A stretch of 64,000 nucleotides of DNA from a virus (taxonomy: Duplodnaviria; Heunggongvirae; Uroviricota; Caudoviricetes). Below the pieces are notes generated by a model. The model was given only the letters and a program-made list of their open reading frames with translations, did not search any database and had not been told where the DNA came from. The number at the start of each line of letters is the position of its first letter. Position 1 is the first letter of the stretch. Positions 1 through 64,000 of the stretch are shown here, piece by piece. Both the position numbers and the translations under genes were made by a program. The DNA lies in the IMG/VR virus record IMGVR_UViG_3300047444_000753, positions 69,256 through 133,255 of that record. One strand, 5' to 3'.

Positions 1-1
1 G

Positions 2-394
2 GGCACCGATGAAGACGAGGGGACCCGCCCGGTCGTACACTCCATGGGGCTACACTACTGGGCCATTGAATCGGCTGTGCAACGTGTCGTGGACCACGGC
101 CCGCAACGGGATGACATGGACGTCTGGAACTTCTTCGAGCACGACTGGCACAAGGCCGGACCTGCCTGTGAGACACACCTGATGCAGTCGCGTAAGCGTC
201 TTGTACAGGGGAACTTCTCGGGAGAGGTGTTCAAACTTGTCCAAGAAAAGCAGGTCGGCGGGATGTCCATCGATGGTGACAGGTACTGGCGCAAGTCATC
301 CACCACGGGACGAGAGCACTGGTGCGAGCTGCCACCCGAGGAGACCTGCTACTGGTCCGGGGATCCGTACGCGCCCCACGAGCTGGGCTTCTAG
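2..394 (+). CDS. hypothetical protein, probably 5'-truncated by window edge
   Basis: Frame is open from base 2 through ATG 44 to TAG 394, which overlaps the next GTG. Confidence 0.6.
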   Translation, partial: GTDEDEGTRPVVHSMGLHYWAIESAVQRVVDHGPQRDDMDVWNFFEHDWHKAGPACETHLMQSRKRLVQGNFSGEVFKLVQEKQVGGMSIDGDRYWRKSSTTGREHWCELPPEETCYWSGDPYAPHELGF

Positions 395-675
395 TGGATG
401 GGGTGCGGGAGCTGATTCACCGCAGGCGCAGGCAGATCCTTGTGCACTCCATCATCTACTACGCCCGGGGTACGAACATCATCTCCGACGCGCAGTTCGA
501 TAACTGGAGCCACGAGCTGGTACAGCTGCAGGCGGACCACCCGGAGGACTCCGAGGCCGTGGAGTACATGCGTGAGGAGTTCCGGGACTTCACCGGGGAC
601 ACCGGGTTCCACCTGCCGCTGGCCAATGTGTGGGCACGGGGCGTGGCGAAGTCGCTGCTTCCCGGGTGGTCTTGA
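394..675 (+). CDS. stand-alone NAD-dependent DNA ligase domain Ia-like protein
   Basis: IIYYARGTNIISDAQFDNWSHELVQLQADHPE matches the LigA N-terminal YY-x6-ISDAxYD-x3-EL-x2-LE pattern; GTG 394 overlaps upstream stop; no adenylation domain follows. Confidence 0.7.
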   Translation: MDGVRELIHRRRRQILVHSIIYYARGTNIISDAQFDNWSHELVQLQADHPEDSEAVEYMREEFRDFTGDTGFHLPLANVWARGVAKSLLPGWS

Positions 676-700
676 CGGGCACGGAGTAATCACATACACT
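672..700 (+). promoter_or_regulatory. sigma70/SigA-type promoter
   Basis: TTGACG-N17-TACACT, followed by AAGGAG RBS and ATG 729. Confidence 0.75.
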
Positions 701-728
701 TGTAATACATACAACGAAGGAGAAACGC

Positions 729-830
729 ATGAACATCACCATGGACGCAAACACCACGTGGGTCCTGATCGTCGCCTGCTTCTGCGCCTACTGGTCCGTG
801 GCCGCGTGGGCAAACCGGGGCAAGTCATGA
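729..830 (+). CDS. small membrane protein (33 aa)
   Basis: AAGGAG RBS, one hydrophobic stretch, stop overlaps next ATG. Confidence 0.65.
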   Translation: MNITMDANTTWVLIVACFCAYWSVAAWANRGKS

Positions 831-1051
831 GCGCGGGCAAGTACACGGTCAACTGGGATGACCCGGCCTACCCCCGGATCGAGCGGGTGGCCCATGGCGG
901 GGTACGGTTCGCCGACGCCAAGCGCGAGGTCTACGACACGCTCTACGAGCAGATCGATGACCTGCGCTACACGATCGCGGCCATGCGCAGGCTCAAGGCC
1001 CGGGACGTGGAAGATGCCGAAGACTATGACCAATTTGATGAGGACGAATGA
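827..1051 (+). CDS. hypothetical protein
   Basis: ATGA overlap with previous gene; start trimmed from ORF 440..1051. Confidence 0.7.
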   Translation: MSAGKYTVNWDDPAYPRIERVAHGGVRFADAKREVYDTLYEQIDDLRYTIAAMRRLKARDVEDAEDYDQFDEDE

Positions 1052-1251
1052 GCACGAAGACACGCGTGGCGCAGGCCCTCAAGAAACTGAACAAGCCGGA
1101 CCTGAACTGGAACCACGAGTCGTGGGAGGGTGACGGCGAGCTCTACATCTCCATGGAGTCGGAGAGATCCGCACAGCTGTTGAGGGAAGCACTCTGGATG
1201 ATCTTCAAGTCCCAGCGCCGCCAGCTCATCCACAAGGGAAGGAAGCCATGA
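1048..1251 (+). CDS. hypothetical protein
   Basis: Stop/start overlaps at both ends, GAGGA RBS. Confidence 0.75.
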   Translation: MSTKTRVAQALKKLNKPDLNWNHESWEGDGELYISMESERSAQLLREALWMIFKSQRRQLIHKGRKP

Positions 1252-1484
1252 CTAGCCCCGTAGACATTCTGGTCCACCACGTGCTGCTCACCAGCCGGGG
1301 AGGCCTTGCCGCCTGTGCCGCCGAGGGCTGCCCGTGGGAGGACAGGTTCTGGGCAGGCAGGGACAGGTATGGCTTGGATCGCGGGGTTCCACTCTCCATC
1401 CGGGTCTCCCACGCGGAGCACCAGCTGGCCCTGTTGAACGGAACGGTGACGGAGCAGACCGAGACGCCGCGAGGCGGCTGGTAA
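1248..1484 (+). CDS. hypothetical protein (Cys/His-containing)
   Basis: Overlapping stop/start, GGAAG RBS. Confidence 0.7.
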   Translation: MTSPVDILVHHVLLTSRGGLAACAAEGCPWEDRFWAGRDRYGLDRGVPLSIRVSHAEHQLALLNGTVTEQTETPRGGW

Positions 1485-1696
1485 TGGACAAGATCCGGGT
1501 CTACCGGCGCAACCCTGTCGAGAACCGAATGGGGCTGTCAGTGAACCGACCGTGGATGGTGGCCAACGTTCCGGAGGACTATGGCCGGGAGACCTGCTGG
1601 CCGACTCTCTCTGACGCCTTGGACTGGGCCACCATGGATCCGAAGGTGCGCAAGGCGATCATTGAGAATGACCTGAAGATGGAGGGCGGCTGGTAG
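1484..1696 (+). CDS. hypothetical protein
   Basis: TAATG overlap; stop abuts next -35 box. Confidence 0.7.
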   Translation: MDKIRVYRRNPVENRMGLSVNRPWMVANVPEDYGRETCWPTLSDALDWATMDPKVRKAIIENDLKMEGGW

Positions 1697-1761
1697 TTGA
1701 CATCTGTCTGCTCTGGACTTATGCTTAGTGTACAAGGAAAACGACGACAAAGGGATTAGGT

Positions 1762-2058
1762 ATGGCGAAGAACAGAATGGCAGCGGAGCGGGCGATGATC
1801 ATCTCCGACACCTTCAAGGAGATCATCCGGCTGCGGCAGGAGATCTCCCTGAAGATGGGCGTGATCAAGGCGCTCGTGGAGGCCGACAAGCATCCGGACC
1901 ACCCGGCGCAGCAGGTGATCAACCTGATGCTGGCACACGAACTGGCGTTCCATCGGGAGTTCACCGGGCACCAGTCGGCATGGCACAACGTGGCCTTTGC
2001 CCGGGGCTTCTTCGACATCGAAGAGGGTCCGAAGAAACTCAGTAAGTCGGACCAGTGA
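1762..2058 (+). CDS. hypothetical protein
   Basis: First gene after promoter 1697. Confidence 0.75.
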   Translation: MAKNRMAAERAMIISDTFKEIIRLRQEISLKMGVIKALVEADKHPDHPAQQVINLMLAHELAFHREFTGHQSAWHNVAFARGFFDIEEGPKKLSKSDQ

Positions 2059-2282
2059 TGCATCGGTACTGGCACTTCTGGGTGGCCCTTGTACTGATGG
2101 TTCTCTCGGTGGTGACCTACCTTGTCGGGGCACACCTGTGGGCGTCCTACGATGAGGTGGGGCCGGGGTGGATACTGTTCGTCGGCGCTGCGGTGATGCA
2201 GGGGGCATCACTAAGCCTGCTCTCAAGGATGGACTACCTGCGGCGCAAAGCAGATACAGTCGGCAGACACTCGGGGGGATGA
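2055..2282 (+). CDS. membrane protein (2 TM)
   Basis: Two hydrophobic segments; GTGA overlap. Confidence 0.7.
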   Translation: MMHRYWHFWVALVLMVLSVVTYLVGAHLWASYDEVGPGWILFVGAAVMQGASLSLLSRMDYLRRKADTVGRHSGG

Positions 2283-2283
2283 A

Positions 2284-2502
2284 GTGAGGGAGATACGCAC
2301 GAAGGAGGACGGGACTCCATGCTGGGAGTGGCGGCTTGCTTGGAAGATCGAGGAGTTCTTCTGGGACTTCATCGAGGCGCTGGAGGACTATACCAAGGCT
2401 CTGTGGCATCTGCTGACGAATCCGGCCATGGCATTGTTCCTTGGATTCATGACGGGGCTTTTTGTAATTTCTGTAATGGGCACGAAGTGGTGGGGCTGGT
2501 GA
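2284..2502 (+). CDS. membrane protein
   Basis: C-terminal hydrophobic helix. Confidence 0.65.
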   Translation: MREIRTKEDGTPCWEWRLAWKIEEFFWDFIEALEDYTKALWHLLTNPAMALFLGFMTGLFVISVMGTKWWGW

Positions 2503-2667
2503 CCGGGTTCACGGACGGCTACGGCTGGATTGAAACGGACGGCCCTGTTGAGGTGGTCACACGGCTCAGTGAGCTTGACTGGCTGGTAAAGATTATCAAC
2601 GACACCTGCGTTGACAGATCTGTCTAAACCATATACACTTGTACTAACAGACCAACAAGGGAGAAAC

Positions 2668-3132
2668 ATGAAGCAGATTTTTGAAAAGGGCGACCGGGTC
2701 AAGCTGGTCGGGGGCGAGTATTCCGGGAACTTCATCGGGACCAGCGGGACCGTATCATACGTCGTCCCGGTACCCCACGATGACGGGAGTTTCACGGTAA
2801 CCTATGTCCTCGATTCCGAGAGCCAGATCCGGATGAATCGTGTCCCCGGATTCGGTGTCCAGTGCAACTCGAAAAACTTGAAGTACCTCAAGCCCAAGGA
2901 CAAGAACAAGGAAGCCAAGATCGATGTCAAGTTCGCCAAGAAGGTGGACAAGCTAGTGGACAAGCTGGTGAAGCTCGCGATGAAGGCCAACATGACCAAG
3001 CGGGAGCAGGAGCTGGTTTCGGCACTGGATAGGACGCTGGAGGCGCTGGATGTTCTGGCGTACATCGAAAGCACGGAGCCTGACGTCAACATTGCCAAGC
3101 TCAAGAAGTCCATGCTGGTGGAACTGCGATGA
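2668..3132 (+). CDS. SH3/KOW-like domain protein with helical C-terminus
   Basis: FEKGDRVKLVGGEYSG...GTV; promoter 2611 and GGGAG RBS. Confidence 0.8.
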   Translation: MKQIFEKGDRVKLVGGEYSGNFIGTSGTVSYVVPVPHDDGSFTVTYVLDSESQIRMNRVPGFGVQCNSKNLKYLKPKDKNKEAKIDVKFAKKVDKLVDKLVKLAMKANMTKREQELVSALDRTLEALDVLAYIESTEPDVNIAKLKKSMLVELR

Positions 3133-3449
3133 ACAAGACACGACAGGAAAAGCTGGAGGACCTGCGCTCGGTGGAGACGCTGCTCTGGACCCGGCACCGC
3201 GAGGAGCAGGTCTTCAATCTGGAGACGTACGGGGCACGCGAGTATGACTCGACGGAGCCCACAAGCTACTCGCAGGCGGCGACGGCTATGGCGCAGCTGC
3301 TGGACATGGTGGAGGAGCTGCTGGAGCTGGCGGACGAGGACTTCGCCGCTGCCGACATACAGGGAGCACCACACAGCACCGCCAAGACCTACACGGCGAA
3401 CGTGCTGCAGATCATCGATGAGCATCTGGCCGACGACGAGGATGCATGA
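3129..3449 (+). CDS. hypothetical protein
   Basis: ATGA overlaps at both ends. Confidence 0.75.
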   Translation: MNKTRQEKLEDLRSVETLLWTRHREEQVFNLETYGAREYDSTEPTSYSQAATAMAQLLDMVEELLELADEDFAAADIQGAPHSTAKTYTANVLQIIDEHLADDEDA

Positions 3450-3724
3450 TGGCGACCCCCACGGATACACTGGCCAAGGAGATCAGCAGGTTCGACACGA
3501 TCACCGGGACCCACACACCGTTCAACGCGATCGAGGCGCTGCTGATCGACAAGTTGAAGGCAGCCACCCGCGTACTGGAGATGATCGAGGGGCTGGATGA
3601 CGAGGTTAAGATCGGCGATCGGTCCTATGCCCAGACCGTGGACGTCGCCCGCCTCAAGACACTTACGGTGCTCGCACTCCGCACACCGGGGAAAATGATC
3701 AATCTGGATGGGAACAAGGCATGA
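3446..3724 (+). CDS. hypothetical protein
   Basis: GAGGA RBS, overlapping stop/start. Confidence 0.75.
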   Translation: MMATPTDTLAKEISRFDTITGTHTPFNAIEALLIDKLKAATRVLEMIEGLDDEVKIGDRSYAQTVDVARLKTLTVLALRTPGKMINLDGNKA

Positions 3725-4032
3725 CAAACTGGATACTGGACAAGGACTTCAAGGTCGGGGACCGGGTCGAGTCGCGGGACGGGACGTTCCGGGGCAACAT
3801 CACGAAGATCGAGGAGTCGGCGGAGAAGTGGCCCTACACGGTCGAGAACGGCAGCGGTGGGGAAGCGCTCTTCAGCGCGTCCGAGCTGCGCAAGACGGAT
3901 CTGGAGATCTCGCTGGTCTCGGTCTCGGAGGCGCTGGCACAGCTGGACGTGATGATCGATGCCAAGCAGAAGGAGCTGGCCACCCTGCTGATGTCCCGGC
4001 GCGTGCTGGAGCAGGTGGAAGACCATGGCTGA
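3721..4032 (+). CDS. SH3/KOW-like domain protein
   Basis: FKVGDRVESRDGTFRGNITKI followed by a coiled segment. Confidence 0.75.
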   Translation: MTNWILDKDFKVGDRVESRDGTFRGNITKIEESAEKWPYTVENGSGGEALFSASELRKTDLEISLVSVSEALAQLDVMIDAKQKELATLLMSRRVLEQVEDHG

Positions 4033-4327
4033 GACGGAACCTGTCGAGATCGGATTCCTGTGCCGGAGAGGGCACTTCATCTTTTACGATGAGCCGGACG
4101 TGGACACGTCGTGCGGATCCAAACGCATGGCCGGGATCTTCGTGGTGCCCGAGGAGGGTGTGTATCCGCACTACTTCGCCGATGCACTGGCTGATGCCCG
4201 GGAGGACTTCGGGGAAGATCTGGGACGGATGTATCCACCAGAACCCGAGTCATGGTCCCGCGAGGACCGGGAGATCTTCAACAAGTTTGAGTCCGACGAG
4301 ATGGCAAGGATCCGGGGCGAGGCGTAA
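4025..4327 (+). CDS. hypothetical acidic protein
   Basis: GGAAG RBS; ends before terminator. Confidence 0.7.
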   Translation: MAETEPVEIGFLCRRGHFIFYDEPDVDTSCGSKRMAGIFVVPEEGVYPHYFADALADAREDFGEDLGRMYPPEPESWSREDREIFNKFESDEMARIRGEA

Positions 4328-4334
4328 TAAGGAC

Positions 4335-4359
4335 GGGCACCTGAGGGTGCCTTTTCTTT
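4335..4359 (+). terminator. intrinsic terminator
   Basis: GGGCACC-TGAG-GGTGCCT followed by TTTCTTT. Confidence 0.75.
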
Positions 4360-4431
4360 GGGCCGGTAGTTGACATCCTTGTATGGAGGGCGTACTCTTT
4401 TAGTAAGAGACCAACAACAAAGGAGCAAATA

Positions 4432-4656
4432 ATGGCGAACGCTGACGGAACCAACATGTTCATCCAGTACAAGGGCACGGACCTGTGTGCCGACCTCTGG
4501 TGCGAGTGCGGGAAGCACCTGCACGTGGATGACTACTTTGCCTACGCCGTGCAGTGCCCGAGCTGCAAGGCAATCTACGAGCTGCCCCAGCTGGTCACGG
4601 CGGTCAAGGTGGCGACCACCACGTTCCCCGTGCTGGTGCTGGATGATGAGGACTAG
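4432..4656 (+). CDS. zinc-ribbon-like protein
   Basis: CECG and CPSC pairs; promoter 4370 plus AAGGAG. Confidence 0.75.
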   Translation: MANADGTNMFIQYKGTDLCADLWCECGKHLHVDDYFAYAVQCPSCKAIYELPQLVTAVKVATTTFPVLVLDDED

Positions 4657-4871
4657 TGGCCTACTGCACGGACCCCAAGAACCACAAGAAGGGCTGGTGG
4701 AGCGACCCCGGACGCTTCACGCACTTCGACTACCGCAGGAAGCGGATCATCCCGTCAAGGACGGCGTGGGTGCACTGCGAGTTCTGCCACAACCACTGGG
4801 GCACCACCAACAAGGAACTGGTGGACCAGTTGCCGATGCAGCGACCGGAGGTTGACAAGGGTCTACAGTAG
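4656..4871 (+). CDS. small Cys/His protein
   Basis: CEFCHNHW motif; TAGTG overlap. Confidence 0.65.
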   Translation: MAYCTDPKNHKKGWWSDPGRFTHFDYRRKRIIPSRTAWVHCEFCHNHWGTTNKELVDQLPMQRPEVDKGLQ

Positions 4872-4913
4872 ACCTACACTTTTAGTAATAGACCAACAAC
4901 AAAGGAGAAGGAC

Positions 4914-5303
4914 ATGAGCTTCAAGACAGGCGACAAGGTACGCGTCGTACAAGGAAACAGCCGCTACTACAATCAGGTGGGCACCGTCGTGAACACCTAC
5001 GAGGACAACGCCGGACATCTCGTGGAACTGGACAGCGGCCTGCAGCGGTCCTTCTTCAACCACGAGCTGGGTCTGGACAACCCGCTGATCGATCTGGCGG
5101 AGACGCTGAACAATGCGCGTATGCAGGCCAACGCGATCCCGGAGATGGCACCGCAGGGCGGGGTCTACGGCGACATCTCGCAGATAATGGTCGAGGTGCT
5201 GTGCACGATCACCGGGCGGTTCGAGGTGGGGGATATCTACGACTCGCTGAACGACGGCAACACCGTCCGTGAAGCACTCGCGCTGGCGGAGGTGGCAGAG
5301 TGA
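4914..5303 (+). CDS. SH3/KOW-like domain protein
   Basis: FKTGDKVRVVQGNSRYYNQVGTVV; promoter 4852. Confidence 0.8.
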   Translation: MSFKTGDKVRVVQGNSRYYNQVGTVVNTYEDNAGHLVELDSGLQRSFFNHELGLDNPLIDLAETLNNARMQANAIPEMAPQGGVYGDISQIMVEVLCTITGRFEVGDIYDSLNDGNTVREALALAEVAE

Positions 5304-5665
5304 TTGATGAAGAAACGCTGAAGCTGTATGAGTCGATGGCGCAGAACCTGAGGGTCCTTCACGTTGAGCATGGCATCAACCCTCCGATCATTCTGCGGAT
5401 GGCGGACCAGACGGAAAAGCTGGTGGAGGAGGTGCGGCGGTTGCGCGTACTGGTGGGTATACAGGAACAGCCCTTCAAGGTTGGGGACCGCGTGGAGGAA
5501 ATCTGCGAGGGCGAGCTTGAGGAAGTGCCGGTCGGCACGGTGGTCGAGCTGGAGGATCACAGGGGCGCGACACTGTTCAGGATCAAGCTGGAGAACACCA
5601 AGCATGCCGGACTGGAAATCCTGTACTGGCAAGACGAAATCAAGAAGATCGAGGAGGGGCAGTAA
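5300..5665 (+). CDS. protein with C-terminal SH3-like domain
   Basis: FKVGDRVEEI...GTVVEL. Confidence 0.75.
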   Translation: MIDEETLKLYESMAQNLRVLHVEHGINPPIILRMADQTEKLVEEVRRLRVLVGIQEQPFKVGDRVEEICEGELEEVPVGTVVELEDHRGATLFRIKLENTKHAGLEILYWQDEIKKIEEGQ

Positions 5666-5835
5666 TGACGCAGAGATTCGGCCCGTGGGATGACGCACTG
5701 AACCGGGAGCTGCTGGACAAGATCAAGGAGATCGTGGCTGAGTATCGGAGCGATGACGGCGGGTATATCTTCGCCGAGGATGCGCTCGATGCCATCGCGG
5801 CATCCATCAACGAGACGGAAGGGACTGATCTGTAG
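5665..5835 (+). CDS. hypothetical protein (56 aa)
   Basis: GAGGAG RBS, TAATG and TAGTG overlaps. Confidence 0.7.
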   Translation: MTQRFGPWDDALNRELLDKIKEIVAEYRSDDGGYIFAEDALDAIAASINETEGTDL

Positions 5836-6212
5836 TGGCTTGGGAAGAAGAGTACAAGGCGAAGCTGCGGGACTTCATGGCCCGCAAGGGGACCCCTGCG
5901 AAGATCAACCGGGACGCGGAATCGGACTGGAACCGGGTCAGCGTCTACGGCTGGATCTCGACGGACTACCGGCACATCTACGATGACCAGTGCTCGTGGG
6001 TGGTGCCGGAGGGTGCACGCTTGGAGGAGCACACCTACTCACAGTTCACCGATACGTTCCACGACAACGCGGACGAGGTGGGCATCGAGGCCTACCCGGT
6101 GCACTGCGCGTGCGGGCAGAAGCAGGACGTGACCCTGCGCTACACGGGATCCTTGGGAGACGTGATCCAAGACATCATCGGGATCAACTACTCCAACGGG
6201 ATCGATCTGTAG
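5835..6212 (+). CDS. hypothetical protein
   Basis: Overlapping start; typical codon usage. Confidence 0.75.
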   Translation: MAWEEEYKAKLRDFMARKGTPAKINRDAESDWNRVSVYGWISTDYRHIYDDQCSWVVPEGARLEEHTYSQFTDTFHDNADEVGIEAYPVHCACGQKQDVTLRYTGSLGDVIQDIIGINYSNGIDL

Positions 6213-6253
6213 CGTTGTAAGAAATACAAAACACTATTACAAAGGAGAGACGG

Positions 6254-6712
6254 ATGGGACTGGATCAGGCAATACGGAAGCTGTCGCCGGAGCTTGCGGC
6301 GAAGATCATCAAGCGGCAGGAACTCGGCTGGAACAGGCTGGACGATGCCGACAGTGAGGAGTGGGAGCTGACCCGCGAGGAATACCGCAGCATGGAGCAG
6401 CTGTGGACCGGGCGCAAGGAGAACCACATCCAGCGGGCCATCGAGGACATCACCGGGCAGACCGTGGAGAACTGCGACTACCTGCTGCTGACCAAGCGCC
6501 ACGTCGAGCTGCTCGTGTCGCGGCTGAACGGGGTGAGCGGTGACCATGGGCGGGCTACCGAACTGCTGCCGACGCAGGACGGGTTCTTCTTCGGCGGGAC
6601 CGAGTATAGCGAGCGGTACTTTCAGGACATCGAGGACGAGCTGGAGGCCTTCGAGAACATCCTTGAGGGCTGGGACGACGATGCCCACTACGCGTACTGG
6701 GCATGGTGGTAG
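6254..6712 (+). CDS. hypothetical acidic protein
   Basis: AAGGAG RBS; GFFFGGTEYSERYFQDIE...YxAWW phage-type motif. Confidence 0.8.
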   Translation: MGLDQAIRKLSPELAAKIIKRQELGWNRLDDADSEEWELTREEYRSMEQLWTGRKENHIQRAIEDITGQTVENCDYLLLTKRHVELLVSRLNGVSGDHGRATELLPTQDGFFFGGTEYSERYFQDIEDELEAFENILEGWDDDAHYAYWAWW

Positions 6713-6726
6713 CCTGCTGAGTGAGA

Positions 6727-6750
6727 GGGACATCTCCGGGTGTCCCTCTT
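6727..6750 (+). terminator. hairpin, probable terminator
   Basis: GAGGGACA-TCTCCGGG-TGTCCCTC. Confidence 0.5.
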
Positions 6751-6812
6751 GCGTTGTGTGATACAACCGTGTATGCTGAATACATAAGGAACCAACGACA
6801 AAGGAGCACACC

Positions 6813-7208
6813 ATGGAAGACCCCTACAACCTCGACCTGACCACCCCCGATGCCTACGCCAAGAACTACGGCGTGGACGTGGAGAAGAACGAACACGACC
6901 CGCAGTACGGGCAGATCAACCTGAAGTTCCGGCACAACAGTTTCCAGAGCACGCAACTGATGATGGGACTGGAGCAGGCCAAGGAGCTGCACGAGAAGCT
7001 GGGCTCGGTGATCATTGAGCTGGAAGGATCGAAGCCGGTGGCTGGAATCACGGTCGGCACCGTGGTCAGGATCCTTGTCAGCTCGCACGCTGACCTGATC
7101 GGACGGACGGGCGTGGTCACGTACATCATGCCGAGCGGGAGCCTGCAGGTGGATCTTGGCAACGAGGCCCTGATCACCGAAACGAAATTGGTAGAGGTGG
7201 TGAAGTAA
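6813..7208 (+). CDS. protein with C-terminal SH3/KOW-like domain
   Basis: ITVGTVVRILVSSHADLIGRTGVV; AAGGAG RBS. Confidence 0.8.
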   Translation: MEDPYNLDLTTPDAYAKNYGVDVEKNEHDPQYGQINLKFRHNSFQSTQLMMGLEQAKELHEKLGSVIIELEGSKPVAGITVGTVVRILVSSHADLIGRTGVVTYIMPSGSLQVDLGNEALITETKLVEVVK

Positions 7209-7516
7209 TGGCGGACTTCAACGACGAGATGCGCTATGACCCGGAGCTGCGGGCCAAGGTGGCGGAGGTCCACAGGGCACGGCAGGCGATGCTGCTCAAG
7301 GCTGCGAGGCAGCTGAGGGATCTCAGCGAGCAGATGCGCGGACTCGGGATGTATGTGGACGACTCGATCTACAACCGCTGCTGGCAGGAGGTATGTTTGG
7401 CGGCGTCTTCGGTGGAACGGGATGCTGAGTTCATGCAGAAGATCGGTGGGGAGACCTACATCGGCAACCTTGCCGCTGGACATCTGGGGCATCTGATCGA
7501 GGGGAAGGAATGGTAA
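7208..7516 (+). CDS. hypothetical protein
   Basis: TAATG overlaps. Confidence 0.75.
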   Translation: MADFNDEMRYDPELRAKVAEVHRARQAMLLKAARQLRDLSEQMRGLGMYVDDSIYNRCWQEVCLAASSVERDAEFMQKIGGETYIGNLAAGHLGHLIEGKEW

Positions 7517-7887
7517 TGGACCTCTCACGGAGAGCGGCCAAGGTCTACGCGGACTTCAACGGGTACTTCTGGCTGCCCTGCCCGTACCCCGGATGTGGGC
7601 GCATGTTCGGCGGACACGAGGCCGGGAAGTACGTAATGCAGTACCCGGACGAGCCATCGTCGGGCAAGATGTGCTGCAAGCTCCACGACGAGGTCACACC
7701 CGAGAAGGTGTTCCTGCGCACGGGGGAGTGGGGGGAGCAGCTGACGCTGGCGGAGAACTACCACCCAGAGCCCGTGTTCACTGTCCCGGTGGGTACCGAG
7801 GTGCGGACAAGGTCCGGAGTGTTCCCGTCCGTCCCGTACGTCAAGCAGCAGGACGGCAGCTGGAAACCGAAGTACGGCACGGAGTAG
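7516..7887 (+). CDS. Cys/His-containing protein
   Basis: CPYPGCGRMFGGHE motif; TAATG overlap. Confidence 0.7.
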   Translation: MDLSRRAAKVYADFNGYFWLPCPYPGCGRMFGGHEAGKYVMQYPDEPSSGKMCCKLHDEVTPEKVFLRTGEWGEQLTLAENYHPEPVFTVPVGTEVRTRSGVFPSVPYVKQQDGSWKPKYGTE

Positions 7888-7960
7888 GCAGGTATTGCAC
7901 ACTGGGAGACAAGTGTGTATGATGTATACAGAAGGATCAACCACTACAAAGGAGACAACC

Positions 7961-8350
7961 ATGGCACACATGACCGACAGCGAAGCCAAGGAAATCATCA
8001 ACAGTCTGGCCGGGGAGATGCTGGCGGACGTGGCCGCGCTGACGCGCCGGATCCCGGAGCTGCAAGAGGACTTCGAGAAGGACCCGTGGCCGGACACCAA
8101 GGTGCAGATCACCCGCCTGAAGGATCGACTGGCCAAGCGTGACGGACAGGTAACGGCGCTTATCATCGCGATGGAGAAGTTCGGTGAGCCCGTCCCGGAG
8201 GCCTACGACATGGACAAGGCGTGGCGGTTCGTGGCGGACTCCTATGACGGCATGGCCTACTCGCCGACCCGGAGCGAATGGCTGGACAAGGAGATCTTGG
8301 AGTTTGTCCGGGAGCACCACGTCGATGGACTGGACGCGTTCAAGCGGTGA
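7961..8350 (+). CDS. hypothetical protein
   Basis: AAGGAG RBS after promoter-like sequence. Confidence 0.8.
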   Translation: MAHMTDSEAKEIINSLAGEMLADVAALTRRIPELQEDFEKDPWPDTKVQITRLKDRLAKRDGQVTALIIAMEKFGEPVPEAYDMDKAWRFVADSYDGMAYSPTRSEWLDKEILEFVREHHVDGLDAFKR

Positions 8351-8520
8351 TGGAACTGATGCTCTGTGAGGCGTGGACCTCACACGATGACACCGGGGAG
8401 GGCGAGATGACCTTCTACCACGAGTGCGGCAAGGGCTTGGACCACAGGGGCACGCACAGCTGCATCGGACACATGGACCTGAATACACACGAAGCAGACA
8501 GCTGCAGATGGGAGTGGTAA
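8350..8520 (+). CDS. small Cys/His protein
   Basis: TGATG and TAATG overlaps. Confidence 0.6.
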   Translation: MELMLCEAWTSHDDTGEGEMTFYHECGKGLDHRGTHSCIGHMDLNTHEADSCRWEW

Positions 8521-8699
8521 TGGAAGACTTTGAAGTAGGGGAGACAGTGCGGATCAACGTGCCCGGGGAGTCCGAGCATGAGCGGACGGGCGTGGTGACG
8601 GGCACCTCGCACTATGCCTTCGGCGACCGGGTCTGGGTCGATCTCGGGGACGTGACGTGGCAGTACAGTCCCGGGGAACTGGTGAGGGAGAGCAAGTGA
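8520..8699 (+). CDS. SH3/KOW-like protein
   Basis: FEVGETVRINVPGESEHERTGVV. Confidence 0.75.
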   Translation: MEDFEVGETVRINVPGESEHERTGVVTGTSHYAFGDRVWVDLGDVTWQYSPGELVRESK

Positions 8700-8893
8700 G
8701 TGCACTGATTGCCTATGGGATACAAGCCATGCTGTGTCTGATGGCCGTGGTGTGTCTGGCCCCGCTGTCGAAGGTGCTCAAGGATGACGGGGCACCGGAG
8801 ATGGTCGCGGCGATTCCGCTGGGTCTGGCCGTGCTGTTCTTTGTCGGGATGCTGCATGCCCTGTACAAGTTCTGGAGGACGGAGAGCAAATGA
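8696..8893 (+). CDS. membrane protein (2 TM)
   Basis: GTGA overlap, two hydrophobic segments. Confidence 0.7.
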   Translation: MSALIAYGIQAMLCLMAVVCLAPLSKVLKDDGAPEMVAAIPLGLAVLFFVGMLHALYKFWRTESK

Positions 8894-9198
8894 GCACGGA
8901 GCTTGACCTAGACCTGCGCACGCTGGTGGGGGAGATTCCCGCGCAGCCGTGCGAGTCGGCCAACCACGGCCACCCGACCTTGGGGGTGAACCACGACGAC
9001 GGACCCGCCACGCACTACCTGCAGATGATGCACGAGTGCTCGTGGATGCCCAAGGGGGACATCTACGCTGGCTGTCAGAAGACCGCGACTCGGGCCGCAC
9101 TCAACATGACCCGGGATATCAACTGCATGGACTGCGGCACCCGCAGCATATTGCCCGGAGAATGGATCCGCGTGGTAGGGCCGATTGGCAATGGTTGA
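8890..9198 (+). CDS. putative zinc-binding protein
   Basis: Several Cys/His clusters including CMDCG. Confidence 0.7.
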   Translation: MSTELDLDLRTLVGEIPAQPCESANHGHPTLGVNHDDGPATHYLQMMHECSWMPKGDIYAGCQKTATRAALNMTRDINCMDCGTRSILPGEWIRVVGPIGNG

Positions 9199-9255
9199 CA
9201 TGTAGATACACTAGGCTTATGCTTAGTGTATAAGGAAAGCTAACTAAGGAGAACC

Positions 9256-9723
9256 ATGACAGAGTTTGACTACTACAACGTGCCCGACGAGATGAATGTC
9301 TCGGCGCTGCCGGAGGAACTGTACGGACCCGCGCTGGAAGTGATTGCACGTCTGGCCGTTTCGGGGGACGTGTTGGCGAAGGAGATCAAGATCGCCCACG
9401 CCTACGACCGTAAGGGCTACATGGAGCTGGACACCTTGGGCGGACACCGGAACCCGTCCTACCCCTCCCCCACCGATGACCTGATTCTGCAACTGACCAT
9501 GCGGATCAAGCACCCGTCGTCCGGCTACGGGCGGACCCCTGAGGCCATGCAGACGGCCAAGGCGCTGGAGGCGCTGGAGACGCGGGTGAAGGAGATCAAC
9601 ACGGAGAAGGAGCGCAAGGCGCTGGAGGCGGAGATCGCACAGGCCGAGGAGGCGATGCGTGGTGCCGAGAAGCTGGCACGGGAAAAGCGTGAGCGTCTGG
9701 CGGCACTGAAGGCGAGGAAGTGA
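9256..9723 (+). CDS. protein with C-terminal coiled coil
   Basis: Promoter 9195, AAGGAG RBS. Confidence 0.8.
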   Translation: MTEFDYYNVPDEMNVSALPEELYGPALEVIARLAVSGDVLAKEIKIAHAYDRKGYMELDTLGGHRNPSYPSPTDDLILQLTMRIKHPSSGYGRTPEAMQTAKALEALETRVKEINTEKERKALEAEIAQAEEAMRGAEKLAREKRERLAALKARK

Positions 9724-9962
9724 TGAGCCCGACAGCGCTTGGATTTCTAATACTGTTCGGGATCTTCGGCGGGGGAGCACTCTTCTTCTGCTGGCTGTAC
9801 TCGTGGATGCACGACGGTCGGCGGTCGCTGATTGAGGATTCGGCGGAGGCCATTGGTTGGGCGATGGATGGGACAGGTGGAGCGCCTGACTACGGTGTGC
9901 CGGACAAGGCCCCGGAGCAGACCGGCACAGGCTACACGAGGACTGAACGGAGGACGCAGTGA
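9720..9962 (+). CDS. membrane protein
   Basis: N-terminal TM helix; overlap. Confidence 0.7.
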   Translation: MMSPTALGFLILFGIFGGGALFFCWLYSWMHDGRRSLIEDSAEAIGWAMDGTGGAPDYGVPDKAPEQTGTGYTRTERRTQ

Positions 9963-10192
9963 TCGAGATCCTGCTGCTGAGCATTCTGGGGTTGGCTGCT
10001 GCGGGCTACGCGGGGCTCTGGCTCTGGAGCCGCAGGCGGAACCGGCGTCTGGCTGCCGAGCGGGCGCTGAGGGTGTCCCAGACATGGGGCGACATCCTGC
10101 GACGGGAACAGCACGAGAGGTTCAACGCCGAGTTTCTGGAGGCGCTGGGGGATGACCGTGAGGAGTTCCTCAGACACTGGAGGGGGGAGTAA
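9959..10192 (+). CDS. membrane-anchored protein
   Basis: N-terminal TM then basic stretch; GGAGG RBS. Confidence 0.75.
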   Translation: MIEILLLSILGLAAAGYAGLWLWSRRRNRRLAAERALRVSQTWGDILRREQHERFNAEFLEALGDDREEFLRHWRGE

Positions 10193-10836
10193 TGCTGCAC
10201 TGGATCATACTGGTCGGCGTGCTGGCCGTACTGGTCCCGGGGTCGGTCGCGGTGTGGCGCTGGCTTGCGGGGGATCCCGTCATACAGTCGAAGGCCTACC
10301 GGAGCGTGCAAAGGCAGGCCAAGGAGGCTGAGGTGAGGGCAAACCAGCTCGCATTGAAGCGTGGCATGAGACACACGTCACACAACGAGTGGCTTTTGAT
10401 GTGGTATAATGCGCTGCCCGAAGACAGGAAAAACCACTTCGAACGGGTCTGGGCGGAGAAGGTGATGGACGCCACCGGATCCGTCGAACTCTATGACCGG
10501 CAGAAGCAGGGCTTCCTCTTGAAGTGTGCGTCCAACATGGTGGATGCTGTACTCAACCCGCCCAAGGAAGTTACAAAGTTTGCAACGGCCAAGGCGGTCG
10601 GAGCAATGGTGGTGGGGCATGTTCGTGCTGACCGTATTCGGACTACTTCTGCTGTACATGACAATACTGCTGTGGGGGTGTCGGTTAGTGCTGCTGAAGC
10701 CCGGCGCTGGAAGGATGTCCGACGCCAGTGGGCCGAGAAGCAGAACTGGCCTGATCCGGAGAGGAGGCGGGTCAGTGCGAAGACGCCAAGGCAGGCGTGC
10801 GTCACCTGCGCCTGCGGGCCAAACGACGCTTGTTGA
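10192..10836 (+). CDS. membrane-anchored protein
   Basis: N-terminal TM; TAATG overlap. Confidence 0.65.
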   Translation: MLHWIILVGVLAVLVPGSVAVWRWLAGDPVIQSKAYRSVQRQAKEAEVRANQLALKRGMRHTSHNEWLLMWYNALPEDRKNHFERVWAEKVMDATGSVELYDRQKQGFLLKCASNMVDAVLNPPKEVTKFATAKAVGAMVVGHVRADRIRTTSAVHDNTAVGVSVSAAEARRWKDVRRQWAEKQNWPDPERRRVSAKTPRQACVTCACGPNDAC

Positions 10837-10861
10837 GGACAAGGCTACACACCAGAAGCGC

Positions 10862-11017
10862 ATGCACCGGGAATGGATGCAGGGCTGGGTGGACCTGATG
10901 ACCGAGGACGAGACGTGGTATATCAGGAAGCAGCCCGGGATTTCCAAGGAGGAGGTCGCCAAGCGGCTGCTGCACTGGGAGTGGCGGAAGATCCAGAACC
11001 GGGCCAAGTACTGGTAG
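10862..11017 (+). CDS. hypothetical protein
   Basis: 3' part of ORF 10526..11017; start uncertain. Confidence 0.45.
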   Translation: MHREWMQGWVDLMTEDETWYIRKQPGISKEEVAKRLLHWEWRKIQNRAKYW

Positions 11018-11077
11018 TTGACAAGGGTATGTCTATGCCCTAGACTTTATACATACGGTACCAACAAAGGAGACACC

Positions 11078-11692
11078 ATGGAAATTCTGAGCGACAGCAC
11101 CAAGACGAAGGTGGTCCACACCCGGGTCATCACCCTGAGCAACGCGCCGAAGATGAAGTCCAACAACTACTACTACCCCGAGGAGATGTGGCAGCCCGAG
11201 CAGCTAACCGTCGAGTGGTATGACGACAAGGCCCCGGTGCACGTGATCGCCGAGGGAAAGACCGACAGGTCCGTCTGGACCACGCGGTCCTACTCGATGG
11301 ACCGAATCCCGGAGTGGATAGCCAAGGTTGTCAACCCGGAGTCGGTGCGGGAGCCTGATCTGGTCGTGAAGGTCAACCCGCGTGAGGTCATCTCGGTACC
11401 GAAGCCGGAGGCACCCGCACCGCTGGTCAAGCCCAAGCTCACCCGGAAGCGGGTCGGGGACCGGAAGTACGAGATCGTCACCAAGGACGGCGCACTGGTC
11501 GCGACGGTCGCGATGACCGGGGAATACAGCCGGGACAGCTACCCGTGGGAGTGGCACGTGACCGACGAGCTGACCCGGCAGCTGAAGGAGGCCGGAGCCC
11601 CGGATCGGAAGAGCGGCGGGTCCAGTGACTCGCTGGGGGATGTCGTGGACATGCTGGCCACCTCCGTCGCGAAGTACAACCTGAAGCCCTAG
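11078..11692 (+). CDS. hypothetical protein
   Basis: Promoter 11018, AAGGAG RBS. Confidence 0.85.
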   Translation: MEILSDSTKTKVVHTRVITLSNAPKMKSNNYYYPEEMWQPEQLTVEWYDDKAPVHVIAEGKTDRSVWTTRSYSMDRIPEWIAKVVNPESVREPDLVVKVNPREVISVPKPEAPAPLVKPKLTRKRVGDRKYEIVTKDGALVATVAMTGEYSRDSYPWEWHVTDELTRQLKEAGAPDRKSGGSSDSLGDVVDMLATSVAKYNLKP

Positions 11693-11707
11693 CAGAAAGG
11701 AGGCGTC

Positions 11708-11995
11708 ATGGAACTGAGCAAGAACAAGGACCGGACCCTGCGCTCGGAGGAGATTGAGGCGGCGGAGCTGAGGCCGTACCACCACTTCTGGCATAACGTC
11801 TACAACCGCTGCATCGTGTACTCGGTGGAGCAGACCGAGGGCGGGCACTGCTCGGTGCGCTTCAAGGCTGTCAGCGAGGGCAGGGACGGGGTACTGCATG
11901 AGGCGGTCTACCCGAAGGACAGCACGTTCACCAAAGTGTGGAACATCAAGATGAACAACGAGGTCCGGTACGGTGCCAAGAGGTTTCGGAGATGA
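11708..11995 (+). CDS. hypothetical protein
   Basis: AAGGAGG RBS. Confidence 0.8.
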   Translation: MELSKNKDRTLRSEEIEAAELRPYHHFWHNVYNRCIVYSVEQTEGGHCSVRFKAVSEGRDGVLHEAVYPKDSTFTKVWNIKMNNEVRYGAKRFRR

Positions 11996-12159
11996 GAGAG
12001 ACGTTCGTGCTGATCAAGGACGGCGTGGTCTGGGACTACGCGCACCACATGGTGGACGTGCTGCGCTGGGGCTGCAAGGTGCGCAAGGAGGAGCCCGACG
12101 CCGTTTTGGAGATCGGGGTGCGTACGCAGGAGGAATGGGATATGTGGCGGGACTGGTGA
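11992..12159 (+). CDS. hypothetical protein
   Basis: ATGA overlap. Confidence 0.65.
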   Translation: MRETFVLIKDGVVWDYAHHMVDVLRWGCKVRKEEPDAVLEIGVRTQEEWDMWRDW

Positions 12160-12235
12160 TTTGCTATGCCCTGAGGGTTGACAAGGGTATGTACTAAGCG
12201 TAGACTTTAGATATACCAACAACAAAGGAGAGACC

Positions 12236-12463
12236 ATGGACGTTTACGAGATGACCCAAGAGCAGTTCGTTGCGGCGCTGGCGGAGAGGACCACGGCGCA
12301 GTACATCTTCGAGAACGCGGACAAGATCTACCAGACCATGACCGGGGTCATGGGGCAGGACTGTTCCGACAGCGTGCTGCGGGAGTGGGCCTTCGAGTGG
12401 GCCAGCACGGAGCTGGGGTGCGATTACGATGACATCTACAACCGCTGGCTCTACACAGACTAA
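12236..12463 (+). CDS. small acidic protein
   Basis: Promoter 12178, AAGGAG RBS. Confidence 0.8.
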   Translation: MDVYEMTQEQFVAALAERTTAQYIFENADKIYQTMTGVMGQDCSDSVLREWAFEWASTELGCDYDDIYNRWLYTD

Positions 12464-12473
12464 GGGGGATCGG

Positions 12474-12671
12474 ATGACACAGCTGAAGGTAGGGGACAGG
12501 GTGGAGAACATCTTCGCAGCCGAGGATGGCTGGGAGGATGAGTACCGCTACGGGGTGGTCAATGAGATCTACCTTGACCGGGACGGTGAGGAAATGGTCG
12601 AGGTGGAGTACCCCGGCCACTACTACGCGGAGATCCGGGAGGAATACCTCAGGCCGGACACGCGCAGCTAG
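12474..12671 (+). CDS. SH3-like protein
   Basis: LKVGDRVENIF...YGVVNEI. Confidence 0.75.
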   Translation: MTQLKVGDRVENIFAAEDGWEDEYRYGVVNEIYLDRDGEEMVEVEYPGHYYAEIREEYLRPDTRS

Positions 12672-12733
12672 TTGACAAGGGTATGTGTTAAGGGTTAGAC
12701 TGGAACTACCAACAACCAGACATAAGGAGCATC

Positions 12734-12946
12734 ATGGACATCACCTATCTCAAGCGAGCCAAGGGCGGCTACTACGCCACCGTGGCAGGGGAGAACTTCT
12801 TCTGCACCGTGGAGCCCCGGTACATCTTCACCATCCGGGACAAGGGCTGGTACGCGTGGCACAAGGGCACGAAGGTCTACGGGGACACGCGCAAGGAAGC
12901 CGTGGAAATCCTGTGCCGGACGCTGATGAACCGGAAGGAGGGCTGA
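12734..12946 (+). CDS. hypothetical protein
   Basis: Promoter 12672, AAGGAG RBS. Confidence 0.8.
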   Translation: MDITYLKRAKGGYYATVAGENFFCTVEPRYIFTIRDKGWYAWHKGTKVYGDTRKEAVEILCRTLMNRKEG

Positions 12947-12951
12947 CCGAG

Positions 12952-13158
12952 ATGAAGGCACGGAGGTTTGCCGAGGGCGACATCGTCCGGATCGAGAGGG
13001 AAGGTCCGGACTACGGCAAGGTGGGCATCGTCAAGGAGGTGCTGAAGCCGGAAGGGTCGGACCTGACGTGGGACTACACGTGGGACTACGCCCTTGCTCT
13101 GGATGAGACCGGGCAGACGTACGGGTTCTACGACGAGGAACTGGACCCGTTCGGCTGA
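12952..13158 (+). CDS. SH3/KOW-like protein
   Basis: FAEGDIVRIEREGPDYGKVGIV; GGAGG RBS. Confidence 0.75.
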   Translation: MKARRFAEGDIVRIEREGPDYGKVGIVKEVLKPEGSDLTWDYTWDYALALDETGQTYGFYDEELDPFG

Positions 13159-13230
13159 GCTGATAGTTGACAAGGGTAGAGGCTAGGGCTTAGACTTGAG
13201 GTAAGAAAGAACAAACACTAAGGAGAAACC

Positions 13231-13545
13231 ATGGAACAGGATCAGACACAGGCACCGGAGTTTAGGGTCGGGGACATCGTGCAGAAGGTGGCCCCGCTGG
13301 GCTGGGAAGGTGTGGTGGTCTCGGTGACGGACGGGGGCTATGTGGATGTGAGGACCGAGGGTACCGTCTTCAGCTACTGGCCGAACGAGCTGGTGCACAC
13401 CGGGGAGAAGATCGACCCGGAGAAGCTGGAGATCGTGCTGGATCTGTTCACCTCGATTGATACTGCGCAGCGGGCCGTGTACCGCCTGAACAACCTTCGG
13501 GACCGGATCGTTGCCGAGAGCCGCGTGCCGGTAGGTGAGGCGTGA
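13231..13545 (+). CDS. SH3-like domain protein
   Basis: FRVGDIVQKVAPLGWEGVVV; promoter 13167. Confidence 0.8.
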   Translation: MEQDQTQAPEFRVGDIVQKVAPLGWEGVVVSVTDGGYVDVRTEGTVFSYWPNELVHTGEKIDPEKLEIVLDLFTSIDTAQRAVYRLNNLRDRIVAESRVPVGEA

Positions 13546-13625
13546 TTCACTGGAACCTGTACTACCTCATCCCCCTCGGGGCGATGCTGGTTACAATGTG
13601 GCTCTACTCGCGAGAGGAGAAGTAG

Positions 13626-14159
13626 ATGGCGTGGCTGGGACTGCTGTTCGGGCTGGTGGGCCTTGTGCTCGGGGTGGCGGCACTGGTGCGGGTCTTCGGG
13701 GTCAAGGTGTACATGGATGATGACACCTACCTGACGGTGGAGCACCACACGCGCCAGTCGCTGAAGATGGCGCGGGACAAGCGGAAGGCTGTCGGGGGTG
13801 CGGAGCTGGACTTCTCGGCCAAGCGGGCTCGGCGGGAAGCGGAGAAGAAGGAATGGGACCGGGAGTTTCTGGCAGGGTTCGGGGAGAACCGGGGGACCTT
13901 CGTGCGGGAGTGGAAGGCCGGGAGCGTTCGGGTGATGCTGCTGGAGCGTCTGCAGATCGAGAAGGATCTGGCGGAGAAGGATTTCCGGATCCGGGACGCG
14001 ACGGTGCTGGAGAGGCTGCAGGCGGACGTGTGGGCGAACCCGGAACGGGTGCTGGATCTGCGGGTGAGGGCGAGGGCGGAGGAGTATCTGCACCGGCTGG
14101 AGCAGGAGCGCGGGAAGCGTTCGCTGCTCTCGTATGAGGCGGCACCGTGGAGGTTCTGA
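13626..14159 (+). CDS. membrane-anchored protein
   Basis: N-terminal TM; GAGGAG RBS; extremely G-rich coding strand. Confidence 0.7.
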   Translation: MAWLGLLFGLVGLVLGVAALVRVFGVKVYMDDDTYLTVEHHTRQSLKMARDKRKAVGGAELDFSAKRARREAEKKEWDREFLAGFGENRGTFVREWKAGSVRVMLLERLQIEKDLAEKDFRIRDATVLERLQADVWANPERVLDLRVRARAEEYLHRLEQERGKRSLLSYEAAPWRF

Positions 14160-14433
14160 CGTGCAGTAGCTGGCGTGAGGGGCGTGCAGTGAGGTGGTGA
14201 GGAGCGTGACAAACTTTTCGGATCCGGAGGTTTTCGGAGGGGTGTGGGAAGATTTTCGGGGCTCTTGGAGGGGTTGCGTCTTAAGCGAACAGCGAGGTAA
14301 AAAGTGGACAAAGAGGGCGAAATGCTGTATATGATAGCTAAGTTTGTCACGCTCGCCGCTGGGAGCCGTTTCGATTTTGGGGGGTCTTACCCAGTACTGG
14401 GGCGGAAAAAGTTTTGATCGGTCTCTCTCTTAC

Positions 14434-14557
14434 CGTTTAGTTATTTTTTAAAGTAGATGCCTCTAAGAGAGAGAGGGAAGTATATAGTATTTGAATGAAG
14501 GTATGAATGTACCATCAGAGCTTCCTAGAGGATCTGAGTTTAAAAAATAACTAAACG
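14434..14557. repeat. perfect 19-bp inverted repeat in AT-rich intergenic DNA
   Basis: CGTTTAGTTATTTTTTAAA (14434-14452) and TTTAAAAAATAACTAAACG (14539-14557). Confidence 0.85.
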
Positions 14558-14639
14558 TTTGGGGGTCTCGGAAGGGGCTAGATTTGACCCTTGTGTATGC
14601 TGTGTTGACTCGGGGTGTCTGGGCGTGTACTATATGAGT

Positions 14640-15020
14640 ATGGCAAGCGAAATAGAAACCAAAGTACAGCAAAAAGAACAGGCCCTGAAGAACTCTCAGG
14701 CAAAGATCGATGCAGCGAAGCATGCGATCGCCGGACGGCAGATGATCCTTGACCGACTCGTGGAGGACCACGAACGCAAGGCAGAGGACCTGACGCGGAT
14801 GAAGGAGCTGGCCAAGGCCCATGCCCCACTGCAGAAGCGGTACGACTTCTTGGTGGACCGGATCAACGAGATGATTAGGACACACAACCACGAGGACGGG
14901 ATGCTCCAACAGGATCCCGAGTACATCGCCCTGAAGAAGGAGCGAGAGGAACTGGAGCCCAAACTTGCGGACACCCTGCCCCTGATCAAGAAGATCTACT
15001 ACGGCAAGGACCGGGCATGA
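14640..15020 (+). CDS. coiled-coil protein, probably leaderless
   Basis: TTGACT-N17-TACTAT (14605-14633); ATG 6 nt downstream, no RBS. Confidence 0.7.
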   Translation: MASEIETKVQQKEQALKNSQAKIDAAKHAIAGRQMILDRLVEDHERKAEDLTRMKELAKAHAPLQKRYDFLVDRINEMIRTHNHEDGMLQQDPEYIALKKEREELEPKLADTLPLIKKIYYGKDRA

Positions 15021-15373
15021 GGCGGGCACAACGGAGTGACCAGCGGGACGGCTTTGTCTTCGAGGCTTACGCGGACGCGAGCTCGAAGGTGGAGGATCTG
15101 CGACGGATTGCCGACAAGATGGTTTTGGATCCGACGAAGGCTCCCCAGCTCATGGAGCTCCACCGCAGAGCGAGGAACGAGCGGGAACAGGCCCGGAAGC
15201 GACTGGAGCCTTTTGCGGAACTGTGTGACGAACTTCTGACCCCAGCACTGCTGACCCCGGAGCGCCGGAAAGAAGTCATGAAGGAACGGGACAGGTTGGC
15301 CGGAGAGATCTTCATCCGGCTCATGCACATTGATCTTGCAAGCGTAGCCTCACGGAAAGTACTGGGAGCATGA
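15017..15373 (+). CDS. hypothetical protein
   Basis: ATGA overlaps. Confidence 0.75.
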   Translation: MRRAQRSDQRDGFVFEAYADASSKVEDLRRIADKMVLDPTKAPQLMELHRRARNEREQARKRLEPFAELCDELLTPALLTPERRKEVMKERDRLAGEIFIRLMHIDLASVASRKVLGA

Positions 15374-15708
15374 ACAGAGTAGTAGTATCCACAGCGACAG
15401 CGGTGGGATTGTCGGCGGTGCTGACCCTTGGAGGTCTGACCGCGTGCGGTGCGCAACAGGACTGCAGGAGCCCCCGGAGTCTGGGACAGATGAGCGTGAG
15501 CACGGTGTCGCTTCCGGCCAAGGGTGGCGGAGGCGGAGGGCATGCAAGCGGCGGGCATGGAAGCAGTGGCGGACACGAGTCGAGCACGTCGGGGCACAGC
15601 AGTGGTTTCGGTGGCCGGTCGGTCTTCAGTGGTATTCGTCCGGGATGGTACCCGGGATGGATGCCGTGGTTCGGTGGATCCAGCACGTCGAACACGGCCT
15701 GTCAGTGA
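15370..15708 (+). CDS. lipoprotein with Gly/Ser/His-rich tail
   Basis: Signal peptide with lipobox LTAC; GGGGGGHASGGHGSSGGH. Confidence 0.75.
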   Translation: MNRVVVSTATAVGLSAVLTLGGLTACGAQQDCRSPRSLGQMSVSTVSLPAKGGGGGGHASGGHGSSGGHESSTSGHSSGFGGRSVFSGIRPGWYPGWMPWFGGSSTSNTACQ

Positions 15709-15848
15709 TTAGCTGGTGGGAGCGGAAGCTTTACTATCTGGTGACGTGGATGCTTGGTGAACCCGAGACTGCCGAGGACTATCTGAAGAAGGCAGTCAAG
15801 GAGTACGACGAGCGCCTGAAGGCGATTCAGGAGGAGGACCGTGACTAG
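15705..15848 (+). CDS. hypothetical protein
   Basis: GTGA overlap. Confidence 0.55.
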   Translation: MISWWERKLYYLVTWMLGEPETAEDYLKKAVKEYDERLKAIQEEDRD

Positions 15849-16038
15849 TCCGTGGGAGATCTGCACGTGCACCGGGAAAGAGTCCTGCTCACTGTGCGAG
15901 GGCGGGACGATAACGCCGGAGTCACGGCGCTACTTCGAGGGAATCGCAGCGGCGGCAGAGAAGGATCTGGATAGTCTGCCGGAATCCTCGCAGCCGTTGT
16001 GGTACCGGCTACATAAGCAGGCCATGATACAGGGCTGA
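15841..16038 (+). CDS. small zinc-finger-like protein
   Basis: CTCTG...CSLCEG; GGAGG RBS. Confidence 0.7.
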   Translation: MTSPWEICTCTGKESCSLCEGGTITPESRRYFEGIAAAAEKDLDSLPESSQPLWYRLHKQAMIQG

Positions 16039-16068
16039 TATACTGTAGTCAAATCAGCAAGGAGTATC

Positions 16069-16578
16069 ATGGACGACGATTACGAAGAGTTTGGCGACGA
16101 CGTCGAGACTCTGGAAGAGTGTGGGATTGACCTCGGAGAGATCGTCCTTGTGAGCACTGTGCAGGGTCCTGAGATCGGGATGCTGATGGACACCTTCGAG
16201 GAAGGCGTCTGGCTCAAAACGACACACAAGAACACCAAGATTGCTGTCGAGGTCGGAGTCAAGGAGAAGGCGGCGCTGCTGTGCGAGGTGGAGAAGTTCA
16301 CCGTGCGCGAGCTGCAGAACTACGCCCGTGAGAACGGGATGCGCTGGACCTTCAACAAGAAGCGCGAATTCTTGGTAGACTTTGTCTTTGAGGACCTGCT
16401 GAAGAACCGGATCGCCAACAGCACGACTGAGGTACTGGTCAAACTGAACAGGCCGATCTCGATGTTCATTCCCCTGCCGCACGTGCTGCGGGTGGTGTCG
16501 TATGACGAGTGGGCGGAAGAGAAGGCACTGCGCGACACGGCTGCAGATCTGGGCGACCTCAAGGTTGACGAAGACTAA
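16069..16578 (+). CDS. hypothetical protein
   Basis: AAGGAG RBS. Confidence 0.8.
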   Translation: MDDDYEEFGDDVETLEECGIDLGEIVLVSTVQGPEIGMLMDTFEEGVWLKTTHKNTKIAVEVGVKEKAALLCEVEKFTVRELQNYARENGMRWTFNKKREFLVDFVFEDLLKNRIANSTTEVLVKLNRPISMFIPLPHVLRVVSYDEWAEEKALRDTAADLGDLKVDED

Positions 16579-16622
16579 GAACTTGTGTATCCTTGTTATA
16601 TACCAACCAACAAGGAGATAAC

Positions 16623-16832
16623 ATGGAATTCAAGTTCGACATAGGTGACCGAGTCAGGCTGACCAACGCGTTCTTCAAAGGTGAACTGGCTCCCGGTGCC
16701 ACCGGAACTGTCCTCAACAGGGGCGTACTGTTCCCCGGTCGGCCCGAGTACTGCATCAAGCTCGACACTGACGGCAGTGACATCGAGGCATGGTGGGTCT
16801 TCGAAGTAGATCTGGAGGCCGAAGATGTCTAA
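16623..16832 (+). CDS. SH3-like protein
   Basis: FDIGDRVRLTN...GATGTV; AAGGAG RBS. Confidence 0.8.
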   Translation: MEFKFDIGDRVRLTNAFFKGELAPGATGTVLNRGVLFPGRPEYCIKLDTDGSDIEAWWVFEVDLEAEDV

Positions 16833-17052
16833 GTTCAAAGAGGGCGACCGGATCCGTCTGGCGGAGAACATCTCACAGGAGCTGCCCTTCCTGCGCAAGG
16901 GTGCTGTTGGGGCGATACAAGGCGGCTTCCCAGCATACAAGGATGACGAGCCAGCCTACTTCCTCATCATGGATCCTGTGGGTAAGTACTCAGGCGAAGA
17001 CCTTGACTACTGGGTAGCGACGGAGAGCACGCTGGAGGCTGAGAGTGATTGA
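16825..17052 (+). CDS. SH3-like protein
   Basis: FKEGDRIRLAEN...GAVGAI. Confidence 0.8.
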   Translation: MSKFKEGDRIRLAENISQELPFLRKGAVGAIQGGFPAYKDDEPAYFLIMDPVGKYSGEDLDYWVATESTLEAESD

Positions 17053-17206
17053 GCTGGCACTCGTGCTGATCGTAGTGGCGATGGTCCTGATGTCGGTGGC
17101 ACTGGCATCGAGGAACCTGACCTACGGGGGCAGGGCACTGATGTGTTTCATTGCTGCTGGCATGTCCGCCTGCGGGGCAGTGCTGGCGTTCCTTAGCAGG
17201 ATATAA
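17045..17206 (+). CDS. small membrane protein (2 TM)
   Basis: Hydrophobic 53 aa, GGAGG RBS. Confidence 0.6.
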   Translation: MIELALVLIVVAMVLMSVALASRNLTYGGRALMCFIAAGMSACGAVLAFLSRI

Positions 17207-17211
17207 CAACC

Positions 17212-17289
17212 CGCGTGTCGATGTATAAGAGGCAAGTACGCCCACCTGCGGAGGTGGGAGGCGTCGGTTCGATTCCGGCCACGCGACCA
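17212..17289 (+). tRNA. atypical tRNA-like gene (possible Arg-GCG, 8-nt anticodon loop)
   Basis: CGCGTG/CACGCG acceptor, GTCGG-TTCGATT-CCGGC T arm, CCCAC/GTGGG anticodon stem, encoded CCA. Confidence 0.6.
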
Positions 17290-17366
17290 TTTAGGTGCCG
17301 ATAGTTCGGCTAAGCAACGCAGCATCTAGCGGCCTAACAAACGACGAAAGATGAAGGAGAACGAGA

Positions 17367-17543
17367 ATGAGCCCTGATCCGGCATGGCGGGCAATGATTG
17401 ATTGGTTCGGCTGGTACGTTGTGCTGCCCGCGACGATGTTGTTCATTGTGGTAGGGATGATTGCGCTGACAGTCTTTGTCGTCGTATCCGTTGTAGATAT
17501 TGTAAAAAGCCGTAGGGGGCGGGCGAGATGGACGAAGAGGTAG
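17367..17543 (+). CDS. small membrane protein
   Basis: AAGGAG RBS, long hydrophobic stretch. Confidence 0.65.
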   Translation: MSPDPAWRAMIDWFGWYVVLPATMLFIVVGMIALTVFVVVSVVDIVKSRRGRARWTKR

Positions 17544-17698
17544 AACGTATCGCAGCAGCGTGGGTTGTGCAGCCGTGTCCTCCGGATGAGGCGCAGTGGT
17601 GTGATCCAGAGTGCCACGTCTGGGAGAACATGGATGAGGGCGACAAGGACTACCACCGGCAGTTCGTGGCCTTTGTCATCAAGGAGGCGATGAAGTAG
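17528..17698 (+). CDS. hypothetical protein
   Basis: GGGG RBS; acidic, Cys-containing. Confidence 0.6.
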   Translation: MDEEVERIAAAWVVQPCPPDEAQWCDPECHVWENMDEGDKDYHRQFVAFVIKEAMK

Positions 17699-17854
17699 TC
17701 AACACTATATGTAGTCGTCGGAGGGGCATCGAGGCACAAGTCGGCGAGTCTCCATAGGTTGACTTATTATACACCGTTGTCCATACAACACAATAGTGTC
17801 GCGGTGTATACTTTAGGGGAGACCTTATAGAACAAGACACCCCATGGAGCTAGC

Positions 17855-18457
17855 ATGATCGCCGATCCTTTTGACGATACCCCACCCACACTCGATGACC
17901 TAGAGAATGGTACTGTCAAGTCCCATAGCGCAGGCATGAACTCGGCTGCAGAGCAGGGTCGGAACACCCCAGTTGCATGGAAGCAGACCGTAGCTGAACC
18001 AGTTCCTGTCGTGCGCTGTACGGGCACTGTCCGGAACGGTGACAGGAAGGGCGAACGCTGCCCTAAGTGGAGCATCCGTGGTGCCACGGTCTGCCTGCAG
18101 CACGGCGGTCACCTCCCATCCGTCAAAGAGCACGCACAGGCCGTTGTCGAAGCAGCACGCATGCGAATGATCGGGCTGGCAGACGAAGCCATCGACGCGA
18201 TCGAAGACCTCGTGACCAACCCGGGCACACAGCAAAACGTCCGTCTAAAGGCCGCTACCGAAATACTCGACCGCATCGGAGTCAAGGGCGCACCTGACCT
18301 TGCCATCACCGTGGAAGTCTCCGCGAGCCCTTCAGACATGATCGCCGAAAAACTCAAGGCCATCGCTAAACGCATGGAACCCAAGGAAAACCCTGAGGAT
18401 CTAGGCGAAGTCGAGACCGAGGACGACGTAGTTGACGAAGAGCCCCCTGTGCTGTAA
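17855..18457 (+). CDS. putative terminase small subunit-like protein (CxxHGG plus helical domain)
   Basis: RCPKWSIRGATVCLQHGG and VRLKAATEILDRIG motifs seen in actinophage TerS-like proteins. Confidence 0.55.
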   Translation: MIADPFDDTPPTLDDLENGTVKSHSAGMNSAAEQGRNTPVAWKQTVAEPVPVVRCTGTVRNGDRKGERCPKWSIRGATVCLQHGGHLPSVKEHAQAVVEAARMRMIGLADEAIDAIEDLVTNPGTQQNVRLKAATEILDRIGVKGAPDLAITVEVSASPSDMIAEKLKAIAKRMEPKENPEDLGEVETEDDVVDEEPPVL

Positions 18458-18511
18458 ACTGTAAGAGTTCCCCGTCCCGTCGATAAGGAACTGGTGGGCG
18501 TAGGCCTGACG

Positions 18512-18553
18512 AGAAACCCCAGCCTCAGCTGTGAAGAGGCTGGGTTTTCTTTT
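18512..18553 (+). terminator. intrinsic terminator
   Basis: AAACCCCAGCCTC...GAGGCTGGGTTTTCTTTT. Confidence 0.75.
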
Positions 18554-18656
18554 GCCCTTCAGCATATACCCTTTTACAATTCTTGCAAGGGTTGACACCC
18601 ACTAGATACACCTGTAAACTAGACATATACCAACGGCCACAACAAGGAGAAACACT

Positions 18657-19178
18657 ATGAACTCTGCATCACTCGGCAGCAAGAACCTCTTCACCAACTC
18701 AGCCAACAGCAAAGAACTCAACTTCCGGAACAAGACCAACGACCGGACCTCCGTCTCCTCCATCGAGATCCGCAAGCTGTACCCCACCGGGGGCTGCGAA
18801 AGCTTGGAGAGCATCTCCGTCAAGGAAGAAGACAACGTCGCCATGGCGATCGCGATCCTCGGTGTCGGACGGGTGACTGATGATGTCGAGAGCGAGGCGA
18901 AGATCCGTGCGGAAATGATCCTCGATGCGAACTACGGTCACACCGAGGACGGTGTCCTGAAGCAGGCCATCATCGCACTTCGCTCCATCCTGATCGCCCG
19001 CGAGATGGAGGCAGCTGCGGCCACCAAGGATCTGGACGACGCCTACGCCCTCTACAAGCTGGCCTACCCGAAGACGACCACGGAGTTTGAGAGCTTCAAG
19101 GTTCTCTCCATGAAGGACCACTGGCTCTCTGTCCTGCGTCGGATGCGCAAGGACCCCACGGTCCTCGGCACGTTGTAA
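18657..19178 (+). CDS. hypothetical protein
   Basis: TTGACA promoter 18592, AAGGAG RBS. Confidence 0.85.
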   Translation: MNSASLGSKNLFTNSANSKELNFRNKTNDRTSVSSIEIRKLYPTGGCESLESISVKEEDNVAMAIAILGVGRVTDDVESEAKIRAEMILDANYGHTEDGVLKQAIIALRSILIAREMEAAAATKDLDDAYALYKLAYPKTTTEFESFKVLSMKDHWLSVLRRMRKDPTVLGTL

Positions 19179-19213
19179 GAAATACAAACCCACAACAAGA
19201 AAAGGAATCCACC

Positions 19214-19594
19214 ATGAAGAACATCTACATCACAGGCGACCGCTCCATGGAGCCCTACCTCGCAGCAGGCGCAGTCAACGCCATCCTCAAGGATCTCGTG
19301 CGCCAGAACAACGGCGACCTCGCCATCGGCACAGGCAACTGTAACGGTGGCATCGAACGGGCCGTGCGCTACCTGATCGCGGAGGAGTTCATGAACCTCG
19401 CGCACTACTCCACCGACGAAGACGGCAAGCCGGACTTCGAGTCCACGTTCCGGGAGCTGGAGGACGTCATCGATCAGGTGGTCTTCATCCACACGGATCC
19501 GCTGAGCTCCCGTATCGGGCGAGCAGTCGCTGCCGTGTTCCCCGAGGACAAGGTCTCGATGCCCTTCCAAGAAGTGATGGCAGCTTCGTTGTAA
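19214..19594 (+). CDS. divergent SLOG/YspA-like protein
   Basis: IYITGDRS...GTGNCNGGIE echoes the ITGSR...SGACPSGAD motif of 44511. Confidence 0.45.
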   Translation: MKNIYITGDRSMEPYLAAGAVNAILKDLVRQNNGDLAIGTGNCNGGIERAVRYLIAEEFMNLAHYSTDEDGKPDFESTFRELEDVIDQVVFIHTDPLSSRIGRAVAAVFPEDKVSMPFQEVMAASL

Positions 19595-19606
19595 GAATTG
19601 CAAAAC

Positions 19607-19645
19607 AGAAAACCCCCGGCACCCTCTAAGGACCGGGGGTTCTCT
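19607..19645 (+). terminator. intrinsic terminator
   Basis: AACCCCCGG...CCGGGGGTT stem. Confidence 0.7.
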
Positions 19646-19744
19646 GTGTCTCGTACTCTCAACCACTAGACCCTTAAAGGGTATGCGAGGGTGGGTCTGG
19701 GGTCAAGTCCACATAACTGCATATTACTGTGGTACACTTAATGC

Positions 19745-20242
19745 ATGACACTTACTAAGACTTACCCATTCATGTCCAACCTGATCTTCCAGAATGTCAT
19801 AGTCCATGACGAATGCTGGGAGTGGCAGGGAGTCCAGCGCAAAGGCTATGGCCGGATCTCGGTCGATAGCAAGCAGTACTCCGTACATCGTGTGGTCTTC
19901 GCAGACATTCATGGCCCCATTCCTGAGGGGATGACCGTGCTACACACCTGCGACAATCCTCCCTGTTGTAGGCCTGAGCACCTCAGGCTAGCGACACAGG
20001 CAGAGAATATGGCTGACATGCTGGCCAAGGGTAGGCACGTACCGGGGACGGGAGGGACACCACCCCACGCATTCGGAGTAGGACACGCTAACGCGAAGAT
20101 GACGGACGAGATCGTTCTTGCGATCCGAGCGAGGTACGCAGAGGGTGCTATCACACAGAAGGAACTGGCCACCGAGTTCGCAGTGCACCAGAGCCAAGTC
20201 TCCCGGGCCATCAGTGGTAAGGGTTGGGGCCACCTCCTCTAA
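19745..20242 (+). CDS. HNH endonuclease with C-terminal HTH
   Basis: CWEWQG...GYG...VHRVVF...VLHTCDNPPCCRPEHL...ENMAD; C-terminal TQKELATEFAVHQSQVSRAI; leaderless after TGTGGTACACT. Confidence 0.9.
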   Translation: MTLTKTYPFMSNLIFQNVIVHDECWEWQGVQRKGYGRISVDSKQYSVHRVVFADIHGPIPEGMTVLHTCDNPPCCRPEHLRLATQAENMADMLAKGRHVPGTGGTPPHAFGVGHANAKMTDEIVLAIRARYAEGAITQKELATEFAVHQSQVSRAISGKGWGHLL

Positions 20243-20247
20243 CGCGA

Positions 20248-20628
20248 ATGCGGTACACCCTAATGCGGTTGCGGTCTTAGTGGATGCGGTACACCCTAAT
20301 GCGGTGCACATGGATGCGGTTACGGCTATTAAGGATGCGGTGCCTGCCATGCGGTACTAGTGCATGCGGTGCGGTATCCCGGATGCGGTTGACTAGGATG
20401 CGGTACTAGGGCATGCGGTGCGGTGTTCCGGATGCGGTTGCGGTCAGATAGCATGCGGTGCGGTTGTAGGCATGCGGTGGCCCTCCTTTTGCGGTTAGGG
20501 GCATGCGGTGCGGCTAAGTCGATGCGGTGGCCCTCCTTTGCGGATGCGGTGATGCGGTTGCCGTTTTTGGCATGCGGTGATGCGGTTGACTCGATGCGGT
20601 CGTAAATTGATGCGGTGCGGCATGCGGT
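20248..20628 (+). repeat. array of about 23 same-strand ATGCGGT heptamers
   Basis: Copies at 20248, 20263, 20284, 20299, 20314 ... 20610, 20622; spacing mostly 14-22 bp with variable spacers. Confidence 0.9.
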
Positions 20629-20813
20629 TGCAACTTTTGTAAGTAGGGGTGGTCAGGGGTGGTCAGAGCTCCTCTGTGGGAGAAACCCCCGGCGTGTTTC
20701 AGATGCCGAAAACGATTTCCACCTCAACAAAAACCAATTTTCGATACGTTAGTTGACATCTATGTATGTATAAGATATACTTGATACATACCCAACGAAA
20801 GGAATCAAAGACT

Positions 20814-20942
20814 ATGAAGAAATTTCTCGACTACCAGCTCAACCCGGTGCTCTTCGTCATCGTTTTCATCTACGTGATGACTGACAAGTTCGCCCGGTCG
20901 ATTTTCGTCAAGGATTACAAGCCCAAGCGCCTGTACTTCTAG
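20814..20942 (+). CDS. small membrane protein (42 aa)
   Basis: TTGACA-N17-TATACT (20753-20781), AAGGA RBS, one TM. Confidence 0.7.
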   Translation: MKKFLDYQLNPVLFVIVFIYVMTDKFARSIFVKDYKPKRLYF

Positions 20943-20962
20943 CACACCGACTGAAACTCACT

Positions 20963-21254
20963 AGCGCTATATAAGCGCTATAGAAACACACCAACACAAG
21001 CTCACCACCTCGGGGCGAAGCTCACCAGCTCGGCGGAGGTTCACCACCTTAGCGCTACATAAACACAATAGCGCTAGCGCTTCAGCGCTACACATACACG
21101 CATACGCACACAGGCACATCGCCACACCACCTCGGGAGAGGATCACCACCTCAAATCGTCTCACCACCTCAAGCGCTAGCGCTAACACATAGCGCTTTAG
21201 CGCATAGCGCTACGCGGAGGTTCACCAGCTCGGGAGGGCGAGACTCACCAGCAC
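20963..21254. repeat. alternating blocks of AGCGCT palindromes and CACCASCTC repeats
   Basis: 10 AGCGCT and 8 (T)CACCA(C/G)CTC-like copies in interleaved blocks; non-coding. Confidence 0.8.
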
Positions 21255-21449
21255 ATGGGTTTAGCCCCTTACAAAATTTGCAAGGGGTTAGGGGGGGGGG
21301 GGTGTTGGGTTTTCGATTCCGGGGGGCGGGACCTTCTGGCCGGGTGGGGTTCAGGCCGTCGCCCTACTTCCCACCCGTTTACAATTCTTGCAACGTCTCG
21401 CAAGAATCATAACCAGTGGCCCGGGGCCGTCGCTCCGGTTGATGACTTC

Positions 21450-21588
21450 AGTATTGCATATTCAATTGCACGTGTCAACATATCGCCCTGCCCAACATGC
21501 AGGGCGTTTAGCGACTCCCATAACTCTCCCCTATGGATCTGGAGATGTCAAGTCGCTGCAGGACTTGCGCATTGGTTTACATGCGTGT
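21450..21588. promoter_or_regulatory. divergent promoter pair
   Basis: Minus strand TTGACA(21478)-N17-AATACT; plus strand TTGCGC-N17-TATTGT upstream of 21629. Confidence 0.65.
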
Positions 21589-21628
21589 ATTGTAGAGATA
21601 TCAGCTCAACCAAACCAAGGAGCACACC

Positions 21629-21913
21629 ATGACTGTACAGGTCCGTTACACCGCGTCCGTCGTCAATTTCGACACTGCCGAAACTTTTACGGGCTGGGTT
21701 GATCCTAGCTGGAACCGCTGGGAACTGCGGAGCACGGCGGAAGATGTCCGTACGTTCGAATACGCGGATGAGGCGGAAGCGCTGGCCGCGATTGAATCGG
21801 AGATTGGCGCACCCGATAATTGGGACGGTGAGTCCTATTACGCGGCGGACGCGGCCATCAACTTGGAGTCCGGCGAACACTGGCTGTACGCGGCGCACGT
21901 GACCGAAAGCTAG
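21629..21913 (+). CDS. acidic early protein
   Basis: AAGGAG RBS; 19 D/E versus 4 R in 94 aa; followed by terminator. Confidence 0.85.
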   Translation: MTVQVRYTASVVNFDTAETFTGWVDPSWNRWELRSTAEDVRTFEYADEAEALAAIESEIGAPDNWDGESYYAADAAINLESGEHWLYAAHVTES

Positions 21914-21977
21914 GCCCCCGCGAAAGTACCCCGGCGCTGAGCGCGTCGGGGGCTTTTGCATTTTTTGCAACGGGGCT

Positions 21978-22048
21978 AAAAAAAAGACCCAGAGTGGGCC
22001 TTCCCCGGGACCCGTCTCAGGGCCCCTATCATGTTCGGCTTCCGCCTA
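21978..22048 (-). ncRNA. putative small RNA (family 1, copy A)
   Basis: Minus-strand TTGACA(22084)-N18-AATAAT, three hairpins, T8 tract; no ORF; homologous to 23221-23296. Confidence 0.5.
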
Positions 22049-22238
22049 TACTCAATTATTGCATACAAAATACACACGTGTCAACCCCTAAACCAGACTT
22101 GCGTATCAACATATACCCGTGTACAGTATAGGTATCAGCAACGGAGTAAGGGCCACGGGCCAGACTCAACCGGCGCTGACCAACACTTTACAGGTCCCAA
22201 CGCCTGACCGCTTATCCGCTAGCCCAAGGAGTCTTATA

Positions 22239-22499
22239 ATGTTTGCAAAGCAGATCCGCATCCGTCCGCTACACCTCCCCACCGCGTGGAGTGTCGTACT
22301 GTTGCTGCTGATCCTCCCGGCCCTGTACGTCGAGCTGACGGGAGATTTCCCGGGCCGCGTGTGGTTCTACGGGCAGGAGGAAGATAGCGAGCTGGCGGGC
22401 GTATTCCTCAACGCTCACAACTACATCTTTACAACTCTTGCAACCACGTGGGACGTCGTCGGACGGCTTGCGGGCAGCGTCAAAGAATTCTTTGCCTGA
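22239..22499 (+). CDS. membrane protein
   Basis: AAGGAG RBS; TM helix; start codon overlaps a TTATAA-N3-TTGCAA site. Confidence 0.7.
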   Translation: MFAKQIRIRPLHLPTAWSVVLLLLILPALYVELTGDFPGRVWFYGQEEDSELAGVFLNAHNYIFTTLATTWDVVGRLAGSVKEFFA

Positions 22500-22561
22500 C
22501 GGGTTGACATCCGTATACCTTATGCCTTAGACTAGTAGTACACCAACAAAGGAGAAACACC

Positions 22562-22888
22562 ATGGCAAATCTCACCGCTACCCCCAAAGACCTCACCTCG
22601 GCCATCGCGGCGCTGAACGGTAAGAGCGTCCGGAAGATCGGGAACAACACGGAGCTGCGCTTGGAAGTGACCCCCAAGGGCCGTAGCGTCGTGGCCACGC
22701 TGCACGGCAACAGGATTGTCCGCTATGAGGCTGACGGTGTCTACGTGAGCTGGGCAGGTTACACCACCAGCACCACCCGTGACCGGCTGAACCAGCTCTC
22801 CCCGGCCCGATTCAACATCGCCGGACGCCTCCCCCACATCGACGGCGAAGAGGTATTTAGCCTCGAATGGGTCAAGGTCACCAACTAA
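22562..22888 (+). CDS. conserved-type phage early protein
   Basis: LHGNRI...WAGYTTSTTRDRLN motif; own promoter, RBS and terminator. Confidence 0.85.
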   Translation: MANLTATPKDLTSAIAALNGKSVRKIGNNTELRLEVTPKGRSVVATLHGNRIVRYEADGVYVSWAGYTTSTTRDRLNQLSPARFNIAGRLPHIDGEEVFSLEWVKVTN

Positions 22889-22963
22889 CCGGGACGCCCG
22901 GGGTCTAACAAGCCCCGGGCTATCCGCCCTTACAATTCTTGCAATTCTTACAAAGGAGACATC

Positions 22964-23152
22964 ATGTCGGCACTAATCGTGAACCACTCACAGACTGTGG
23001 CGGAACGGCTCGAATACATCCGGGGCGAGATTGAGGCGGAACGGGTGAGCTACTGGGAGATTTCGGAGCTGCAGGGACTGGCGGCTTTCATCGACCCGGG
23101 CGACGTGCTGCTGCTGGAGTGGGCAGGAGTCCCGGAATTCCCGGAAGACTAG
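22964..23152 (+). CDS. small acidic protein
   Basis: AAGGAG RBS, downstream terminator hairpin. Confidence 0.8.
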   Translation: MSALIVNHSQTVAERLEYIRGEIEAERVSYWEISELQGLAAFIDPGDVLLLEWAGVPEFPED

Positions 23153-23220
23153 CCTAAACAAATATCCCCCGGCGCTACGGCGTCCGGGGGTATTTGCGTT
23201 GCAATTTTTGCAACGGGCCT

Positions 23221-23296
23221 AAAAAAAAAGGGTCAGACTCGGCCTACCCCCCGACCCCGCTGCAGGGCCGATATCTACGGGCTGCTTGCCCGTCTA
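23221..23296 (-). ncRNA. putative small RNA (family 1, copy B)
   Basis: Minus-strand TTGACA(23331)-N18-TAGAAT, hairpins, T9 tract; no ORF. Confidence 0.5.
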
Positions 23297-23421
23297 CTTC
23301 AATTCTAAGGCATAACGTATACAGATGTCAAGCCCAAAAGAAATAAAAGATTATCGGGTTTAGGGCTTGCGTAGGGGTTTACATGCATGTATAGTAGATA
23401 TTACCAACGAAGGAGAACATC

Positions 23422-23598
23422 ATGGGAATGACCCGAAAAACTCAGCAGGAAGGCGTTATCTACGTCACGCCTAACCGGGCAGTATTCGCATCGCCGGACG
23501 GTGAGGGCCGTGTCTGGTTTGACACGGTCAACGAAGCTAAGGGCGAAACGGGCCTGACAAAAGTTGTCTACTTGCTGGAAGCGCCGGAAGACTACTGA
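23422..23598 (+). CDS. hypothetical protein (58 aa)
   Basis: TTGCGT-N17-TATAGT promoter, AAGGAG RBS. Confidence 0.8.
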   Translation: MGMTRKTQQEGVIYVTPNRAVFASPDGEGRVWFDTVNEAKGETGLTKVVYLLEAPEDY

Positions 23599-23675
23599 GC
23601 AACCGGGGCCGGGTGGACATTCTGCCCGGTCCCGTGTATGCTAGAACTACCAACAAAGAACAAAGGATATGCAAA

Positions 23676-24308
23676 ATGGTCTTCCGTCTTGATAACACTC
23701 TCACCGAACCGCGCAACGTTGTGTACGCTGCTAAGCCTAACTCGGCGCGTATCCTCGACGTGTACCGTCAAGCGACGTTGCAGGAATTGCAGGATGGGCT
23801 TGATTGGTACCGTGACGCTCACGCTATCGCTGCTGCACTGGATCCGGCGCGGCCTCACGCTGCAGCGGGCGTACTGGCGGCGCTCTCGCCTATGCAGAGC
23901 TGGGGGCAGAATGTAAACCTTGCAGCGCGGGCCTACGCTGACGGCAGCGCCACGGGCACCCTGTTTCGTAACTGCGCCAAAGCTGACGCGATTATGGCCG
24001 GTGCTGAACCGCTCGACGTGTTGCGCGGGGATAAGGTTTGCAACTTTTACAAAGCTATTGCAGATCCCCACGACGGCGGCGCTGTAGTGATTGACCGCCA
24101 CGCGTTTGATATCGCGGTAGGCCGGATCACTAACGATAAGTCCCGGACGGCACTGGGCCGTAAGGGCGTCTATGACGCGTTCGCTAGGGCCTACGTACGG
24201 GCAGCTAAGGCCGTGTCTGTAGAGACTGGGCTGGACGTATCGCCCTGTCAGATGCAGGCGATAACGTGGACAGTCTGGCGGCGTCTCAAGGGCCTTGACG
24301 GACTGTAA
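23676..24308 (+). CDS. phage early protein, possibly HhH DNA-glycosylase-like fold
   Basis: GLDWY...AALSPMQSWGQN...KVCNFY...VVIDRHAF...AY..AA...PCQMQAITW. Confidence 0.55.
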   Translation: MVFRLDNTLTEPRNVVYAAKPNSARILDVYRQATLQELQDGLDWYRDAHAIAAALDPARPHAAAGVLAALSPMQSWGQNVNLAARAYADGSATGTLFRNCAKADAIMAGAEPLDVLRGDKVCNFYKAIADPHDGGAVVIDRHAFDIAVGRITNDKSRTALGRKGVYDAFARAYVRAAKAVSVETGLDVSPCQMQAITWTVWRRLKGLDGL

Positions 24309-24382
24309 GAATTGCAACGGGCCGGGGTAGACAAACTATCTCGGCCCGTGTATGCTTAGAGTACCAACAAAGGAGAAACACC

Positions 24383-24697
24383 ATGTGGATGAATGAATAT
24401 GAAATTGAAGACGCGCTGCGACTGACGGCCCGTTTTGAATTGCCCGTCGCACGTCGGGCCGCTGAAATTCTTTCGGAGCTGAAAGACTGGACCAATGATC
24501 ACTCGGACGGGTGGCCCTACTGGCAGAAACCTGCTAAGGCCGCTGACAAGCTCATGACGGCCCTGCAGTCTGCCATTGGCGCTAGCCGTCAAGGGGACAA
24601 CGTAGACATGACGGAGGCGCAACTCAAGGCCGCGCTGACGCCCGTCAAGTCATTCCTGACCCGTCACGGCGCTGACCACACGGAGGTAATCAAGTGA
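24383..24697 (+). CDS. hypothetical early protein
   Basis: Promoter plus AAGGAG; NDHSDGWPYWQKP motif. Confidence 0.85.
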   Translation: MWMNEYEIEDALRLTARFELPVARRAAEILSELKDWTNDHSDGWPYWQKPAKAADKLMTALQSAIGASRQGDNVDMTEAQLKAALTPVKSFLTRHGADHTEVIK

Positions 24698-24978
24698 ACA
24701 GCATTCCGGGGTTTGCATCGGCCCAACGGCAGTGGGAGAACATGGAGCCGGACTGGGCAGACGAGTGCATCTGTGAACCGCGCTATGAATGTCCCGACTG
24801 TGGATCCGATCACTACAAAGAATCGGATCTAGACACGCCCTGCACGTGGGAACACTGCGACGGACGCGGCGTTACAAAAATTGTAACCGTGGAACACGGT
24901 ACGCCGGTTGCAGGATGTCGGGAACACGGATGGTGCACCGGCTGCAGTAGCCGGAACTGTGAGGACTGCAACGGCTAA
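24694..24978 (+). CDS. Cys-rich protein
   Basis: Several CxxC pairs; GTGA overlap. Confidence 0.75.
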   Translation: MNSIPGFASAQRQWENMEPDWADECICEPRYECPDCGSDHYKESDLDTPCTWEHCDGRGVTKIVTVEHGTPVAGCREHGWCTGCSSRNCEDCNG

Positions 24979-25052
24979 AAGAATTCTGGCGGGGGACTAG
25001 ACATTAGATCCCCCGCCGTGTATGCTTAGAGTACCAACAAAGGAGATACACA

Positions 25053-25307
25053 ATGGCAAAGAATCAGCCCATGGTAGTAACCGTCAACGCCGACACGGCA
25101 CACCGGACGGTCACCGTCGTTATCGAGCACGCCGACTGGCAGAGCTTTACCCGGGCCGTCCAGCCCCGGGCAACCAAGGAATTCAAGCGCTGGGTATCTG
25201 AGAACATCATGTTTGGGAACCTGCTCCACACCCGGTCATCACTTGGTTGGCACGACGTGCGCAACGAGTCGGGCCGCTGCCTGTCGTTCATGACCTACAC
25301 GTACTAA
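25053..25307 (+). CDS. hypothetical early protein
   Basis: Promoter plus AAGGAG RBS. Confidence 0.85.
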   Translation: MAKNQPMVVTVNADTAHRTVTVVIEHADWQSFTRAVQPRATKEFKRWVSENIMFGNLLHTRSSLGWHDVRNESGRCLSFMTYTY

Positions 25308-25382
25308 CCGGGCGGGCCGGGGCCTACGGGTCCCGGCAGCACGTCTTACAATTCTTGCAATACCAACAAACAAGGAGTCACC

Positions 25383-25580
25383 ATGGCAGAGCTTCAGGCA
25401 TCCATTGAGGTCACTAGTTCCCGGTTCACTGATGCACGGCGGGTACGAATCGTAGTAGACAGTATCACGGCGGTTGGAGATGAGGCCAATGGACGTGGCT
25501 TTATCACCACTGCGGGTGGTCAGCATTTTACTGTCATGGAGTCCTATGACCAAATTTTGGCGAAGATAGCCGCCGCCTAA
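25383..25580 (+). CDS. hypothetical early protein
   Basis: AAGGAG RBS. Confidence 0.8.
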   Translation: MAELQASIEVTSSRFTDARRVRIVVDSITAVGDEANGRGFITTAGGQHFTVMESYDQILAKIAAA

Positions 25581-25660
25581 CCGACGCGGGCGGGCCTTGC
25601 AAAAGTTGCAAGAGCCCGCCTAGCCGGTGGGTTGACAAGCCTGTATCTTTATGCGAGAAT

Positions 25661-25782
25661 TGAAACATGAAGCGGATATCCCCGGGAGGGATAAGCAGGG
25701 AAACCAGAGCTGCCCTAAAACGGGGCGGGTTATTTTTGGGGTCCTCTGGTGACCCAGCTTCAATCGGTTGCTTCATACTTCA
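25661..25782. ncRNA. convergent pair of homologous short transcripts (family 2)
   Basis: Plus TTGACA(25632)-N17-GAGAAT and minus TTGACA(25811)-N17-TAAAAT, both followed by TGAAnn-ATGAAGC. Confidence 0.45.
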
Positions 25783-25898
25783 ATTTTACAGACAACATAC
25801 ACAGATGTCAAGCGAAAAGAAATATTGGTTTGGACTTGCGTGAGGCTGTACATGGGTGTATAGTAGAGGTATCAGCAAGGGACAACCGAGGAGTCAAA

Positions 25899-26231
25899 AT
25901 GACTGCATGGATCATCACCAAAGACAAGATCGAATCTGACGCCAAGGGCGTGACCGGCCCGGGTATGGCGACGGACAACGACGTCAAGCGCCTGCAGGCC
26001 GGTGAGGGCGTCCGTTTCCGGATGCTGGACGACGACGGCGAGATCTATTACTACGGGCGGCAGCTGGAGACGTCGGACTGCACTGGGGCCTATGAGGATG
26101 GGTACTACGGAGCCGAGTCGGAATTCGCCCCACTGGATAACTTCGGACGTCCCAACGCCGGGTGCACCGAGATCCAGTTTGACCGGGGCGCAAAGGACGC
26201 CAAGGGCAAAGTGATCTGGGAGTCTTTGTAA
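25899..26231 (+). CDS. conserved-type phage early protein
   Basis: FRMLDDDGEIYYYG...FAPLDNFGRPNAGCTEI motif; promoter and RBS. Confidence 0.85.
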   Translation: MTAWIITKDKIESDAKGVTGPGMATDNDVKRLQAGEGVRFRMLDDDGEIYYYGRQLETSDCTGAYEDGYYGAESEFAPLDNFGRPNAGCTEIQFDRGAKDAKGKVIWESL

Positions 26232-26307
26232 AAACTGCAACGGCGGTGGGGTTGACACCTCACCGCCAACGCGGTATGCTTATAGTACCAACAACAAAGG
26301 AGTAGCT

Positions 26308-26580
26308 ATGAAGCTCAAGTACACTGAATTCCGTCCGAGCGTCAACCGCTTCAGCGCGGAAGAGACGTCCGCCGAGATCCACAACGTAGACGAGTTCACC
26401 AAAGTCGTGTTGAAAGAGGTCGGCACGTGTCTTGAATTCGAGTCCCACGACGCGGCGCACAAGCTGCTGGACTGGCACCGGGAAGTCTATGGCACGGGCA
26501 AGCTGACCGTTGGTCAGAAGCTGGTCCACAACTACGGGACTGGACTGGATCCAGTCGGCACGTGGGAAATCATTAGCTGA
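26308..26580 (+). CDS. hypothetical early protein
   Basis: Hairpin promoter, AAGGAG RBS. Confidence 0.85.
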   Translation: MKLKYTEFRPSVNRFSAEETSAEIHNVDEFTKVVLKEVGTCLEFESHDAAHKLLDWHREVYGTGKLTVGQKLVHNYGTGLDPVGTWEIIS

Positions 26581-26635
26581 TTGCAAACTTTGCAAGGGGG
26601 GCCTACGGGCTCCCCTTGCTTGCGTAGGAGGAACA

Positions 26636-26839
26636 ATGGATAGGTCTGGATGGTGCATGAAGATGCCTGTAACCGAGTCGAATCAGGCCGAGCATGACGG
26701 ATGCCCTGAGCACTTTCAGACGCGCTCATGCGCCTGCACGTGTGGGCATAAGGGGTCGAGGTCACTGGAGAGTCGGGCCATGGTCTTCCAGCCACGGCTG
26801 ACGCCCAAACCGCTAAGGGTTGACAACGATGTACCATAG
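26636..26839 (+). CDS. small Cys/His protein
   Basis: AGGAGG RBS; HDGCP...CACTCGH. Confidence 0.65.
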   Translation: MDRSGWCMKMPVTESNQAEHDGCPEHFQTRSCACTCGHKGSRSLESRAMVFQPRLTPKPLRVDNDVP

Positions 26840-26886
26840 GGCTTATGCTTGATACACAAGCTAACCGCTACGCCTAGGAGGGCACC

Positions 26887-27210
26887 ATGACTGAGTCCGC
26901 AGACATTGCAAAGATTACAACCAAGCTGGAAATCTTTGCGGACACAAGTATCAAGCGGATGCAGGTCACGTGTCCCAACGGACGCGGCGTGAGCATTATC
27001 CGGGGCTATGGGACGTACGGAGCTACTGCGGGACTCTTTGAGGTGGCCGTGCTGGACTTTGATGGAAATCTGGACTACTCCACGCCCATTACCGATGACG
27101 TACTGGGCTGGCAGTCACCCGAGGATGTCCGGGCCGTTGTGGCGGCAGTGGCAGCACTTCCGGGCCGTGAGATTGAGGCACCGGCTGGACGGGGCGCTAT
27201 CGAGGGCTAG
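26887..27210 (+). CDS. conserved-type phage early protein
   Basis: NGRGVSII...GLFEVAVL...YSTPITDDVLGW motif; promoter and RBS. Confidence 0.85.
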   Translation: MTESADIAKITTKLEIFADTSIKRMQVTCPNGRGVSIIRGYGTYGATAGLFEVAVLDFDGNLDYSTPITDDVLGWQSPEDVRAVVAAVAALPGREIEAPAGRGAIEG

Positions 27211-27270
27211 GGCTTGACCCAGGGGTATACATGGGTGTATGCTTAGAGTACCAACCAAGAAGGAGACATC

Positions 27271-27615
27271 ATGGAACTTCCCATCACCAAAGATCAAGCG
27301 TTCTACCTGAACACGCTGGGCCGGACGGCGCAGCTGTACCGGACAACGAACGAACGGATGCAGCGGGACCTGACGGACAACATGGACCGTCTCAGTAAGG
27401 GTCGAGCCCCGGCTGCAGTCCGCCCCAACGAAGCTGCAGATTTGATGACAGCGGCGGCGCAGATTGACGCGATGACATCCATTGCTTATGCAGTCTTCCC
27501 GTACCCGGATGCATCCGATAAGGCGGCGTATCTGGCCCACCCGAACACAGTACAGGAGTACTTGCAGGCGGCGCTGACGCTGGACGCCATGGACTATATC
27601 CTGATCAAGCGCTGA
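27271..27615 (+). CDS. hypothetical early protein
   Basis: Promoter plus AAGGAG RBS. Confidence 0.85.
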   Translation: MELPITKDQAFYLNTLGRTAQLYRTTNERMQRDLTDNMDRLSKGRAPAAVRPNEAADLMTAAAQIDAMTSIAYAVFPYPDASDKAAYLAHPNTVQEYLQAALTLDAMDYILIKR

Positions 27616-27689
27616 GCAGATTCTCTCGCCTAGTTGGCACCAACTAGGCGGGGGTGTATGCTTAGAGTACCAACCAAGAAGGAGACATC

Positions 27690-28103
27690 ATGAAAGACGT
27701 TGCAAAGATTGAAGCTGACATGCAAGTTCTGATGCAGGACTTGATGGTCATGGACTTTTCAGACCCCAACTTCAGCGAAACCATGGCAGCTGTCAGCGAG
27801 CTGAAGAAGGAGCTTGACGCGGAACGGACGCGCATTGGGGACGTGAACGCCGCCAAGTACCTGCTGAGCAGGCACGGCTACGCCTTCAAGATCTTTGGCC
27901 CGGAGGACGTCGAGCGGCACCTGTTGTCCATGGAAGACAATGACGGCGGCGGACGGGAGATTGCAAAAATTGTAGATCACGTCGTGAACGGGGATGACTG
28001 GCAGACCATGGCCGACGTCACCGACGCAGACGAGGCGAACATCTGGGCCTTGATTGAAGGCACCCGAGGTGACCACCCGGAGTGGTTCGGGCCGGAAGAA
28101 TAA
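27690..28103 (+). CDS. acidic early protein
   Basis: Hairpin promoter plus AAGGAG RBS. Confidence 0.85.
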   Translation: MKDVAKIEADMQVLMQDLMVMDFSDPNFSETMAAVSELKKELDAERTRIGDVNAAKYLLSRHGYAFKIFGPEDVERHLLSMEDNDGGGREIAKIVDHVVNGDDWQTMADVTDADEANIWALIEGTRGDHPEWFGPEE

Positions 28104-28271
28104 CCGCTACGCGCCTAGGGTTGACACTACAGCCCTAGGCGTGTATGCTAGTAACATACCAACGAACGAAGGACACACCATGAACATTACAGCTGGGGGG
28201 TTTGTATTCTTTGTAAAGACTACTGAGACACCTGAGACGAACACCAACACCACCGAACGAAGGAACACAAA

Positions 28272-28454
28272 ATGAGCACTCCGACATCACGCGCACGTCA
28301 CCGGGACAACGCAGCCAAGTTGGGGAAATTCCAGCTGGCCATGACCGAGGGCTTCCGGATGGTCAACGCGTGGATGGACACCACGTCGGGACAGCTGACA
28401 CTTATCGGAATTGTGGGCGCGGCGCTGCTGCTGGCCATGACTATCAAGCCATAG
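28272..28454 (+). CDS. small membrane protein
   Basis: AAGGA RBS, C-terminal TM. Confidence 0.7.
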   Translation: MSTPTSRARHRDNAAKLGKFQLAMTEGFRMVNAWMDTTSGQLTLIGIVGAALLLAMTIKP

Positions 28455-28646
28455 GGCTTGTGTCACCATGTATATGGTGATACACTAAGAGCATAAACCA
28501 AACATAGAGGACCGGACGGGTGAGAGAATCCCCGTCCGGTTCTTTCAATTGTGACGCGTTTCACTCCCTTTTGATGCTATACTATAGGAAATACAGCCGC
28601 CCCGACATCCGTTGGGTGTGGCTATTCTTGTTTAGGGGTGGACAGC

Positions 28647-29018
28647 ATGGATAAAGCGTTTGAGGGCTTCAGTTCCTTCATAACGGCTATCGGTCCAGCT
28701 GGGTACCCGACGTCGATTCTCGGCGGTGTACTGATGCTCTTCTTCTACTTGCGCAAGCAAGAAGCCGGGATGCGTACTGAGATTGTGGCGTCTTTGCAAC
28801 GTTTGCAAAAGGACAAGGAAGCGCTGCAGGCGAGGATTGATGCACTGCAGCTGAGGATTGACACGCTGCAGAAGGAACTGGACTCCCGGGACGATGACAT
28901 TGATGCACTACGCATGCAACGCAGGGAGCTAGAAGACAAAGCGTATAATGAATCTAGGCGTGCTGACTCCGCGTTGGAGCAGGTACGGAAACTGCAACGG
29001 GCAAAAGAATCGGACTGA
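28647..29018 (+). CDS. membrane protein with coiled coil
   Basis: N-terminal TM plus heptad repeats; extended -10 (TGCTATACT) upstream. Confidence 0.75.
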   Translation: MDKAFEGFSSFITAIGPAGYPTSILGGVLMLFFYLRKQEAGMRTEIVASLQRLQKDKEALQARIDALQLRIDTLQKELDSRDDDIDALRMQRRELEDKAYNESRRADSALEQVRKLQRAKESD

Positions 29019-29019
29019 C

Positions 29020-29346
29020 ATGGGACTACACAGTGATCTAGAAGCGTTGGGGGCGGCTCTGCTGGTCCGTAGAACGAAGGTTCTATATGCTGCAGTCGGC
29101 CTACTGTTGTTCGGAACACTGGGCATGATCGTACAGGCAACGGAGAGCTCTAGCGCAGTCGGGGTCGTTGCTCCAGCTCTGTCGGATGCTTGCAAAGATT
29201 ACAAATTCTATGTCGGACACGTCGAGGCCTGTGGAGCTGCAGCACAGATCACGTCAGATCCGTCCACACCTCCGAGCCCGTCGCCGACATCGGACACCAA
29301 TGTCATCGCCGACGTGGCCCCCATAACCACTACCGTAAACCGCTAG
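29020..29346 (+). CDS. membrane protein
   Basis: TM helix, two Cys, Pro/Ser/Thr tail. Confidence 0.7.
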   Translation: MGLHSDLEALGAALLVRRTKVLYAAVGLLLFGTLGMIVQATESSSAVGVVAPALSDACKDYKFYVGHVEACGAAAQITSDPSTPPSPSPTSDTNVIADVAPITTTVNR

Positions 29347-29353
29347 GAACATC

Positions 29354-29758
29354 ATGACCATGACCATGGACACCACTGCACTACTGAACATTGTGACGGC
29401 AGCTGTCGTCGTCGCCTCACCACTGCTGACATCCGTTTTCACGCATACTGGGATGTCTTCCCGGACGAAGAACACCATTGCAATGGTTGTAAGTCTTGTA
29501 ATCGCCGTAGTGTACGAAGTATTGACCGGGGGCATCACAGACTGGACCAACATCCTCATTGCTTTCCCCGTCGTGTACGGGCTGCAGCAAGCTGTCTATA
29601 ACACGCTGCTGAAGGCTCTGGCGACGAGTGTTGAGGCGACGGTGGGTGTAGCGCCGAAGGCGGACGCAGGGACGGTGCAGGCGGTCACTACGCAGGCGTC
29701 GGACGGCTCCGAGGTAGTCGTGGCAGCTCCCGTCGAGGAGACACCGGCCATGGGCTAG
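29354..29758 (+). CDS. holin-like membrane protein
   Basis: Three TM segments with PLLTSVF...SSRTKNTIAMVVSLVIAV pattern typical of actinophage holins. Confidence 0.55.
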   Translation: MTMTMDTTALLNIVTAAVVVASPLLTSVFTHTGMSSRTKNTIAMVVSLVIAVVYEVLTGGITDWTNILIAFPVVYGLQQAVYNTLLKALATSVEATVGVAPKADAGTVQAVTTQASDGSEVVVAAPVEETPAMG

Positions 29759-29889
29759 TCGTCAGGAATTCAGGGCGTTAGACGGGATCCTACGGGGTCC
29801 CGTTTTTCGTTGGTTGACACGGGGGTTGACGGCGCGGTATGATTGATGCAGGCGCTCTATAGGCGCAACCAACTGATAGAGGAGACAAC

Positions 29890-30438
29890 ATGTGGATCTT
29901 TACCACTGAAGGATTTATTAGCGCGGTGCAGGACAGCACGGATGATGAGAAATTGGTTATCCGAGCCCGTGACCGGAAGTCTCTTGAGAGCATGCTGCAG
30001 ACTATCGAGCTTGCTGGGGAGGCTATCAACCGGGACGCCGAGGAAGGTGTCGAGCCCGTGGTGTTCGGCCCGTACAAAATTGAGACGGGCAAGGGCACAG
30101 ACTACAGGTGGCGCGTGTCCGGGATTGATCGGGGGACGTTCGCCCTGTTCATGCAGTTCGAAATCATGAATTTCCTGCAGTACACCAATTACAAAAACGC
30201 CCTCACGGAGAGTCGAGGCAAGGTCTACCATGACGCAGCTATGCGCGTGTGGGTGGACATGCTGGCCGTTGACGACGGGGTAAAGATTCCCGGGCGTCAG
30301 TGGGACTTGTCCGGCGCAGATTGGGACGAGGATGAGCCCTCATGGGAGGAGATCCGTGCCATGGAGCTGGAAGACGGCGCAGGGCCTGAGACGGACGAAG
30401 AGTTCGCCGAGCTGATGTCCGAGGCTCCCAATGCTTAG
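29890..30438 (+). CDS. conserved-type phage protein
   Basis: MWIFTTEGFISAV...LVIRAR...DYRWR...YTNYK motif; promoter and GAGGAG RBS. Confidence 0.85.
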   Translation: MWIFTTEGFISAVQDSTDDEKLVIRARDRKSLESMLQTIELAGEAINRDAEEGVEPVVFGPYKIETGKGTDYRWRVSGIDRGTFALFMQFEIMNFLQYTNYKNALTESRGKVYHDAAMRVWVDMLAVDDGVKIPGRQWDLSGADWDEDEPSWEEIRAMELEDGAGPETDEEFAELMSEAPNA

Positions 30439-30601
30439 GGATGTCCGCTGGTTTGTAATTTTTGCAACCGTCCTGATGGTGGGCTCACTGGTGATGGCGC
30501 TGCTGGCCGGAACGACGGTGGCGCTGCAGCTGCTGGCTATCTACGCTGCAGTAGTCGCCGTGTTCCTGCTGCTGGCCGAGGTGCTGGTCCGGCTCAAGTA
30601 A
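30431..30601 (+). CDS. small membrane protein (2 TM)
   Basis: Hydrophobic 56 aa overlapping previous stop. Confidence 0.65.
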   Translation: MLRDVRWFVIFATVLMVGSLVMALLAGTTVALQLLAIYAAVVAVFLLLAEVLVRLK

Positions 30602-30669
30602 CGGGTGTGTCCCGGCCTCACAAGGGCCGGGGCAGCCGGCTTGACAAGTGTGTATGGTGTGGGTAAGCT

Positions 30670-30740
30670 TGAAGCATGAAGCCCACGGGAGCAGGGTCAC
30701 CGGAGCTGCCCGAAAATAAACGGGGGGTGTGAGGGCATGA
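30670..30740 (+). ncRNA. third copy of family-2 short transcript
   Basis: TTGACA(30641)-N17-TAAGCT-TGAAGC-ATGAAGC...AGCAGGGTCACCGGAGCTGCCC; ends at bidirectional terminator near 30740-30765. Confidence 0.45.
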
Positions 30741-30769
30741 AAAAGCCCCGCCGTAGCGGGGCCTTGGGG

Positions 30770-31063
30770 CTAGAAGCCCTTGATGCAGATTGGGCCGATA
30801 CCCTGAGCAACGGATGTCGGGTCCGTCAGCGTCCGTCCGCAGATGAGGCAGACACCCGTCCGGCGTCCGTATTCGGCTGCTTGCTCTTTGGTCATCCGAG
30901 TCTCGGGACGAAGGTTGAAGATTGCGCCCTTGTCATATTCGAACTTGCCCGTGTTGGTGTCGAGCTTCATGGCGTACAGGTTGCCCGATACCTTAGCGGC
31001 CTGAACCTTGAAGGCTCCAGCGTTGCAAAGGTAGAAACCGGGGGTGACGTTGATCTTGGCCAT
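30770..31063 (-). CDS. DUF6011-like zinc-binding protein
   Basis: CLICGRTLTDPTSVAQGIGPIC; AAGGAG RBS; own promoter. Confidence 0.85.
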   Translation of the reverse strand: MAKINVTPGFYLCNAGAFKVQAAKVSGNLYAMKLDTNTGKFEYDKGAIFNLRPETRMTKEQAAEYGRRTGVCLICGRTLTDPTSVAQGIGPICIKGF

Positions 31064-31178
31064 TTTGACTCCTTGGTTGTTTCTTGCTGATGTATCAATT
31101 ATTGCATGCAAGATAGACAGCTGTCAAGCACTGGGCAAAAGAAAATCCCCGCCCTATTGGACGGGGACTCTCGGGGGT

Positions 31179-31427
31179 CTAGAAGTGGATAGCGATGAGG
31201 TTGTGGGGGAGGTAGTTGTTATAGGACGGGGAGAAGATTTCAACCGCGCCATGCTCGGGGGAGATAACGGAGAGGGTGTTGCCCTTGGGGTCGAGGGTGA
31301 CGCGAGGTTCGCCCTTGAAGTGGACGTGGGAGGTTTCGACGTAGATTTCGTCAGCTTCCATGAACTCGAAGATGGCCGGGAGGGACTTGCCAACGGAGAT
31401 GATCTGGTCACGGTTCAGGGTAGTCAT
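31179..31427 (-). CDS. hypothetical early protein
   Basis: Cassette promoter, AAGGA RBS, terminator. Confidence 0.8.
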   Translation of the reverse strand: MTTLNRDQIISVGKSLPAIFEFMEADEIYVETSHVHFKGEPRVTLDPKGNTLSVISPEHGAVEIFSPSYNNYLPHNLIAIHF

Positions 31428-31545
31428 TGTCTGTCCTTTGGTTGTTTCCTGCTGATGTATCTAGTCTAAGACCTGGGATACACACTTGTCAACCCCGGGG
31501 GCAAAAGAAATCCCCCGGCCATGGTGACCGGGGGAATCTTGGGGG

Positions 31546-32241
31546 CTAACCCGCTAGTGTAGCGGTGCAATACTTACCGGAGAGGGTGCACGGTACTTGG
31601 TAGGCGGCGTACAGGTTCCCTTGAATCTTTAGGTCATTCGGGGTGCAGCGGATGACAGTGGTAGAGGCGTAGACACTAGCATCACAGGATGTGATGACTC
31701 CCCCGGTGTAATGCACCACTACGGAGATGAGCGGGAGAGGCTGCGTAACGGGCCGGGGCCGGGACGGGATAACTATTCCGGGGCCACCGGCCATGTTGCA
31801 GAGTCCGGGGGCCTCATGGCCTGTGCACTTGTGGGCGACGGGCGCAGGTTCCGCGTGAGGTGGGACGCGGAAAGTCTGCCCGGAGGCGGATGTCTGGCCC
31901 TTGATGACGGGCGCAGGCTTGACGGCAGCTGTAGGGGCAACGGGTGCAGGCGCTGGGGCTGCTGCAGGAACGACGGGCGCGGGGGCCGTGATGGTGTCAG
32001 CCGGGGGCGTTGCAACTTTTGCAACGGGCTTGGCTGCAGGCTTGAGGGTGTGCTTGACGGGTGTCTTGTGTGTTGGGGCCTTGACTACAGCCGGGGGTGT
32101 GGCCACGGGAGTGGCGAGGCTCTGGGAGATGTAGGGCACGTCGGACGGTGGGACGGGCGCAGCCTGTGGCGTCGAGGTGCAGGCGCTCATAGTGAGGGCT
32201 GCAGCGAGGGCAACGGGGGCGAGAGCTTTGGTGAGGTTCAT
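31546..32241 (-). CDS. lipoprotein with Pro/Ala-rich linker and Cys-containing C-terminal domain
   Basis: MNLTKALAPVALAAALTMSAC lipobox; own promoter. Confidence 0.8.
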   Translation of the reverse strand: MNLTKALAPVALAAALTMSACTSTPQAAPVPPSDVPYISQSLATPVATPPAVVKAPTHKTPVKHTLKPAAKPVAKVATPPADTITAPAPVVPAAAPAPAPVAPTAAVKPAPVIKGQTSASGQTFRVPPHAEPAPVAHKCTGHEAPGLCNMAGGPGIVIPSRPRPVTQPLPLISVVVHYTGGVITSCDASVYASTTVIRCTPNDLKIQGNLYAAYQVPCTLSGKYCTATLAG

Positions 32242-32366
32242 GGCGACATCCTTAATTGGTTTCTGGTATATGTCAAGTGTACCGCTATCATGGACGGCTG
32301 TCAACAGGTGTGTAGGTTGCAAAAAAAAAATAGACCCCGCCTAGTGGCGGGGCCTATCTCTTGGGG

Positions 32367-32753
32367 CTAGGCGTACTGTACTGCAGTCTCCCCGACGCCG
32401 ATGGTGTACACGGCGCGTTCCCCGCGTTCCTGAGCAAAGAACAGGGCTGCTGATACGGAAGTGAAGGCGTCCGAGGCGTCGAGGATCACGCGGCCATCCT
32501 CAATCCACGTTCCGATGTAGGAGTCTGAGGCAAGAACGGACATGCGCCGGATGTAGGACTCGGCGAACTCGGGGGTGAAATCATCCACAGGGACGGAGGT
32601 TTCGGGGACACGGGCACCAGTGATGTCGGTAGCGCCGCCCACGAGGGTGACCGGGGACGTTTCAAGAGTGAGCGTCTTGGGGTTCATGGTTGCGCCGCCG
32701 TCGTTGAGCGTGGCAGAGATGAGGGTCTGGGCTGCTGCTGCGAAATCAGTCAT
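32367..32753 (-). CDS. conserved-type phage early protein
   Basis: YIGTWIEDGRVILDAS...AQERGERAVY; cassette promoter. Confidence 0.8.
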   Translation of the reverse strand: MTDFAAAAQTLISATLNDGGATMNPKTLTLETSPVTLVGGATDITGARVPETSVPVDDFTPEFAESYIRRMSVLASDSYIGTWIEDGRVILDASDAFTSVSAALFFAQERGERAVYTIGVGETAVQYA

Positions 32754-32876
32754 GGCATGTTCCTTTTGTTGGTAGTTCCTGCTGATGTATCAATCATCTC
32801 ATTAATAGATACACTTGTCAAGTAGTCGAGCATAACGGCTAGATTCTCGGCCCGTGTGAGATACACGGGGGCGGGG

Positions 32877-33161
32877 TCACTTTGCATTTTTTGCAAGTCG
32901 GCGCTCAAGCTCGGCGCGGAACAGCTGCCAGTCGTTGGCGTAACGGGGGTCATTTTCATCCTTCATGGCGCGGTAAACCATCTCACGACGGGCGCGGGCT
33001 CGGTTGTCCACAAGATCCAAGATGGTCCACCGGATAGCGACGATAATTACGAACAGGGCAACGACTGCGAAACCAACCAACAGGGCAATGGCTCCAGCTT
33101 CCGAGTGCACGTGGTTTGCATTGTTTGCAATGATGATCGGGAGGATGTTGGTGGGGTTCAT
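32877..33161 (-). CDS. membrane protein
   Basis: AAGGAG RBS; central TM. Confidence 0.75.
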   Translation of the reverse strand: MNPTNILPIIIANNANHVHSEAGAIALLVGFAVVALFVIIVAIRWTILDLVDNRARARREMVYRAMKDENDPRYANDWQLFRAELERRLAKNAK

Positions 33162-33289
33162 GGCGGGCTCCTTAGTGGAATCTTGCTGATGTATCAAGAC
33201 TACAGGTGGGATACACAGATGTCAACACGGGGGCACAAGAAAAGACCCGCCGTGGTGACGGGTCGATTCTTGGGGGTGGGGCGAGGTGG

Positions 33290-33694
33290 TCAGCCTTGAC
33301 GGAAGATGTGCCACTCGTTGGGGTGGGCGACGGACTGCAGCGTGAATTCATTCATGGGAAGGTGGGCGGGCTCATGGTCCAGCGTGGAGACGTACACGGC
33401 GTGCGCAACGACTGCAGGGGCGAAGTTGTAAGTATTGAAAGTTGTCCAAGCCTCACGGGCCGTGACCGGGGACGTGATGTTACAGGTGAGGTTTCCCATG
33501 GTGTGGCAATTCCAGCACGGCTCATCCTCTTCACAACGGGGTGCAGGGGTGGGTGTAGGGGACGGCGTGGAGTCGGGGGCGGAGATTACTGCAGGGACGT
33601 ACGTGGGGGCGGCTGACGGAGCTGCAGGGGCGCAGCCGGTGAGGGCTAGGGCTGCAGCTACGGTGACGGGGGCGAGGATGTGGGCGAGGCGCAT
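33290..33694 (-). CDS. lipoprotein
   Basis: Lipobox LTGC, Pro-rich linker, CEEDEPCWNCHTMGNLTC. Confidence 0.8.
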   Translation of the reverse strand: MRLAHILAPVTVAAALALTGCAPAAPSAAPTYVPAVISAPDSTPSPTPTPAPRCEEDEPCWNCHTMGNLTCNITSPVTAREAWTTFNTYNFAPAVVAHAVYVSTLDHEPAHLPMNEFTLQSVAHPNEWHIFRQG

Positions 33695-33702
33695 AGGGGC
33701 TC

Positions 33703-34266
33703 CTAGTGAGTCGGGGGGTTCAGTTTGTCGAGCATGGAATTTAGGAAAGACTGTACAGCCTTGACGGCGGGCTCAAAGAAGTAAGGGTCGGCCTTGATGT
33801 CGTACGTCGAGGCCTTGACTATTTGGCGGCGTTCCTTGACCGGGGTGCAGGCGTTGCAAATTTTGCAAGAGTCGCCGGGGTCGGTGGACGTCTCCAGAAT
33901 CTGGCCCGTGTTGGTGCAGGTGAGGTTCCAAACAATTTTGGGGACGGGCCACTCGTGAGGGACCATCTCGCCGTGTTCATAGCCCAGACGGCGGGCAATT
34001 TTGAGCCACTTGTCATCATGGCCGTTGACACGGTGGGGGCGAACGGGGCCGCGTAGGGCGTGGGCTAGTTCATGCTTCATGATCTGGGACACTTGGTAGG
34101 GGGTGTAGGCCTGCATAAATTCCACAGACAGCTCTATGGTTCCCTTGGAGTAGTCGCAACGGCCTGCCCATTCAAGGGAATTGGCGAGGCGTATCCTGTA
34201 CAGGCAGTGAGGGGCTTTACGCGCCCGGATCTGGTTCGCTAGGCGAAGTGTAGCGTCGGGGTTCAT
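33703..34266 (-). CDS. SprT-like metalloprotease domain protein
   Basis: WAGRCDY...IELS...MKHELAHA...GHDDKW; C-terminal Cys cluster. Confidence 0.8.
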   Translation of the reverse strand: MNPDATLRLANQIRARKAPHCLYRIRLANSLEWAGRCDYSKGTIELSVEFMQAYTPYQVSQIMKHELAHALRGPVRPHRVNGHDDKWLKIARRLGYEHGEMVPHEWPVPKIVWNLTCTNTGQILETSTDPGDSCKICNACTPVKERRQIVKASTYDIKADPYFFEPAVKAVQSFLNSMLDKLNPPTH

Positions 34267-34274
34267 GGAAGTCC

Positions 34275-34406
34275 TTAGCGCCGGGTGGAGAGGTTGGCGT
34301 TGAATTGTGTGAGCATGGCGTTGGTACTGGCCATGATGTCGGCGAGCTGGTCAGCGTCGGCCTGCGAAGTGGTGGCGGGCTGGGGCTTAGGCCTGCGTCC
34401 GAACAT
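34275..34406 (-). CDS. small hypothetical protein (43 aa)
   Basis: AGGAG RBS; fills the gap between neighbours. Confidence 0.6.
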   Translation of the reverse strand: MFGRRPKPQPATTSQADADQLADIMASTNAMLTQFNANLSTRR

Positions 34407-34429
34407 TTTGGGCTCCTAGGTGGTGAGGA

Positions 34430-34585
34430 CTAGCGACGGGCGGCTTTACGGGCCTGCTTTGCGTGCCAGCGGCGGGCGCTCCATGCTGACTCGTCAACGA
34501 GGATGTAGAGCTTGACCGCTCCGAAGACGAAGGCAAGGGCGAGGATAGCTCCGATGATGTAGGCTACGAAGTTCATGGCGGTCAT
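34430..34585 (-). CDS. small membrane protein
   Basis: Cassette promoter, AAGGAG RBS, TM. Confidence 0.75.
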   Translation of the reverse strand: MTAMNFVAYIIGAILALAFVFGAVKLYILVDESAWSARRWHAKQARKAARR

Positions 34586-34698
34586 TTTGTGCTCCTTGGG
34601 TGGTTCCTGCTGATGTATCAAGTATTGCACGTGGGATACACAGATGTCAACACGCAAAAAATCCCCACCCTGTTGGGGGTGGGGACTCTTGGCGAGGG

Positions 34699-35109
34699 CT
34701 AGTGGTGACGGCGGGGGGTGATGTACTTGAAGATGATCCACGTCTTCCGCGTGTCTACAGACTTGACGATCACGTAACCGCGCTTCTTGTGTGGGGCTTT
34801 GTGCACAGTGGTGACGTAGGCGAGTACGTGAGTATCGTCAAACAACGGCGGGTCTTGAAGGGCGTCAAAACTGTCCCATGCTTCCGCGAGGCGGGGGTCA
34901 TATGACTGGTGGGTTCCGCTCGTGTCGGTGTCGTACCCGGGCCACCATTCACAAGACCCGGCCCAGATGTAGCCGCGTGGATCCTTGGCCGTCGAACAAT
35001 GGGTGGTTGCTTTTTTCGGGGCTGCTTCCGCAGACGGTGCCACGGCGAGGCCTGAAAAAATAAGACCGGCTGCCAGAACGACGGGTGTAATTACGGGCGT
35101 GAATTTCAA
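34699..35109 (-). CDS. secreted protein, paralogous to 33290-33694
   Basis: Signal peptide ending AEA; shared EAWxxF...YVxT...SV...WxIF domain. Confidence 0.7.
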   Translation of the reverse strand: MKFTPVITPVVLAAGLIFSGLAVAPSAEAAPKKATTHCSTAKDPRGYIWAGSCEWWPGYDTDTSGTHQSYDPRLAEAWDSFDALQDPPLFDDTHVLAYVTTVHKAPHKKRGYVIVKSVDTRKTWIIFKYITPRRHH

Positions 35110-35139
35110 GGCATGTCCTTTTTGAGGGGGTTGTTCTTA

Positions 35140-35430
35140 CACCTCTAGAGTCTCACACAAGATACACACGTGTCAACTCGTGGCAGTGGGCAAAGCTTGC
35201 ACGTGTGCAGGGTGTTGAGTAGGCAGGCAGGGCAGGGGCTAGCTGGGCCTGTATAGGGGCAGGCAGGGGCGCACGCGCACACACGTACGTGTGCACGCGT
35301 ACACGCGAGGCAGGCAGGCAGAGCACACACAAGAGATCTCACACACAAGCAAGTCACTCACTCCTCACTCACTCACTCAAGTCTTGTGTGTCTCACTCCC
35401 AAGACAAGACGCAAGAGACAAAGACAACGA
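35140..35430. repeat. low-complexity non-coding tract
   Basis: GCAGG repeats, 39-nt perfect purine/pyrimidine alternation (35269-35307), CACTCA and CAAGA repeats. Confidence 0.75.
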
Positions 35431-35687
35431 CGTCGCTAGGCCGGTGGGCCGTGTGGGGCGTTGCAAAAATTGCAAGCGGGCTGCGACACGCGACGGCTGC
35501 AGCATGCGGTTGCGGTACTTTCATTTTGCACCCCGGGGAGGCCCCCCATACTACGCGGTACCCGCTCACCAAATTTTGGAAAATTTCTACTTAGCATACA
35601 CCCATGTCAACCCCTTCTCCCACCTGCCTAAACTTTTCCCGACACGCCCTATTGACACTTGACTTGACCACCCTGTACCTTTGAGCT

Positions 35688-36194
35688 ATGAAAACATTTC
35701 AGACCGCCCACGACGGCGACACAACACTGACCATCGATGACACGCACATCGAAATCGACTCCCACGGACAGGAGGTGGACTTCACCCCCACGGACGACGA
35801 CCGACTGCATATCGCTCTCGCCCTGCTAGGCGAGGCTCCACCACTGGACGAGGCCTACGGATCTCCCGAGGAGATCGCCTCCGACATCTCCCAGTCGGAC
35901 GGAGAAATCCGCTACCGTGCGATTGCCGCACTGGAAGCGCTCCGCATCCGACGCGAGATCATCCTCCGCAAGACCCGCGAGCGTCAAGAACGAGACGCCA
36001 AGATTCAAGCCGAGGCCAAGCACCGCCTGCGCCAGATCCAGCTGCTGGAAGAGGCCTACCTCTCCACCCAGCCGAACCGGGCCAAGCGCACCCGCACCCA
36101 AGCGTCACAGAACATCGCCGCAGCCTTTTACGAGGCAGGCATGCGCGTGGCCGACCCCGACACCGAGGAAGAAGACGGAACGACCGAGGCCTAA
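35688..36194 (+). CDS. hypothetical protein, probably leaderless
   Basis: TTGACA(35652)-N18-TACCTT; ATG 6 nt downstream. Confidence 0.8.
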   Translation: MKTFQTAHDGDTTLTIDDTHIEIDSHGQEVDFTPTDDDRLHIALALLGEAPPLDEAYGSPEEIASDISQSDGEIRYRAIAALEALRIRREIILRKTRERQERDAKIQAEAKHRLRQIQLLEEAYLSTQPNRAKRTRTQASQNIAAAFYEAGMRVADPDTEEEDGTTEA

Positions 36195-36317
36195 GGAACC
36201 TCACCCACGCTCGACAAGCGGTCTCAAATATATACAGAAGGTCCTTGCATTCGGTTGGACGGTTGGCTATACTAGGGAAGAGCCAACAACCACTACCACG
36301 AATGCAAGGACTTTTCT

Positions 36318-36887
36318 GTGTCAGACCCCGCACTCCTCTACCGCAACAACGCCACCGGATGCACCGTTGAGGCCATCGTCTACCTCCGGGACGAGACCAA
36401 CGTCGGTTTCGTCCGCCACTTCCTCGAAGCCCGTGCACAGTCCGTGTGGCCCGGACCGCGTACCGACATGGGCGGCGGACGCTACGAGACCATCTGCTTC
36501 CACTACGCCCCGGGATCCACGCTCTACGTGAGCCCCGGACAGGTTGTCTATGTGTATACTGATACACTCGAACCTTCGGTCATGTCCGCCGAAACCTTTA
36601 ACCAATACTTCACCAAAGAACCTGCCCCCGAAACCCCCAAGGAACCCCCCGTGACCCGTCCCACCATTGAAGACCTGACCTTCGACGTTGACCCCAGCAC
36701 CGAGTTCGGCGAGCACGTCGAAGAAGTCCTCGATGCCCTCGCCATCCTGCGCGAGTCCACCAGCCCCACCCACATCGACATCGCCACCCGCGACATCATG
36801 GGCCTCCTCACCGCCGCCTACACCCGGGGCTGGAGCAAGGGCGTCGAACACGCACAGGTCAACCCCTACATTAACTGGGGCGAGTAA
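36318..36887 (+). CDS. two-domain hypothetical protein
   Basis: AAGGA RBS; C-terminal DIMxLLxxAY..G...NPY module. Confidence 0.75.
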   Translation: MSDPALLYRNNATGCTVEAIVYLRDETNVGFVRHFLEARAQSVWPGPRTDMGGGRYETICFHYAPGSTLYVSPGQVVYVYTDTLEPSVMSAETFNQYFTKEPAPETPKEPPVTRPTIEDLTFDVDPSTEFGEHVEEVLDALAILRESTSPTHIDIATRDIMGLLTAAYTRGWSKGVEHAQVNPYINWGE

Positions 36888-37162
36888 TGTTTGCGATAAA
36901 GCCCTACACCAAGGCGTTTGCCGAGATTTACTCCGATCTCCGCGAGAAGTTCAAGGGTTGGGACTACCTGTTCGGGGCGGAGAAGGTCGAGCTCACGATT
37001 GACATCATCGCCCTGATGGAGCAGGCCTACGACCAAGCCTTCGCCGACTGCGAGGAGCAGGACTCAGGCTTCGCCGGATCCACCCAATGGACCAACAACA
37101 ACCCCTACCGGAAGGACGCCGATGTCCTCGACATCATTGCCGACGTACAGCGAAATCTATGA
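36887..37162 (+). CDS. hypothetical protein (DI..L..AY...NPY family)
   Basis: TAATG overlap; paralogue motif. Confidence 0.75.
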   Translation: MFAIKPYTKAFAEIYSDLREKFKGWDYLFGAEKVELTIDIIALMEQAYDQAFADCEEQDSGFAGSTQWTNNNPYRKDADVLDIIADVQRNL

Positions 37163-37370
37163 GAACGTCCTTGACCGCGTCGAGCGCAAGGTAGCCGAGT
37201 CCAAGACTCTTGCTGACCGCGAGGCCTTCGCCCAAGACATCATGGACGCCCTCGCCGAGGCATGGCATCTCGGCAGCAACAGCGGTATGAAGCTCGTCGC
37301 CTCCCTTCTCACGTCCGACACCGTTCCAGAGTTGGAGCCCAACCCCTACGAAAAGGTCCCCTGTGTTTGA
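37122..37370 (+). CDS. hypothetical protein (DI..L..AW..G...NPY family)
   Basis: GAAGGA RBS; paralogue motif. Confidence 0.7.
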   Translation: MSSTSLPTYSEIYENVLDRVERKVAESKTLADREAFAQDIMDALAEAWHLGSNSGMKLVASLLTSDTVPELEPNPYEKVPCV

Positions 37371-37620
37371 GGAAAAAACATTGACAGAGTACGAACAAAA
37401 GCGCCTCGATCTCGCCACCCTCATCCTGCAGGAGGCCCCCTTGATCGCGGACTTCGCCCAGCTGTTTCTGCCCGACGAGCTGGAGAACCTGCTCGACGCC
37501 CTGATGGAGTCCAAGGCACTGGCCTTCCTTGAGGGCCGCTACTACCAGATGGTCCGCATCACCCCTCCGCTAGACCAAAGCCCCGCCCTCAACCTCTACG
37601 ACAAGGAACCCAATGACTGA
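37363..37620 (+). CDS. hypothetical protein
   Basis: Overlapping gene run. Confidence 0.7.
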   Translation: MFEEKTLTEYEQKRLDLATLILQEAPLIADFAQLFLPDELENLLDALMESKALAFLEGRYYQMVRITPPLDQSPALNLYDKEPND

Positions 37621-37834
37621 GCCCCACGACGATGAAGGCTTCATCGACATCCGCTTCGCCCTCACCCGCGACGAGGACGGGACCTACCTCACCGACACCG
37701 AACTGCGCGGCCACCAGATCCCCGAAGGCACCACCCGGGACGATCTGCAGAACATCGTCCTCGGCTTCTGGGAGTACCCGAAGGATGTCCTGTCCGACAT
37801 CTCCGCCGCCATCAACGCGGTGCCCCTTGACTGA
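37613..37834 (+). CDS. small acidic protein
   Basis: AAGGA RBS. Confidence 0.75.
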   Translation: MTEPHDDEGFIDIRFALTRDEDGTYLTDTELRGHQIPEGTTRDDLQNIVLGFWEYPKDVLSDISAAINAVPLD

Positions 37835-38078
37835 GGCCAAGCACGTCGGCACCGAAATGGTCCGCGTCGAGATCAGCGTCCTCATCCAGCGCGACATCTT
37901 CATGTACGGGGACGAAAAGGCCACCCTCCTCACCTTCGACAAGGTCCACTGCTCCCACAACGAGCTGACCGCCGAGGAGAAGGACCGCATCGTCTCCGAG
38001 ACCATTGAGTCCTATCGCTCCAACCAGATCATCAACGGCATGATCGAAGCCCTTTCAGGAAAGAGTTCCCGACTGTGA
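37827..38078 (+). CDS. hypothetical protein
   Basis: TTG start overlapping previous stop; start uncertain. Confidence 0.65.
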   Translation: MTEAKHVGTEMVRVEISVLIQRDIFMYGDEKATLLTFDKVHCSHNELTAEEKDRIVSETIESYRSNQIINGMIEALSGKSSRL

Positions 38079-38317
38079 CCCAGCAACGCTTCATGGACAT
38101 CCGTATCGTCTTCGACAAGACCGCCGATGACTACGAGCCCGACTACGAATACTTCACCCCCGTCAAGTCCTTCCGCCTCGCCACCAACATCCCCGACGAG
38201 GACCTCGACTCCGTGGCCGAGACGTGGGCACAATCCGACCACTACCTCCTCCTCTCCGACAACGTCATCCTTGACGCACTCTCGGACCCCGACACAGAAA
38301 CGGACCTGACCCGATGA
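38075..38317 (+). CDS. small acidic protein
   Basis: GTGA overlap. Confidence 0.7.
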   Translation: MTQQRFMDIRIVFDKTADDYEPDYEYFTPVKSFRLATNIPDEDLDSVAETWAQSDHYLLLSDNVILDALSDPDTETDLTR

Positions 38318-38502
38318 CCGACACCCCCGACGAAGAATACGAAGACACCTACCCGCTCCTCGGAGCGATCGGCCCCTACCTGTCCTTCACCACCGGCCAC
38401 ATGAACCCGATCGAGCCCGAGTCATTTGACGAACCCAACGAAGTTGTGTATCCTGAAGAGGACGACAGCAGCACCGACTACTGGGAAGACGAAGAACAAT
38501 GA
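38314..38502 (+). CDS. extremely acidic small protein
   Basis: 20 D/E and no K/R in 62 aa; ATGA overlaps. Confidence 0.7.
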   Translation: MTDTPDEEYEDTYPLLGAIGPYLSFTTGHMNPIEPESFDEPNEVVYPEEDDSSTDYWEDEEQ

Positions 38503-38768
38503 GCGAACAATATGCAGAAAGCCTCTACGGCCCACCTCCCGAAGGTGACGGCCCCCAAGGCGAAGAACTTGTGACCGACCCCGGTGACGCACCCTCCTAC
38601 GCGGTACTGAGCCCCACGCCCCCATCGCCGGGGCGCATCGAGCTCGAAGCCCTGCTCCGTTCCGCGATCAACCTCCCGGCCCACCCCTCCGACGAGGAGC
38701 TCAGCGAGGCCCTTGGCACCGCAGCCTCCGTCCTCTGGGGCGCAGGCTACCGCAGGATCCTGCAGTGA
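38499..38768 (+). CDS. hypothetical protein
   Basis: ATGA overlap. Confidence 0.7.
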   Translation: MSEQYAESLYGPPPEGDGPQGEELVTDPGDAPSYAVLSPTPPSPGRIELEALLRSAINLPAHPSDEELSEALGTAASVLWGAGYRRILQ

Positions 38769-38950
38769 TCCCGGACGGTCCCAAGGGCGTCCTCGGCCAC
38801 ATGTCCGTGATCCACGCCACCGACGACCCGTCCCAGCTCTCGACCCGCCTCATCTTCACCCAGCTGGCCCCGCGTTTTCCCCCGGGGGATCCGGACCACG
38901 ACCCGACCCCGCTCTATCAGATCTCCGTAGTACTGGAAGAAAACCAATGA
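38765..38950 (+). CDS. hypothetical protein
   Basis: GTGA overlap. Confidence 0.6.
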   Translation: MIPDGPKGVLGHMSVIHATDDPSQLSTRLIFTQLAPRFPPGDPDHDPTPLYQISVVLEENQ

Positions 38951-39180
38951 CCGAAGACAACTCCACCAATCCGCTCCGCTCCACCAAGACCCTCGTGCTG
39001 ACCGCCGCAGGCGTGTTGCAGTGGCTCGACCTTGAGATCGACTACCTCAAGGACCGCTTCAACAACGAAACCAGCGAACTAGCCCGCCTTGTTCTTACAG
39101 GTACGGCGCTCCACCTCGAAGTCATGAAAGAGCAGTTCACCAACTACGCCATGCAGGAACTCGACAAGGAAGCCAAATGA
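38947..39180 (+). CDS. hypothetical protein
   Basis: ATGA overlaps. Confidence 0.7.
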   Translation: MTEDNSTNPLRSTKTLVLTAAGVLQWLDLEIDYLKDRFNNETSELARLVLTGTALHLEVMKEQFTNYAMQELDKEAK

Positions 39181-39596
39181 TCTCACTGACCAACGCCGGA
39201 CGCGGTTCCGGCAAAACGCACGGCCTGATCGAGTGGGCCAAGGGCGCACCCAACCGCTTCGTGATCGGCACGCACGGCTGCACCGGGGACGCCATGGAAG
39301 AGGCCGGTCTCGAACGCCAGTTCGTCCATGCCATGCAGGCCAAGAAGTTCTTCCAAGGCCGCAGGGACTACGAGGTGGCGATCGACAACCTCGAAATCCT
39401 CCTCCCCGGCATCCTGCACAGTGAGTACGGCATCCACCCCGAGCGGGACGTCATCATCACGTCGTGCTTCCCCGAGGCCAACATGGGCAAGACCCGCGAG
39501 GTCCCCCTCATCCCGAGCGATCTCCTCGATTACGGCATCGAGTTCATGAAGAGCCTCAGGTCCCTGAAGTCCCCAAATTTTGGGGAGAAAAAGTGA
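39177..39596 (+). CDS. small P-loop protein
   Basis: Walker A-like GRGSGKT near N-terminus; VAIDNLE possible Walker B. Confidence 0.6.
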   Translation: MISLTNAGRGSGKTHGLIEWAKGAPNRFVIGTHGCTGDAMEEAGLERQFVHAMQAKKFFQGRRDYEVAIDNLEILLPGILHSEYGIHPERDVIITSCFPEANMGKTREVPLIPSDLLDYGIEFMKSLRSLKSPNFGEKK

Positions 39597-40024
39597 AACC
39601 GTTTCATCTTTACCTCGCTGGACCGATGACAAATATCGAACACTACAACTTCCCTGCCTTCGATGAGGCCACAGTCGCCCTGCGTGCCCGGGGCTATACC
39701 GTCTTCAACCCGGCAGAGGCCGACCGCGAGAGCGGCTTCGACGCCATGGGCCTCGAAGGACACGAGGCGGCAGAGCACGGCTTCGACCTGCGCAAGGCCT
39801 TGAAGATGGACCTGAGCTGGATCTGCGACCACGCCACCGGCATCGCCGTTCTCCCGGGCTGGGAACACTCCCTCGGGGCCAACGCCGAGGTCGCACTCGC
39901 CAAGGCGCTGAACATCCCCGTGATGGCTGCTCGGGACTGGGAACTGACCACCCCGGTGCACTTCGAGACCGACTTCCCGTACATCCAAGAGCCGCTGGCG
40001 GGCGCGGAAGCAGGGATCTGGTGA
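39593..40024 (+). CDS. DUF4406 / nucleoside deoxyribosyltransferase-like protein
   Basis: YLAGPMT...NFPAF...VFNPAE...LPGWEHSLGANAEVALA. Confidence 0.8.
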   Translation: MKPFHLYLAGPMTNIEHYNFPAFDEATVALRARGYTVFNPAEADRESGFDAMGLEGHEAAEHGFDLRKALKMDLSWICDHATGIAVLPGWEHSLGANAEVALAKALNIPVMAARDWELTTPVHFETDFPYIQEPLAGAEAGIW

Positions 40025-40302
40025 ATCTCATCTCCCAGATCGTCTACGAGCACCTGCGCAAGTACCATTCGGCCATCGACGCGGCCTGTGCCGCCTCACT
40101 GCACCACGACTGCGGGGTCAAGGTTACCTTCCGTGACGACGCCAGCTTCACGGTGGAGCTGAGCCCGGAAGTACCACCCCTGCAGGTCTACGAGTACCGT
40201 AACTCTGGCCTCATTGCTTACGGATTCGACCCCTACAAGCTCCCGTACGTAGAAAATATGCTTTCTTCCGCCGACACGCCGGGAAATGGTCAGTCGGACT
40301 GA
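40021..40302 (+). CDS. hypothetical protein
   Basis: GTGA overlap. Confidence 0.65.
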   Translation: MNLISQIVYEHLRKYHSAIDAACAASLHHDCGVKVTFRDDASFTVELSPEVPPLQVYEYRNSGLIAYGFDPYKLPYVENMLSSADTPGNGQSD

Positions 40303-40521
40303 CTTTCTGCTGCTAGTGTGGTCGGAAACACCCGGTTTTACCGGGTGGGTACTCGGTTTGACAGGTTTTGACACTTGGTTGTGACAGAAATGTTCGTCTA
40401 AGCTCTGGACAAACGACAAACCGGGAAGTAGACTTACTATATACACCGCAAGTAGCCACGGATACCACATGCTGAGGGGCATTTCCGCGACTGACATTAC
40501 CTTTAAGCACTAGGAACGACA

Positions 40522-40737
40522 ATGAACGCCGCAGAAATGGTCTCGATTCGGGCTGGGATCCTCGCAGCACGTGAGGATTTCCCCACCCTGTACAGCTTCT
40601 ACACCGGAAGCATGTCTCTGGACATGCTGGATGACTTCCTGACCCTCGGGGACCTCTTCGAGGACGCCCTGAAGGGCCGCGCATGGTCCCGCACCATGTG
40701 CAAAGAGGTCTACCGGCTCGAATCCCTCTTCGTGTAG
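40522..40737 (+). CDS. hypothetical protein
   Basis: AGGA RBS. Confidence 0.7.
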   Translation: MNAAEMVSIRAGILAAREDFPTLYSFYTGSMSLDMLDDFLTLGDLFEDALKGRAWSRTMCKEVYRLESLFV

Positions 40738-40795
40738 ACTGGCCACGCGACCAACCGCACCAATCTCTCAACCAACTACGACCAAAGGAACACTC

Positions 40796-41122
40796 ATGTC
40801 CACTGATCACCCCACAGAATTCGACGTGGCAGGCCTTGTGATCTTCGATCTCAACGATCTGCCCGCCGTCACCGCCGAATCCGACCGTTTCATCGCTGGA
40901 AACACCGCGATTCCGCGCTCCGGCAGCAATCTCAGCTACGAAGACCTCCGCGAAACGGCCCGGGAGTATTACGCCCTCGCCCTGAAGGTCCGGGACGAGG
41001 CCACAGCGCCTGAACTGGAGCGCGTCATGGGCGTCCTGATGGAGAATTCGGACCATTCCCGCGAAGAGGCACGCCAGATCGCCCTCGGAATGCTGAAAAT
41101 GGGGGCAACCCTTGACGCCTGA
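40796..41122 (+). CDS. hypothetical protein
   Basis: AAGGA RBS. Confidence 0.8.
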   Translation: MSTDHPTEFDVAGLVIFDLNDLPAVTAESDRFIAGNTAIPRSGSNLSYEDLRETAREYYALALKVRDEATAPELERVMGVLMENSDHSREEARQIALGMLKMGATLDA

Positions 41123-41453
41123 GACCGAATTCAAGGCCACGCCGGACCAGATTGCCCGGATTGCCTCCACCGCGATCCGCCAGCTGGCCGAAACGCACGT
41201 CATCATCACCAAGGAAGAGCTCCGCGACATCATTTCCGAGTCGATCGAGAAGCATTCCATCGAGATGTGGGACCTCGTACTCAACAACTACCACGAGACC
41301 GGCATCCATCTGGCCGGAGTCATCCCTCCGGAGCAGCTCAAGGGCTACCAGATCGGTGAAAACCTGCTGCACCGGATGAAATCGGTCATCGAGGAGGAGA
41401 ACGCAGCTGTTTTCAGCCCGAAATCCGAGGAAAATCCCCCGAAAACTGTGTAA
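41112..41453 (+). CDS. hypothetical protein
   Basis: TTG start overlapping previous gene. Confidence 0.7.
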   Translation: MTPETEFKATPDQIARIASTAIRQLAETHVIITKEELRDIISESIEKHSIEMWDLVLNNYHETGIHLAGVIPPEQLKGYQIGENLLHRMKSVIEEENAAVFSPKSEENPPKTV

Positions 41454-41481
41454 ATATATACAGTTGTCAAATAAATAGCCC

Positions 41482-41530
41482 CACAAAGGCCTCCCGAGAT
41501 GATCTTCCACCTTCTCCGGAGGCCTTTGTG
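41482..41530. terminator. long hairpin (13-bp perfect stem)
   Basis: CACAAAGGCCTCC / GGAGGCCTTTGTG. Confidence 0.55.
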
Positions 41531-41663
41531 CAGGGCGTTAAATGTCATAGTTTACAACGGATTCTTACAGATCCGCCCCGATTCTTGCAATATATCCCCC
41601 TGAATGCTTGACGAATGCTCTTTCTCTGCATATACTTAGACACATAACGACATAAGGAAACAC

Positions 41664-41831
41664 ATGCAGAGCATTTTGATAGCGATCATCCTCGCGATGG
41701 TGGTGCTAGGGATCCTTGTCCCTGCCCTCCGCAGAGATATCAAGACAGTCCGCGAGACGTTCGCCGCTCCCAAAACGGACTCTGACTTCATCCGCCTGTT
41801 CAAAAAGATGAAAGACCACTTCAAAAAATGA
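41664..41831 (+). CDS. small membrane protein
   Basis: TTGACG promoter, AAGGA RBS, TM. Confidence 0.7.
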   Translation: MQSILIAIILAMVVLGILVPALRRDIKTVRETFAAPKTDSDFIRLFKKMKDHFKK

Positions 41832-42118
41832 CCGAGACACCCATCGACTACGAGACCGCGTTCGCGGAGCTCAACAAGCTCAACTACCTGTTCGGCAATC
41901 ACGCCGCCTACACCATTCCGCGCCTGAACCCCGTTGAATTTGAGACCACTCACGACGACGGATCCCTCATTGTCGTCCGTGGCCTGCGTTCCGGCATCTA
42001 CTACGGCTCCTCCCGTGTCCGCACCACCGACCAGTACGGCAACGACGACTACCACTACACGGCGCTTGTCCGGGTCACCCCCGAGAAGCGCACCGTGACC
42101 GACTGGGTCCGCCCGTGA
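41828..42118 (+). CDS. hypothetical protein
   Basis: ATGA overlap. Confidence 0.75.
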   Translation: MTETPIDYETAFAELNKLNYLFGNHAAYTIPRLNPVEFETTHDDGSLIVVRGLRSGIYYGSSRVRTTDQYGNDDYHYTALVRVTPEKRTVTDWVRP

Positions 42119-42351
42119 TCCGCAAGGCCTTCCTGTTCCGGGCCGTCGAGCTTGACTCCCCCAGCATCCTCGGCATGCTGCTCTACACCGACCGCGAGAA
42201 GGGTCCCGACGCTTGGTACCGTCGCGGCGTGATCGACAGCGTCGAGATCGACATGGACAGCCGCGTCGTGACCATCGGCGTGGACCAGCGTGACTACATC
42301 CACATGGACGCAGGCCGCGAGGTCCTGCTGATGGAAAGGCCCCTGCAGTGA
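42115..42351 (+). CDS. hypothetical protein
   Basis: GTGA overlaps. Confidence 0.7.
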   Translation: MIRKAFLFRAVELDSPSILGMLLYTDREKGPDAWYRRGVIDSVEIDMDSRVVTIGVDQRDYIHMDAGREVLLMERPLQ

Positions 42352-42572
42352 CCACTATCATCTACCGATTCCCGCCCCGCGAGGTACGCAGGCTGGCCGA
42401 AGCCCAAGGCATCACCTTCGAGGATGCCCTCAAAGAATTGTCCAACGGAACTCTGACTCTGCCTGAACGGCTCCCCATCTCCCCTGAGGAAGCACAACAG
42501 AGCTTTGAGGAAGAGATCCTTGAGGCAATGTCCCGCCCAATCCTGCCCGATTACTTCGGGCAAACCCTTTAA
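42348..42572 (+). CDS. hypothetical protein
   Basis: GTGA overlap. Confidence 0.7.
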   Translation: MTTIIYRFPPREVRRLAEAQGITFEDALKELSNGTLTLPERLPISPEEAQQSFEEEILEAMSRPILPDYFGQTL

Positions 42573-42584
42573 CGAAAGTACATC

Positions 42585-42710
42585 ATGCTTCTTGTTTGGA
42601 TTCTCACGTGGATTCTCGATTCCCTCAACTTCGAGCCCGCCGTGCTGCTCTGGCACTGGTTCGGAGAACACGTCCTGCTCACCATCCTCATGCTGATCTT
42701 CCTCGCGTGA
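42585..42710 (+). CDS. small membrane protein (41 aa)
   Basis: Hydrophobic; stop overlaps next GTG. Confidence 0.5.
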   Translation: MLLVWILTWILDSLNFEPAVLLWHWFGEHVLLTILMLIFLA

Positions 42711-42922
42711 AACCGGGCGAAGTTCTCGTCGGCACCTGTCGGGCCTGCGGACAGGAACTGCTCCTCACCGACAACGACTGCTGGCACCCGTACAACGTGG
42801 AGAAGGCCTGCCCGCCCGAGATCGATTTCGGTCAGGGCTTCGGCGTCCCGGCATGGGGCGGCTACGGTCGCCCCGGTGTCGCGTACTTCATCCCGAATGA
42901 GGTGCAGCCCGATGACCTCTAA
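42707..42922 (+). CDS. Cys-containing small protein
   Basis: GTCRACG...CWH...ACP. Confidence 0.6.
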   Translation: MKPGEVLVGTCRACGQELLLTDNDCWHPYNVEKACPPEIDFGQGFGVPAWGGYGRPGVAYFIPNEVQPDDL

Positions 42923-43145
42923 GATTGACGCTGCAGATTTTACAAACTCTTTGATCAACAAGCTGGACAACACCACACTCAATGTCGCTGGCAGGGACTA
43001 CATCGTGCTGGCCTGTGCAGCGTCCGCCGACGACTATCAGAAGATCTTCATCGAGGCCTTCCCGTGGACCGACGACGCCGAAGATCACTACGAGTTCTCC
43101 ATCACCGTCCGCAAGATCAGGAAGAAGCCCATTGTCAACAGCTGA
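42912..43145 (+). CDS. hypothetical protein
   Basis: GAGG RBS. Confidence 0.7.
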   Translation: MTSKIDAADFTNSLINKLDNTTLNVAGRDYIVLACAASADDYQKIFIEAFPWTDDAEDHYEFSITVRKIRKKPIVNS

Positions 43146-43527
43146 AATCCTTATCTTCGCCGTCGCGGCGCACTTTGTCGGGGACTACCTCCTGCAGACC
43201 AACCACATGGCCCAAGAGAAGACGAGCCGATGGACCCCGGCGATCCTGCACGGGATCACCTACACCATCCCGTTCCTCTTCCTGACCTCCGCCCCGCTGG
43301 CGCTGTTCTTCATCTCGGCCACGCACATCCTCATCGACCGCTTCCGGTTGGTGAAGTACGTCATCTGGTTCAAGAACCAGCTGGCTCCCAAGCGTCACCG
43401 ACACCCCATGACGCCCACCGGCTACCACCCGGACACCCCGGACTGGCTGGCCATCGGCCTCATGATAGTCACCGACAACCTCATCCATATTTTGCTGAAC
43501 GCCTTCGCGCTCACACAACTCACCTAG
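43132..43527 (+). CDS. DUF3307-like membrane protein
   Basis: AHFVGDYLLQT...HGITY...HILID...DNLIH. Confidence 0.8.
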   Translation: MSTAEILIFAVAAHFVGDYLLQTNHMAQEKTSRWTPAILHGITYTIPFLFLTSAPLALFFISATHILIDRFRLVKYVIWFKNQLAPKRHRHPMTPTGYHPDTPDWLAIGLMIVTDNLIHILLNAFALTQLT

Positions 43528-43536
43528 GAAAGACAC

Positions 43537-43848
43537 ATGACAGAACTTCTCGAACTACTGGAGCCGCTGGAGGTCCCGACAGCGGAAATCCAGACGGTGA
43601 TCGACTGGATCAAATCCGAGCAGGTCCGCTCCATCCAGCAGGACCGCACCCTCAACCCCTACAAGGTCCAGAAACTGGACTGGCTCAGCGATACCGTGGA
43701 CAACCTCAAGGTGCTGCACGAGCGTGCCGAGGCCGACAAGCGTGAGGTCGAGAGCAAGAACAATTGGCGTAAGCGCCAAAATGAGGAGATCGCAAAACGC
43801 TCCGCGTGTGTCTGCGAGCACGGCTGCGCCTGCCAGAGGGGCAACTAA
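43537..43848 (+). CDS. hypothetical protein
   Basis: AGGA RBS. Confidence 0.75.
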   Translation: MTELLELLEPLEVPTAEIQTVIDWIKSEQVRSIQQDRTLNPYKVQKLDWLSDTVDNLKVLHERAEADKREVESKNNWRKRQNEEIAKRSACVCEHGCACQRGN

Positions 43849-43998
43849 ATGGAAGCCGCTCTCGGTGCCCTGCTGGGCCTACTGATCTTGGCCTTCGTCG
43901 CCATCGCCGTCGTGGCGGTCTACATCTTCGTGACCGTCCTCAACCGCCAGCGCAGGTTCCGCAAGGACTTCGACCGCCGCTGGAACAACCGCTTCTAA
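43849..43998 (+). CDS. small membrane protein
   Basis: TM plus basic tail. Confidence 0.65.
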   Translation: MEAALGALLGLLILAFVAIAVVAVYIFVTVLNRQRRFRKDFDRRWNNRF

Positions 43999-44023
43999 CT
44001 CTCAACCACTTTTAGGAAACACT

Positions 44024-44302
44024 ATGAAAATGTCCTTTGTCTGGCTTGTCTTTACCTGCATCAACGGCGTCAGCGCCGTACAAGACATCGTGAAGAACGA
44101 CTACAGCATCTGGTTCTACATCACCCTCATCACCTTTGCCCTGTCGATCTGGCTCTACTCCGACGCCCGCAAGACCGAGCGCCGTCAGGCCGAGGCCAAG
44201 CGCCAGCTCATCAACGTCTTCATCAACACCTCCGGCACGAGTGAAGATGATGTGGCGAAGCGTGCTGCGGAGGCGCTGAAGACCTATGGCCGGGACCTGT
44301 GA
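44024..44302 (+). CDS. membrane protein
   Basis: AGGA RBS; TM segments. Confidence 0.7.
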   Translation: MKMSFVWLVFTCINGVSAVQDIVKNDYSIWFYITLITFALSIWLYSDARKTERRQAEAKRQLINVFINTSGTSEDDVAKRAAEALKTYGRDL

Positions 44303-44514
44303 AGTACCCATTCAGCGCCGCCTTCGGGGCGGGGCTCGTTGCCCTGATCCTTGTCGGCTGCGGCTCCGCCTCCGGAGCCGGTGCTAGTGATTTCGACTCG
44401 GATAACTTCAACGAGATGCACAAGCATCTCTCCGATGGCAGGACAGTAACCTGCTTGGACAGTCTCAACGGCTACGGGAACTCCGTCTCGTGTGACTGGG
44501 AACACGCCAAATGA
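44299..44514 (+). CDS. lipoprotein
   Basis: Lipobox LVGC; DGRTVTC...VSCDW. Confidence 0.75.
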
Positions 44515-44888
44515 CGCGCATTCTCATCACCGGCTCCCGCGACTGGAGCAACCGTGAGCGCATCGACACTGCCCTCTACGTCTGGTGGCGTGACAACGGC
44601 AAGCCCACCGATGCAGTCCTTGTCTCGGGTGCCTGCCCCAGCGGTGCCGACGCCTGCGCAGAGGATGTCTGGGAATCACAGGGGTTCACGGTAGAGCGCC
44701 ATCCGGCAGACTGGGACCAACACGGACGCCGAGCGGGCTTCGTCCGCAACGCCGAGATGGTTGTCCTCGGTGCAGACATCTGTCTGGCCTTCATCAAGAA
44801 CAACTCCAAGGGCGCAACCATGACCGCGACCTTGGCCGAGAAGGCGGGCATCCCCGTCCACATCTTCAGGGAAGACGACAAGGGTTGA
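44511..44888 (+). CDS. SLOG superfamily YspA/DUF2493-like protein
   Basis: ILITGSRDW...SGACPSGAD...HPADW...[10 protein letters not shown]...SKGATMT. Confidence 0.85.
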
Positions 44889-44918
44889 CAAAAACGCCTG
44901 ACTGGGTATCATTGAGAA

Positions 44919-45170
44919 ATGAAAACTTCAATGAATCTCAAAGGATCTGTCACCACTAGAAGAGGTACATACTTCTGGTCCGTCAAAGACGCCAACGGCA
45001 ACACCATGGCGTCGGGCGAGGAGTACCGACTCAAGCACGCATTTCAAGCCGCATACGATACGGTCTCCGCCGTCCGAGCATGGATCATGTTCGGACGCGG
45101 GGACCTTGTCGTTAAAACCAAGTTCCTTGAATGTGAATTCAAGCCCCGCAACCGCGTCGGCTCCATCTAG
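44919..45170 (+). CDS. hypothetical protein, probably leaderless
   Basis: TTGACA-N16-TATCAT then ATG; YFWSVKDANGNTMASG. Confidence 0.75.
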   Translation: MKTSMNLKGSVTTRRGTYFWSVKDANGNTMASGEEYRLKHAFQAAYDTVSAVRAWIMFGRGDLVVKTKFLECEFKPRNRVGSI

Positions 45171-45206
45171 CTGGACAATCTAAACATACAAGGATATACT
45201 TACATC

Positions 45207-46106
45207 ATGATCACCTTCAAAGCACGCACAGCATCCGGCGAGATTATCAAGTCCGCCCTCTCTCCCTTCACCTTCCCGGCAGGGGAGAAGCACCTCAAGC
45301 GCGAGGAACAGCGCGAGCTGGAACCCGTCGAGATCGCCATCATCCAGCCCGACCCCAACTCCCTGCATGACGACCTGTTCCAGCTGGCCATGTGGGCGTA
45401 CCGCCTGCTCGGGTCGGGCCACAAATCCGTCCTGCTCATTCCGTACCTCCCCGGTGCACGTGCCGACCGTGGGACCCCCTTCGGTGCCCGCGTCTACGCC
45501 CAGTTCATCGGCGAGATGTGGATTGACCAGATCATCTGCTACGACCCGCACTCCGGCACCATCGTTGAGGAGCTGAAGCTCTGGGTACATGATGAGGCAG
45601 TTGTCACTGTCCTCCGCCCCGAAGACATCCTCAACACCCAGAACTCCAAGCTCGTCATGCCCAACATCTACGACGGCATCATCGCCCCGGACAAGGGTGC
45701 CCACGACCGGGCTCACGGGGTTGCACAGGCCTTCGGGCTCCCGCTGTACACCGCCGAGAAGACCCGCGACTTCGAGACCGGCAAGCTTTCCGGCTTCAAC
45801 ATCGACCTGCCCGGTACCGGACATTTCCTGATAGTGGATGATATCTGCGACGGCGGCGGTACCTTCCTTGGATTGGCCGGAGTGGTTCCGAAGGCGGTCT
45901 ACCTTGACCTCTATGTCTCCCACGGCGTCTTCTCCAAGGACGCCCTGTACAACCTCAAGCAGGGATTCGTCAACATCTTCACGACCAACTCCTATGCCCC
46001 CACCCGCGTGCTGAATGATCACGGCGACTTCGGGGACCCGGATGCTGTTGACAAGTTCCACCGGATCGACATCATCCGTCCCATGCTGGACCGCATCTCG
46101 GTTTGA
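45207..46106 (+). CDS. ribose-phosphate pyrophosphokinase-family protein (probable Adps of NARP1)
   Basis: FTFPAGE, PYLPGARADR, DPHS, IIAPDKGA, KTRD, IVDDICDGGGTF, YVSHGVFS; leaderless after TGGACA-N17-TATACT. Confidence 0.85.
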   Translation: MITFKARTASGEIIKSALSPFTFPAGEKHLKREEQRELEPVEIAIIQPDPNSLHDDLFQLAMWAYRLLGSGHKSVLLIPYLPGARADRGTPFGARVYAQFIGEMWIDQIICYDPHSGTIVEELKLWVHDEAVVTVLRPEDILNTQNSKLVMPNIYDGIIAPDKGAHDRAHGVAQAFGLPLYTAEKTRDFETGKLSGFNIDLPGTGHFLIVDDICDGGGTFLGLAGVVPKAVYLDLYVSHGVFSKDALYNLKQGFVNIFTTNSYAPTRVLNDHGDFGDPDAVDKFHRIDIIRPMLDRISV

Positions 46107-46167
46107 CAAAACCAAGATACATAGATACCTTTATATCAACGACGTACCGACAACCAGAAAGAGACTA

Positions 46168-47700
46168 ATGCTTCTCATTAACCCGCTTCTCAATACAGAT
46201 TCTTACAAGTTGAGTCACCGAATCATGTACCCGGAGGGTCTGGAATTTGTCCAGTCCAACTACACCAACCGCAAGTCCCGCGTCGAGGGCATCAACCATG
46301 TCGTCCAGTTCGGACTGCAGGCGTGGCTGAAGGACCTGCAGGAAGACTACGAGCGCTTCTTCGCCGCCGACAAGGCCACCGTGGTTCAGGAATACAAGGA
46401 CGCCACATCCACCTTCGTCTCCCCCGGCTTCAGTCTTGAGATGGTCGAAGACCTCCACGACCTCGGCTACCTGCCCCTGCGCTTCTCCGCAGTCCCGGAA
46501 GGCACGCTCGTGCCGATCGGTGTCCCGTCCGTACTGATCGAGTCCACCCACAAGGACTTCGCATGGCTTGTCAACTACGTCGAGTCCGATCTCTCCGCTG
46601 GCATCTGGCACCCGTCCACTGTCGCGACCATTGCTTGGTCCCTGCGCCGGGTCTTCGAGAAGGCCGCTAAGGAAACGGGCGGAGCAATGGAGGCCGTTGA
46701 CTTCCAGCTGCACGACTTCTCCTACCGTGGACAGGTCAACCGCGAGGCCGCAATGTCTTCCGGTGCCGCGCACCTGCTTTCCTTCTACGGCTCCGACGCC
46801 GTCCCGGCTGTGCAGTGGGTCAACTACTACTACCCGGGTGAGGACAACGGCCTGATCGCCGCCTCCGTCCCTGCCACCGAGCACTCCGTCATGTGCGCCG
46901 GAGGCAAGGAGGACGAGATCGAGACCTTCCGCCGCCTGCTCAAGACCTTCCCGACCGGCATCCTGTCCATCGTGGCCGACACGTGGGACCTGTTCAAGGT
47001 CCTCACCGAATACTTGCCGCTCCTCAAGGACGAGATCATGGCCCGCGACGGCAAGCTCGTCATCCGCCCGGACTCCGGCGATCCGGTAGACATCATCTGC
47101 GGAACCTCGCAGTACTCCATTGCCACTAATGACGACAAGTTCAAGCACATCTTCTACCCTGACCAGACAACCCCGGAAGGGAAGGGGGCCATGGAACTTC
47201 TGTGGGACACCTTCGGTGGCACTGTCAACGAGGCGGGTTACCGGGAACTGGACCCCCACATCGGCCTGATCTATGGCGACGGCATGTTCAAGGCACGCAT
47301 CGAGGACATCAACTCCCGCCTGAAGGCCAAGGGCTTCACCTCCATCGTCTGGGTGGCTGGCATCGGCTCTTGGGCCTACCAGATGCTCACCCGAGATACC
47401 TTCGGCTCCGCTGTCAAGGCTACCTACGTCATCGTCAACGGCGAAGGCCGGAACATCTTCAAGGATCCGAAGACCGACGACGGCACCAAGAAGTCCGCCA
47501 CGGGCAAGTTGGCAGTCGGCTACACGGGTGACGGCACGCTGTACCGCATCGAAAAGGCCAACGAGGAGCAGATCGCCCGCAGCCTCATCCAGCCTGTCTG
47601 GGAGAACGGCAAGTTCCTGAAGGAATACGCCTACTCCGAGGTCCGCGCCAACCTCAAGCGCTGGACCGGAATCCTCGAACGGAATGGTGGAATCGCGTAA
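46168..47700 (+). CDS. nicotinamide phosphoribosyltransferase-family protein (probable Namat of NARP1)
   Basis: LNTDSYKLSH, LHDFSYRG, VPATEHSVM, SIVADTWD, VIRPDSGDP, LIYGDG, TRDTFGSAVKA, KDPKTDDGTKKSATG. Confidence 0.9.
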   Translation: MLLINPLLNTDSYKLSHRIMYPEGLEFVQSNYTNRKSRVEGINHVVQFGLQAWLKDLQEDYERFFAADKATVVQEYKDATSTFVSPGFSLEMVEDLHDLGYLPLRFSAVPEGTLVPIGVPSVLIESTHKDFAWLVNYVESDLSAGIWHPSTVATIAWSLRRVFEKAAKETGGAMEAVDFQLHDFSYRGQVNREAAMSSGAAHLLSFYGSDAVPAVQWVNYYYPGEDNGLIAASVPATEHSVMCAGGKEDEIETFRRLLKTFPTGILSIVADTWDLFKVLTEYLPLLKDEIMARDGKLVIRPDSGDPVDIICGTSQYSIATNDDKFKHIFYPDQTTPEGKGAMELLWDTFGGTVNEAGYRELDPHIGLIYGDGMFKARIEDINSRLKAKGFTSIVWVAGIGSWAYQMLTRDTFGSAVKATYVIVNGEGRNIFKDPKTDDGTKKSATGKLAVGYTGDGTLYRIEKANEEQIARSLIQPVWENGKFLKEYAYSEVRANLKRWTGILERNGGIA

Positions 47701-48500
47701 TGAATATCACAGGTAATGTCGTGCTCGCCGGGGACTGGCACGGAAACGCTCCACAGGCCCTGAATGTGATCGACTACGCTATCCGCGAGGATATCAAGAC
47801 CATCATTCAGGTGGGTGACTTCGGCATCTGGCAGGATGACAAGCCCTACCTGAACAAGATGCAGAAGCGTCTGGGGGATCACGACATCACCCTGTACTTC
47901 ATTGATGGGAACCACGAGGACTTCCCGCGCCTCTACGACAAGAGGATCCTAGAGGACGGCACCCGCAAGGTCCGCACCAACATCTTCCATCTGCCTCGCG
48001 GCTTCCGCTTCACGTGGGAGGGCTACACGGTCCTCGCGCTAGGCGGGGCCGCGTCCATCGACAAGCCCTTCCGGCGTGAGGGCAGGAGCTGGTGGCCGGA
48101 GGAGCTGATCACCGAGGAGGATGTACAAGCGTCCATCAAAGGCGGTAAGGTAGACATCCTCCTCTCCCACGACAGCCCGAACACGGCACCCAACTCGATC
48201 ACAGATGACCCCCACGGCCAGCGAAACGCTGCAAGATTTTTCGGCTCCGACATGGTGGAGATGTGTAACGACCACCGAAAACAACTTCAGCGCGTCACCG
48301 ACGCTGTCACCCCGCGTTTGATCTTCCACGGCCACTACCACATGGCCATGTCGGGACTCTTCCGACACGAGGACGCGGACAAGACCCCCGCCCGAGTCTA
48401 CGGACTCGATCAGGGCACCGGGAGCCTTCCAAGGCACACGGTCACCCTGAGGGCCGACTGGGTCGCTGAAGAGTTGTCAACCCTTGACAACATACATTAA
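47700..48500 (+). CDS. calcineurin-like metallophosphoesterase
   Basis: GDWHG, VGDFG, DGNHE, LSHDSP, HGHYH motifs. Confidence 0.9.
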   Translation: MNITGNVVLAGDWHGNAPQALNVIDYAIREDIKTIIQVGDFGIWQDDKPYLNKMQKRLGDHDITLYFIDGNHEDFPRLYDKRILEDGTRKVRTNIFHLPRGFRFTWEGYTVLALGGAASIDKPFRREGRSWWPEELITEEDVQASIKGGKVDILLSHDSPNTAPNSITDDPHGQRNAARFFGSDMVEMCNDHRKQLQRVTDAVTPRLIFHGHYHMAMSGLFRHEDADKTPARVYGLDQGTGSLPRHTVTLRADWVAEELSTLDNIH

Positions 48501-48518
48501 TCTGATATACTAAGGAGC

Positions 48519-49049
48519 ATGACTACTATGACTGAAAAATCCACTCTTCCGGAACTTTCCGAAGAGACCGTTGCTACACTGAAGCGACTCCGTGAGACCG
48601 ATCGTCCCACCTTCTACCAGCACGTGGCATCCCTGCGCAAGAATAAGTGGCCACTCCGCGCCATCTCCCAACCGCTCGGTGTCTCACGCTCGATCGTCCA
48701 GATCTGGGAGAACAAGGTCCCCGACACTTCCGCGCTGCCCCAAACGGAGCAGCTGCCCAAGGCCATCGATGATCAGGTGAAGCCGATCTACCTGCGCTAC
48801 GAGCTGACCGACGAGGAGTCCGTACGCCTGTACACCCTCGCCCGTGAAGCCTCCAAGGTGCGCCGGTTCACCGACACCGATTCCCCGGCCCGTGAAGCCG
48901 CCAAGGAGCTTGAGGACCTGCTCCACTACCACAAGGATCGCGGCGCGTCTTTGAACACGCTCAAGGTCGCCTGTGGGGTTTCCCGCCGAGCCATTGCCCA
49001 GCGTCTGGAAAAGCGTGACAAGCCAGAGGTGCAGGACAAGGCGTCTTGA
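48519..49049 (+). CDS. tandem helix-turn-helix DNA-binding protein
   Basis: WPLRAISQPLGVSRSIVQIW and ASLNTLKVACGVSRRAIAQRL; own promoter. Confidence 0.75.
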   Translation: MTTMTEKSTLPELSEETVATLKRLRETDRPTFYQHVASLRKNKWPLRAISQPLGVSRSIVQIWENKVPDTSALPQTEQLPKAIDDQVKPIYLRYELTDEESVRLYTLAREASKVRRFTDTDSPAREAAKELEDLLHYHKDRGASLNTLKVACGVSRRAIAQRLEKRDKPEVQDKAS

Positions 49050-49378
49050 GCTTCGACCTCCAGCCTGCAGAATACGTCTACCTTGACCTGTTCCCTGCCG
49101 ATGTCGTGGAGACCATTGACGATGTACCCCTAGGTGATGAGCTTAGGGTCGTCGTGACCGAGAACTATCTCTACGTGCTCCGGGACACCCCGGACGGCCC
49201 GGAGATGCTCTCCCAAGAGCCTCTGCGCGACTTCTCTGGCACGAACAAGACTGGCTACACCATCGAGACCGTATTCAACCGCTACTACGTCAAGCGTGCC
49301 CCGAACTGCGGGTGTGGTGCGGCCCTGCGCGGCATCACCCTGTTCCCCGGAGCCGTCTACGTTCGACCCACTTCCTAG
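49046..49378 (+). CDS. hypothetical protein
   Basis: TTGA overlap; NCGCGAALR motif. Confidence 0.75.
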   Translation: MSFDLQPAEYVYLDLFPADVVETIDDVPLGDELRVVVTENYLYVLRDTPDGPEMLSQEPLRDFSGTNKTGYTIETVFNRYYVKRAPNCGCGAALRGITLFPGAVYVRPTS

Positions 49379-49384
49379 GAACTC

Positions 49385-49585
49385 ATGCCCAGCCCCATAC
49401 CGAATCCGCTCTACGGAGACGTCAACAAGCCCGGAGGCACCACCCAAGTCGGCTGTGTCAACTGCCTCGCCGAAGGTGTCCATGCCCCACAGGAAATCAT
49501 CTACCACTACGGCGGATATTCGATGTGTATGAAGCACGTCCAGAACGCCCTCCAGAAGGCCCAGAATGCGTCCAATGCCTCTTAG
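49385..49585 (+). CDS. small zinc-finger-like protein
   Basis: CVNC...SMCMKH; AGGA RBS. Confidence 0.7.
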   Translation: MPSPIPNPLYGDVNKPGGTTQVGCVNCLAEGVHAPQEIIYHYGGYSMCMKHVQNALQKAQNASNAS

Positions 49586-49895
49586 CCCCACCGCAGCCCT
49601 TCTAGTCGATACAGCAGCCGTCTACCGCCTCACCAAGCTGGTTACAGAGGACTACCTCACCGAGGATCTGCGTAAACTGGTGCAGGAGAAGTTCCCCGCC
49701 GTAATGGACAAGCGCACACGGATGAAGCGTAAGCACAAAATCGTTTACTTCATCAATTGCCCATGGTGCGTTTCCATTTGGGCGGCAGGTTTTATCTTTG
49801 CACTACGGAAAATAAACCCGGAATTGGCAACATACCTATCGTCAATTCTTGCAGCATCAGCACTAACAGGGATCGCCGCAACTAAGGGTATATAG
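49566..49895 (+). CDS. DUF1360-like membrane protein
   Basis: AVYRLTKLVTEDYLT...INCPWCVSIWAA. Confidence 0.8.
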   Translation: MRPMPLSPTAALLVDTAAVYRLTKLVTEDYLTEDLRKLVQEKFPAVMDKRTRMKRKHKIVYFINCPWCVSIWAAGFIFALRKINPELATYLSSILAASALTGIAATKGI

Positions 49896-49942
49896 AATGA
49901 TAGAATTGTCTACAGACGTTTTTTCTGATAGCGGAGTAGACA

Positions 49943-51640
49943 ATGCCTTTTTTCACACGCGCCAACGAGCCTTCGCCTGAAGAGAACAATCCTTTTGGTG
50001 CCGCACCCTACAACACCCCGCGACCGCTGACTGCCAGCGCCGCCCGTGTTGACCTCAAGAGCGGCAAAGAGCTCGAAGCCGTGGCCAGACGACGTCAGGT
50101 GGGGAGGTGGCAGACCGATGCATGGGAATACTATGACCTCATCGGAGAACTCAAGTTCGCTGCCACCATCCTCGCCAACGTCCTCTCCCGTGTCAACATT
50201 TACCCTGCATACATTGCAGACTCCTCGCAGGTTCCCGCCCGCGTAGCCGTCATCGACCACCTCGATGACGACTTCAAGGAGAAGGCTTCCTCCCTCCTGT
50301 ACCTGCTTGAGACCGGAAACGGCGGGACTGCAGGCCTGCTCCGCTCCGCTGCCCTGAACCTCTTCGTCGCCGGAGAGTGCTACCTTGTGCGCGAGCCCGC
50401 CAAGTGGTCCACCGGGGAACCGGAGAAGTACCAGATCCGCTCGATCGATGAGATCGTGGCCACCCCCTCTCAGCGCAAGAAGGCTCGCGGCAACGCCGCC
50501 CCCAAGAGCGGATGGTCTATCAAGCCCAGCCGTGACGCCACACAGGACGAGTACATCGAGATTCCGGAGAACGGCTACATCGCCCGTCTCTGGCGTCCGC
50601 ACCCCCGCTTCTCCGATGAGGCGGAATCCTCGGTCAAGGGCGTGCTGGATCTTTGTGATGAACTATTGCTTCTGGCCCGCACGGCTTCTGCCGCTGCCAA
50701 GTCCCGCCTGAGCTCCGGCGTATTCTTCGTACCGGATGGTCTTTCCTACGCAGCTGGCTCCGACGCCGACATGACCGATCCCGATGATCCGAACGCAGTC
50801 TCCACCGATGATCAGGATGATTTCGAGGAACAGCTCATCGACGCCATGGTCACACCGATCTCGGACCCATCCAGCGCCTCCGCCGTCGTGCCTCTCTTGG
50901 TCCGTGGCCCGGAGGAACTGGGCGCAAAGATGTTGCACCTCAGCTTCGCCCGCTCGTGGGACGTCAACCTCGCTAAGCACATGGACACGGTCCTGAACCG
51001 TATCATCTCCGGCATCGATCTGCCTAAGGAAATCGTCGGCGGTATGGCGAACCTCAAGGGTGCCAACGCCAAGATCGTTGAAGAGACCATGTACTCCTCT
51101 CACATCGAGCCGATGATCCTCATGCTTTGTGACATGCTCACCGTCGCCTTCCTGCGTCCGGCTCTGCGTGCCATGGGCTTCGAGGAGCAGCACATCATGC
51201 GTACGGTCATCTGGTATGACCCGTCCGCTGTCACGGCCAAGCCGTCCAAGTCTGAATCCGCCACCCTTGGATTTGACAAGCAGATCATTTCTGCGGATGC
51301 TTGGCGTCGTGCCCACGGCTTCTCGATCTCGGATGCACCGACCCAGCTGGAAATCGCACAGCGTCTCGCGGTCGCCAAGGGCCTCATCTCCGAGCCGCTT
51401 GCCGAAAAGCTCATCTCCACCCTGATCCCGGACCTGATGGCCGATCTCCGCAAGGAACAGCTCCAGCAGTCCGATCCAAACTCCGCAGCGGCGCTGAACG
51501 ACGCTCTGAGTGGTGATACACCACCCGTTCCGGACGCCTCTCCAGCCGGTGACACGCCTGCCGAACCGGCAGCCGATGCCCCCGCATCTGGTACAATAGA
51601 CACTAGTACACCGCCTCCTTCAACGCTACTGGAGCCATAA
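49943..51640 (+). CDS. portal protein
   Basis: WQTDAWEYYDLIGELKFAATILANVLSRVNIY, LWRPHPRFSDEAESSV, GIDLPKEIV; size and position at start of head genes. Confidence 0.85.
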   Translation: MPFFTRANEPSPEENNPFGAAPYNTPRPLTASAARVDLKSGKELEAVARRRQVGRWQTDAWEYYDLIGELKFAATILANVLSRVNIYPAYIADSSQVPARVAVIDHLDDDFKEKASSLLYLLETGNGGTAGLLRSAALNLFVAGECYLVREPAKWSTGEPEKYQIRSIDEIVATPSQRKKARGNAAPKSGWSIKPSRDATQDEYIEIPENGYIARLWRPHPRFSDEAESSVKGVLDLCDELLLLARTASAAAKSRLSSGVFFVPDGLSYAAGSDADMTDPDDPNAVSTDDQDDFEEQLIDAMVTPISDPSSASAVVPLLVRGPEELGAKMLHLSFARSWDVNLAKHMDTVLNRIISGIDLPKEIVGGMANLKGANAKIVEETMYSSHIEPMILMLCDMLTVAFLRPALRAMGFEEQHIMRTVIWYDPSAVTAKPSKSESATLGFDKQIISADAWRRAHGFSISDAPTQLEIAQRLAVAKGLISEPLAEKLISTLIPDLMADLRKEQLQQSDPNSAAALNDALSGDTPPVPDASPAGDTPAEPAADAPASGTIDTSTPPPSTLLEP

Positions 51641-51643
51641 AAT

Positions 51644-54600
51644 ATGTTTGATCGCAGCGCCGCAGTAAAGCTCCAGCTACGAGATGCCAAAGGCCGATTC
51701 ATCAAGATGGGTTCCCACGTAAAGTGGACATCCCTCTCCAGTGGCAATGATGTTTCCGGCATCGTGCGCGGCGAAGACGGCAACAACGTCATCATCGAAT
51801 TCCAGCATGGCGGAAAGCCGTACACTATCCATGTTCCGCACACCAAGCTCAATGTCATCAACGAGAAGGCATCGCTTGACTCTGCGTACGTGCAGAAGAT
51901 GGGCGGACACGTTGACACCCCGAACGTCAACGACCCCGGCGTAACCCCCGGACACGCACCCAGTGCCCCCGCTGCACCGTCCAGCCCGGGTACACAGGGT
52001 GGCCTGATCAAGAACTTCGCCACGTTCAACACCAACGAGACCACCTATAAGGTTGGCTCCGCTGACGGCGAAAAGATTATGACCCCGGTCTCCGACCTCA
52101 AGCTCGGCGATCAGGTCTTCCCTGTCGCCAAGGCCAGTACGTTCCAGAAGAGCCCCTACAATGCCAAGGGCAATGGGTCCAACACCCTCATCCAGAAGTT
52201 CGGTCCCGGCGTCGGAACCGTCACCAAGATCGACCCTAAGGGCAACTGGGTAGTCATTACAGATGACTCCAAGCCACCCAAGACCTACGCGATCTCCAGC
52301 GGTCACTTTGTCTTCAAGCGTGATGCCAACACCGAGCGGGCCGTCCTCAACGCCCAGAAGATGGAAGCCTCCACCATCTACGCTGGCAAGACTCCGCCGT
52401 CCCTCCCGTGGATCGACGGGCTCAAGACACCCAACGCACCCGAGACTCCGGCCCCCAACGTTCCGGCTGAGCCGAACATGCCAATTTCCGACCACGTCGG
52501 TGTCTCCGACATGCCTGTTGGGTCCCGCATCCCGCTCGGCGGCGAACAGGGCTTCGCCACAAAGACCGGCGACAACAAGTGGGTCAACGAGAAGACCGGC
52601 ACCCAGTTTGACGACAAGTCCGCAGAATACATCCTGAAGACTCCGACCCCGGAGAAGACAGCCGCCGACCCGAACCAGCACGTCGGCCCTGCCCACGCGG
52701 ACCAAGTTGCCAAGGACAAGGCGAGCACCGTGGAGAACCCGCTGGGGGACAACTTCAGCGAGCTCCCACCGATGACCTCCTACCAGAAGGGTGACGTTGC
52801 CCTCCTCAAGGACGGCACCCTCGCACCATGGATCGGCAAGGGCCAGATCACCCTCGAAGACGGCTCCAAGGTCATGGGCAACAAGTTTGCCGTTGACGGC
52901 GTCGGCAAGGGTGTGGCCGGTAAGGACATCGCCAAGTCCTACCGTCCGAAGAGCTTTGTCATCCACTCCCCAAGCGAGAGCCCGTTCGGCCCTGACGCCC
53001 ACGGCTACAGCTTCGATCTCTCCAAGCCCAACAACGAGAACTTCAAGGCCGGAGACCTCGTTGTCTACGGCAAGGAGAACAATCAGGGCAAGATCTTCTC
53101 CGTCAACCCTACGAACATCCTTGTCGAGAAGATGAACTCCGACAAGACCGTCCACGGCACAGCCACCATCGTCGCCGGTCAGGTCCACGGAAAGTACATC
53201 AAGGATAAGTCCTCCTCTGCTGTATCTGCACCGGACAGCAAGCTGGATTCGATCAGCCCCGCCGAGGATCTTACCCCTGCCGAAGAGCAGAAGATCGCGG
53301 ACAGTACGGCACAGAAGCTTGCCGACTTCGCCGAGAGCGTAGACTTCACGGTCTACCCTGCTGGCACATCTTTCTGGGCCAAGGACGGCAACCCGCTGGT
53401 TTCCGCTGCGCTCGAAAAGATGGGCGTGGCCAAGAACAAGCCGACCCTCGTTTCGGATGAGGAATTCGCCAAGCTCAGGGATGAGGGCCACCACGTCATC
53501 TACCGTGGAATCAGTGGCGCAGTTCAGGGCACTACTGCAGAGCAGGCCCAGCAGGACATCATCTCCTCCGACTCTCCGAAGATCGGCAACGGTCTCTACG
53601 GCGGCGGCACATACTTCACAAACAACCCCGATGCTGCCGCGCACTACGGCCACAGCAACGGTGCAGTCTCCACCTACGCCCTGACACCTGACGCCAAGAT
53701 GGTCACGATGGATGACATCGAAAAGATCAGGGACGACATCAAGGCCGAGCTCGGCGACAAGATGACGCCCAAGGTGTCGGCTGCGCTGGATGATGTCGGT
53801 TTTGTCGCAGTGATGTCGGGATTCGATGGCATCTTTGTGCCCGGGGGGAACGGCAACGACAACGGTGCCACGAACTTCTACACCATGCTCAACCGTGGGA
53901 CCATGGCACACACCGAGAACAACATCGTCCCCACCGATAAGTTCACCTTCAAGAATACAGATATGCCATGGGGCAACAAGAAGGAGACGGCCTTCGGCAA
54001 GGCTGTGCCTACCGGCAACCCGGCCCTGAAGAACCCCGAGGCCGCTCCGGCAGAACCGAACGCGCCGAAGCCTCAAGGCAAGGCACCAGCCTTCAAGCAG
54101 ACCCCTGCAGCCCCCGCTGAGGCACCCGCAGAGCCTTCGGCACCTGCCACACCCGACGCACCTGCTGAGCCTGCTATAGCCCCAGAGCCAGCGGCTGAGG
54201 CACCAAAGGCTGATGAGGCCACACCGACCTTCCCAGACAAGGGCAAGACCGGCACGGACAGCGCCGGAAACACCGTCAAGGTCAACGACCAGATCGTCCA
54301 CCCCAAGAAGGGTAAGGGAACGGTCGCCATCGTGCTGCCGTCCACGGACTCGGTCAAGGCGTACTACCCGGACGGCACTTACGCGGTCCACAAGCAGCAC
54401 ACCATCACCAAGGTGGATGCTGAAAAGTCTGCCGCCCCGTCGTCCCTCCCGTCCAACATGGCGGTTGGCGACTCGGGCATGGACCCCGCGACCCACACCA
54501 AGTTCATGGTGGGCAAGAACAACTCCATGCTCCACATCGGTGATAAGGTTACCCACAGTAATGGGGATACCGGAACCATCACCGCCATCTACACAGGGGA

Positions 54601-57600
54601 GAAGAACAAGACCGCCAGTGTCCTGTGGAGCGACGGCACAAAGTCCACCAAGAAGGCATCCGTCCTAGAGTCCGAGCACAAGCTGCCCGACGCTTCCGGA
54701 AACGCTCCGGAGGCCTCCAAGGCGGGCGAAGCTCCCGCCGAATCTGCCGGAAGCCCCGAGGGGAAGACGCTCTCCGAATTTGGCAAGGACAAGCTCTCCC
54801 AGCTTCCGGTCGGAACTGAGCTCAAGCACGACGGCTCTAACATCACCATACGCAAAATGGGTGAAGACCAGTGGCACGCGTTCTACAACGGACAGAAGAT
54901 GGAGAACGCTCCGGAGCTGTCCAATGATGACTTCAAGGGATTCCCGGACGCCAAGGCCGACAAGTACGCCATCTCGCTGCCAAGTGCAGCAGATGCGTCC
55001 GCTGCGGCACCAGTAGCCAAGCCGGATGCAGTGCCATACACACCTGCCCACGAGAAGGCACTGGTTGACTTCAAGGCCAACCAGATCGCCATCGGACAGC
55101 ACCTGCGTGGCAACGGTGAGGGTTCCACGGAGAACGCCGGACCTATCATCTACGCCATGGATGACCTGCTCAAGGACTCCACCCTCAAGGAAGCCGCCAC
55201 TGTCTGGCGCGGCTTCACCTACAAGGATTCAATCGATCCGCACGCCACGAAGCTCGGGGACACCTTCGCCCCCGGCGTCATCTTCCGTGACAAGTCGTTC
55301 ATCTCCACCTCCCATGACCAGAACGTCGCCCTCCAGTCCATGGAGAACGAGGATGGTCACAAGGTCCTCGTCAAGTTCGACCTGCCTGCCGGATACCACG
55401 CACACGATGTCAACTACGACGGTATCTCCGACGAGGCAATCAAGGGCCAGAGCCACGAGCAGGAAATGCTCCTGCCCCGCAACATGGACTTCATCATCAC
55501 GGGCGTGGACAAGGGTACGGATGTCAACGGCAACCCCATCACCCACCTGTCCGTCACTGGCGTGCTCATGGATCCTGCGGACGGCCAGATCAGCAAGGGC
55601 ATGGTCGAGGTCAACCCCGACACTGGTGTTGCCGACAAGCCGTTCCAGATCCTCGCGGACTCCGGAGCTGACGGCGACGGCTACCACCCTAGCGGCTCTT
55701 GGGGCCTCTTCGGTGCCGCAGGTGTCATGGTTGAAGCCAACGACCCGAACACGGGCGAAAAGCGATACCTTATCGTAGAAAACGGTGCGCTTCACGAGAA
55801 GAAGAATCAGGGTCTCTGGCAGCTTCCGGGCGGTGCCCTCAACGGGTCCGAAAACGCCTACCAAGGCGCTGCCCGCGAGATGCACGAAGAGCTGGATGTC
55901 CACCCGGACACCCTTGCCAACTTCTCCCACGCCGGAGACGTGGTCTACTCCAACCAGCAAGAGGGTGCCAAGGAGTGGAAGTACACCAACATTGCTGCCG
56001 TCCACGACGGGCCGACCTTCGATGTAAAGATCGACGTCATCGAGACCTCCGACCACAAGTGGGTCACCGCTGATGAACTGAAGCAGATGGGTGCTGACGG
56101 TAAGCTCCTGCCTGCCTTCGCGGCCAACGTAGACAAGCTTCTGGATGTCTACGGGAAGAACAACGGTACCGACACCAAGACGCTGGACATCAAGAACTTC
56201 GAAAAGGTCTCCGGCCCAATGGGCTCCAACTCCGGTGGCACATACACCGATAAGGCCACGGGCGAGAAGTACTACATCAAGTTCGGCATGTCAGAGGACC
56301 ATGCCCACAACGAGATTCTGGCCTCGAAGATCTATCAGGCCATGGGCGTCAATTCGTCGCACCAAGAGCCCGTCAATATGGGCAACGGCAAGCTTGGCAT
56401 CGCATCCAAGATCATTGAATCCGATGACAGCCACACCTTCTCCAACCTTGAGAACCCCGAGTACCTGAAGAAGATTCAGGACGACTTCGCTGTAGATGCC
56501 CTGCTCGCCAACTGGGACGTCGCAGGCATGGGCTATGACAACATCATCACCGATAAGAACGGTGACCCGGTTCGTGTCGATCCCGGCGCAGCACTGCGCT
56601 ACCGCGCACAGGGATCCCCGAAGTCCAAGTTCGACGGCACCGCCGATGAGTGGGACTTCCTGCGCGACGGGTCCAACCACGAGTCCTCTGGCCTGATCTA
56701 CAACAAGAAGCTGTTCGGCTCCATGAGCAACCAGCAGCTGATCGACTCCGCTGACAAGCTCAACGGGTTGACAGATGACAAGATCGATAGTATCGTAGAC
56801 TCTGTAGGGTTTGATAAAAAGGACAGCGAGTTCTTCAAGCAGACCCTGAAGGAACGCCGAGATGATATTCTCAAGCGTGCCTCACTACTAAACGACCCAA
56901 CAAAGAAGGATGACAATGGACAACATCAAGAAGGATCCGGAGACTCCGGACACAACGACGCCAAAGCTGGATCCGAAGAGGGCCAGCCTGTACAGCTGGA
57001 CTCCGGATCAGGTGCAGATCATGGTGCCGCCCAAGCCGGAGAAATAGCCCCGAAGGTCGGGGACCAGCTTACTCTCAAGCAGCTCGACAAACTTCCTACG
57101 GGAAGTGTTGTCCAGTACGGAGAGAGTGGTGCGCCTCTCGAACTGACCAAGAACGGCGACTGGGAGCTCCCGGACGGCAAGGTACTGGAATACGACTATG
57201 TCCGGGACCTCTACGACGACGGCGACCTCACCCTCACGCACTTCCCGTCTGCCCCGCAGGCCGGGAAGCTTGCAGTCGGCGACAAGATCAAGGGTGCCGA
57301 CATCCGCCAGCTCCCTGTCGGCTCCAAGCTGTCACAGGGTTCGATGCACTATGTCAAAAAAGAAGACGGTACTTGGAGCCAGAACGGCACCTCCGTCAAG
57401 ATCAATAACCAGCAGCTGGCTGATTTCTATGACAACGGTCTGAACCTTGACGCAATCGGGGCTCCTACCGAGGAGTCACCTGCTGCCGCTGCGGGCCACA
57501 AGGTCGGGGATCAGGTTGGCAGCATGGATACCCCTGACCTGCCAGTGGGCACCAAGATCAAGAGCAAGTACGGATCCGAGTACACCAAGAAGGCCGCTAA

Positions 57601-60600
57601 CCACTGGGTCTCCAAGACCGGGATGGAGTATAGCGACCACGACTTCTCCGACGATCCCGACTACGTCGTTGACTCCCTTCCCGCGATGGCCACCACTACA
57701 GGTGACAACGGTCTTGCTGCTGGCGACATCATCGACATGCAGAAGCTTGATAAGCTGCCTATCGGCGGTGTCATCGAAACTTCTAACGGCCTGAAATTCA
57801 CCAAGGACACAGAAAATTACTGGTCATCCAACGGAGTATCAGGGTGGGCTACCAGCAGCCTCTCGCATGCCAACAAGGGCGAATCCGCTGTCAAGGTCAT
57901 CAGCGTCCCTGACACAGCCAGCTCCGCCCCCGGATCTGATCCGATGGTCGGAAAGAGGCTGGGATCAGACGGCGTACCCAAGGCTGCGGATCTACCAGTA
58001 GGTACCGTAATCAAGGGAGAGTCCTCCACATATACCAAGATGGCCGATGGTGCAGGTAATGGCACTGGTATGTGGAAGAACGACTCAGGAAACCTTGTAC
58101 ACGAGGGCACACTCGATTACTGGGCAGAAGGCGGTAACTCCAATTTGGAGATTACCTCGATGGGATCTGCAAATGGTGTGGCAGATAGTGGTCCTAAGGT
58201 TGCCAAGTTCAGCGACCTCAACTCTTACGCGCCCGGAACTGTGCTCAGCCCGGGTGGCAGCGCCAAGCTCATCAAGCAGGCGGACGGTGGCTGGAAGTCT
58301 ACCTTCAGCGGCTCAGTATTCTCTACTCAGCAGGTGAAGGATAGCTACAATGAGGGTGACCTTACCATTGACTCTACACCTGACCACAAGGTTGGTGATA
58401 GCGTCTCTAGCGCTAACCTTGGGACACTTCCGGTAGGTACTGAGCTAGAGAATGGGTCCGGGGTCCTGTTGAGCAAGACAGCACACGACGAATGGACTTC
58501 TGAGTTCGGAACACCATACAGCGACAGTGAGCTGCAGGGTGCGCAGTCCAGCTACAAGATTTCTACCGTTGCGGAGGCTCAGGCTCCGGGTCAGGCTGAA
58601 GAGGATCCTATCGGACCTGAAGCTGCTTCATCGACTCCGTCAGTTCCGGGAAAGAACGGCGAAGCCATCAGCGTGGGCGACAACATTATCTGGCAGACAA
58701 AGGGTACCCCCGGCGTTGTAGCGGACATCAATGTTGAATCTGGTAAGGTCCAGATGCAGTTTGAGGATGGGACCAAGAAGTGGTACCAGTCTTCCAAGAT
58801 GGTCAAGCAGGCCGTAACTGCTCCGGCATATCAGGCCCCCGTTATCAAGAAGAAGGAGGCTGACCCGTCAAGCCCGCTCTATGGCCAGCCTAAGCCTGAG
58901 ATGCCTAAGGAGCTCGACGCTCCACAGGCCGAGACCTTCCTGCCTGATGGATTCATCGAGGAGATCGAGCAGCGCTATGCCGCAAAGATCAACCCTTCGT
59001 GGTCCAAGAGCTCCCCACAGGAGTCTTTCTACTGGTCAAAGGTTACCGAGTTCCAGAATACTGGGGATCTCTCAGCACTGAAGACGCTTCATGAGAAGAA
59101 GTACATCAGTGATGCGATGTTCATCAAGGCTGAGGACCGCATTGATGAATTTGCCAAGAAGAAGAAAGCTTTGGACGCTGAAAAAGCCAAGGCAGCCTCT
59201 GACTACGCGATTCAGCTAAAGGCATGGAACGATGCCAACGGTATCTCCACTACATCCGGATTCGAGGACCACTTCCCGGAACCGGCAACTGCAGCCGATG
59301 AATGGACCAAGGAAAACGGGTTTGTCACTATGCCCGATGGTTCAGTCATTGCTGACTGGTCCAAGGCAACAGAGGGAAGCCACTCGGTAGCCTCCATCCT
59401 CGACTCCATGGGCAAGGATGATGCGCTGGCGGGCCACGGAATGTCCGCCATGGTTGACTCGGACTGGATCCGAGACAACAATGTCCGCTTCACCAAAGTC
59501 GTGGACGATAACGGTGTGGCCAGACTACAGGCTCGTTTTGAAGTGTCCGAGTTCCACAAGAAGGATGTCGTCGCGAACATGGGGACAGCGGACAGCTACG
59601 GATTCCAAGCAGGGTTCTTCGGCAAGGCGTCCAACAAGCTGTTCAGCATCTTCTCAAAGAAGACCAAGGGATTCGATAATGTTAGTGGCAAGACCTACGA
59701 TAAGAAGGTTGGAAACACTGACATCAAGTTCCAGTCAGCACAGTCTGGTGGCGCGGGTAATAACCGAAGTGCTCTTTCGGCAGCTGCATACATCACTCTT
59801 CCGGAAAACGGAACCATACAGGATTTCGAAGCAGCTTTGAAGTCCATGGGTATTACTGATGCTCACCCGTCCCCGAAGGAGTCTGTGGACTTCAGTAAGA
59901 AGAAGCAGCTTGTCTCAACCTTCAAGGGATTTGTTGGTGAGGGTAATACAATGTACGAGCAGAATCCGGCTCTTCTTGATACCCACGTCAATAGTGTCTT
60001 GGCTGATCTTGGATACAACATTGAAGATTTCAAGCTTCTCCACACCGAGCTTGGCTTCTACCAGTACCGGGTACCAAGCAAGCTTCGTGACAAGCTGGCT
60101 GCAGAGAGTGGCGTCAAAGCCTACTCCCACGGCAACATCGACTTCCTCAATGAGACCCACCACAGCAAGTATGAGTATGCTGAGGATGGCACCAAGGTAA
60201 GCAGCCTCAATAAGTGGAAGTTCGACCCGAACAGCCCGCTACGTTCCGTTGCCCGTTTCGCTGGGGCTGCCAAGGGATACCTTTCCACAGGCCGTCGTAT
60301 CCAAGAGGGCGACAACTCGGTCGGAATGTCGCCGGACGCGGACATCCGCTCCGGAGGTGCCCGCTACCTCTTCACTACACCAAGGAAGAATAGCGGCTGG
60401 ATCCACGATCTCGGATACCCTTCGGGAACTGTCCTACACCCGACCCTTGCCTACCAGTACCTAGGAAACTACGCCAACCACGAGGATAACGGTGACGGCA
60501 GCCGCTACGAGGGCAATGTGCTACATGACACACTGTCCGGGTACTTCGGCAGCAGTCCGGAGATGATGGTCCTCAATGGTGTCTCTGTCAAGGATACTTG

Positions 60601-60763
60601 GTTCTCCTTCACCAACTCCGAGCAGAAGCCGTTCCTCATCGACCAGCTACACGCTGCAGGTGTGGATGCAATCAACGGGATTCCCGTTGAGCAGTACTTC
60701 GTAATCCCCGGAGTAGACCAGATCCCTGACTGGATCGACCCGCACGCAAATGATGGACCGTGA
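51644..60763 (+). CDS. 3039-aa multidomain head-associated (polyvalent) protein: ART-like, VIP2-type ART, Nudix, kinase-like, repeats
   Basis: Continuous ORF after portal. YRG...GLYGGGTYF (about 53.5 kb); VWRG/FISTS/EQEMLL (55.2-55.5 kb); Nudix box GALNGSENAYQGAAREMHEELDV (55.8 kb); YIKF...ANWD...DN...VDPG (56.3-56.6 kb). Confidence 0.85.
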   Translation: MFDRSAAVKLQLRDAKGRFIKMGSHVKWTSLSSGNDVSGIVRGEDGNNVIIEFQHGGKPYTIHVPHTKLNVINEKASLDSAYVQKMGGHVDTPNVNDPGVTPGHAPSAPAAPSSPGTQGGLIKNFATFNTNETTYKVGSADGEKIMTPVSDLKLGDQVFPVAKASTFQKSPYNAKGNGSNTLIQKFGPGVGTVTKIDPKGNWVVITDDSKPPKTYAISSGHFVFKRDANTERAVLNAQKMEASTIYAGKTPPSLPWIDGLKTPNAPETPAPNVPAEPNMPISDHVGVSDMPVGSRIPLGGEQGFATKTGDNKWVNEKTGTQFDDKSAEYILKTPTPEKTAADPNQHVGPAHADQVAKDKASTVENPLGDNFSELPPMTSYQKGDVALLKDGTLAPWIGKGQITLEDGSKVMGNKFAVDGVGKGVAGKDIAKSYRPKSFVIHSPSESPFGPDAHGYSFDLSKPNNENFKAGDLVVYGKENNQGKIFSVNPTNILVEKMNSDKTVHGTATIVAGQVHGKYIKDKSSSAVSAPDSKLDSISPAEDLTPAEEQKIADSTAQKLADFAESVDFTVYPAGTSFWAKDGNPLVSAALEKMGVAKNKPTLVSDEEFAKLRDEGHHVIYRGISGAVQGTTAEQAQQDIISSDSPKIGNGLYGGGTYFTNNPDAAAHYGHSNGAVSTYALTPDAKMVTMDDIEKIRDDIKAELGDKMTPKVSAALDDVGFVAVMSGFDGIFVPGGNGNDNGATNFYTMLNRGTMAHTENNIVPTDKFTFKNTDMPWGNKKETAFGKAVPTGNPALKNPEAAPAEPNAPKPQGKAPAFKQTPAAPAEAPAEPSAPATPDAPAEPAIAPEPAAEAPKADEATPTFPDKGKTGTDSAGNTVKVNDQIVHPKKGKGTVAIVLPSTDSVKAYYPDGTYAVHKQHTITKVDAEKSAAPSSLPSNMAVGDSGMDPATHTKFMVGKNNSMLHIGDKVTHSNGDTGTITAIYTGEKNKTASVLWSDGTKSTKKASVLESEHKLPDASGNAPEASKAGEAPAESAGSPEGKTLSEFGKDKLSQLPVGTELKHDGSNITIRKMGEDQWHAFYNGQKMENAPELSNDDFKGFPDAKADKYAISLPSAADASAAAPVAKPDAVPYTPAHEKALVDFKANQIAIGQHLRGNGEGSTENAGPIIYAMDDLLKDSTLKEAATVWRGFTYKDSIDPHATKLGDTFAPGVIFRDKSFISTSHDQNVALQSMENEDGHKVLVKFDLPAGYHAHDVNYDGISDEAIKGQSHEQEMLLPRNMDFIITGVDKGTDVNGNPITHLSVTGVLMDPADGQISKGMVEVNPDTGVADKPFQILADSGADGDGYHPSGSWGLFGAAGVMVEANDPNTGEKRYLIVENGALHEKKNQGLWQLPGGALNGSENAYQGAAREMHEELDVHPDTLANFSHAGDVVYSNQQEGAKEWKYTNIAAVHDGPTFDVKIDVIETSDHKWVTADELKQMGADGKLLPAFAANVDKLLDVYGKNNGTDTKTLDIKNFEKVSGPMGSNSGGTYTDKATGEKYYIKFGMSEDHAHNEILASKIYQAMGVNSSHQEPVNMGNGKLGIASKIIESDDSHTFSNLENPEYLKKIQDDFAVDALLANWDVAGMGYDNIITDKNGDPVRVDPGAALRYRAQGSPKSKFDGTADEWDFLRDGSNHESSGLIYNKKLFGSMSNQQLIDSADKLNGLTDDKIDSIVDSVGFDKKDSEFFKQTLKERRDDILKRASLLNDPTKKDDNGQHQEGSGDSGHNDAKAGSEEGQPVQLDSGSGADHGAAQAGEIAPKVGDQLTLKQLDKLPTGSVVQYGESGAPLELTKNGDWELPDGKVLEYDYVRDLYDDGDLTLTHFPSAPQAGKLAVGDKIKGADIRQLPVGSKLSQGSMHYVKKEDGTWSQNGTSVKINNQQLADFYDNGLNLDAIGAPTEESPAAAAGHKVGDQVGSMDTPDLPVGTKIKSKYGSEYTKKAANHWVSKTGMEYSDHDFSDDPDYVVDSLPAMATTTGDNGLAAGDIIDMQKLDKLPIGGVIETSNGLKFTKDTENYWSSNGVSGWATSSLSHANKGESAVKVISVPDTASSAPGSDPMVGKRLGSDGVPKAADLPVGTVIKGESSTYTKMADGAGNGTGMWKNDSGNLVHEGTLDYWAEGGNSNLEITSMGSANGVADSGPKVAKFSDLNSYAPGTVLSPGGSAKLIKQADGGWKSTFSGSVFSTQQVKDSYNEGDLTIDSTPDHKVGDSVSSANLGTLPVGTELENGSGVLLSKTAHDEWTSEFGTPYSDSELQGAQSSYKISTVAEAQAPGQAEEDPIGPEAASSTPSVPGKNGEAISVGDNIIWQTKGTPGVVADINVESGKVQMQFEDGTKKWYQSSKMVKQAVTAPAYQAPVIKKKEADPSSPLYGQPKPEMPKELDAPQAETFLPDGFIEEIEQRYAAKINPSWSKSSPQESFYWSKVTEFQNTGDLSALKTLHEKKYISDAMFIKAEDRIDEFAKKKKALDAEKAKAASDYAIQLKAWNDANGISTTSGFEDHFPEPATAADEWTKENGFVTMPDGSVIADWSKATEGSHSVASILDSMGKDDALAGHGMSAMVDSDWIRDNNVRFTKVVDDNGVARLQARFEVSEFHKKDVVANMGTADSYGFQAGFFGKASNKLFSIFSKKTKGFDNVSGKTYDKKVGNTDIKFQSAQSGGAGNNRSALSAAAYITLPENGTIQDFEAALKSMGITDAHPSPKESVDFSKKKQLVSTFKGFVGEGNTMYEQNPALLDTHVNSVLADLGYNIEDFKLLHTELGFYQYRVPSKLRDKLAAESGVKAYSHGNIDFLNETHHSKYEYAEDGTKVSSLNKWKFDPNSPLRSVARFAGAAKGYLSTGRRIQEGDNSVGMSPDADIRSGGARYLFTTPRKNSGWIHDLGYPSGTVLHPTLAYQYLGNYANHEDNGDGSRYEGNVLHDTLSGYFGSSPEMMVLNGVSVKDTWFSFTNSEQKPFLIDQLHAAGVDAINGIPVEQYFVIPGVDQIPDWIDPHANDGP

Positions 60764-60776
60764 TATAGTGGATAGT

Positions 60777-61430
60777 ATGGATGATGCAAAAGATACGTTT
60801 GATGTTCTGGCAGATATCTCTCTGCCAGAGCTTCAACACACCCAAGTCAATTCTAATATAGCAGACGGACCATTTGCTGTTGAATATGGCAAAGACCTGC
60901 TCTCTTTGGGTGCACAACTCGACATCCTCCCGACCGGGATGATCTCTTTCCTCCTTGCGAACAAGATGAAGTTCATTCCGAAAGGTACTCCGGTCAGCGT
61001 AGACACTGCTCGCCAGACCATCACCTTCGGCAGCAACAAGGGCATGGTCTACCGGATCCGTCCGCTAACCACGGGTGACCAGAAGCACTTCTACCCAAAC
61101 CTCAGCTTCGCCGACCTAGACGAGTTCAAGGATTTTGTCGCGGCCAAGGCGTGGTCAATCTTGGGGGACACCTCTGATCCGACAACGTACGGACTGACCT
61201 CGGAGGACGGTAACGTTCTTGGGATTTTCCGGCAGACCAGCCAAGGATTCTTTAGGCGCGAAAAAGGACGCTGGGTCAAGCTCAACAAGGACGAGGCCAG
61301 CGACTGGGACGATGTTGACGACAAACTCTGGTCACCTGTACTTAGCGGCGCAATCGGGGTCTATGATAAGGCCATCACATCATCCGATAGCATTGCTCTT
61401 GACCTTTTCACCCCTTACATCGTCTCCTAG
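60777..61430 (+). CDS. hypothetical head-region protein
   Basis: Extended -10 TGATATAGT then ATG 60777; alternative start 60750. Confidence 0.75.
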   Translation: MDDAKDTFDVLADISLPELQHTQVNSNIADGPFAVEYGKDLLSLGAQLDILPTGMISFLLANKMKFIPKGTPVSVDTARQTITFGSNKGMVYRIRPLTTGDQKHFYPNLSFADLDEFKDFVAAKAWSILGDTSDPTTYGLTSEDGNVLGIFRQTSQGFFRREKGRWVKLNKDEASDWDDVDDKLWSPVLSGAIGVYDKAITSSDSIALDLFTPYIVS

Positions 61431-61436
61431 GAAATA

Positions 61437-61706
61437 ATGCCAGAATCCAAATCAAAAGACTCACTGTCGTTCACGTTCAGCGACGACGATCATGTGCTCG
61501 CCCTCACCCGAATCACGGATGACGGGTCCCTCTTCACACGACGAGCAGACCACTGGGTTCCCGTCACGGACAATGATCGCGGGGTCTATGATCGGACCAT
61601 GCGTGACATTTCTCCCGAACATTATAAAGATGCTCTATCACAATTTGATGCAGATCCTGCTGGTCTGACTAAGGATGATATTCTAGCATTTCTCGCTGCT
61701 GTATAG
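61437..61706 (+). CDS. hypothetical head-region protein
   Basis: AGGA RBS; FTRRADHWV similar to FRREKGRWV of previous gene. Confidence 0.75.
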   Translation: MPESKSKDSLSFTFSDDDHVLALTRITDDGSLFTRRADHWVPVTDNDRGVYDRTMRDISPEHYKDALSQFDADPAGLTKDDILAFLAAV

Positions 61707-61767
61707 TAGTGTATGCTATACTTGGTGTGAAACAGTACAGTAGTTTTACACCATTGATAGGTTGCAC

Positions 61768-63789
61768 ATGCCAGAAATCCCGGAAGACTTCCGTGCTAAG
61801 TCGATGAAGGCAGTCCGCATTTCGCGAAGCGGAAAAGCGGCGATCGTAAAAAATGCAGACAACCTATACCTCACTGTGTCACTAGCTACGGGTGAGGCAT
61901 ATACCAAGCCGACTTCTGAGCTCGCCGACCAGACCTCTTTCGGTACTTGGCGCATGGCCAGTCCGATGGAGCAGACGGCGATCGTCGCGTCCCTGACTGC
62001 ACCCGTGGAAGATGTCATCACCGTCGAGGAGAAGGAGCCAGTAAAATCTTACCGCGTTCCTTCTGCAGTTAAGGCCGAGGTATCCCGAGCACTGGAGCTC
62101 TCCGGAGACAGTCTCTCGGACGAGGACCGACAGTTTGCCACCACGCTCGCGACCAGCGACTCCGTAGGGTATCCGGAAGTCAACTGGATGAACGATTTCT
62201 TCAACCAGTATGACACCCCTCAGCGCCTTCGCGGTGGCTACAAGGGACAGACGTGGGCCTCTAAGATTGTCAACGATGAGCCTGAAGAGGTTCTGCCCGA
62301 TCCCGTCGATGACCGATACAATTTCGAGGCCGACGACGACATCCTTTTCTTCGGGCTTGGCTCCGATCCTGACACTGTCGAATGCAATAACCTGATGGCG
62401 GTTGACTTCGATTCGGGGGAAGCCTTCCTCTGGGGTCCTGATGGCTTCGAGCACACGGACGAGGTTGACATCACCAACTTTGATCACCCGATGGCACTAC
62501 CCATCGATCGTGACACAGCCGAGCAGCTGGCCCGCTGGATCGACTCCGGCGAAGAGTACCAGTCCTATGACATCCGGGACACGGATCCAGACGAGAGAAA
62601 CCTCTTCGGTCTGGCAGAATCGGATTTGGATTTCGATGACTTGGATCGGCGCGGCTCCATCATCGCCGATGCTTCCGGATACACCCCTGCCGAGCGCAGC
62701 CTCAACGCCCGCCGCCAGATTCGTGGTCCGGGTGGAACCTTCGGTGGCCGTCAGGTTGAACAGGGCGACAAGCTCCTTGCCTTCAAGAAGGGCAAGCTCT
62801 CGGACAACCCCCCTCTGGTGGCCGATGTCGCTGCCCGCATCCAGCAGTTCATTAAGGATGCCACGACTACCGACGACGCTGCTGCAGTGCCCGCCACGGC
62901 CCCTGTAACAGCCGCAGCGCCCAACCCTGCCCCACCGGCAGACGAGGAGGCTCCGGCCCCCACAACGTCCAACGCAACGGCGGGAGCGCCCACTGGCGGA
63001 CCTTCCGGTGCCGCCATCTACTTCGCCATCGTGGATCCCACGGACACTACCGCAGTTCTTGAGGTTGTCTCCATTATCAAGGACTCCACCGGCAACCCAC
63101 AGGCATGGATCCGCAATCGCGGGACGTGGAAGAATGACCCCGCCACGCTGGCCAAGCTCACAGGACCAACCCCGCCGCCCGTCATCGAGCTCACCACCCC
63201 CGAGCCTGCCAAGACGGTTCTGGCACAGGTCGATAAGTACGACGCCAATGTGGCACACTTCCCGACCGACGCGGTTCCCGACAAGGCACCCGTCACGGCG
63301 GCTGGTTTCGTGGTTCCCGGAACGGATCTGGGCATCTACAACGAGCAGGATATTGTTGATGCAGTATCAACTTTCGATACCCTGAGCCCGGAGACCCAGA
63401 GCGCAGCAAAGCGCATCATCCGGAACCGTGCCATCGCCATGAACCGCAAGGACCTAATCCCTGCCGACTGGCGAACGCTCTCCGCTGTGGAGGAGGGTGA
63501 GGCATTTGCCTCCGAGTCCCCGCTGTTCAGCGAGTACGGCGACATCATTGTTGCTGCCGGTCACCCCTTCAAGGGTGCTAAGGGCGCAGAGCGCCTGAAG
63601 GAGTACTGGACCCACGGTAAGGGTGCCCTCAAGATCCGCTGGGGCACCAAGGGAGACCTGACACGCGCACACTCGCACCTAGCCAAGTTTGTTGGCCCGG
63701 TAATGGCGTGGGGCCTTGCACAGAATTATCACAAATCAGTCTTTGGCATGTCCAATGCCAAGCACGACAAGCTGACCGGCCAGCGGTAG
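61768..63789 (+). CDS. prohead-associated multidomain protein
   Basis: VPSAVKAEVSRAL and AERLKEYWTHGKGALKIRWGTKGDLTR motifs seen in actinophage head-assembly proteins. Confidence 0.7.
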   Translation: MPEIPEDFRAKSMKAVRISRSGKAAIVKNADNLYLTVSLATGEAYTKPTSELADQTSFGTWRMASPMEQTAIVASLTAPVEDVITVEEKEPVKSYRVPSAVKAEVSRALELSGDSLSDEDRQFATTLATSDSVGYPEVNWMNDFFNQYDTPQRLRGGYKGQTWASKIVNDEPEEVLPDPVDDRYNFEADDDILFFGLGSDPDTVECNNLMAVDFDSGEAFLWGPDGFEHTDEVDITNFDHPMALPIDRDTAEQLARWIDSGEEYQSYDIRDTDPDERNLFGLAESDLDFDDLDRRGSIIADASGYTPAERSLNARRQIRGPGGTFGGRQVEQGDKLLAFKKGKLSDNPPLVADVAARIQQFIKDATTTDDAAAVPATAPVTAAAPNPAPPADEEAPAPTTSNATAGAPTGGPSGAAIYFAIVDPTDTTAVLEVVSIIKDSTGNPQAWIRNRGTWKNDPATLAKLTGPTPPPVIELTTPEPAKTVLAQVDKYDANVAHFPTDAVPDKAPVTAAGFVVPGTDLGIYNEQDIVDAVSTFDTLSPETQSAAKRIIRNRAIAMNRKDLIPADWRTLSAVEEGEAFASESPLFSEYGDIIVAAGHPFKGAKGAERLKEYWTHGKGALKIRWGTKGDLTRAHSHLAKFVGPVMAWGLAQNYHKSVFGMSNAKHDKLTGQR

Positions 63790-63798
63790 AGGAACACC

Positions 63799-64000
63799 AT
63801 GAAAATTTACCCACCGATCTCTTCGGACATCCTTTCTTCGCTAGACTTTGATGAAAAAGTCATCGAGATGGCGATCACGGCTGCCGCTAGCTTCCTTGAA
63901 GACACAGGATACGATCTCCCGCAGTCTGCGGAAGACGTCGAGTCCTCCGGAACAGCCTTCGGCGCAAACTTCGTCATCCCTCTGGCCCTGCCCGAAGGTG
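63799..64000 (+). CDS. probable capsid maturation protease, N-terminus (3'-truncated)
   Basis: GAGGA RBS; open to window end; FVIPLALPEG; position in head module. Confidence 0.45.
   Translation, partial: MKIYPPISSDILSSLDFDEKVIEMAITAAASFLEDTGYDLPQSAEDVESSGTAFGANFVIPLALPEG

Follow-up and report, generated by a model that had tools for sequence, protein, structure and literature searches.

Results

A head-on pair and a single unit in the early region

The window analysed here, a stretch of 64,000 nucleotides with ~58% G+C, was taken from an IMG/VR virus record of 158.6 kb, in which it spans bases 69256-133255, and its closest cultured matches are phages of Arthrobacter globiformis. Within it, a gene at 25383-25580 is followed by a GC hairpin (25587..25625, plus strand) with a TTGCAAAAGTTGCAA palindrome in its loop, and directly downstream of this hairpin stands the promoter of a short plus-strand unit, unit A (25632..25660; -35 TTGACA at 25632-25637, a 17-nt spacer and -10 GAGAAT at 25655-25660; 10/12 in the promoter scan). 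The predicted 72-nt transcript of unit A (25667..25738) starts with ATGAAGC (25667-25673), scores 52.9 bits against the covariance model described below and comprises, all on the plus strand, an optional hairpin TATCCC/GGGATA (25677-25693), a core GCAGGGAAACCAGAG (25695-25709) and a terminator hairpin (25710-25728) with a T-run to 25738, the last recognised by a terminator scan and by comparing its fold with shuffles. Unit B faces it from the minus strand: a promoter at 25783..25811 (-35 TTGACA at 25811-25806, a 17-nt spacer, -10 TAAAAT at 25788-25783; 11/12) precedes a predicted transcript (25700..25776, start at 25776, 3' end putative; 57.4 bits) with ATGAAGC at 25776-25770, the core GCTGGGTCACCAGAG at 25758-25744, and GACCCC plus an A-rich tract at 25743-25729 that forms the complement of the unit A U-run; past ~25738, unit B is antisense to unit A. 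The third unit, unit C, lies on the plus strand, with a promoter found by pattern matching (30641..30669; -35 TTGACA at 30641-30646, a 17-nt spacer, -10 TAAGCT at 30664-30669). Its -10 hexamer scored under the cut-off of the promoter scan, and several family members elsewhere use the same hexamer. The predicted transcript of unit C (30676..30762, start at 30676; 53.9 bits) contains the core GCAGGGTCACCGGAG (30691-30705), followed by a hairpin GCCCG/CGGG with an A-rich loop, and runs into the hairpin GCCCCGC-CGTA-GCGGGGC (30745-30762), which is the terminator of a convergent minus-strand gene (30770-31111) and has no U-run on the plus strand used by unit C.

A preliminary description of this DNA had reported three units with a common promoter, ATGAAGC at the predicted start and a shared block GCWGGGNNACCRGAG, and this was borne out. 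A degenerate 42-nt pattern composed of the -35, a spacer motif, the -10 and ATGAAGC matched exactly three sites (25632-25673 on the plus strand, 25811-25770 on the minus strand and 30641-30682 on the plus strand), where 100 shuffles gave an expectation of 0.00. A regular-expression search of the 158.6-kb record yielded no fourth copy, and the covariance model had no match in the window besides units A, B and C. Units A and B are indeed arranged head-on, with predicted starts at 25667 (plus) and 25776 (minus) that span 110 bp, and in all three units the ATG sits, as had been stated, at the usual start position, 6 nt past the -10 hexamer.

Downstream of the pair lies a gene that we refer to as Y, with a promoter-like site TTGCGT-N17-TATAGT (25836-25864, plus strand) and a coding region at 25899-26231 (plus strand; 110 aa, phrog_12268). 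The Y family comprises 148 clusters in a protein search and 131 viral loci by tblastn, and shares the conserved motifs FRMLDDDGEIYYYG and FAPLDxFGxPNAGCT; no Pfam family was found for Y, and a Foldseek search of the PDB with its AlphaFold model (pLDDT 77.6) returned nothing at E<=0.001. All Y homologues start with MTAWIITKDK behind AGGAG. The open frames that run across the units (25534-25776, minus; 25667-25843, plus; 25749-25898, plus), one of which forms an apparent N-terminal extension of Y from GTG 25749, are most likely non-genic, and ORFs called across the units, such as those of 80 and 58 aa at 25534-25843, are most likely spurious.

The region is dense in promoters, with 27 sites in the promoter scan where 6.6 were expected. 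A TTGACA-N4-TGTAT promoter subclass occurs at 19 sites of the window (0.36 expected), for example at 20753, 22084, 31492, 33225, 34650 and 35176; it is common to the present units, to several minus-strand early genes and to a second group of small RNAs, family 1, which is represented in the window by two minus-strand units (21978-22084 and 23218-23331) with starts near 22049 and 23296. In relatives, a TTACAAAAA(T/A)TGA(A/T)T-type motif stands ahead of each early promoter cassette, as at 1444-1460 and 1556-1572 of the Arthrobacter phage Talia1610 (L137), 1405-1421 of the phage Racecar (L138) and ~1396-1409 of L002; it appears equivalent to the TTRYAA-N3-TTRYAA palindromes of the window, one of which lies at 25597-25611.

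A family of units in large soil phages

Units A, B and C belong to a real and hitherto undescribed family of short transcripts with predicted promoters, here called family 2, whose carriers are large soil phages of Arthrobacter-type hosts with the units placed among early genes. A covariance model built from 25 units recovered 33 full units with 30-73 bits from 20 sources, representing ~15 phage contigs, which supports and extends, at the level of predicted RNAs, the earlier reading of the units as a small RNA family. Members are present in the IMG/VR contigs G000-G006, in metagenome contigs and in Talia1610, with 2-4 copies per genome inside 5-11 kb; Racecar and Talia1610 contain diverged forms as well, which have no ATGAAGC. 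Scanning IMG/VR and metagenome contigs with sequence patterns yielded promoter-bearing members and a few chance matches within genes, which we discarded. Controls with reversed patterns gave 0 matches, and over-strict patterns gave none in IMG/VR.

BLAST searches with the short units found the Arthrobacter phages Talia1610, Racecar and Mimi, each time at sites without an annotated feature, and a B-like query found nothing real. The element is unannotated in the records of Talia1610 and Racecar, both of which were cultured on Arthrobacter globiformis. In Talia1610 (PQ559666.1), the matches at 10095/184567 and 16018/190490 are separated by a constant offset of 174,472 bp, indicating that both copies lie in a long direct terminal repeat together with small early genes. 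A search of the locus DNA against 50,697 phage records returned only generic terminator or promoter matches, and a scan of bacterial genomes with an overly loose core pattern only chance matches among those listed. No Rfam 15 family matched anywhere in the window at gathering thresholds; at E<=10, the segment 25560-25900 gave two chance-level matches only, mir-7177 (15 bits; gathering threshold 86) and CRISPR-DR9 (14 bits; gathering threshold 45). Neither a tRNA nor a tmRNA was found, and literature searches yielded no description of the element.

Conservation of the first transcribed nucleotides

In all 33 units a NANNNT -10 hexamer stands exactly 6 nt before the ATG, an arrangement seen at 5.4% of random positions, and in 22 of the 33 the -35 is within two mismatches of TTGACA (0.7% at random positions). 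Many copies have this -35 in or beside an upstream GC hairpin with a T-run, and the hairpin that precedes unit A recurs in the same layout in L250, L253, G004 and G006. Within subtypes, pairwise identity amounts to 41-51% for the promoters, 100% for positions +1..+7, 70-92% for the 21-nt core and ~30% beyond 40 nt after the core, yielding an identity peak from +1 to ~+45 that falls off on either side. The exception is a set of four closely related A-type copies, which are 77-86% identical throughout (promoters 77%). As the promoters have diverged while the first ~45 transcribed nucleotides were kept, selection appears to act on the transcribed part rather than on the promoter, and it is therefore unlikely that the main point of the units is to serve as RNA polymerase sinks, as had been considered at the outset.

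The consensus of the conserved module reads 5'-AUGAAGC, a variable linker or hairpin of 6-21 nt, and then GCWGGGNNACCRGAGG(N)SCC. Its core consists of a GGG-N11-CCC frame around an SD-like (A/G)GAGGA and is followed by an A-rich tract, which is T-rich in four copies. The peptides previously quoted for units B and C are correct, as is the statement that unit A contains the shared block in another frame. Among 25 units, the core lies in frame 2, 0 and 1 relative to the ATG in 16, 5 and 4 cases, respectively, and even the orthologous A-type copies of G000, G004 and G006, with linkers of 21, 19 and 20 nt, cover three frames. Six B-like copies are identical over their first 24 nt, with zero synonymous variation, in genomes whose protein Y is only ~28-35% identical to that of the window. 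The encoded peptides range from 13 to 80 aa, with neither lengths nor stop positions conserved. A conserved micropeptide is thus ruled out by the three reading frames and the unconserved stop positions, and the examination of relatives for a single kept frame came out in favour of the earlier view that conservation is at the level of the RNA and not of the peptide.

A role of translation as such is a separate matter. The units could be leaderless micro-ORFs or translation elements, in which the 5' AUG recruits 70S ribosomes and the function resides in short basic peptides (MKLRRQGNQRTPK...), in translation as such or in ribosome capture; in a variant of this idea, the internal SD-like GAGGA and the A-rich tract would form a ribosome-binding decoy. 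A +1 ATG is a leaderless-mRNA signal in an actinobacterial host, and here the ATG is invariant at the predicted +1 in 33/33 units. Moreover, 16 of the 25 units share one frame (QGNQRTPK), which four long-linker forms keep, and the core resembles the early 5' UTRs of the window phage, where an A/C-rich ACCA run is followed by AGGAG, as in the Y UTR GCAAGGGACAACCGAGGAGTCAAAATG. This has to be set against the occurrence of all three frames even among orthologous A-type copies, the spread of peptide lengths with stops that are neither conserved nor positioned by a downstream gene, the absence of synonymous changes among the six B-like copies, and the fact that no ORF starts after the SD-like motif in any of the 33 units. 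In addition, the diverged variant of Racecar and Talia1610 as well as family 1 do without the ATG, and we consider a translational function rather unlikely.

Two types of early 5' UTR can be distinguished between 18000 and 36500 of the window. The first, ACCAAC(A/C)A(A/G)(A/C)A-AGGAG-N6-8-ATG, follows TATGCT promoters, and the second, (GA)TACATCAGCA(A/G)G...CCA-AGGAG, follows TGTAT-type promoters.

The core was also considered as the ribosome-binding site of a hidden gene, which we reject, since in none of the 33 units is the GAG motif followed, at a distance of 4-14 nt, by the start codon of an ORF of at least 30 aa.

A predicted terminator within the head-on pair

It had been stated that no terminator lies between units A and B. 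We do find one: on the plus strand, the hairpin CTGCCCT-AAAAC-GGGGCGG (25710-25728) is followed by GTTATTTTTG to 25738. It has a folding energy of -11.5 kcal/mol compared to -5.4 in shuffles (z = -2.9), and hairpin plus TATTTTTGGGG are kept in the A-type orthologues of G004, G006 and L250. Unit A is accordingly predicted to yield a 72-nt RNA that ends near 25738 and, alone among the three units, combines the features of an intrinsically terminated small RNA gene, namely a promoter, a short transcript, a GC hairpin and a U-run. On the strand of unit B, two G-U pairs of this hairpin turn into C-A mismatches and there is no U-run, suggesting that unit B, for which no terminator is evident, would read through in antisense across unit A. 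The proposed complementarity of the two RNAs consequently hinges on unit B: it would be realised if B reads through, and it would be limited to the overlap with A (<=72 nt) if A terminates.

These features bear on the suggestion that the pair constitutes a switch resembling a type I toxin-antitoxin system, which our results do not support. No conserved toxin-like peptide is present, the encoded peptides of 13-80 aa being basic, not hydrophobic, and spread over three frames. Unit A is self-terminated, the A and B RNAs are homologous rather than designed complements, and the module also occurs singly or as a gene leader. With regard to an antisense RNA as such, A and B would overlap upon read-through of B into the terminator region of A, and most members of the family have no facing partner.

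The geometry of the pair could also reflect a cis-antisense control element or a ColE1-type RNA-primed origin, such that pairing of the A and B RNAs or collision of polymerases sets the level of B, which in turn primes replication or silences upstream genes. The starts are 110 bp apart, with A terminated and B not, a layout reminiscent of RNA I and RNA II of ColE1. Furthermore, the whole A/B locus is an imperfect palindrome, by virtue of which B would be fully complementary to A upon read-through, and actinobacteriophages have been reported to use noncoding-RNA-dependent origins (PMC7157519). Such a function would leave unexplained that most copies are single or leaders without a facing partner, that other facing units stand 500-600 bp apart around a gene with no overlap past the terminator, and that each genome carries several copies. 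Neither an AT-rich unwinding region nor a replication gene is found nearby, and predicted duplex energies of A or B with family-1 RNAs are not clearly better than those of shuffles, making this explanation quite improbable. Trans pairing between families 1 and 2 was likewise tried and rejected, given that shuffles were as good in 1-3% of cases for unit B and in 11-36% for units A and C.

Recurrent layouts around genes Y and W

The head-on A/B pair recurs in G004, G006 and L250, and in G004 this pair is accompanied, at a distance of 4.4 kb, by a single C-like unit orthologous to unit C. A family-1 RNA with a promoter of its own takes the place of the facing partner in G003, G005 and Racecar, and the 10-kb locus of Talia1610 looks like a pair of family-1 and family-2 units with a putative partner promoter. 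Close relatives have at the same site either the A/B pair (G000, L250), a family-1 unit in the place of B (L253) or nothing (L254). The diverged variant of Racecar and Talia1610 joins a family-1-like 5' end to a family-2 core, raising the possibility, on sequence grounds, that families 1 and 2 may form one superfamily. Gene 22 of Racecar (MN234206.2, 10692-10844, 50 aa) overlaps its facing family-1 unit and may be a mis-call.

A second layout brackets a gene. In G001, G002, G003, L105 and L128, Y is preceded at 146-165 nt by an a-type unit, and beyond the Y terminator a further unit faces the gene, which is B-like in G001, G003, L105 and L128 and D-like in G002; L054 has the upstream unit only. 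In G005 the bracketed gene is W instead of Y, and in Talia1610 an a-type unit stands before W. Gene W, of a second family of small early genes (88-91 aa, with an LTG(E/K)GI(V/T)FF motif; L007 5745-6020, minus strand, and L137 1658-1921, plus strand) thus replaces Y behind the a-type unit and a conserved leader in G005 and as gene 37 of Talia1610. Over its first 45 nt, unit B matches the B-like units facing Y or W in G001, G003, G005, L105 and L128, and since unit B is an orthologue of these bracketing units, the A/B pair of the window looks like an empty bracket just upstream of Y. An obligatory partnership with Y was rejected: among 80 other viral loci that carry Y, 78 lack a unit in the 1.5 kb around the gene, and unit and Y are linked in this phage clade only.

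The a-type copies occupy a leader position, being co-oriented with Y or W, which starts ~150 nt further downstream with no clear terminator in between. This position would suit an antitermination leader of the put or nut type, in which promoter-proximal RNA acts in cis on the polymerase to permit read-through of early terminators. The module is placed immediately 3' of the promoter, and a GC hairpin whose loop is A-rich, resembling boxB, is present in some copies. Yet unit A lies directly ahead of its own terminator, units B and C are directed towards gene blocks in antisense, the hairpin lacks conservation (49% paired), and the cargo genes have their own promoter between unit and gene, so that we regard antitermination as very improbable.

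Primary sequence rather than a proven fold

An RNA structure had been implied for the units, but covariation in its support was not found in the model-fitted alignment. RNAalifold returned only two invariant G-C pairs, which close the linker, with a covariation term of 0, and the covariation score was 0.049, compared to a shuffle mean of 0.059. The proposed 3' hairpin pairs in 49% of the alignment cells, whole-unit folding is no more favourable in sense (z = -0.73) than in antisense (z = -1.07), and hairpin stability relative to shuffles averages z = -0.4 (P1) and -1.3 (P3). None of the elements of a conserved fold that we tried, an optional 5' hairpin, a mini-hairpin with a GNNA tetraloop and a 3' hairpin with an A-rich loop, passed these tests. 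Compensatory-looking stems (GACCCAC/GTGGGTC, GACGGC/GCTGTT) are isolated cases, and no base pairs kept by compensatory changes, as expected for a structured noncoding RNA, were detected. It is therefore at the level of primary sequence, and not of a proven fold, that the +1..+45 element is conserved.

This lack of RNA covariation and of strand asymmetry in folding would be accounted for if the element acted at the level of DNA, either as a protein-binding site (an operator or roadblock by which these promoters are controlled) or as the sequence at which a mobile regulatory cassette recombines and thereby shuffles small early genes, with the inverted copies resembling cassette ends. Presence or absence at one site among close relatives, variation of the bracketed cargo between Y and W, and the interchangeability of A-rich and T-rich tracts after the core would fit as well, and promoter/stem-loop cassettes of T4-type phages are known to mediate shuffling (PMC2839356). 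What makes a DNA element unlikely, in our view, is the 6-21 bp between its two conserved boxes, which would be awkward for a fixed site on duplex DNA, together with its strict locking to a promoter +1, always in the transcribed orientation. Divergence of the promoters with retention of the transcribed part is the opposite of what recent cassette spread would produce, and neither target-site duplications nor a recombinase were seen.

Discussion

In our best reading, the units are early noncoding RNA modules and a common factor recognises them, a mechanism we infer from conservation and layout and to which we assign about an even chance. Whether the predicted transcripts function at the RNA level is, by our estimate, similarly balanced. 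Each unit would be a self-contained early transcription module with a host sigma-A/sigma-70-type promoter and an RNA whose first nucleotide is the A of ATGAAGC. Its initial ~45 nt would constitute the functional, conserved part, acting as RNA without translation into a conserved peptide. Unit A would give rise to an RNA of 72 nt that stops at the intrinsic terminator of the unit; unit B, on the other strand 110 bp away, would read antisense across A, and transcription of unit C would proceed into the terminator that serves the convergent gene block. Units A and B could then be viewed as two tail-to-tail small RNA genes, equivalent to the Y/W bracket of related phages and here empty.

In such a scheme, the same 5' module would be put to three uses, standing alone as a free RNA, opening a gene leader or forming one half of a convergent pair. 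As the paired RNAs are paralogous and not complementary, this reuse favours a common trans-acting partner, and the module may thus be the recognition sequence for one such partner, be it a protein, the ribosome or another RNA, for which free copies would compete with leader copies in the manner of decoys. More tentatively, and as a possibility to which we give less credence, the 45-nt 5' module, probably together with its family-1 relatives, might be a portable RNA tag of early expression and host takeover in large actinobacteriophages that is read by a dedicated factor of phage or host: leader copies would subject Y or W to this factor, free and convergent copies would compete or insulate, and pairs would permit the swapping of cassettes.

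What is known of phage small RNAs comes for the most part from a few model phages, and the early regions of large phages contain much unannotated intergenic DNA. Family 2 provides a sharply defined, promoter-locked element in cultured and easily handled phages of Arthrobacter globiformis. Its reuse as free RNA, leader and head-on partner, combined with the link to family 1, offers a system for studying early noncoding transcripts in host takeover, which also bears on facing small RNA genes as insulators or regulators of cassettes and on the exchange of early cassettes. Annotation is corrected at the same time, with regard to the most likely spurious ORFs across the units and perhaps to gene 22 of Racecar.

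Several known systems share features with family 2. Phage lambda OOP is a single-copy antisense RNA directed at one mRNA (cII). Unit A is comparable in its predicted RNA of ~70 nt, its constitutive-type promoter, its intrinsic terminator and its position among early genes, and units B and C are comparable in being antisense to neighbouring genes. Unlike OOP, family 2 is a multi-copy family with a shared 5' module, no defined antisense target and additional use as a leader. In coliphage 186 pR/pL and in ColE1 RNA I/RNA II, a defined operon or primer located downstream is under the control of the pair. There, as here, strong promoters ~110 bp apart face each other, one product being short or terminated and the other potentially complementary, but in the window neither B nor C is followed by anything in sense orientation, the RNAs are paralogous, and the module also occurs alone. 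Family 1 shares with family 2 the promoter type and the promoter-to-terminator unit of ~70-80 nt; it differs in having neither ATGAAGC nor the ACCRGAG core, and instead contains an internal hairpin that is well supported (CGGCCC/GGGGTCG), along with a strong U8-9 terminator.

Among actinobacteriophages, Cluster K mycobacteriophages contain start-associated sequences (SAS), 5'-GGGATAGGAGCCC, which precede start codons by 3-7 bp and for which a role in translation is suspected (Pope et al. 2011, PMC3203893). Both are orientation-specific repeats in the non-structural half of an actinobacteriophage genome with GGG...CCC around an SD-like purine run, although the resemblance is loose: the family-2 element has a GGG-N11-CCC frame, occupies a fixed place at +20..+45 relative to its own promoter and has a 5' AUGAAGC, and in none of the 33 units does the motif precede a start codon that opens an ORF.

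The PeSL (promoter-early stem-loop) cassettes of T4-type phages (Arbiol et al. 2010, PMC2839356) are like family 2 in being short, repeated intergenic modules with strong host-type promoters and stem-loops, located among small non-essential early genes and differing in presence and cargo between close relatives. Family 2 has the repeated sigma-70-like promoter and terminator stem-loop in a hyperplastic early region by which such cassettes are recognised. Relatives have a pair, a single unit or no unit at one site, and Y or W as cargo, differences that may or may not stem from recombination between copies. PeSL elements are, however, defined by their terminator stem-loop and promoter, whereas family 2 is defined by the first 45 transcribed nucleotides, with promoters and hairpins varying around them. 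Family-2 units moreover flank genes as inverted convergent copies, and their hosts are Actinobacteria.

Follow-up and report, generated by a model that had tools for sequence, protein, structure and literature searches.

A 3039-residue polyvalent protein with three ART-type domains, a Nudix hydrolase and a kinase-like domain in the head locus of a soil phage

The window (the whole stretch of 64,000 nucleotides that was analysed) comes from a soil phage and encodes a giant protein in which three ADP-ribosyltransferase (ART)-type domains, a Nudix hydrolase and a kinase-like domain are joined in one chain. Judged from its context, the protein is probably (roughly 0.65) a polyvalent effector that a large siphovirus of soil Actinobacteria packages in its head and injects. 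The polyvalent class itself has already been described; the large family to which the protein belongs, set by its conserved ends, has no name.

The giant reading frame was real and conserved. It was intact over 3039 aa (324 kDa), and five full-length relatives of 2640–3071 aa had identities of 48–64%. The protein was free of cysteine, with a pI of 5.15. The ATG of the frame follows the portal stop codon at 4 nt and is preceded by GGAG at a distance of 10 nt. The earlier note had placed here a single large head-locus frame with a list of domains, and an item-by-item check found both the frame and the list essentially correct. The SH3-like modules, Pro/Ala linker, R-S-ExE VIP2-type ART, intact Nudix box, PI3/4-kinase/HipA-like domain and repeats were all recovered. 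The features of the locus were as follows.

49943..51640, plus strand: portal gene (phrog_776, E 4.4e-90), 4-nt gap before the giant gene
51644..60763, plus strand: whole gene of the polyvalent protein, 3039 aa (open frame and five full-length relatives)
60750..61706, plus strand: two small acidic open frames of 226 and 89 aa, invariably 3' of the giant gene

The gene order was portal, giant gene, the genes for 226, 89 and 675 aa, a protease-like gene (phrog_18402/859), and the genes for the major head protein (phrog_777), major tail protein, adaptor and tape measure. This synteny was kept in five relatives (L087, L088, L089, L090 and L091), which bore out the head-locus context of the earlier note, and it extended to two cultured phages, Gordonia phage GodonK and Arthrobacter phage Mimi, whose portal was 52% identical. 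Direct adjacency of portal and giant gene was also found in L087, L088, L089, L091, Mimi and GodonK, and the placement between the portal and the protease/capsid genes was the same in every relative examined for gene order.

A late enzyme could also be co-transcribed with the head genes and act in the cytoplasm of the producing cell, never being packaged, for example by shutting off host functions or defence, or by altering components of the phage or the host ahead of lysis. Relatives combining kinase and ART domains in ~90-kb Pseudomonas phages are consistent with such an enzyme, since they sit among non-structural genes with no annotated structural genes adjoining, as is the lack of MuF or another recognised head anchor. 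This explanation is unlikely, because the giant gene lies immediately 3' of the portal gene, without exception, in translational-coupling geometry, in every relative examined, and because a head-gene context is typical of packaged effectors in the surveys covered in passages of PMC9503650. The distribution of the N-terminal module argues against it as well.

51644..52333, plus strand: Nt1 module (aa 1-230), candidate for head targeting; QLRDxxGR[WF][IV]xMG at aa 11-23, then an SH3-like barrel
52661..53263, plus strand: Nt2 (aa 340-540), conserved beta-rich modules

Profile searches found no MuF domain in the giant protein or in the whole 158.6-kb genome, and the label "MuF-fused" in the earlier note does not apply. 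The place of the missing MuF is occupied by QLRDxxGRW and the SH3-like barrel, and Nt1 may have a head-targeting role. The near-invariant motif was located N-terminally in 41 family members and in Mimi gp77, with a single occurrence in each protein where chance would give 0.05. Mimi gp77 has Nt1 in the same slot with an unrelated payload, which fits the pattern of a targeting domain. Nt2 had no match in the family-profile search; its identity to close relatives was 52–88% in 50-aa windows across aa 401-500.

Two enzyme domains passed the Pfam cut-offs.

55040..55519, plus strand: ART2 (aa 1133-1292), VIP2/Alt-type R-S-ExE ADP-ribosyltransferase (PF03496, ADPrib_exo_Tox, E 2.6e-11; phrog_3895)
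55760..56098, plus strand: Nudix hydrolase domain (aa 1373-1485) (PF00293, E 9.4e-10; phrog_1198)

The catalytic residues of ART2 (R1189, S1221-T-S1223 and E1272-x-E1274) were invariant in six relatives. The Nudix box G1397..E1403..R1411-E1412..E1415-E1416 was also invariant, and Asp replaced only the final Gly of the box. No NCBIfam equivalog model came near its cut-off, so a substrate could not be assigned, and the earlier statement that the Nudix domain "trims or recycles ADPR" is conjecture. The earlier note had gone on to unite the ARTs, the Nudix domain and an upstream NARP1 pair in one closed phage NAD/ADPR cycle. Adps-like and Namat-like genes (phrog_619, phrog_448) do lie 4 kb upstream and keep their synteny with the giant gene in relatives. 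However, NARP1 adjacency does not track an NAD-using payload, because Mimi keeps the order NARP1-portal-giant with a giant protein that carries no ART, Nudix or kinase. NARP1 uses up free ADPR, which an ADPR pyrophosphatase would destroy (PMC13586617), and a Nudix enzyme does not free ADPR from ART-made ADP-ribose on macromolecules. With no equivalog in support of a Nudix substrate either, the cycle is not supported and is very improbable.

The kinase-like domain follows the Nudix domain.

56171..56893, plus strand: atypical kinase-like domain (aa 1510-1750), HipA/CtkA/PI3-4K-like (conserved motifs, language-model and profile matches)

K1546, E1557 and D1625 were invariant, and N1623, D1632-N1633 and D1646 were kept in at least 90% of the sequences. 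Language-model matches were LepB_N, PI3_PI4_kinase, HipA_2 and actin-fragmin kinase; no Pfam kinase model matched. The best PDB match of the domain profile (112 sequences) was CtkA (3akj) at a marginal E of 0.025, over three collinear segments that included the catalytic loop. The domain was found in 279 IMG/VR contigs and nearly always sat inside proteins of more than 1000 aa. The results supported assignment of aa 1510-1750 as a putative atypical kinase with all phosphotransfer motifs kept, at a marginal E-value.

The first ART-like domain was of a different standing.

53366..54013, plus strand: ART1 (aa 575-790), PARP/ART-PolyVal-like variant (language-model and sub-threshold PARP matches)

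ART1 showed YRG, with its Arg, in strand 1 and a GxGxY(F) strand (YRG...GNGLYGGGTYF). Its language-model match was PF18760 (ART-PolyVal), at 0.92 with 183 shared features, and 21 of the 23 sub-threshold PDB matches were PARP catalytic domains, aligned on the GxGxYF strand. HMM searches gave no significant Pfam or PDB match, and the ART-PolyVal HMM did not match. The strand-1 position held by His in PARP/ART-PolyVal domains is Arg in ART1, and a conserved catalytic acid was sought but none was identifiable. The resemblance claimed in the earlier note thus stood at aa 575-790, but the identity as an enzyme did not; ADP-ribosyltransferase activity of ART1 is only a lead, with catalysis predicted at most. 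ART1 was missing from the five closest relatives, the region aa 522-834 was 66% identical to P0027, and homologues were present in GodonK gp67 and L071-L074. ART1 is a cassette of recent acquisition.

The enzyme domains are separated by barrels, linkers and repeats.

54041..54238, plus strand: Pro/Ala-rich acidic linker (aa 800-865), pI 4.27
54257..54673, plus strand: two SH3/Tudor/KOW-like small beta-barrels (aa 872-1010) (shared profile; weak CarD_TRCF_RID and PcrA_UvrD_tudor matches)
54788..54904, plus strand: extra degenerate 72-aa repeat (aa 1049-1087), within an insertion unique to the giant protein
57050..58594, plus strand: seven tandem ~72-aa repeats (aa 1803-2317), motif vGD...LPvGt...y.K...g.W
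58646..58819, plus strand: third SH3-like barrel (aa 2335-2392), same profile as the other two copies

One profile matched the three barrels (aa 872-923, 957-1006 and 2335-2392; E 1e-12 to 1e-24). Across the family, the barrels matched only small beta-barrel families (CarD_TRCF_RID, PcrA/UvrD Tudor, KOW and SH3), all below cut-off. A second degenerate copy of the repeat was located at aa 288-326. The number of significant copies varied from 4 to 11 in the five closest relatives, against seven here. These spacer-like repeats and the long Pro/Ala linkers, together with the very large size, the absence of cysteine and a locus position typical of minor head proteins, are consistent with a mainly structural or ejection protein, likened to internal-core proteins, that would form an internal head or ejectosome part for DNA delivery or assembly, with the enzymes secondary. 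Conservation pointed the other way. Within the family, conservation was highest at residues of catalytic type in the ART and kinase folds, not in structural repeats, and the repeats and linkers were the least conserved stretches against close relatives. Family-profile searches detected no transmembrane or peptidoglycan-cleaving domain. A chiefly structural role is thus doubtful, somewhat more so than an unpackaged late enzyme.

The C-terminal region contained the family-defining part.

58841..59323, plus strand: CtA (aa 2400-2560), conserved helical region with one long helix (confident helices in the predicted model)
59321..60073, plus strand: CtB (aa 2560-2810), alpha/beta domain and helical connector
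60077..60724, plus strand: CtC (aa 2812-3027), DarT-like ART fold, family-defining

CtA was present in 43 of 156 sequences, and CtB had no confident structural relative. CtC was a third ART fold and came nearest to DarT; its H-Y-E triad was near-invariant: H2829 (109/110), Y2908 (95 Y and 8 F) and E2973 (109/110). R2885, S2896, D2900 and D2948 were further invariant residues. From motif position and predicted strands, the triad and R2885 may be equated with the DarT residues. The C-terminal domain with SPDADIRSGGARYLFT, which the earlier note had left unassigned, was present, but it is an ART fold and the most conserved part of the protein.

The family comprised about 380 clusters at E<=1e-3. 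CtB-CtC was constant on the C-terminal side, lying at most 42 aa from the end of the chain in 93 of 117 proteins. The kinase-like domain was usually kept as well, and the QLRDxxGRW/SH3 module at the N-terminus often; between these constants, cassettes such as ART, Nudix and helicase were shuffled.

As a packaged effector, the giant protein would be made late with the head proteins, enter the prohead, probably targeted to it or to the portal by the N-terminal module rather than by MuF, and be delivered with the DNA into the next host. The repeats and Pro/Ala linkers may act as spacers for packing or threading the 324-kDa chain. The enzyme domains would then alter host macromolecules as soon as infection begins. 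After ejection, ART2 may ADP-ribosylate host proteins, as does T4 Alt, and the kinase may phosphorylate them. The Nudix domain would remove a substrate of nucleotide type, whether ADPR, an RNA cap or a signalling nucleotide, and the DarT-like CtC may ADP-ribosylate a target, protein or nucleic acid, whose identity the sequence does not reveal. No virion proteomics for Mimi, GodonK or DSL-LC01 was found in the literature. The packaged-effector reading of the earlier note fits the published class as presented in passages of PMC5512222 and PMC9503650; packaging and injection we infer.

Polyvalent proteins, including head-packaged ART, Nudix and kinase domains, are a published class (passages of Iyer et al. 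2017, PMC5512222, and Iyer et al. 2022, PMC9503650). As in those passages, the giant chain joins ART, kinase and Nudix effector domains, is encoded beside head genes in a portal-terminase phage, is predicted to be packaged and injected, and has shuffled domains. It differs in lacking MuF and the hallmark domains described there, and the DarT-like C-terminal module and the QLRDxxGRW module were not found in those passages. The polyvalent kinase in the passages of PMC5512222, from Verrucomicrobia/Bacteroidetes elements, is a Ser/Thr/Tyr kinase in truncated form whose catalytic pair is His-Asp, whereas the present domain resembles HipA/CtkA and has an NWD loop.

ART2 shares with T4 Alt and MuF-fused Alt/VIP2 ARTs the R-S-ExE ADPrib_exo_Tox type and a gene among head genes. 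T4 Alt, of 682 aa, has a single enzyme and is targeted by way of the T4 scaffolding core, whereas here a chain of 3039 aa that lacks MuF combines the ART with other enzyme-type domains, at least five in all. Experimental precedent for an ART that is packed in the head and injected comes from T4 Alt, as cited in passages of PMC5512222 and PMC9503650.

CtC was only 8–10% identical to DarT of the DarTG toxin (PDB 8baq, 7omv, 7omu, 7yk3; PMC11543638), with no sequence-level match, and PF14487 did not match CtC. Unlike DarT, CtC ends a giant phage protein behind the conserved ~250-aa CtB domain, has the additional invariant S2896, D2900 and D2948, and belongs to a gene with no adjoining DarG or NADAR antitoxin. 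In its profile match to CtkA (H. pylori), the kinase-like domain was collinear over the strand with the ATP-binding Lys, the helix with the alphaC Glu, and the catalytic loop (FavDAwLaNWD in the profile, FVADTLLGNFD in CtkA), and its language-model neighbours lie in the HipA/CtkA and PI3/4-kinase-like (LepB_N) fold class; it differs in forming its own large phage-specific family, and the E of 0.025 is marginal.

Three phage proteins annotated as 'hypothetical protein' or 'DNA helicase' lie at or shortly after the portal. Mimi gp77 (MN234211.2) shares the portal slot, Nt1, SH3-like modules and one repeat, but its payload is a UvrD-type helicase. Gordonia phage GodonK gp67 (MK620899.1) has the portal slot, kinase-like domain and ART1, but not the C-terminal module. 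The 3289-aa protein of Actinomycetia phage DSL-LC01 (OQ999401.1), a metagenome assembly (PMC10611076), shares the portal slot, the kinase-like domain and CtB-CtC.

The source record of the window is 158.6 kb long, with an estimated completeness of 91%. The frame at window 51644–60763 (+) ran for 3039 codons without a stop. It started 4 nt past the stop codon of the portal gene (phrog_776, E 4.4e-90), with GGAG 10 nt 5' of its ATG, and encoded an acidic product of 324 kDa (pI 5.15) without cysteine. Five full-length metagenomic relatives of 2640–3071 aa showed 48–64% identity to this product; therefore, the giant gene is real and under selection. A nucleotide search of GenBank phages with the portal–giant region gave no match, and a promoter/terminator scan gave nothing above chance.

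The giant gene was preceded by genes for an Adps-like protein (phrog_619), a Namat/NAMPT-like protein (phrog_448), a metallophosphoesterase, an HTH protein, a DUF1360 protein, and the portal. It was followed by two small acidic ORFs, a 675-aa ORF, and the genes of a protease-like protein (phrog_18402/859), the major head protein (phrog_777), and the major tail protein, and then by those of a head–tail adaptor, a tape measure, and a Dit protein. This downstream series of head and tail genes indicated that the phage is a large siphovirus, with the giant gene within the head-morphogenesis block. The gene order was identical in all relatives with a contig read (contigs L087, L088, L089, L090, and L091). 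The two small ORFs (226 aa and 89 aa, each with pI 4.5; window 60750–61706) came after the giant gene in all relatives and had no family matches; they may act as partners of the giant protein, as chaperones or inhibitors. Between window 54000 and 62000, G+C inside the giant gene fell from 0.61 (54–56 kb) to 0.53 (58–62 kb), which fits a mosaic origin of its 5' and 3' parts.

Parts of the giant protein (window 51644–60763, + strand)
aa 1–230: N-terminal module (Nt1)
aa 575–790: probable ART fold (ART1)
aa 872–923, 957–1006, and 2335–2392: SH3-like barrels, located with the module profile
aa 1133–1292: VIP2-Alt-type ART domain (ART2)
aa 1373–1485: Nudix domain
aa 1510–1750: kinase-like domain
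aa 1803–2317: seven repeats of ~72 aa
aa 2400–2560: C-terminal part CtA
aa 2560–2810: C-terminal part CtB
aa 2812–3027: C-terminal part CtC, predicted DarT-like ART fold

Iyer et al. 2017 describe polyvalent proteins of phages and conjugative elements as single chains in which 2–15 effector-type domains are fused. The giant protein combines ART2, Nudix, a kinase-like domain, the CtC ART fold, and ART1 with adaptor modules, and its gene lies among the virion and packaging genes of a portal–terminase phage, between the portal gene and the protease and major head protein genes. Proteins of this class have been read as late-made and head-packaged, entering the host with the DNA and modifying host targets (PMC5512222; PMC9503650). 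The best-supported reading of the giant protein is that of a head-packaged effector which would enter the host with the DNA and modify host targets. Its anatomy, its conserved catalytic-type residues, and its invariant position in the head module are direct observations of this study; packaging, injection, and all substrates we infer.

ART2 and Nudix were the domains recognized by curated models. ADPrib_exo_Tox (PF03496) matched aa 1133–1292 (E 2.6e-11, 43.7 bits against a Pfam cut-off of 23.4), and NUDIX (PF00293) matched aa 1373–1485 (E 9.4e-10, 39.1 bits against 21.1); PHROGs agreed with Pfam on both. The R-S-ExE residues of ART2 (R1189, S1221-T1222-S1223, and E1272-Q-E1274) were invariant in a six-sequence alignment, so that both the HMM score above the gathering threshold and the Arg, S-T-S, and E-x-E motifs of VIP2-Alt R-S-E ARTs were found. 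The Nudix box (GX5EX7REUXEEXGU) was present and invariant in the six sequences at G1397, E1403, R1411-E1412, and E1415-E1416, with the last G replaced by D. Among NCBIfam equivalogs the best Nudix matches were generic and far under their cut-offs (33 bits against 200), and PADLOC returned a generic Nudix match and nothing else.

The kinase-like domain is the most widely shared portion of the giant protein among GenBank phages. No curated model matched it; Pfam kinase models were absent from the giant protein and the LepB_N HMM had no match in the genome. A word-indexed homologue search returned 3 proteins. In a 112-sequence alignment, K1546 (YYIK), E1557, and D1625 (NWD) were invariant, and N1623, D1632-N1633, and D1646 (DPG) were kept in at least 90% of the sequences. 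They correspond, by prediction, to the ATP-binding Lys, helix Glu, catalytic loop (Asp...Asn), and metal-binding Asp of HipA/CtkA-like kinases. The top match of the 112-sequence profile in the whole PDB was the HipA-like Ser/Thr kinase CtkA (3akj, E 0.025; E 0.71 with a smaller 59-sequence profile), aligned in three collinear segments which included the Lys strand and the catalytic loop. Language-model neighbours had LepB_N, PI3_PI4_kinase, HipA_2, and actin-fragmin-kinase domains. Single-sequence PDB searches with the kinase, ART1, and C-terminal regions gave nothing meaningful. The assignment of aa 1510–1750 as an atypical kinase-like domain of the HipA/CtkA/PI3-4K class, based on sequence comparison, is well supported but not proven. 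The domain was found in 279 IMG/VR contigs, nearly always within ORFs of more than 1000 aa. It also occurred in a 1213-aa protein of Pseudomonas phage Jeremy annotated 'ADP-ribosyltransferase' (locus L086, PV565041.1 86311–89952), of a type present in ~90-kb phages of Pseudomonas, Yersinia, Aeromonas, Morganella, and Escherichia. At the one locus examined, that of Jeremy, the gene lay distant from annotated structural genes, two genes upstream of a 'nucleotide phosphatase'.

Among 1.84 billion representative proteins, a profile of aa 2400–3039 matched 380 clusters (E ≤ 1e-3). Most of these proteins were 2000–7000 aa long, and the module ended no more than 42 aa from the C-terminus in 93 of 117 proteins. 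The AlphaFold model of aa 2560–3039, built from a 110-sequence alignment, had pLDDT 89.9 and pTM 0.91; an earlier fold of aa 2400–3039 from a 6-row alignment had pLDDT 52 and was kept out of structural searches. Foldseek with the pLDDT 89.9 model found nothing at E ≤ 1e-3 in PDB and BFVD. Exhaustive VIA-align of the CtB–CtC model against 48,161 PDB representatives clearly found DarT. A DarT cluster was also matched in the ESM Atlas (TM 0.61 by target over 150 aligned residues, rmsd 3.1), and two DarT entries in AFDB (probability 0.99 and 0.87) ranked after nine uncharacterised family members.

H2829, which ends the predicted strand AYSHG, and E2973, which begins the predicted strand EMMVL, were each kept in 109 of 110 sequences; position 2908 (Y2908 in GGARYLF) was Y in 95 and F in 8; R2885, S2896, D2900, D2948, and G2952 were invariant. 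DarT2 has an H-Y-E motif with Y71, catalytic R51, and E160 (PMC11543638). The Arg-to-Tyr spacing is 23 residues in CtC and 20 in DarT2. In the predicted model, CtC has an ART fold nearest to DarT, an H-Y-E-type site, and a putative catalytic Arg. The PF14487 (DarT) HMM had no match in the genome at E ≤ 10, and the 110-sequence C-terminal profile found no DarT in the PDB; the likeness is structural, without a sequence-level relation.

DarT ADP-ribosylates ssDNA bases and is partnered with a DarG or NADAR antitoxin. No macro or NADAR gene adjoined the giant gene, and the NADAR HMM was negative across the genome. A stand-alone Macro ORF of 177 aa (PF01661, E 1.2e-6, above cut-off; locus L092, genome G000:C1:50434-50805) lay ~19 kb before the window start and ~70 kb upstream of the giant-gene start. 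In a phage with three ART-type domains, its product could be a partner that removes ADP-ribose or a means of self-protection. We consider it unlikely that CtC is a nucleic-acid ADP-ribosyltransferase carried in the phage head; such an enzyme would modify host DNA or RNA at infection and halt host replication or expression, with the co-conserved kinase-like domain as partner in a two-enzyme takeover core and the phage Macro protein protecting the phage.

The earlier note had placed ART-like motifs at the first ART region, and these were present at aa 575–790. By language model, ART1 resembled ART-PolyVal clusters (0.92, 183 of 256 features in common), and the ten best named matches were concordant. 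A five-sequence ART1 profile gave 23 sub-threshold PDB matches (E 0.9–2.8), 21 of which were PARP catalytic domains, with the alignment on the GxGxYF strand. At E ≤ 10 the PF18760 (ART-PolyVal) HMM matched neither the giant protein nor any other part of the genome; GodonK, DSL-LC01, and two IMG/VR records were likewise negative at E ≤ 1. A word-indexed homologue search with ART1 gave nothing. ART-PolyVal (Tox-ART-HYD2 clade) is an H-Y-D family with H on strand 1, Y on strand 2, and D on strand 5 (PMC5512222). ART1 kept the Tyr of GxGxY, had an invariant Arg (YRG) in place of the His on strand 1, and showed no identified conserved acidic residue in the five-sequence alignment. It thus lacks both the HMM match and the H-Y-D active site of ART-PolyVal. 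With Arg at strand 1 and no conserved acid, the ART fold of ART1 is probable, and an enzymatic activity is at most putative.

ART1 was missing from the five closest relatives, yet window 53207–54145 (aa 522–834) was 66% identical to aa 658–967 of the distant family protein P0027, the C-terminal modules of the pair being only 26% identical. This distribution indicates a recent recombinational transfer of the ART1 cassette. A related copy was found in GodonK gp67 (E 4e-13). Such cassette exchange shows that the giant family evolves as polymorphic toxins do.

Among the adaptor modules, the seven ~72-aa repeats matched their own profile at E 1e-18 to 1e-30; two degenerate copies lay outside this array, and the five closest relatives had 4–11 significant copies. 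The SH3-like module occurred 223 times in 83 family proteins. Its weak matches, all small beta-barrels below cut-off, were CarD/TRCF-RID, PcrA/UvrD Tudor, KOW, SH3, and ribosomal L24/L2. The CarD/TRCF-RID and PcrA/UvrD Tudor names suggest RNA-polymerase binding as a lead only, because the scores were below cut-off and the profile matches many unrelated small barrels.

MuF-fused effectors carry an SPP1 gp7-like head-anchoring domain. No such domain was found here: PF04233 went unmatched throughout the genome at E ≤ 10, and neither Pfam nor PHROG MuF was found in the giant protein. Its N-terminus carries a near-invariant peptide, QLRDxxGR[WF][IV]xMG (aa 8–24, window 51665–51715), followed by another barrel. 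The peptide was common to 41 giant family members and Mimi gp77, which has a helicase payload, and was present in a single copy in each protein, where chance would give 0.05; no description of it was found. It looks like a portable targeting signal. The N-terminal module is the sole part shared with Mimi gp77 in the same slot, which makes it the simplest candidate for head targeting. Modelling the complex of Nt1 and the portal monomer gave 'no answer' (score 0.00), which is evidence neither way, and a language-model search with Nt1 gave no usable match. If Nt1 is a portable head-targeting signal, the loading of unrelated payloads such as the Mimi helicase would be explained.

Own domain HMMs were run over 156 collected family proteins. 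CtC was found in 150 of them, CtB in 132, the kinase-like domain in 95, Nt1 in 53, the ART2 type in 47, and Nudix in 35. Between Nt1 and the C-terminal module, the enzyme cassettes were free in order and copy number. The closest cultured relative was Arthrobacter phage Mimi, which was collinear (Namat-like 74%, portal 52%, and Adps-like 51% identical); its gp77 consists of Nt1, SH3 modules, a repeat, and a UvrD helicase. In Gordonia phage GodonK, the 1479-aa gene directly after the portal gene (gp67) encodes a kinase-like domain and ART1, without the C-terminal module. In the metagenome-assembled phage DSL-LC01, a 3289-aa gene three genes past the portal gene encodes a kinase-like domain and CtB–CtC. 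Across actinophages, then, the position after the portal gene is occupied by a modular polyvalent protein. The family is very large, with ~380 clusters at 50% identity, and its conserved core can now be stated: an N-terminal QLRDxxGRW/SH3 part, a HipA/CtkA-like kinase domain, and a C-terminal DarT-like H-Y-E ART.

The NARP1-like pair upstream of the giant gene is real. A closed NAD/ADPR cycle of this pair with the giant protein, proposed in the earlier note, was not borne out: the linkage persists in Mimi, whose giant protein has no NAD-using domain, and adjacency is therefore lineage synteny, not functional coupling. NARP1 makes ADPR-PP from free ADPR and ATP (PMC13586617). The Nudix domain, if an ADPRase, would rival NARP1 for free ADPR, and the Macro ORF is a more conventional "eraser" candidate. 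A calcineurin-type metallophosphoesterase follows the Adps-like/Namat-like pair in one gene run (window 45207–48500), kept in the relatives' contigs L087 and L088. It was ruled out as the published NARP1-AP phosphatase, since that enzyme, Adpp of extended NARP1 operons, is a Macro domain of a different fold; it would be a different accessory enzyme, if functionally linked at all.

Polyvalent head-packaged effectors have been predicted from genomics. The only experimental tests found concerned single-domain cases, T4 Alt among them, and no virion proteomics or injection data were found for relatives. GodonK gp67, Mimi gp77, and Forza/Boopy-type Gordonia phages are cultured family representatives in the SEA-PHAGES collection, and K1546, D1625, H2829, R2885, and E2973 are supplied as concrete target residues.

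Four features had no description in the papers searched: the CtB and DarT-like module that marks the family, the coupling of this module to a HipA/CtkA-like kinase domain, an N-terminal QLRDxxGRW module replacing MuF, and three ART-type domains from different clades in one chain. The class of the giant protein is already known; the DarT-like fold has so far been characterised mainly as a bacterial anti-phage toxin.
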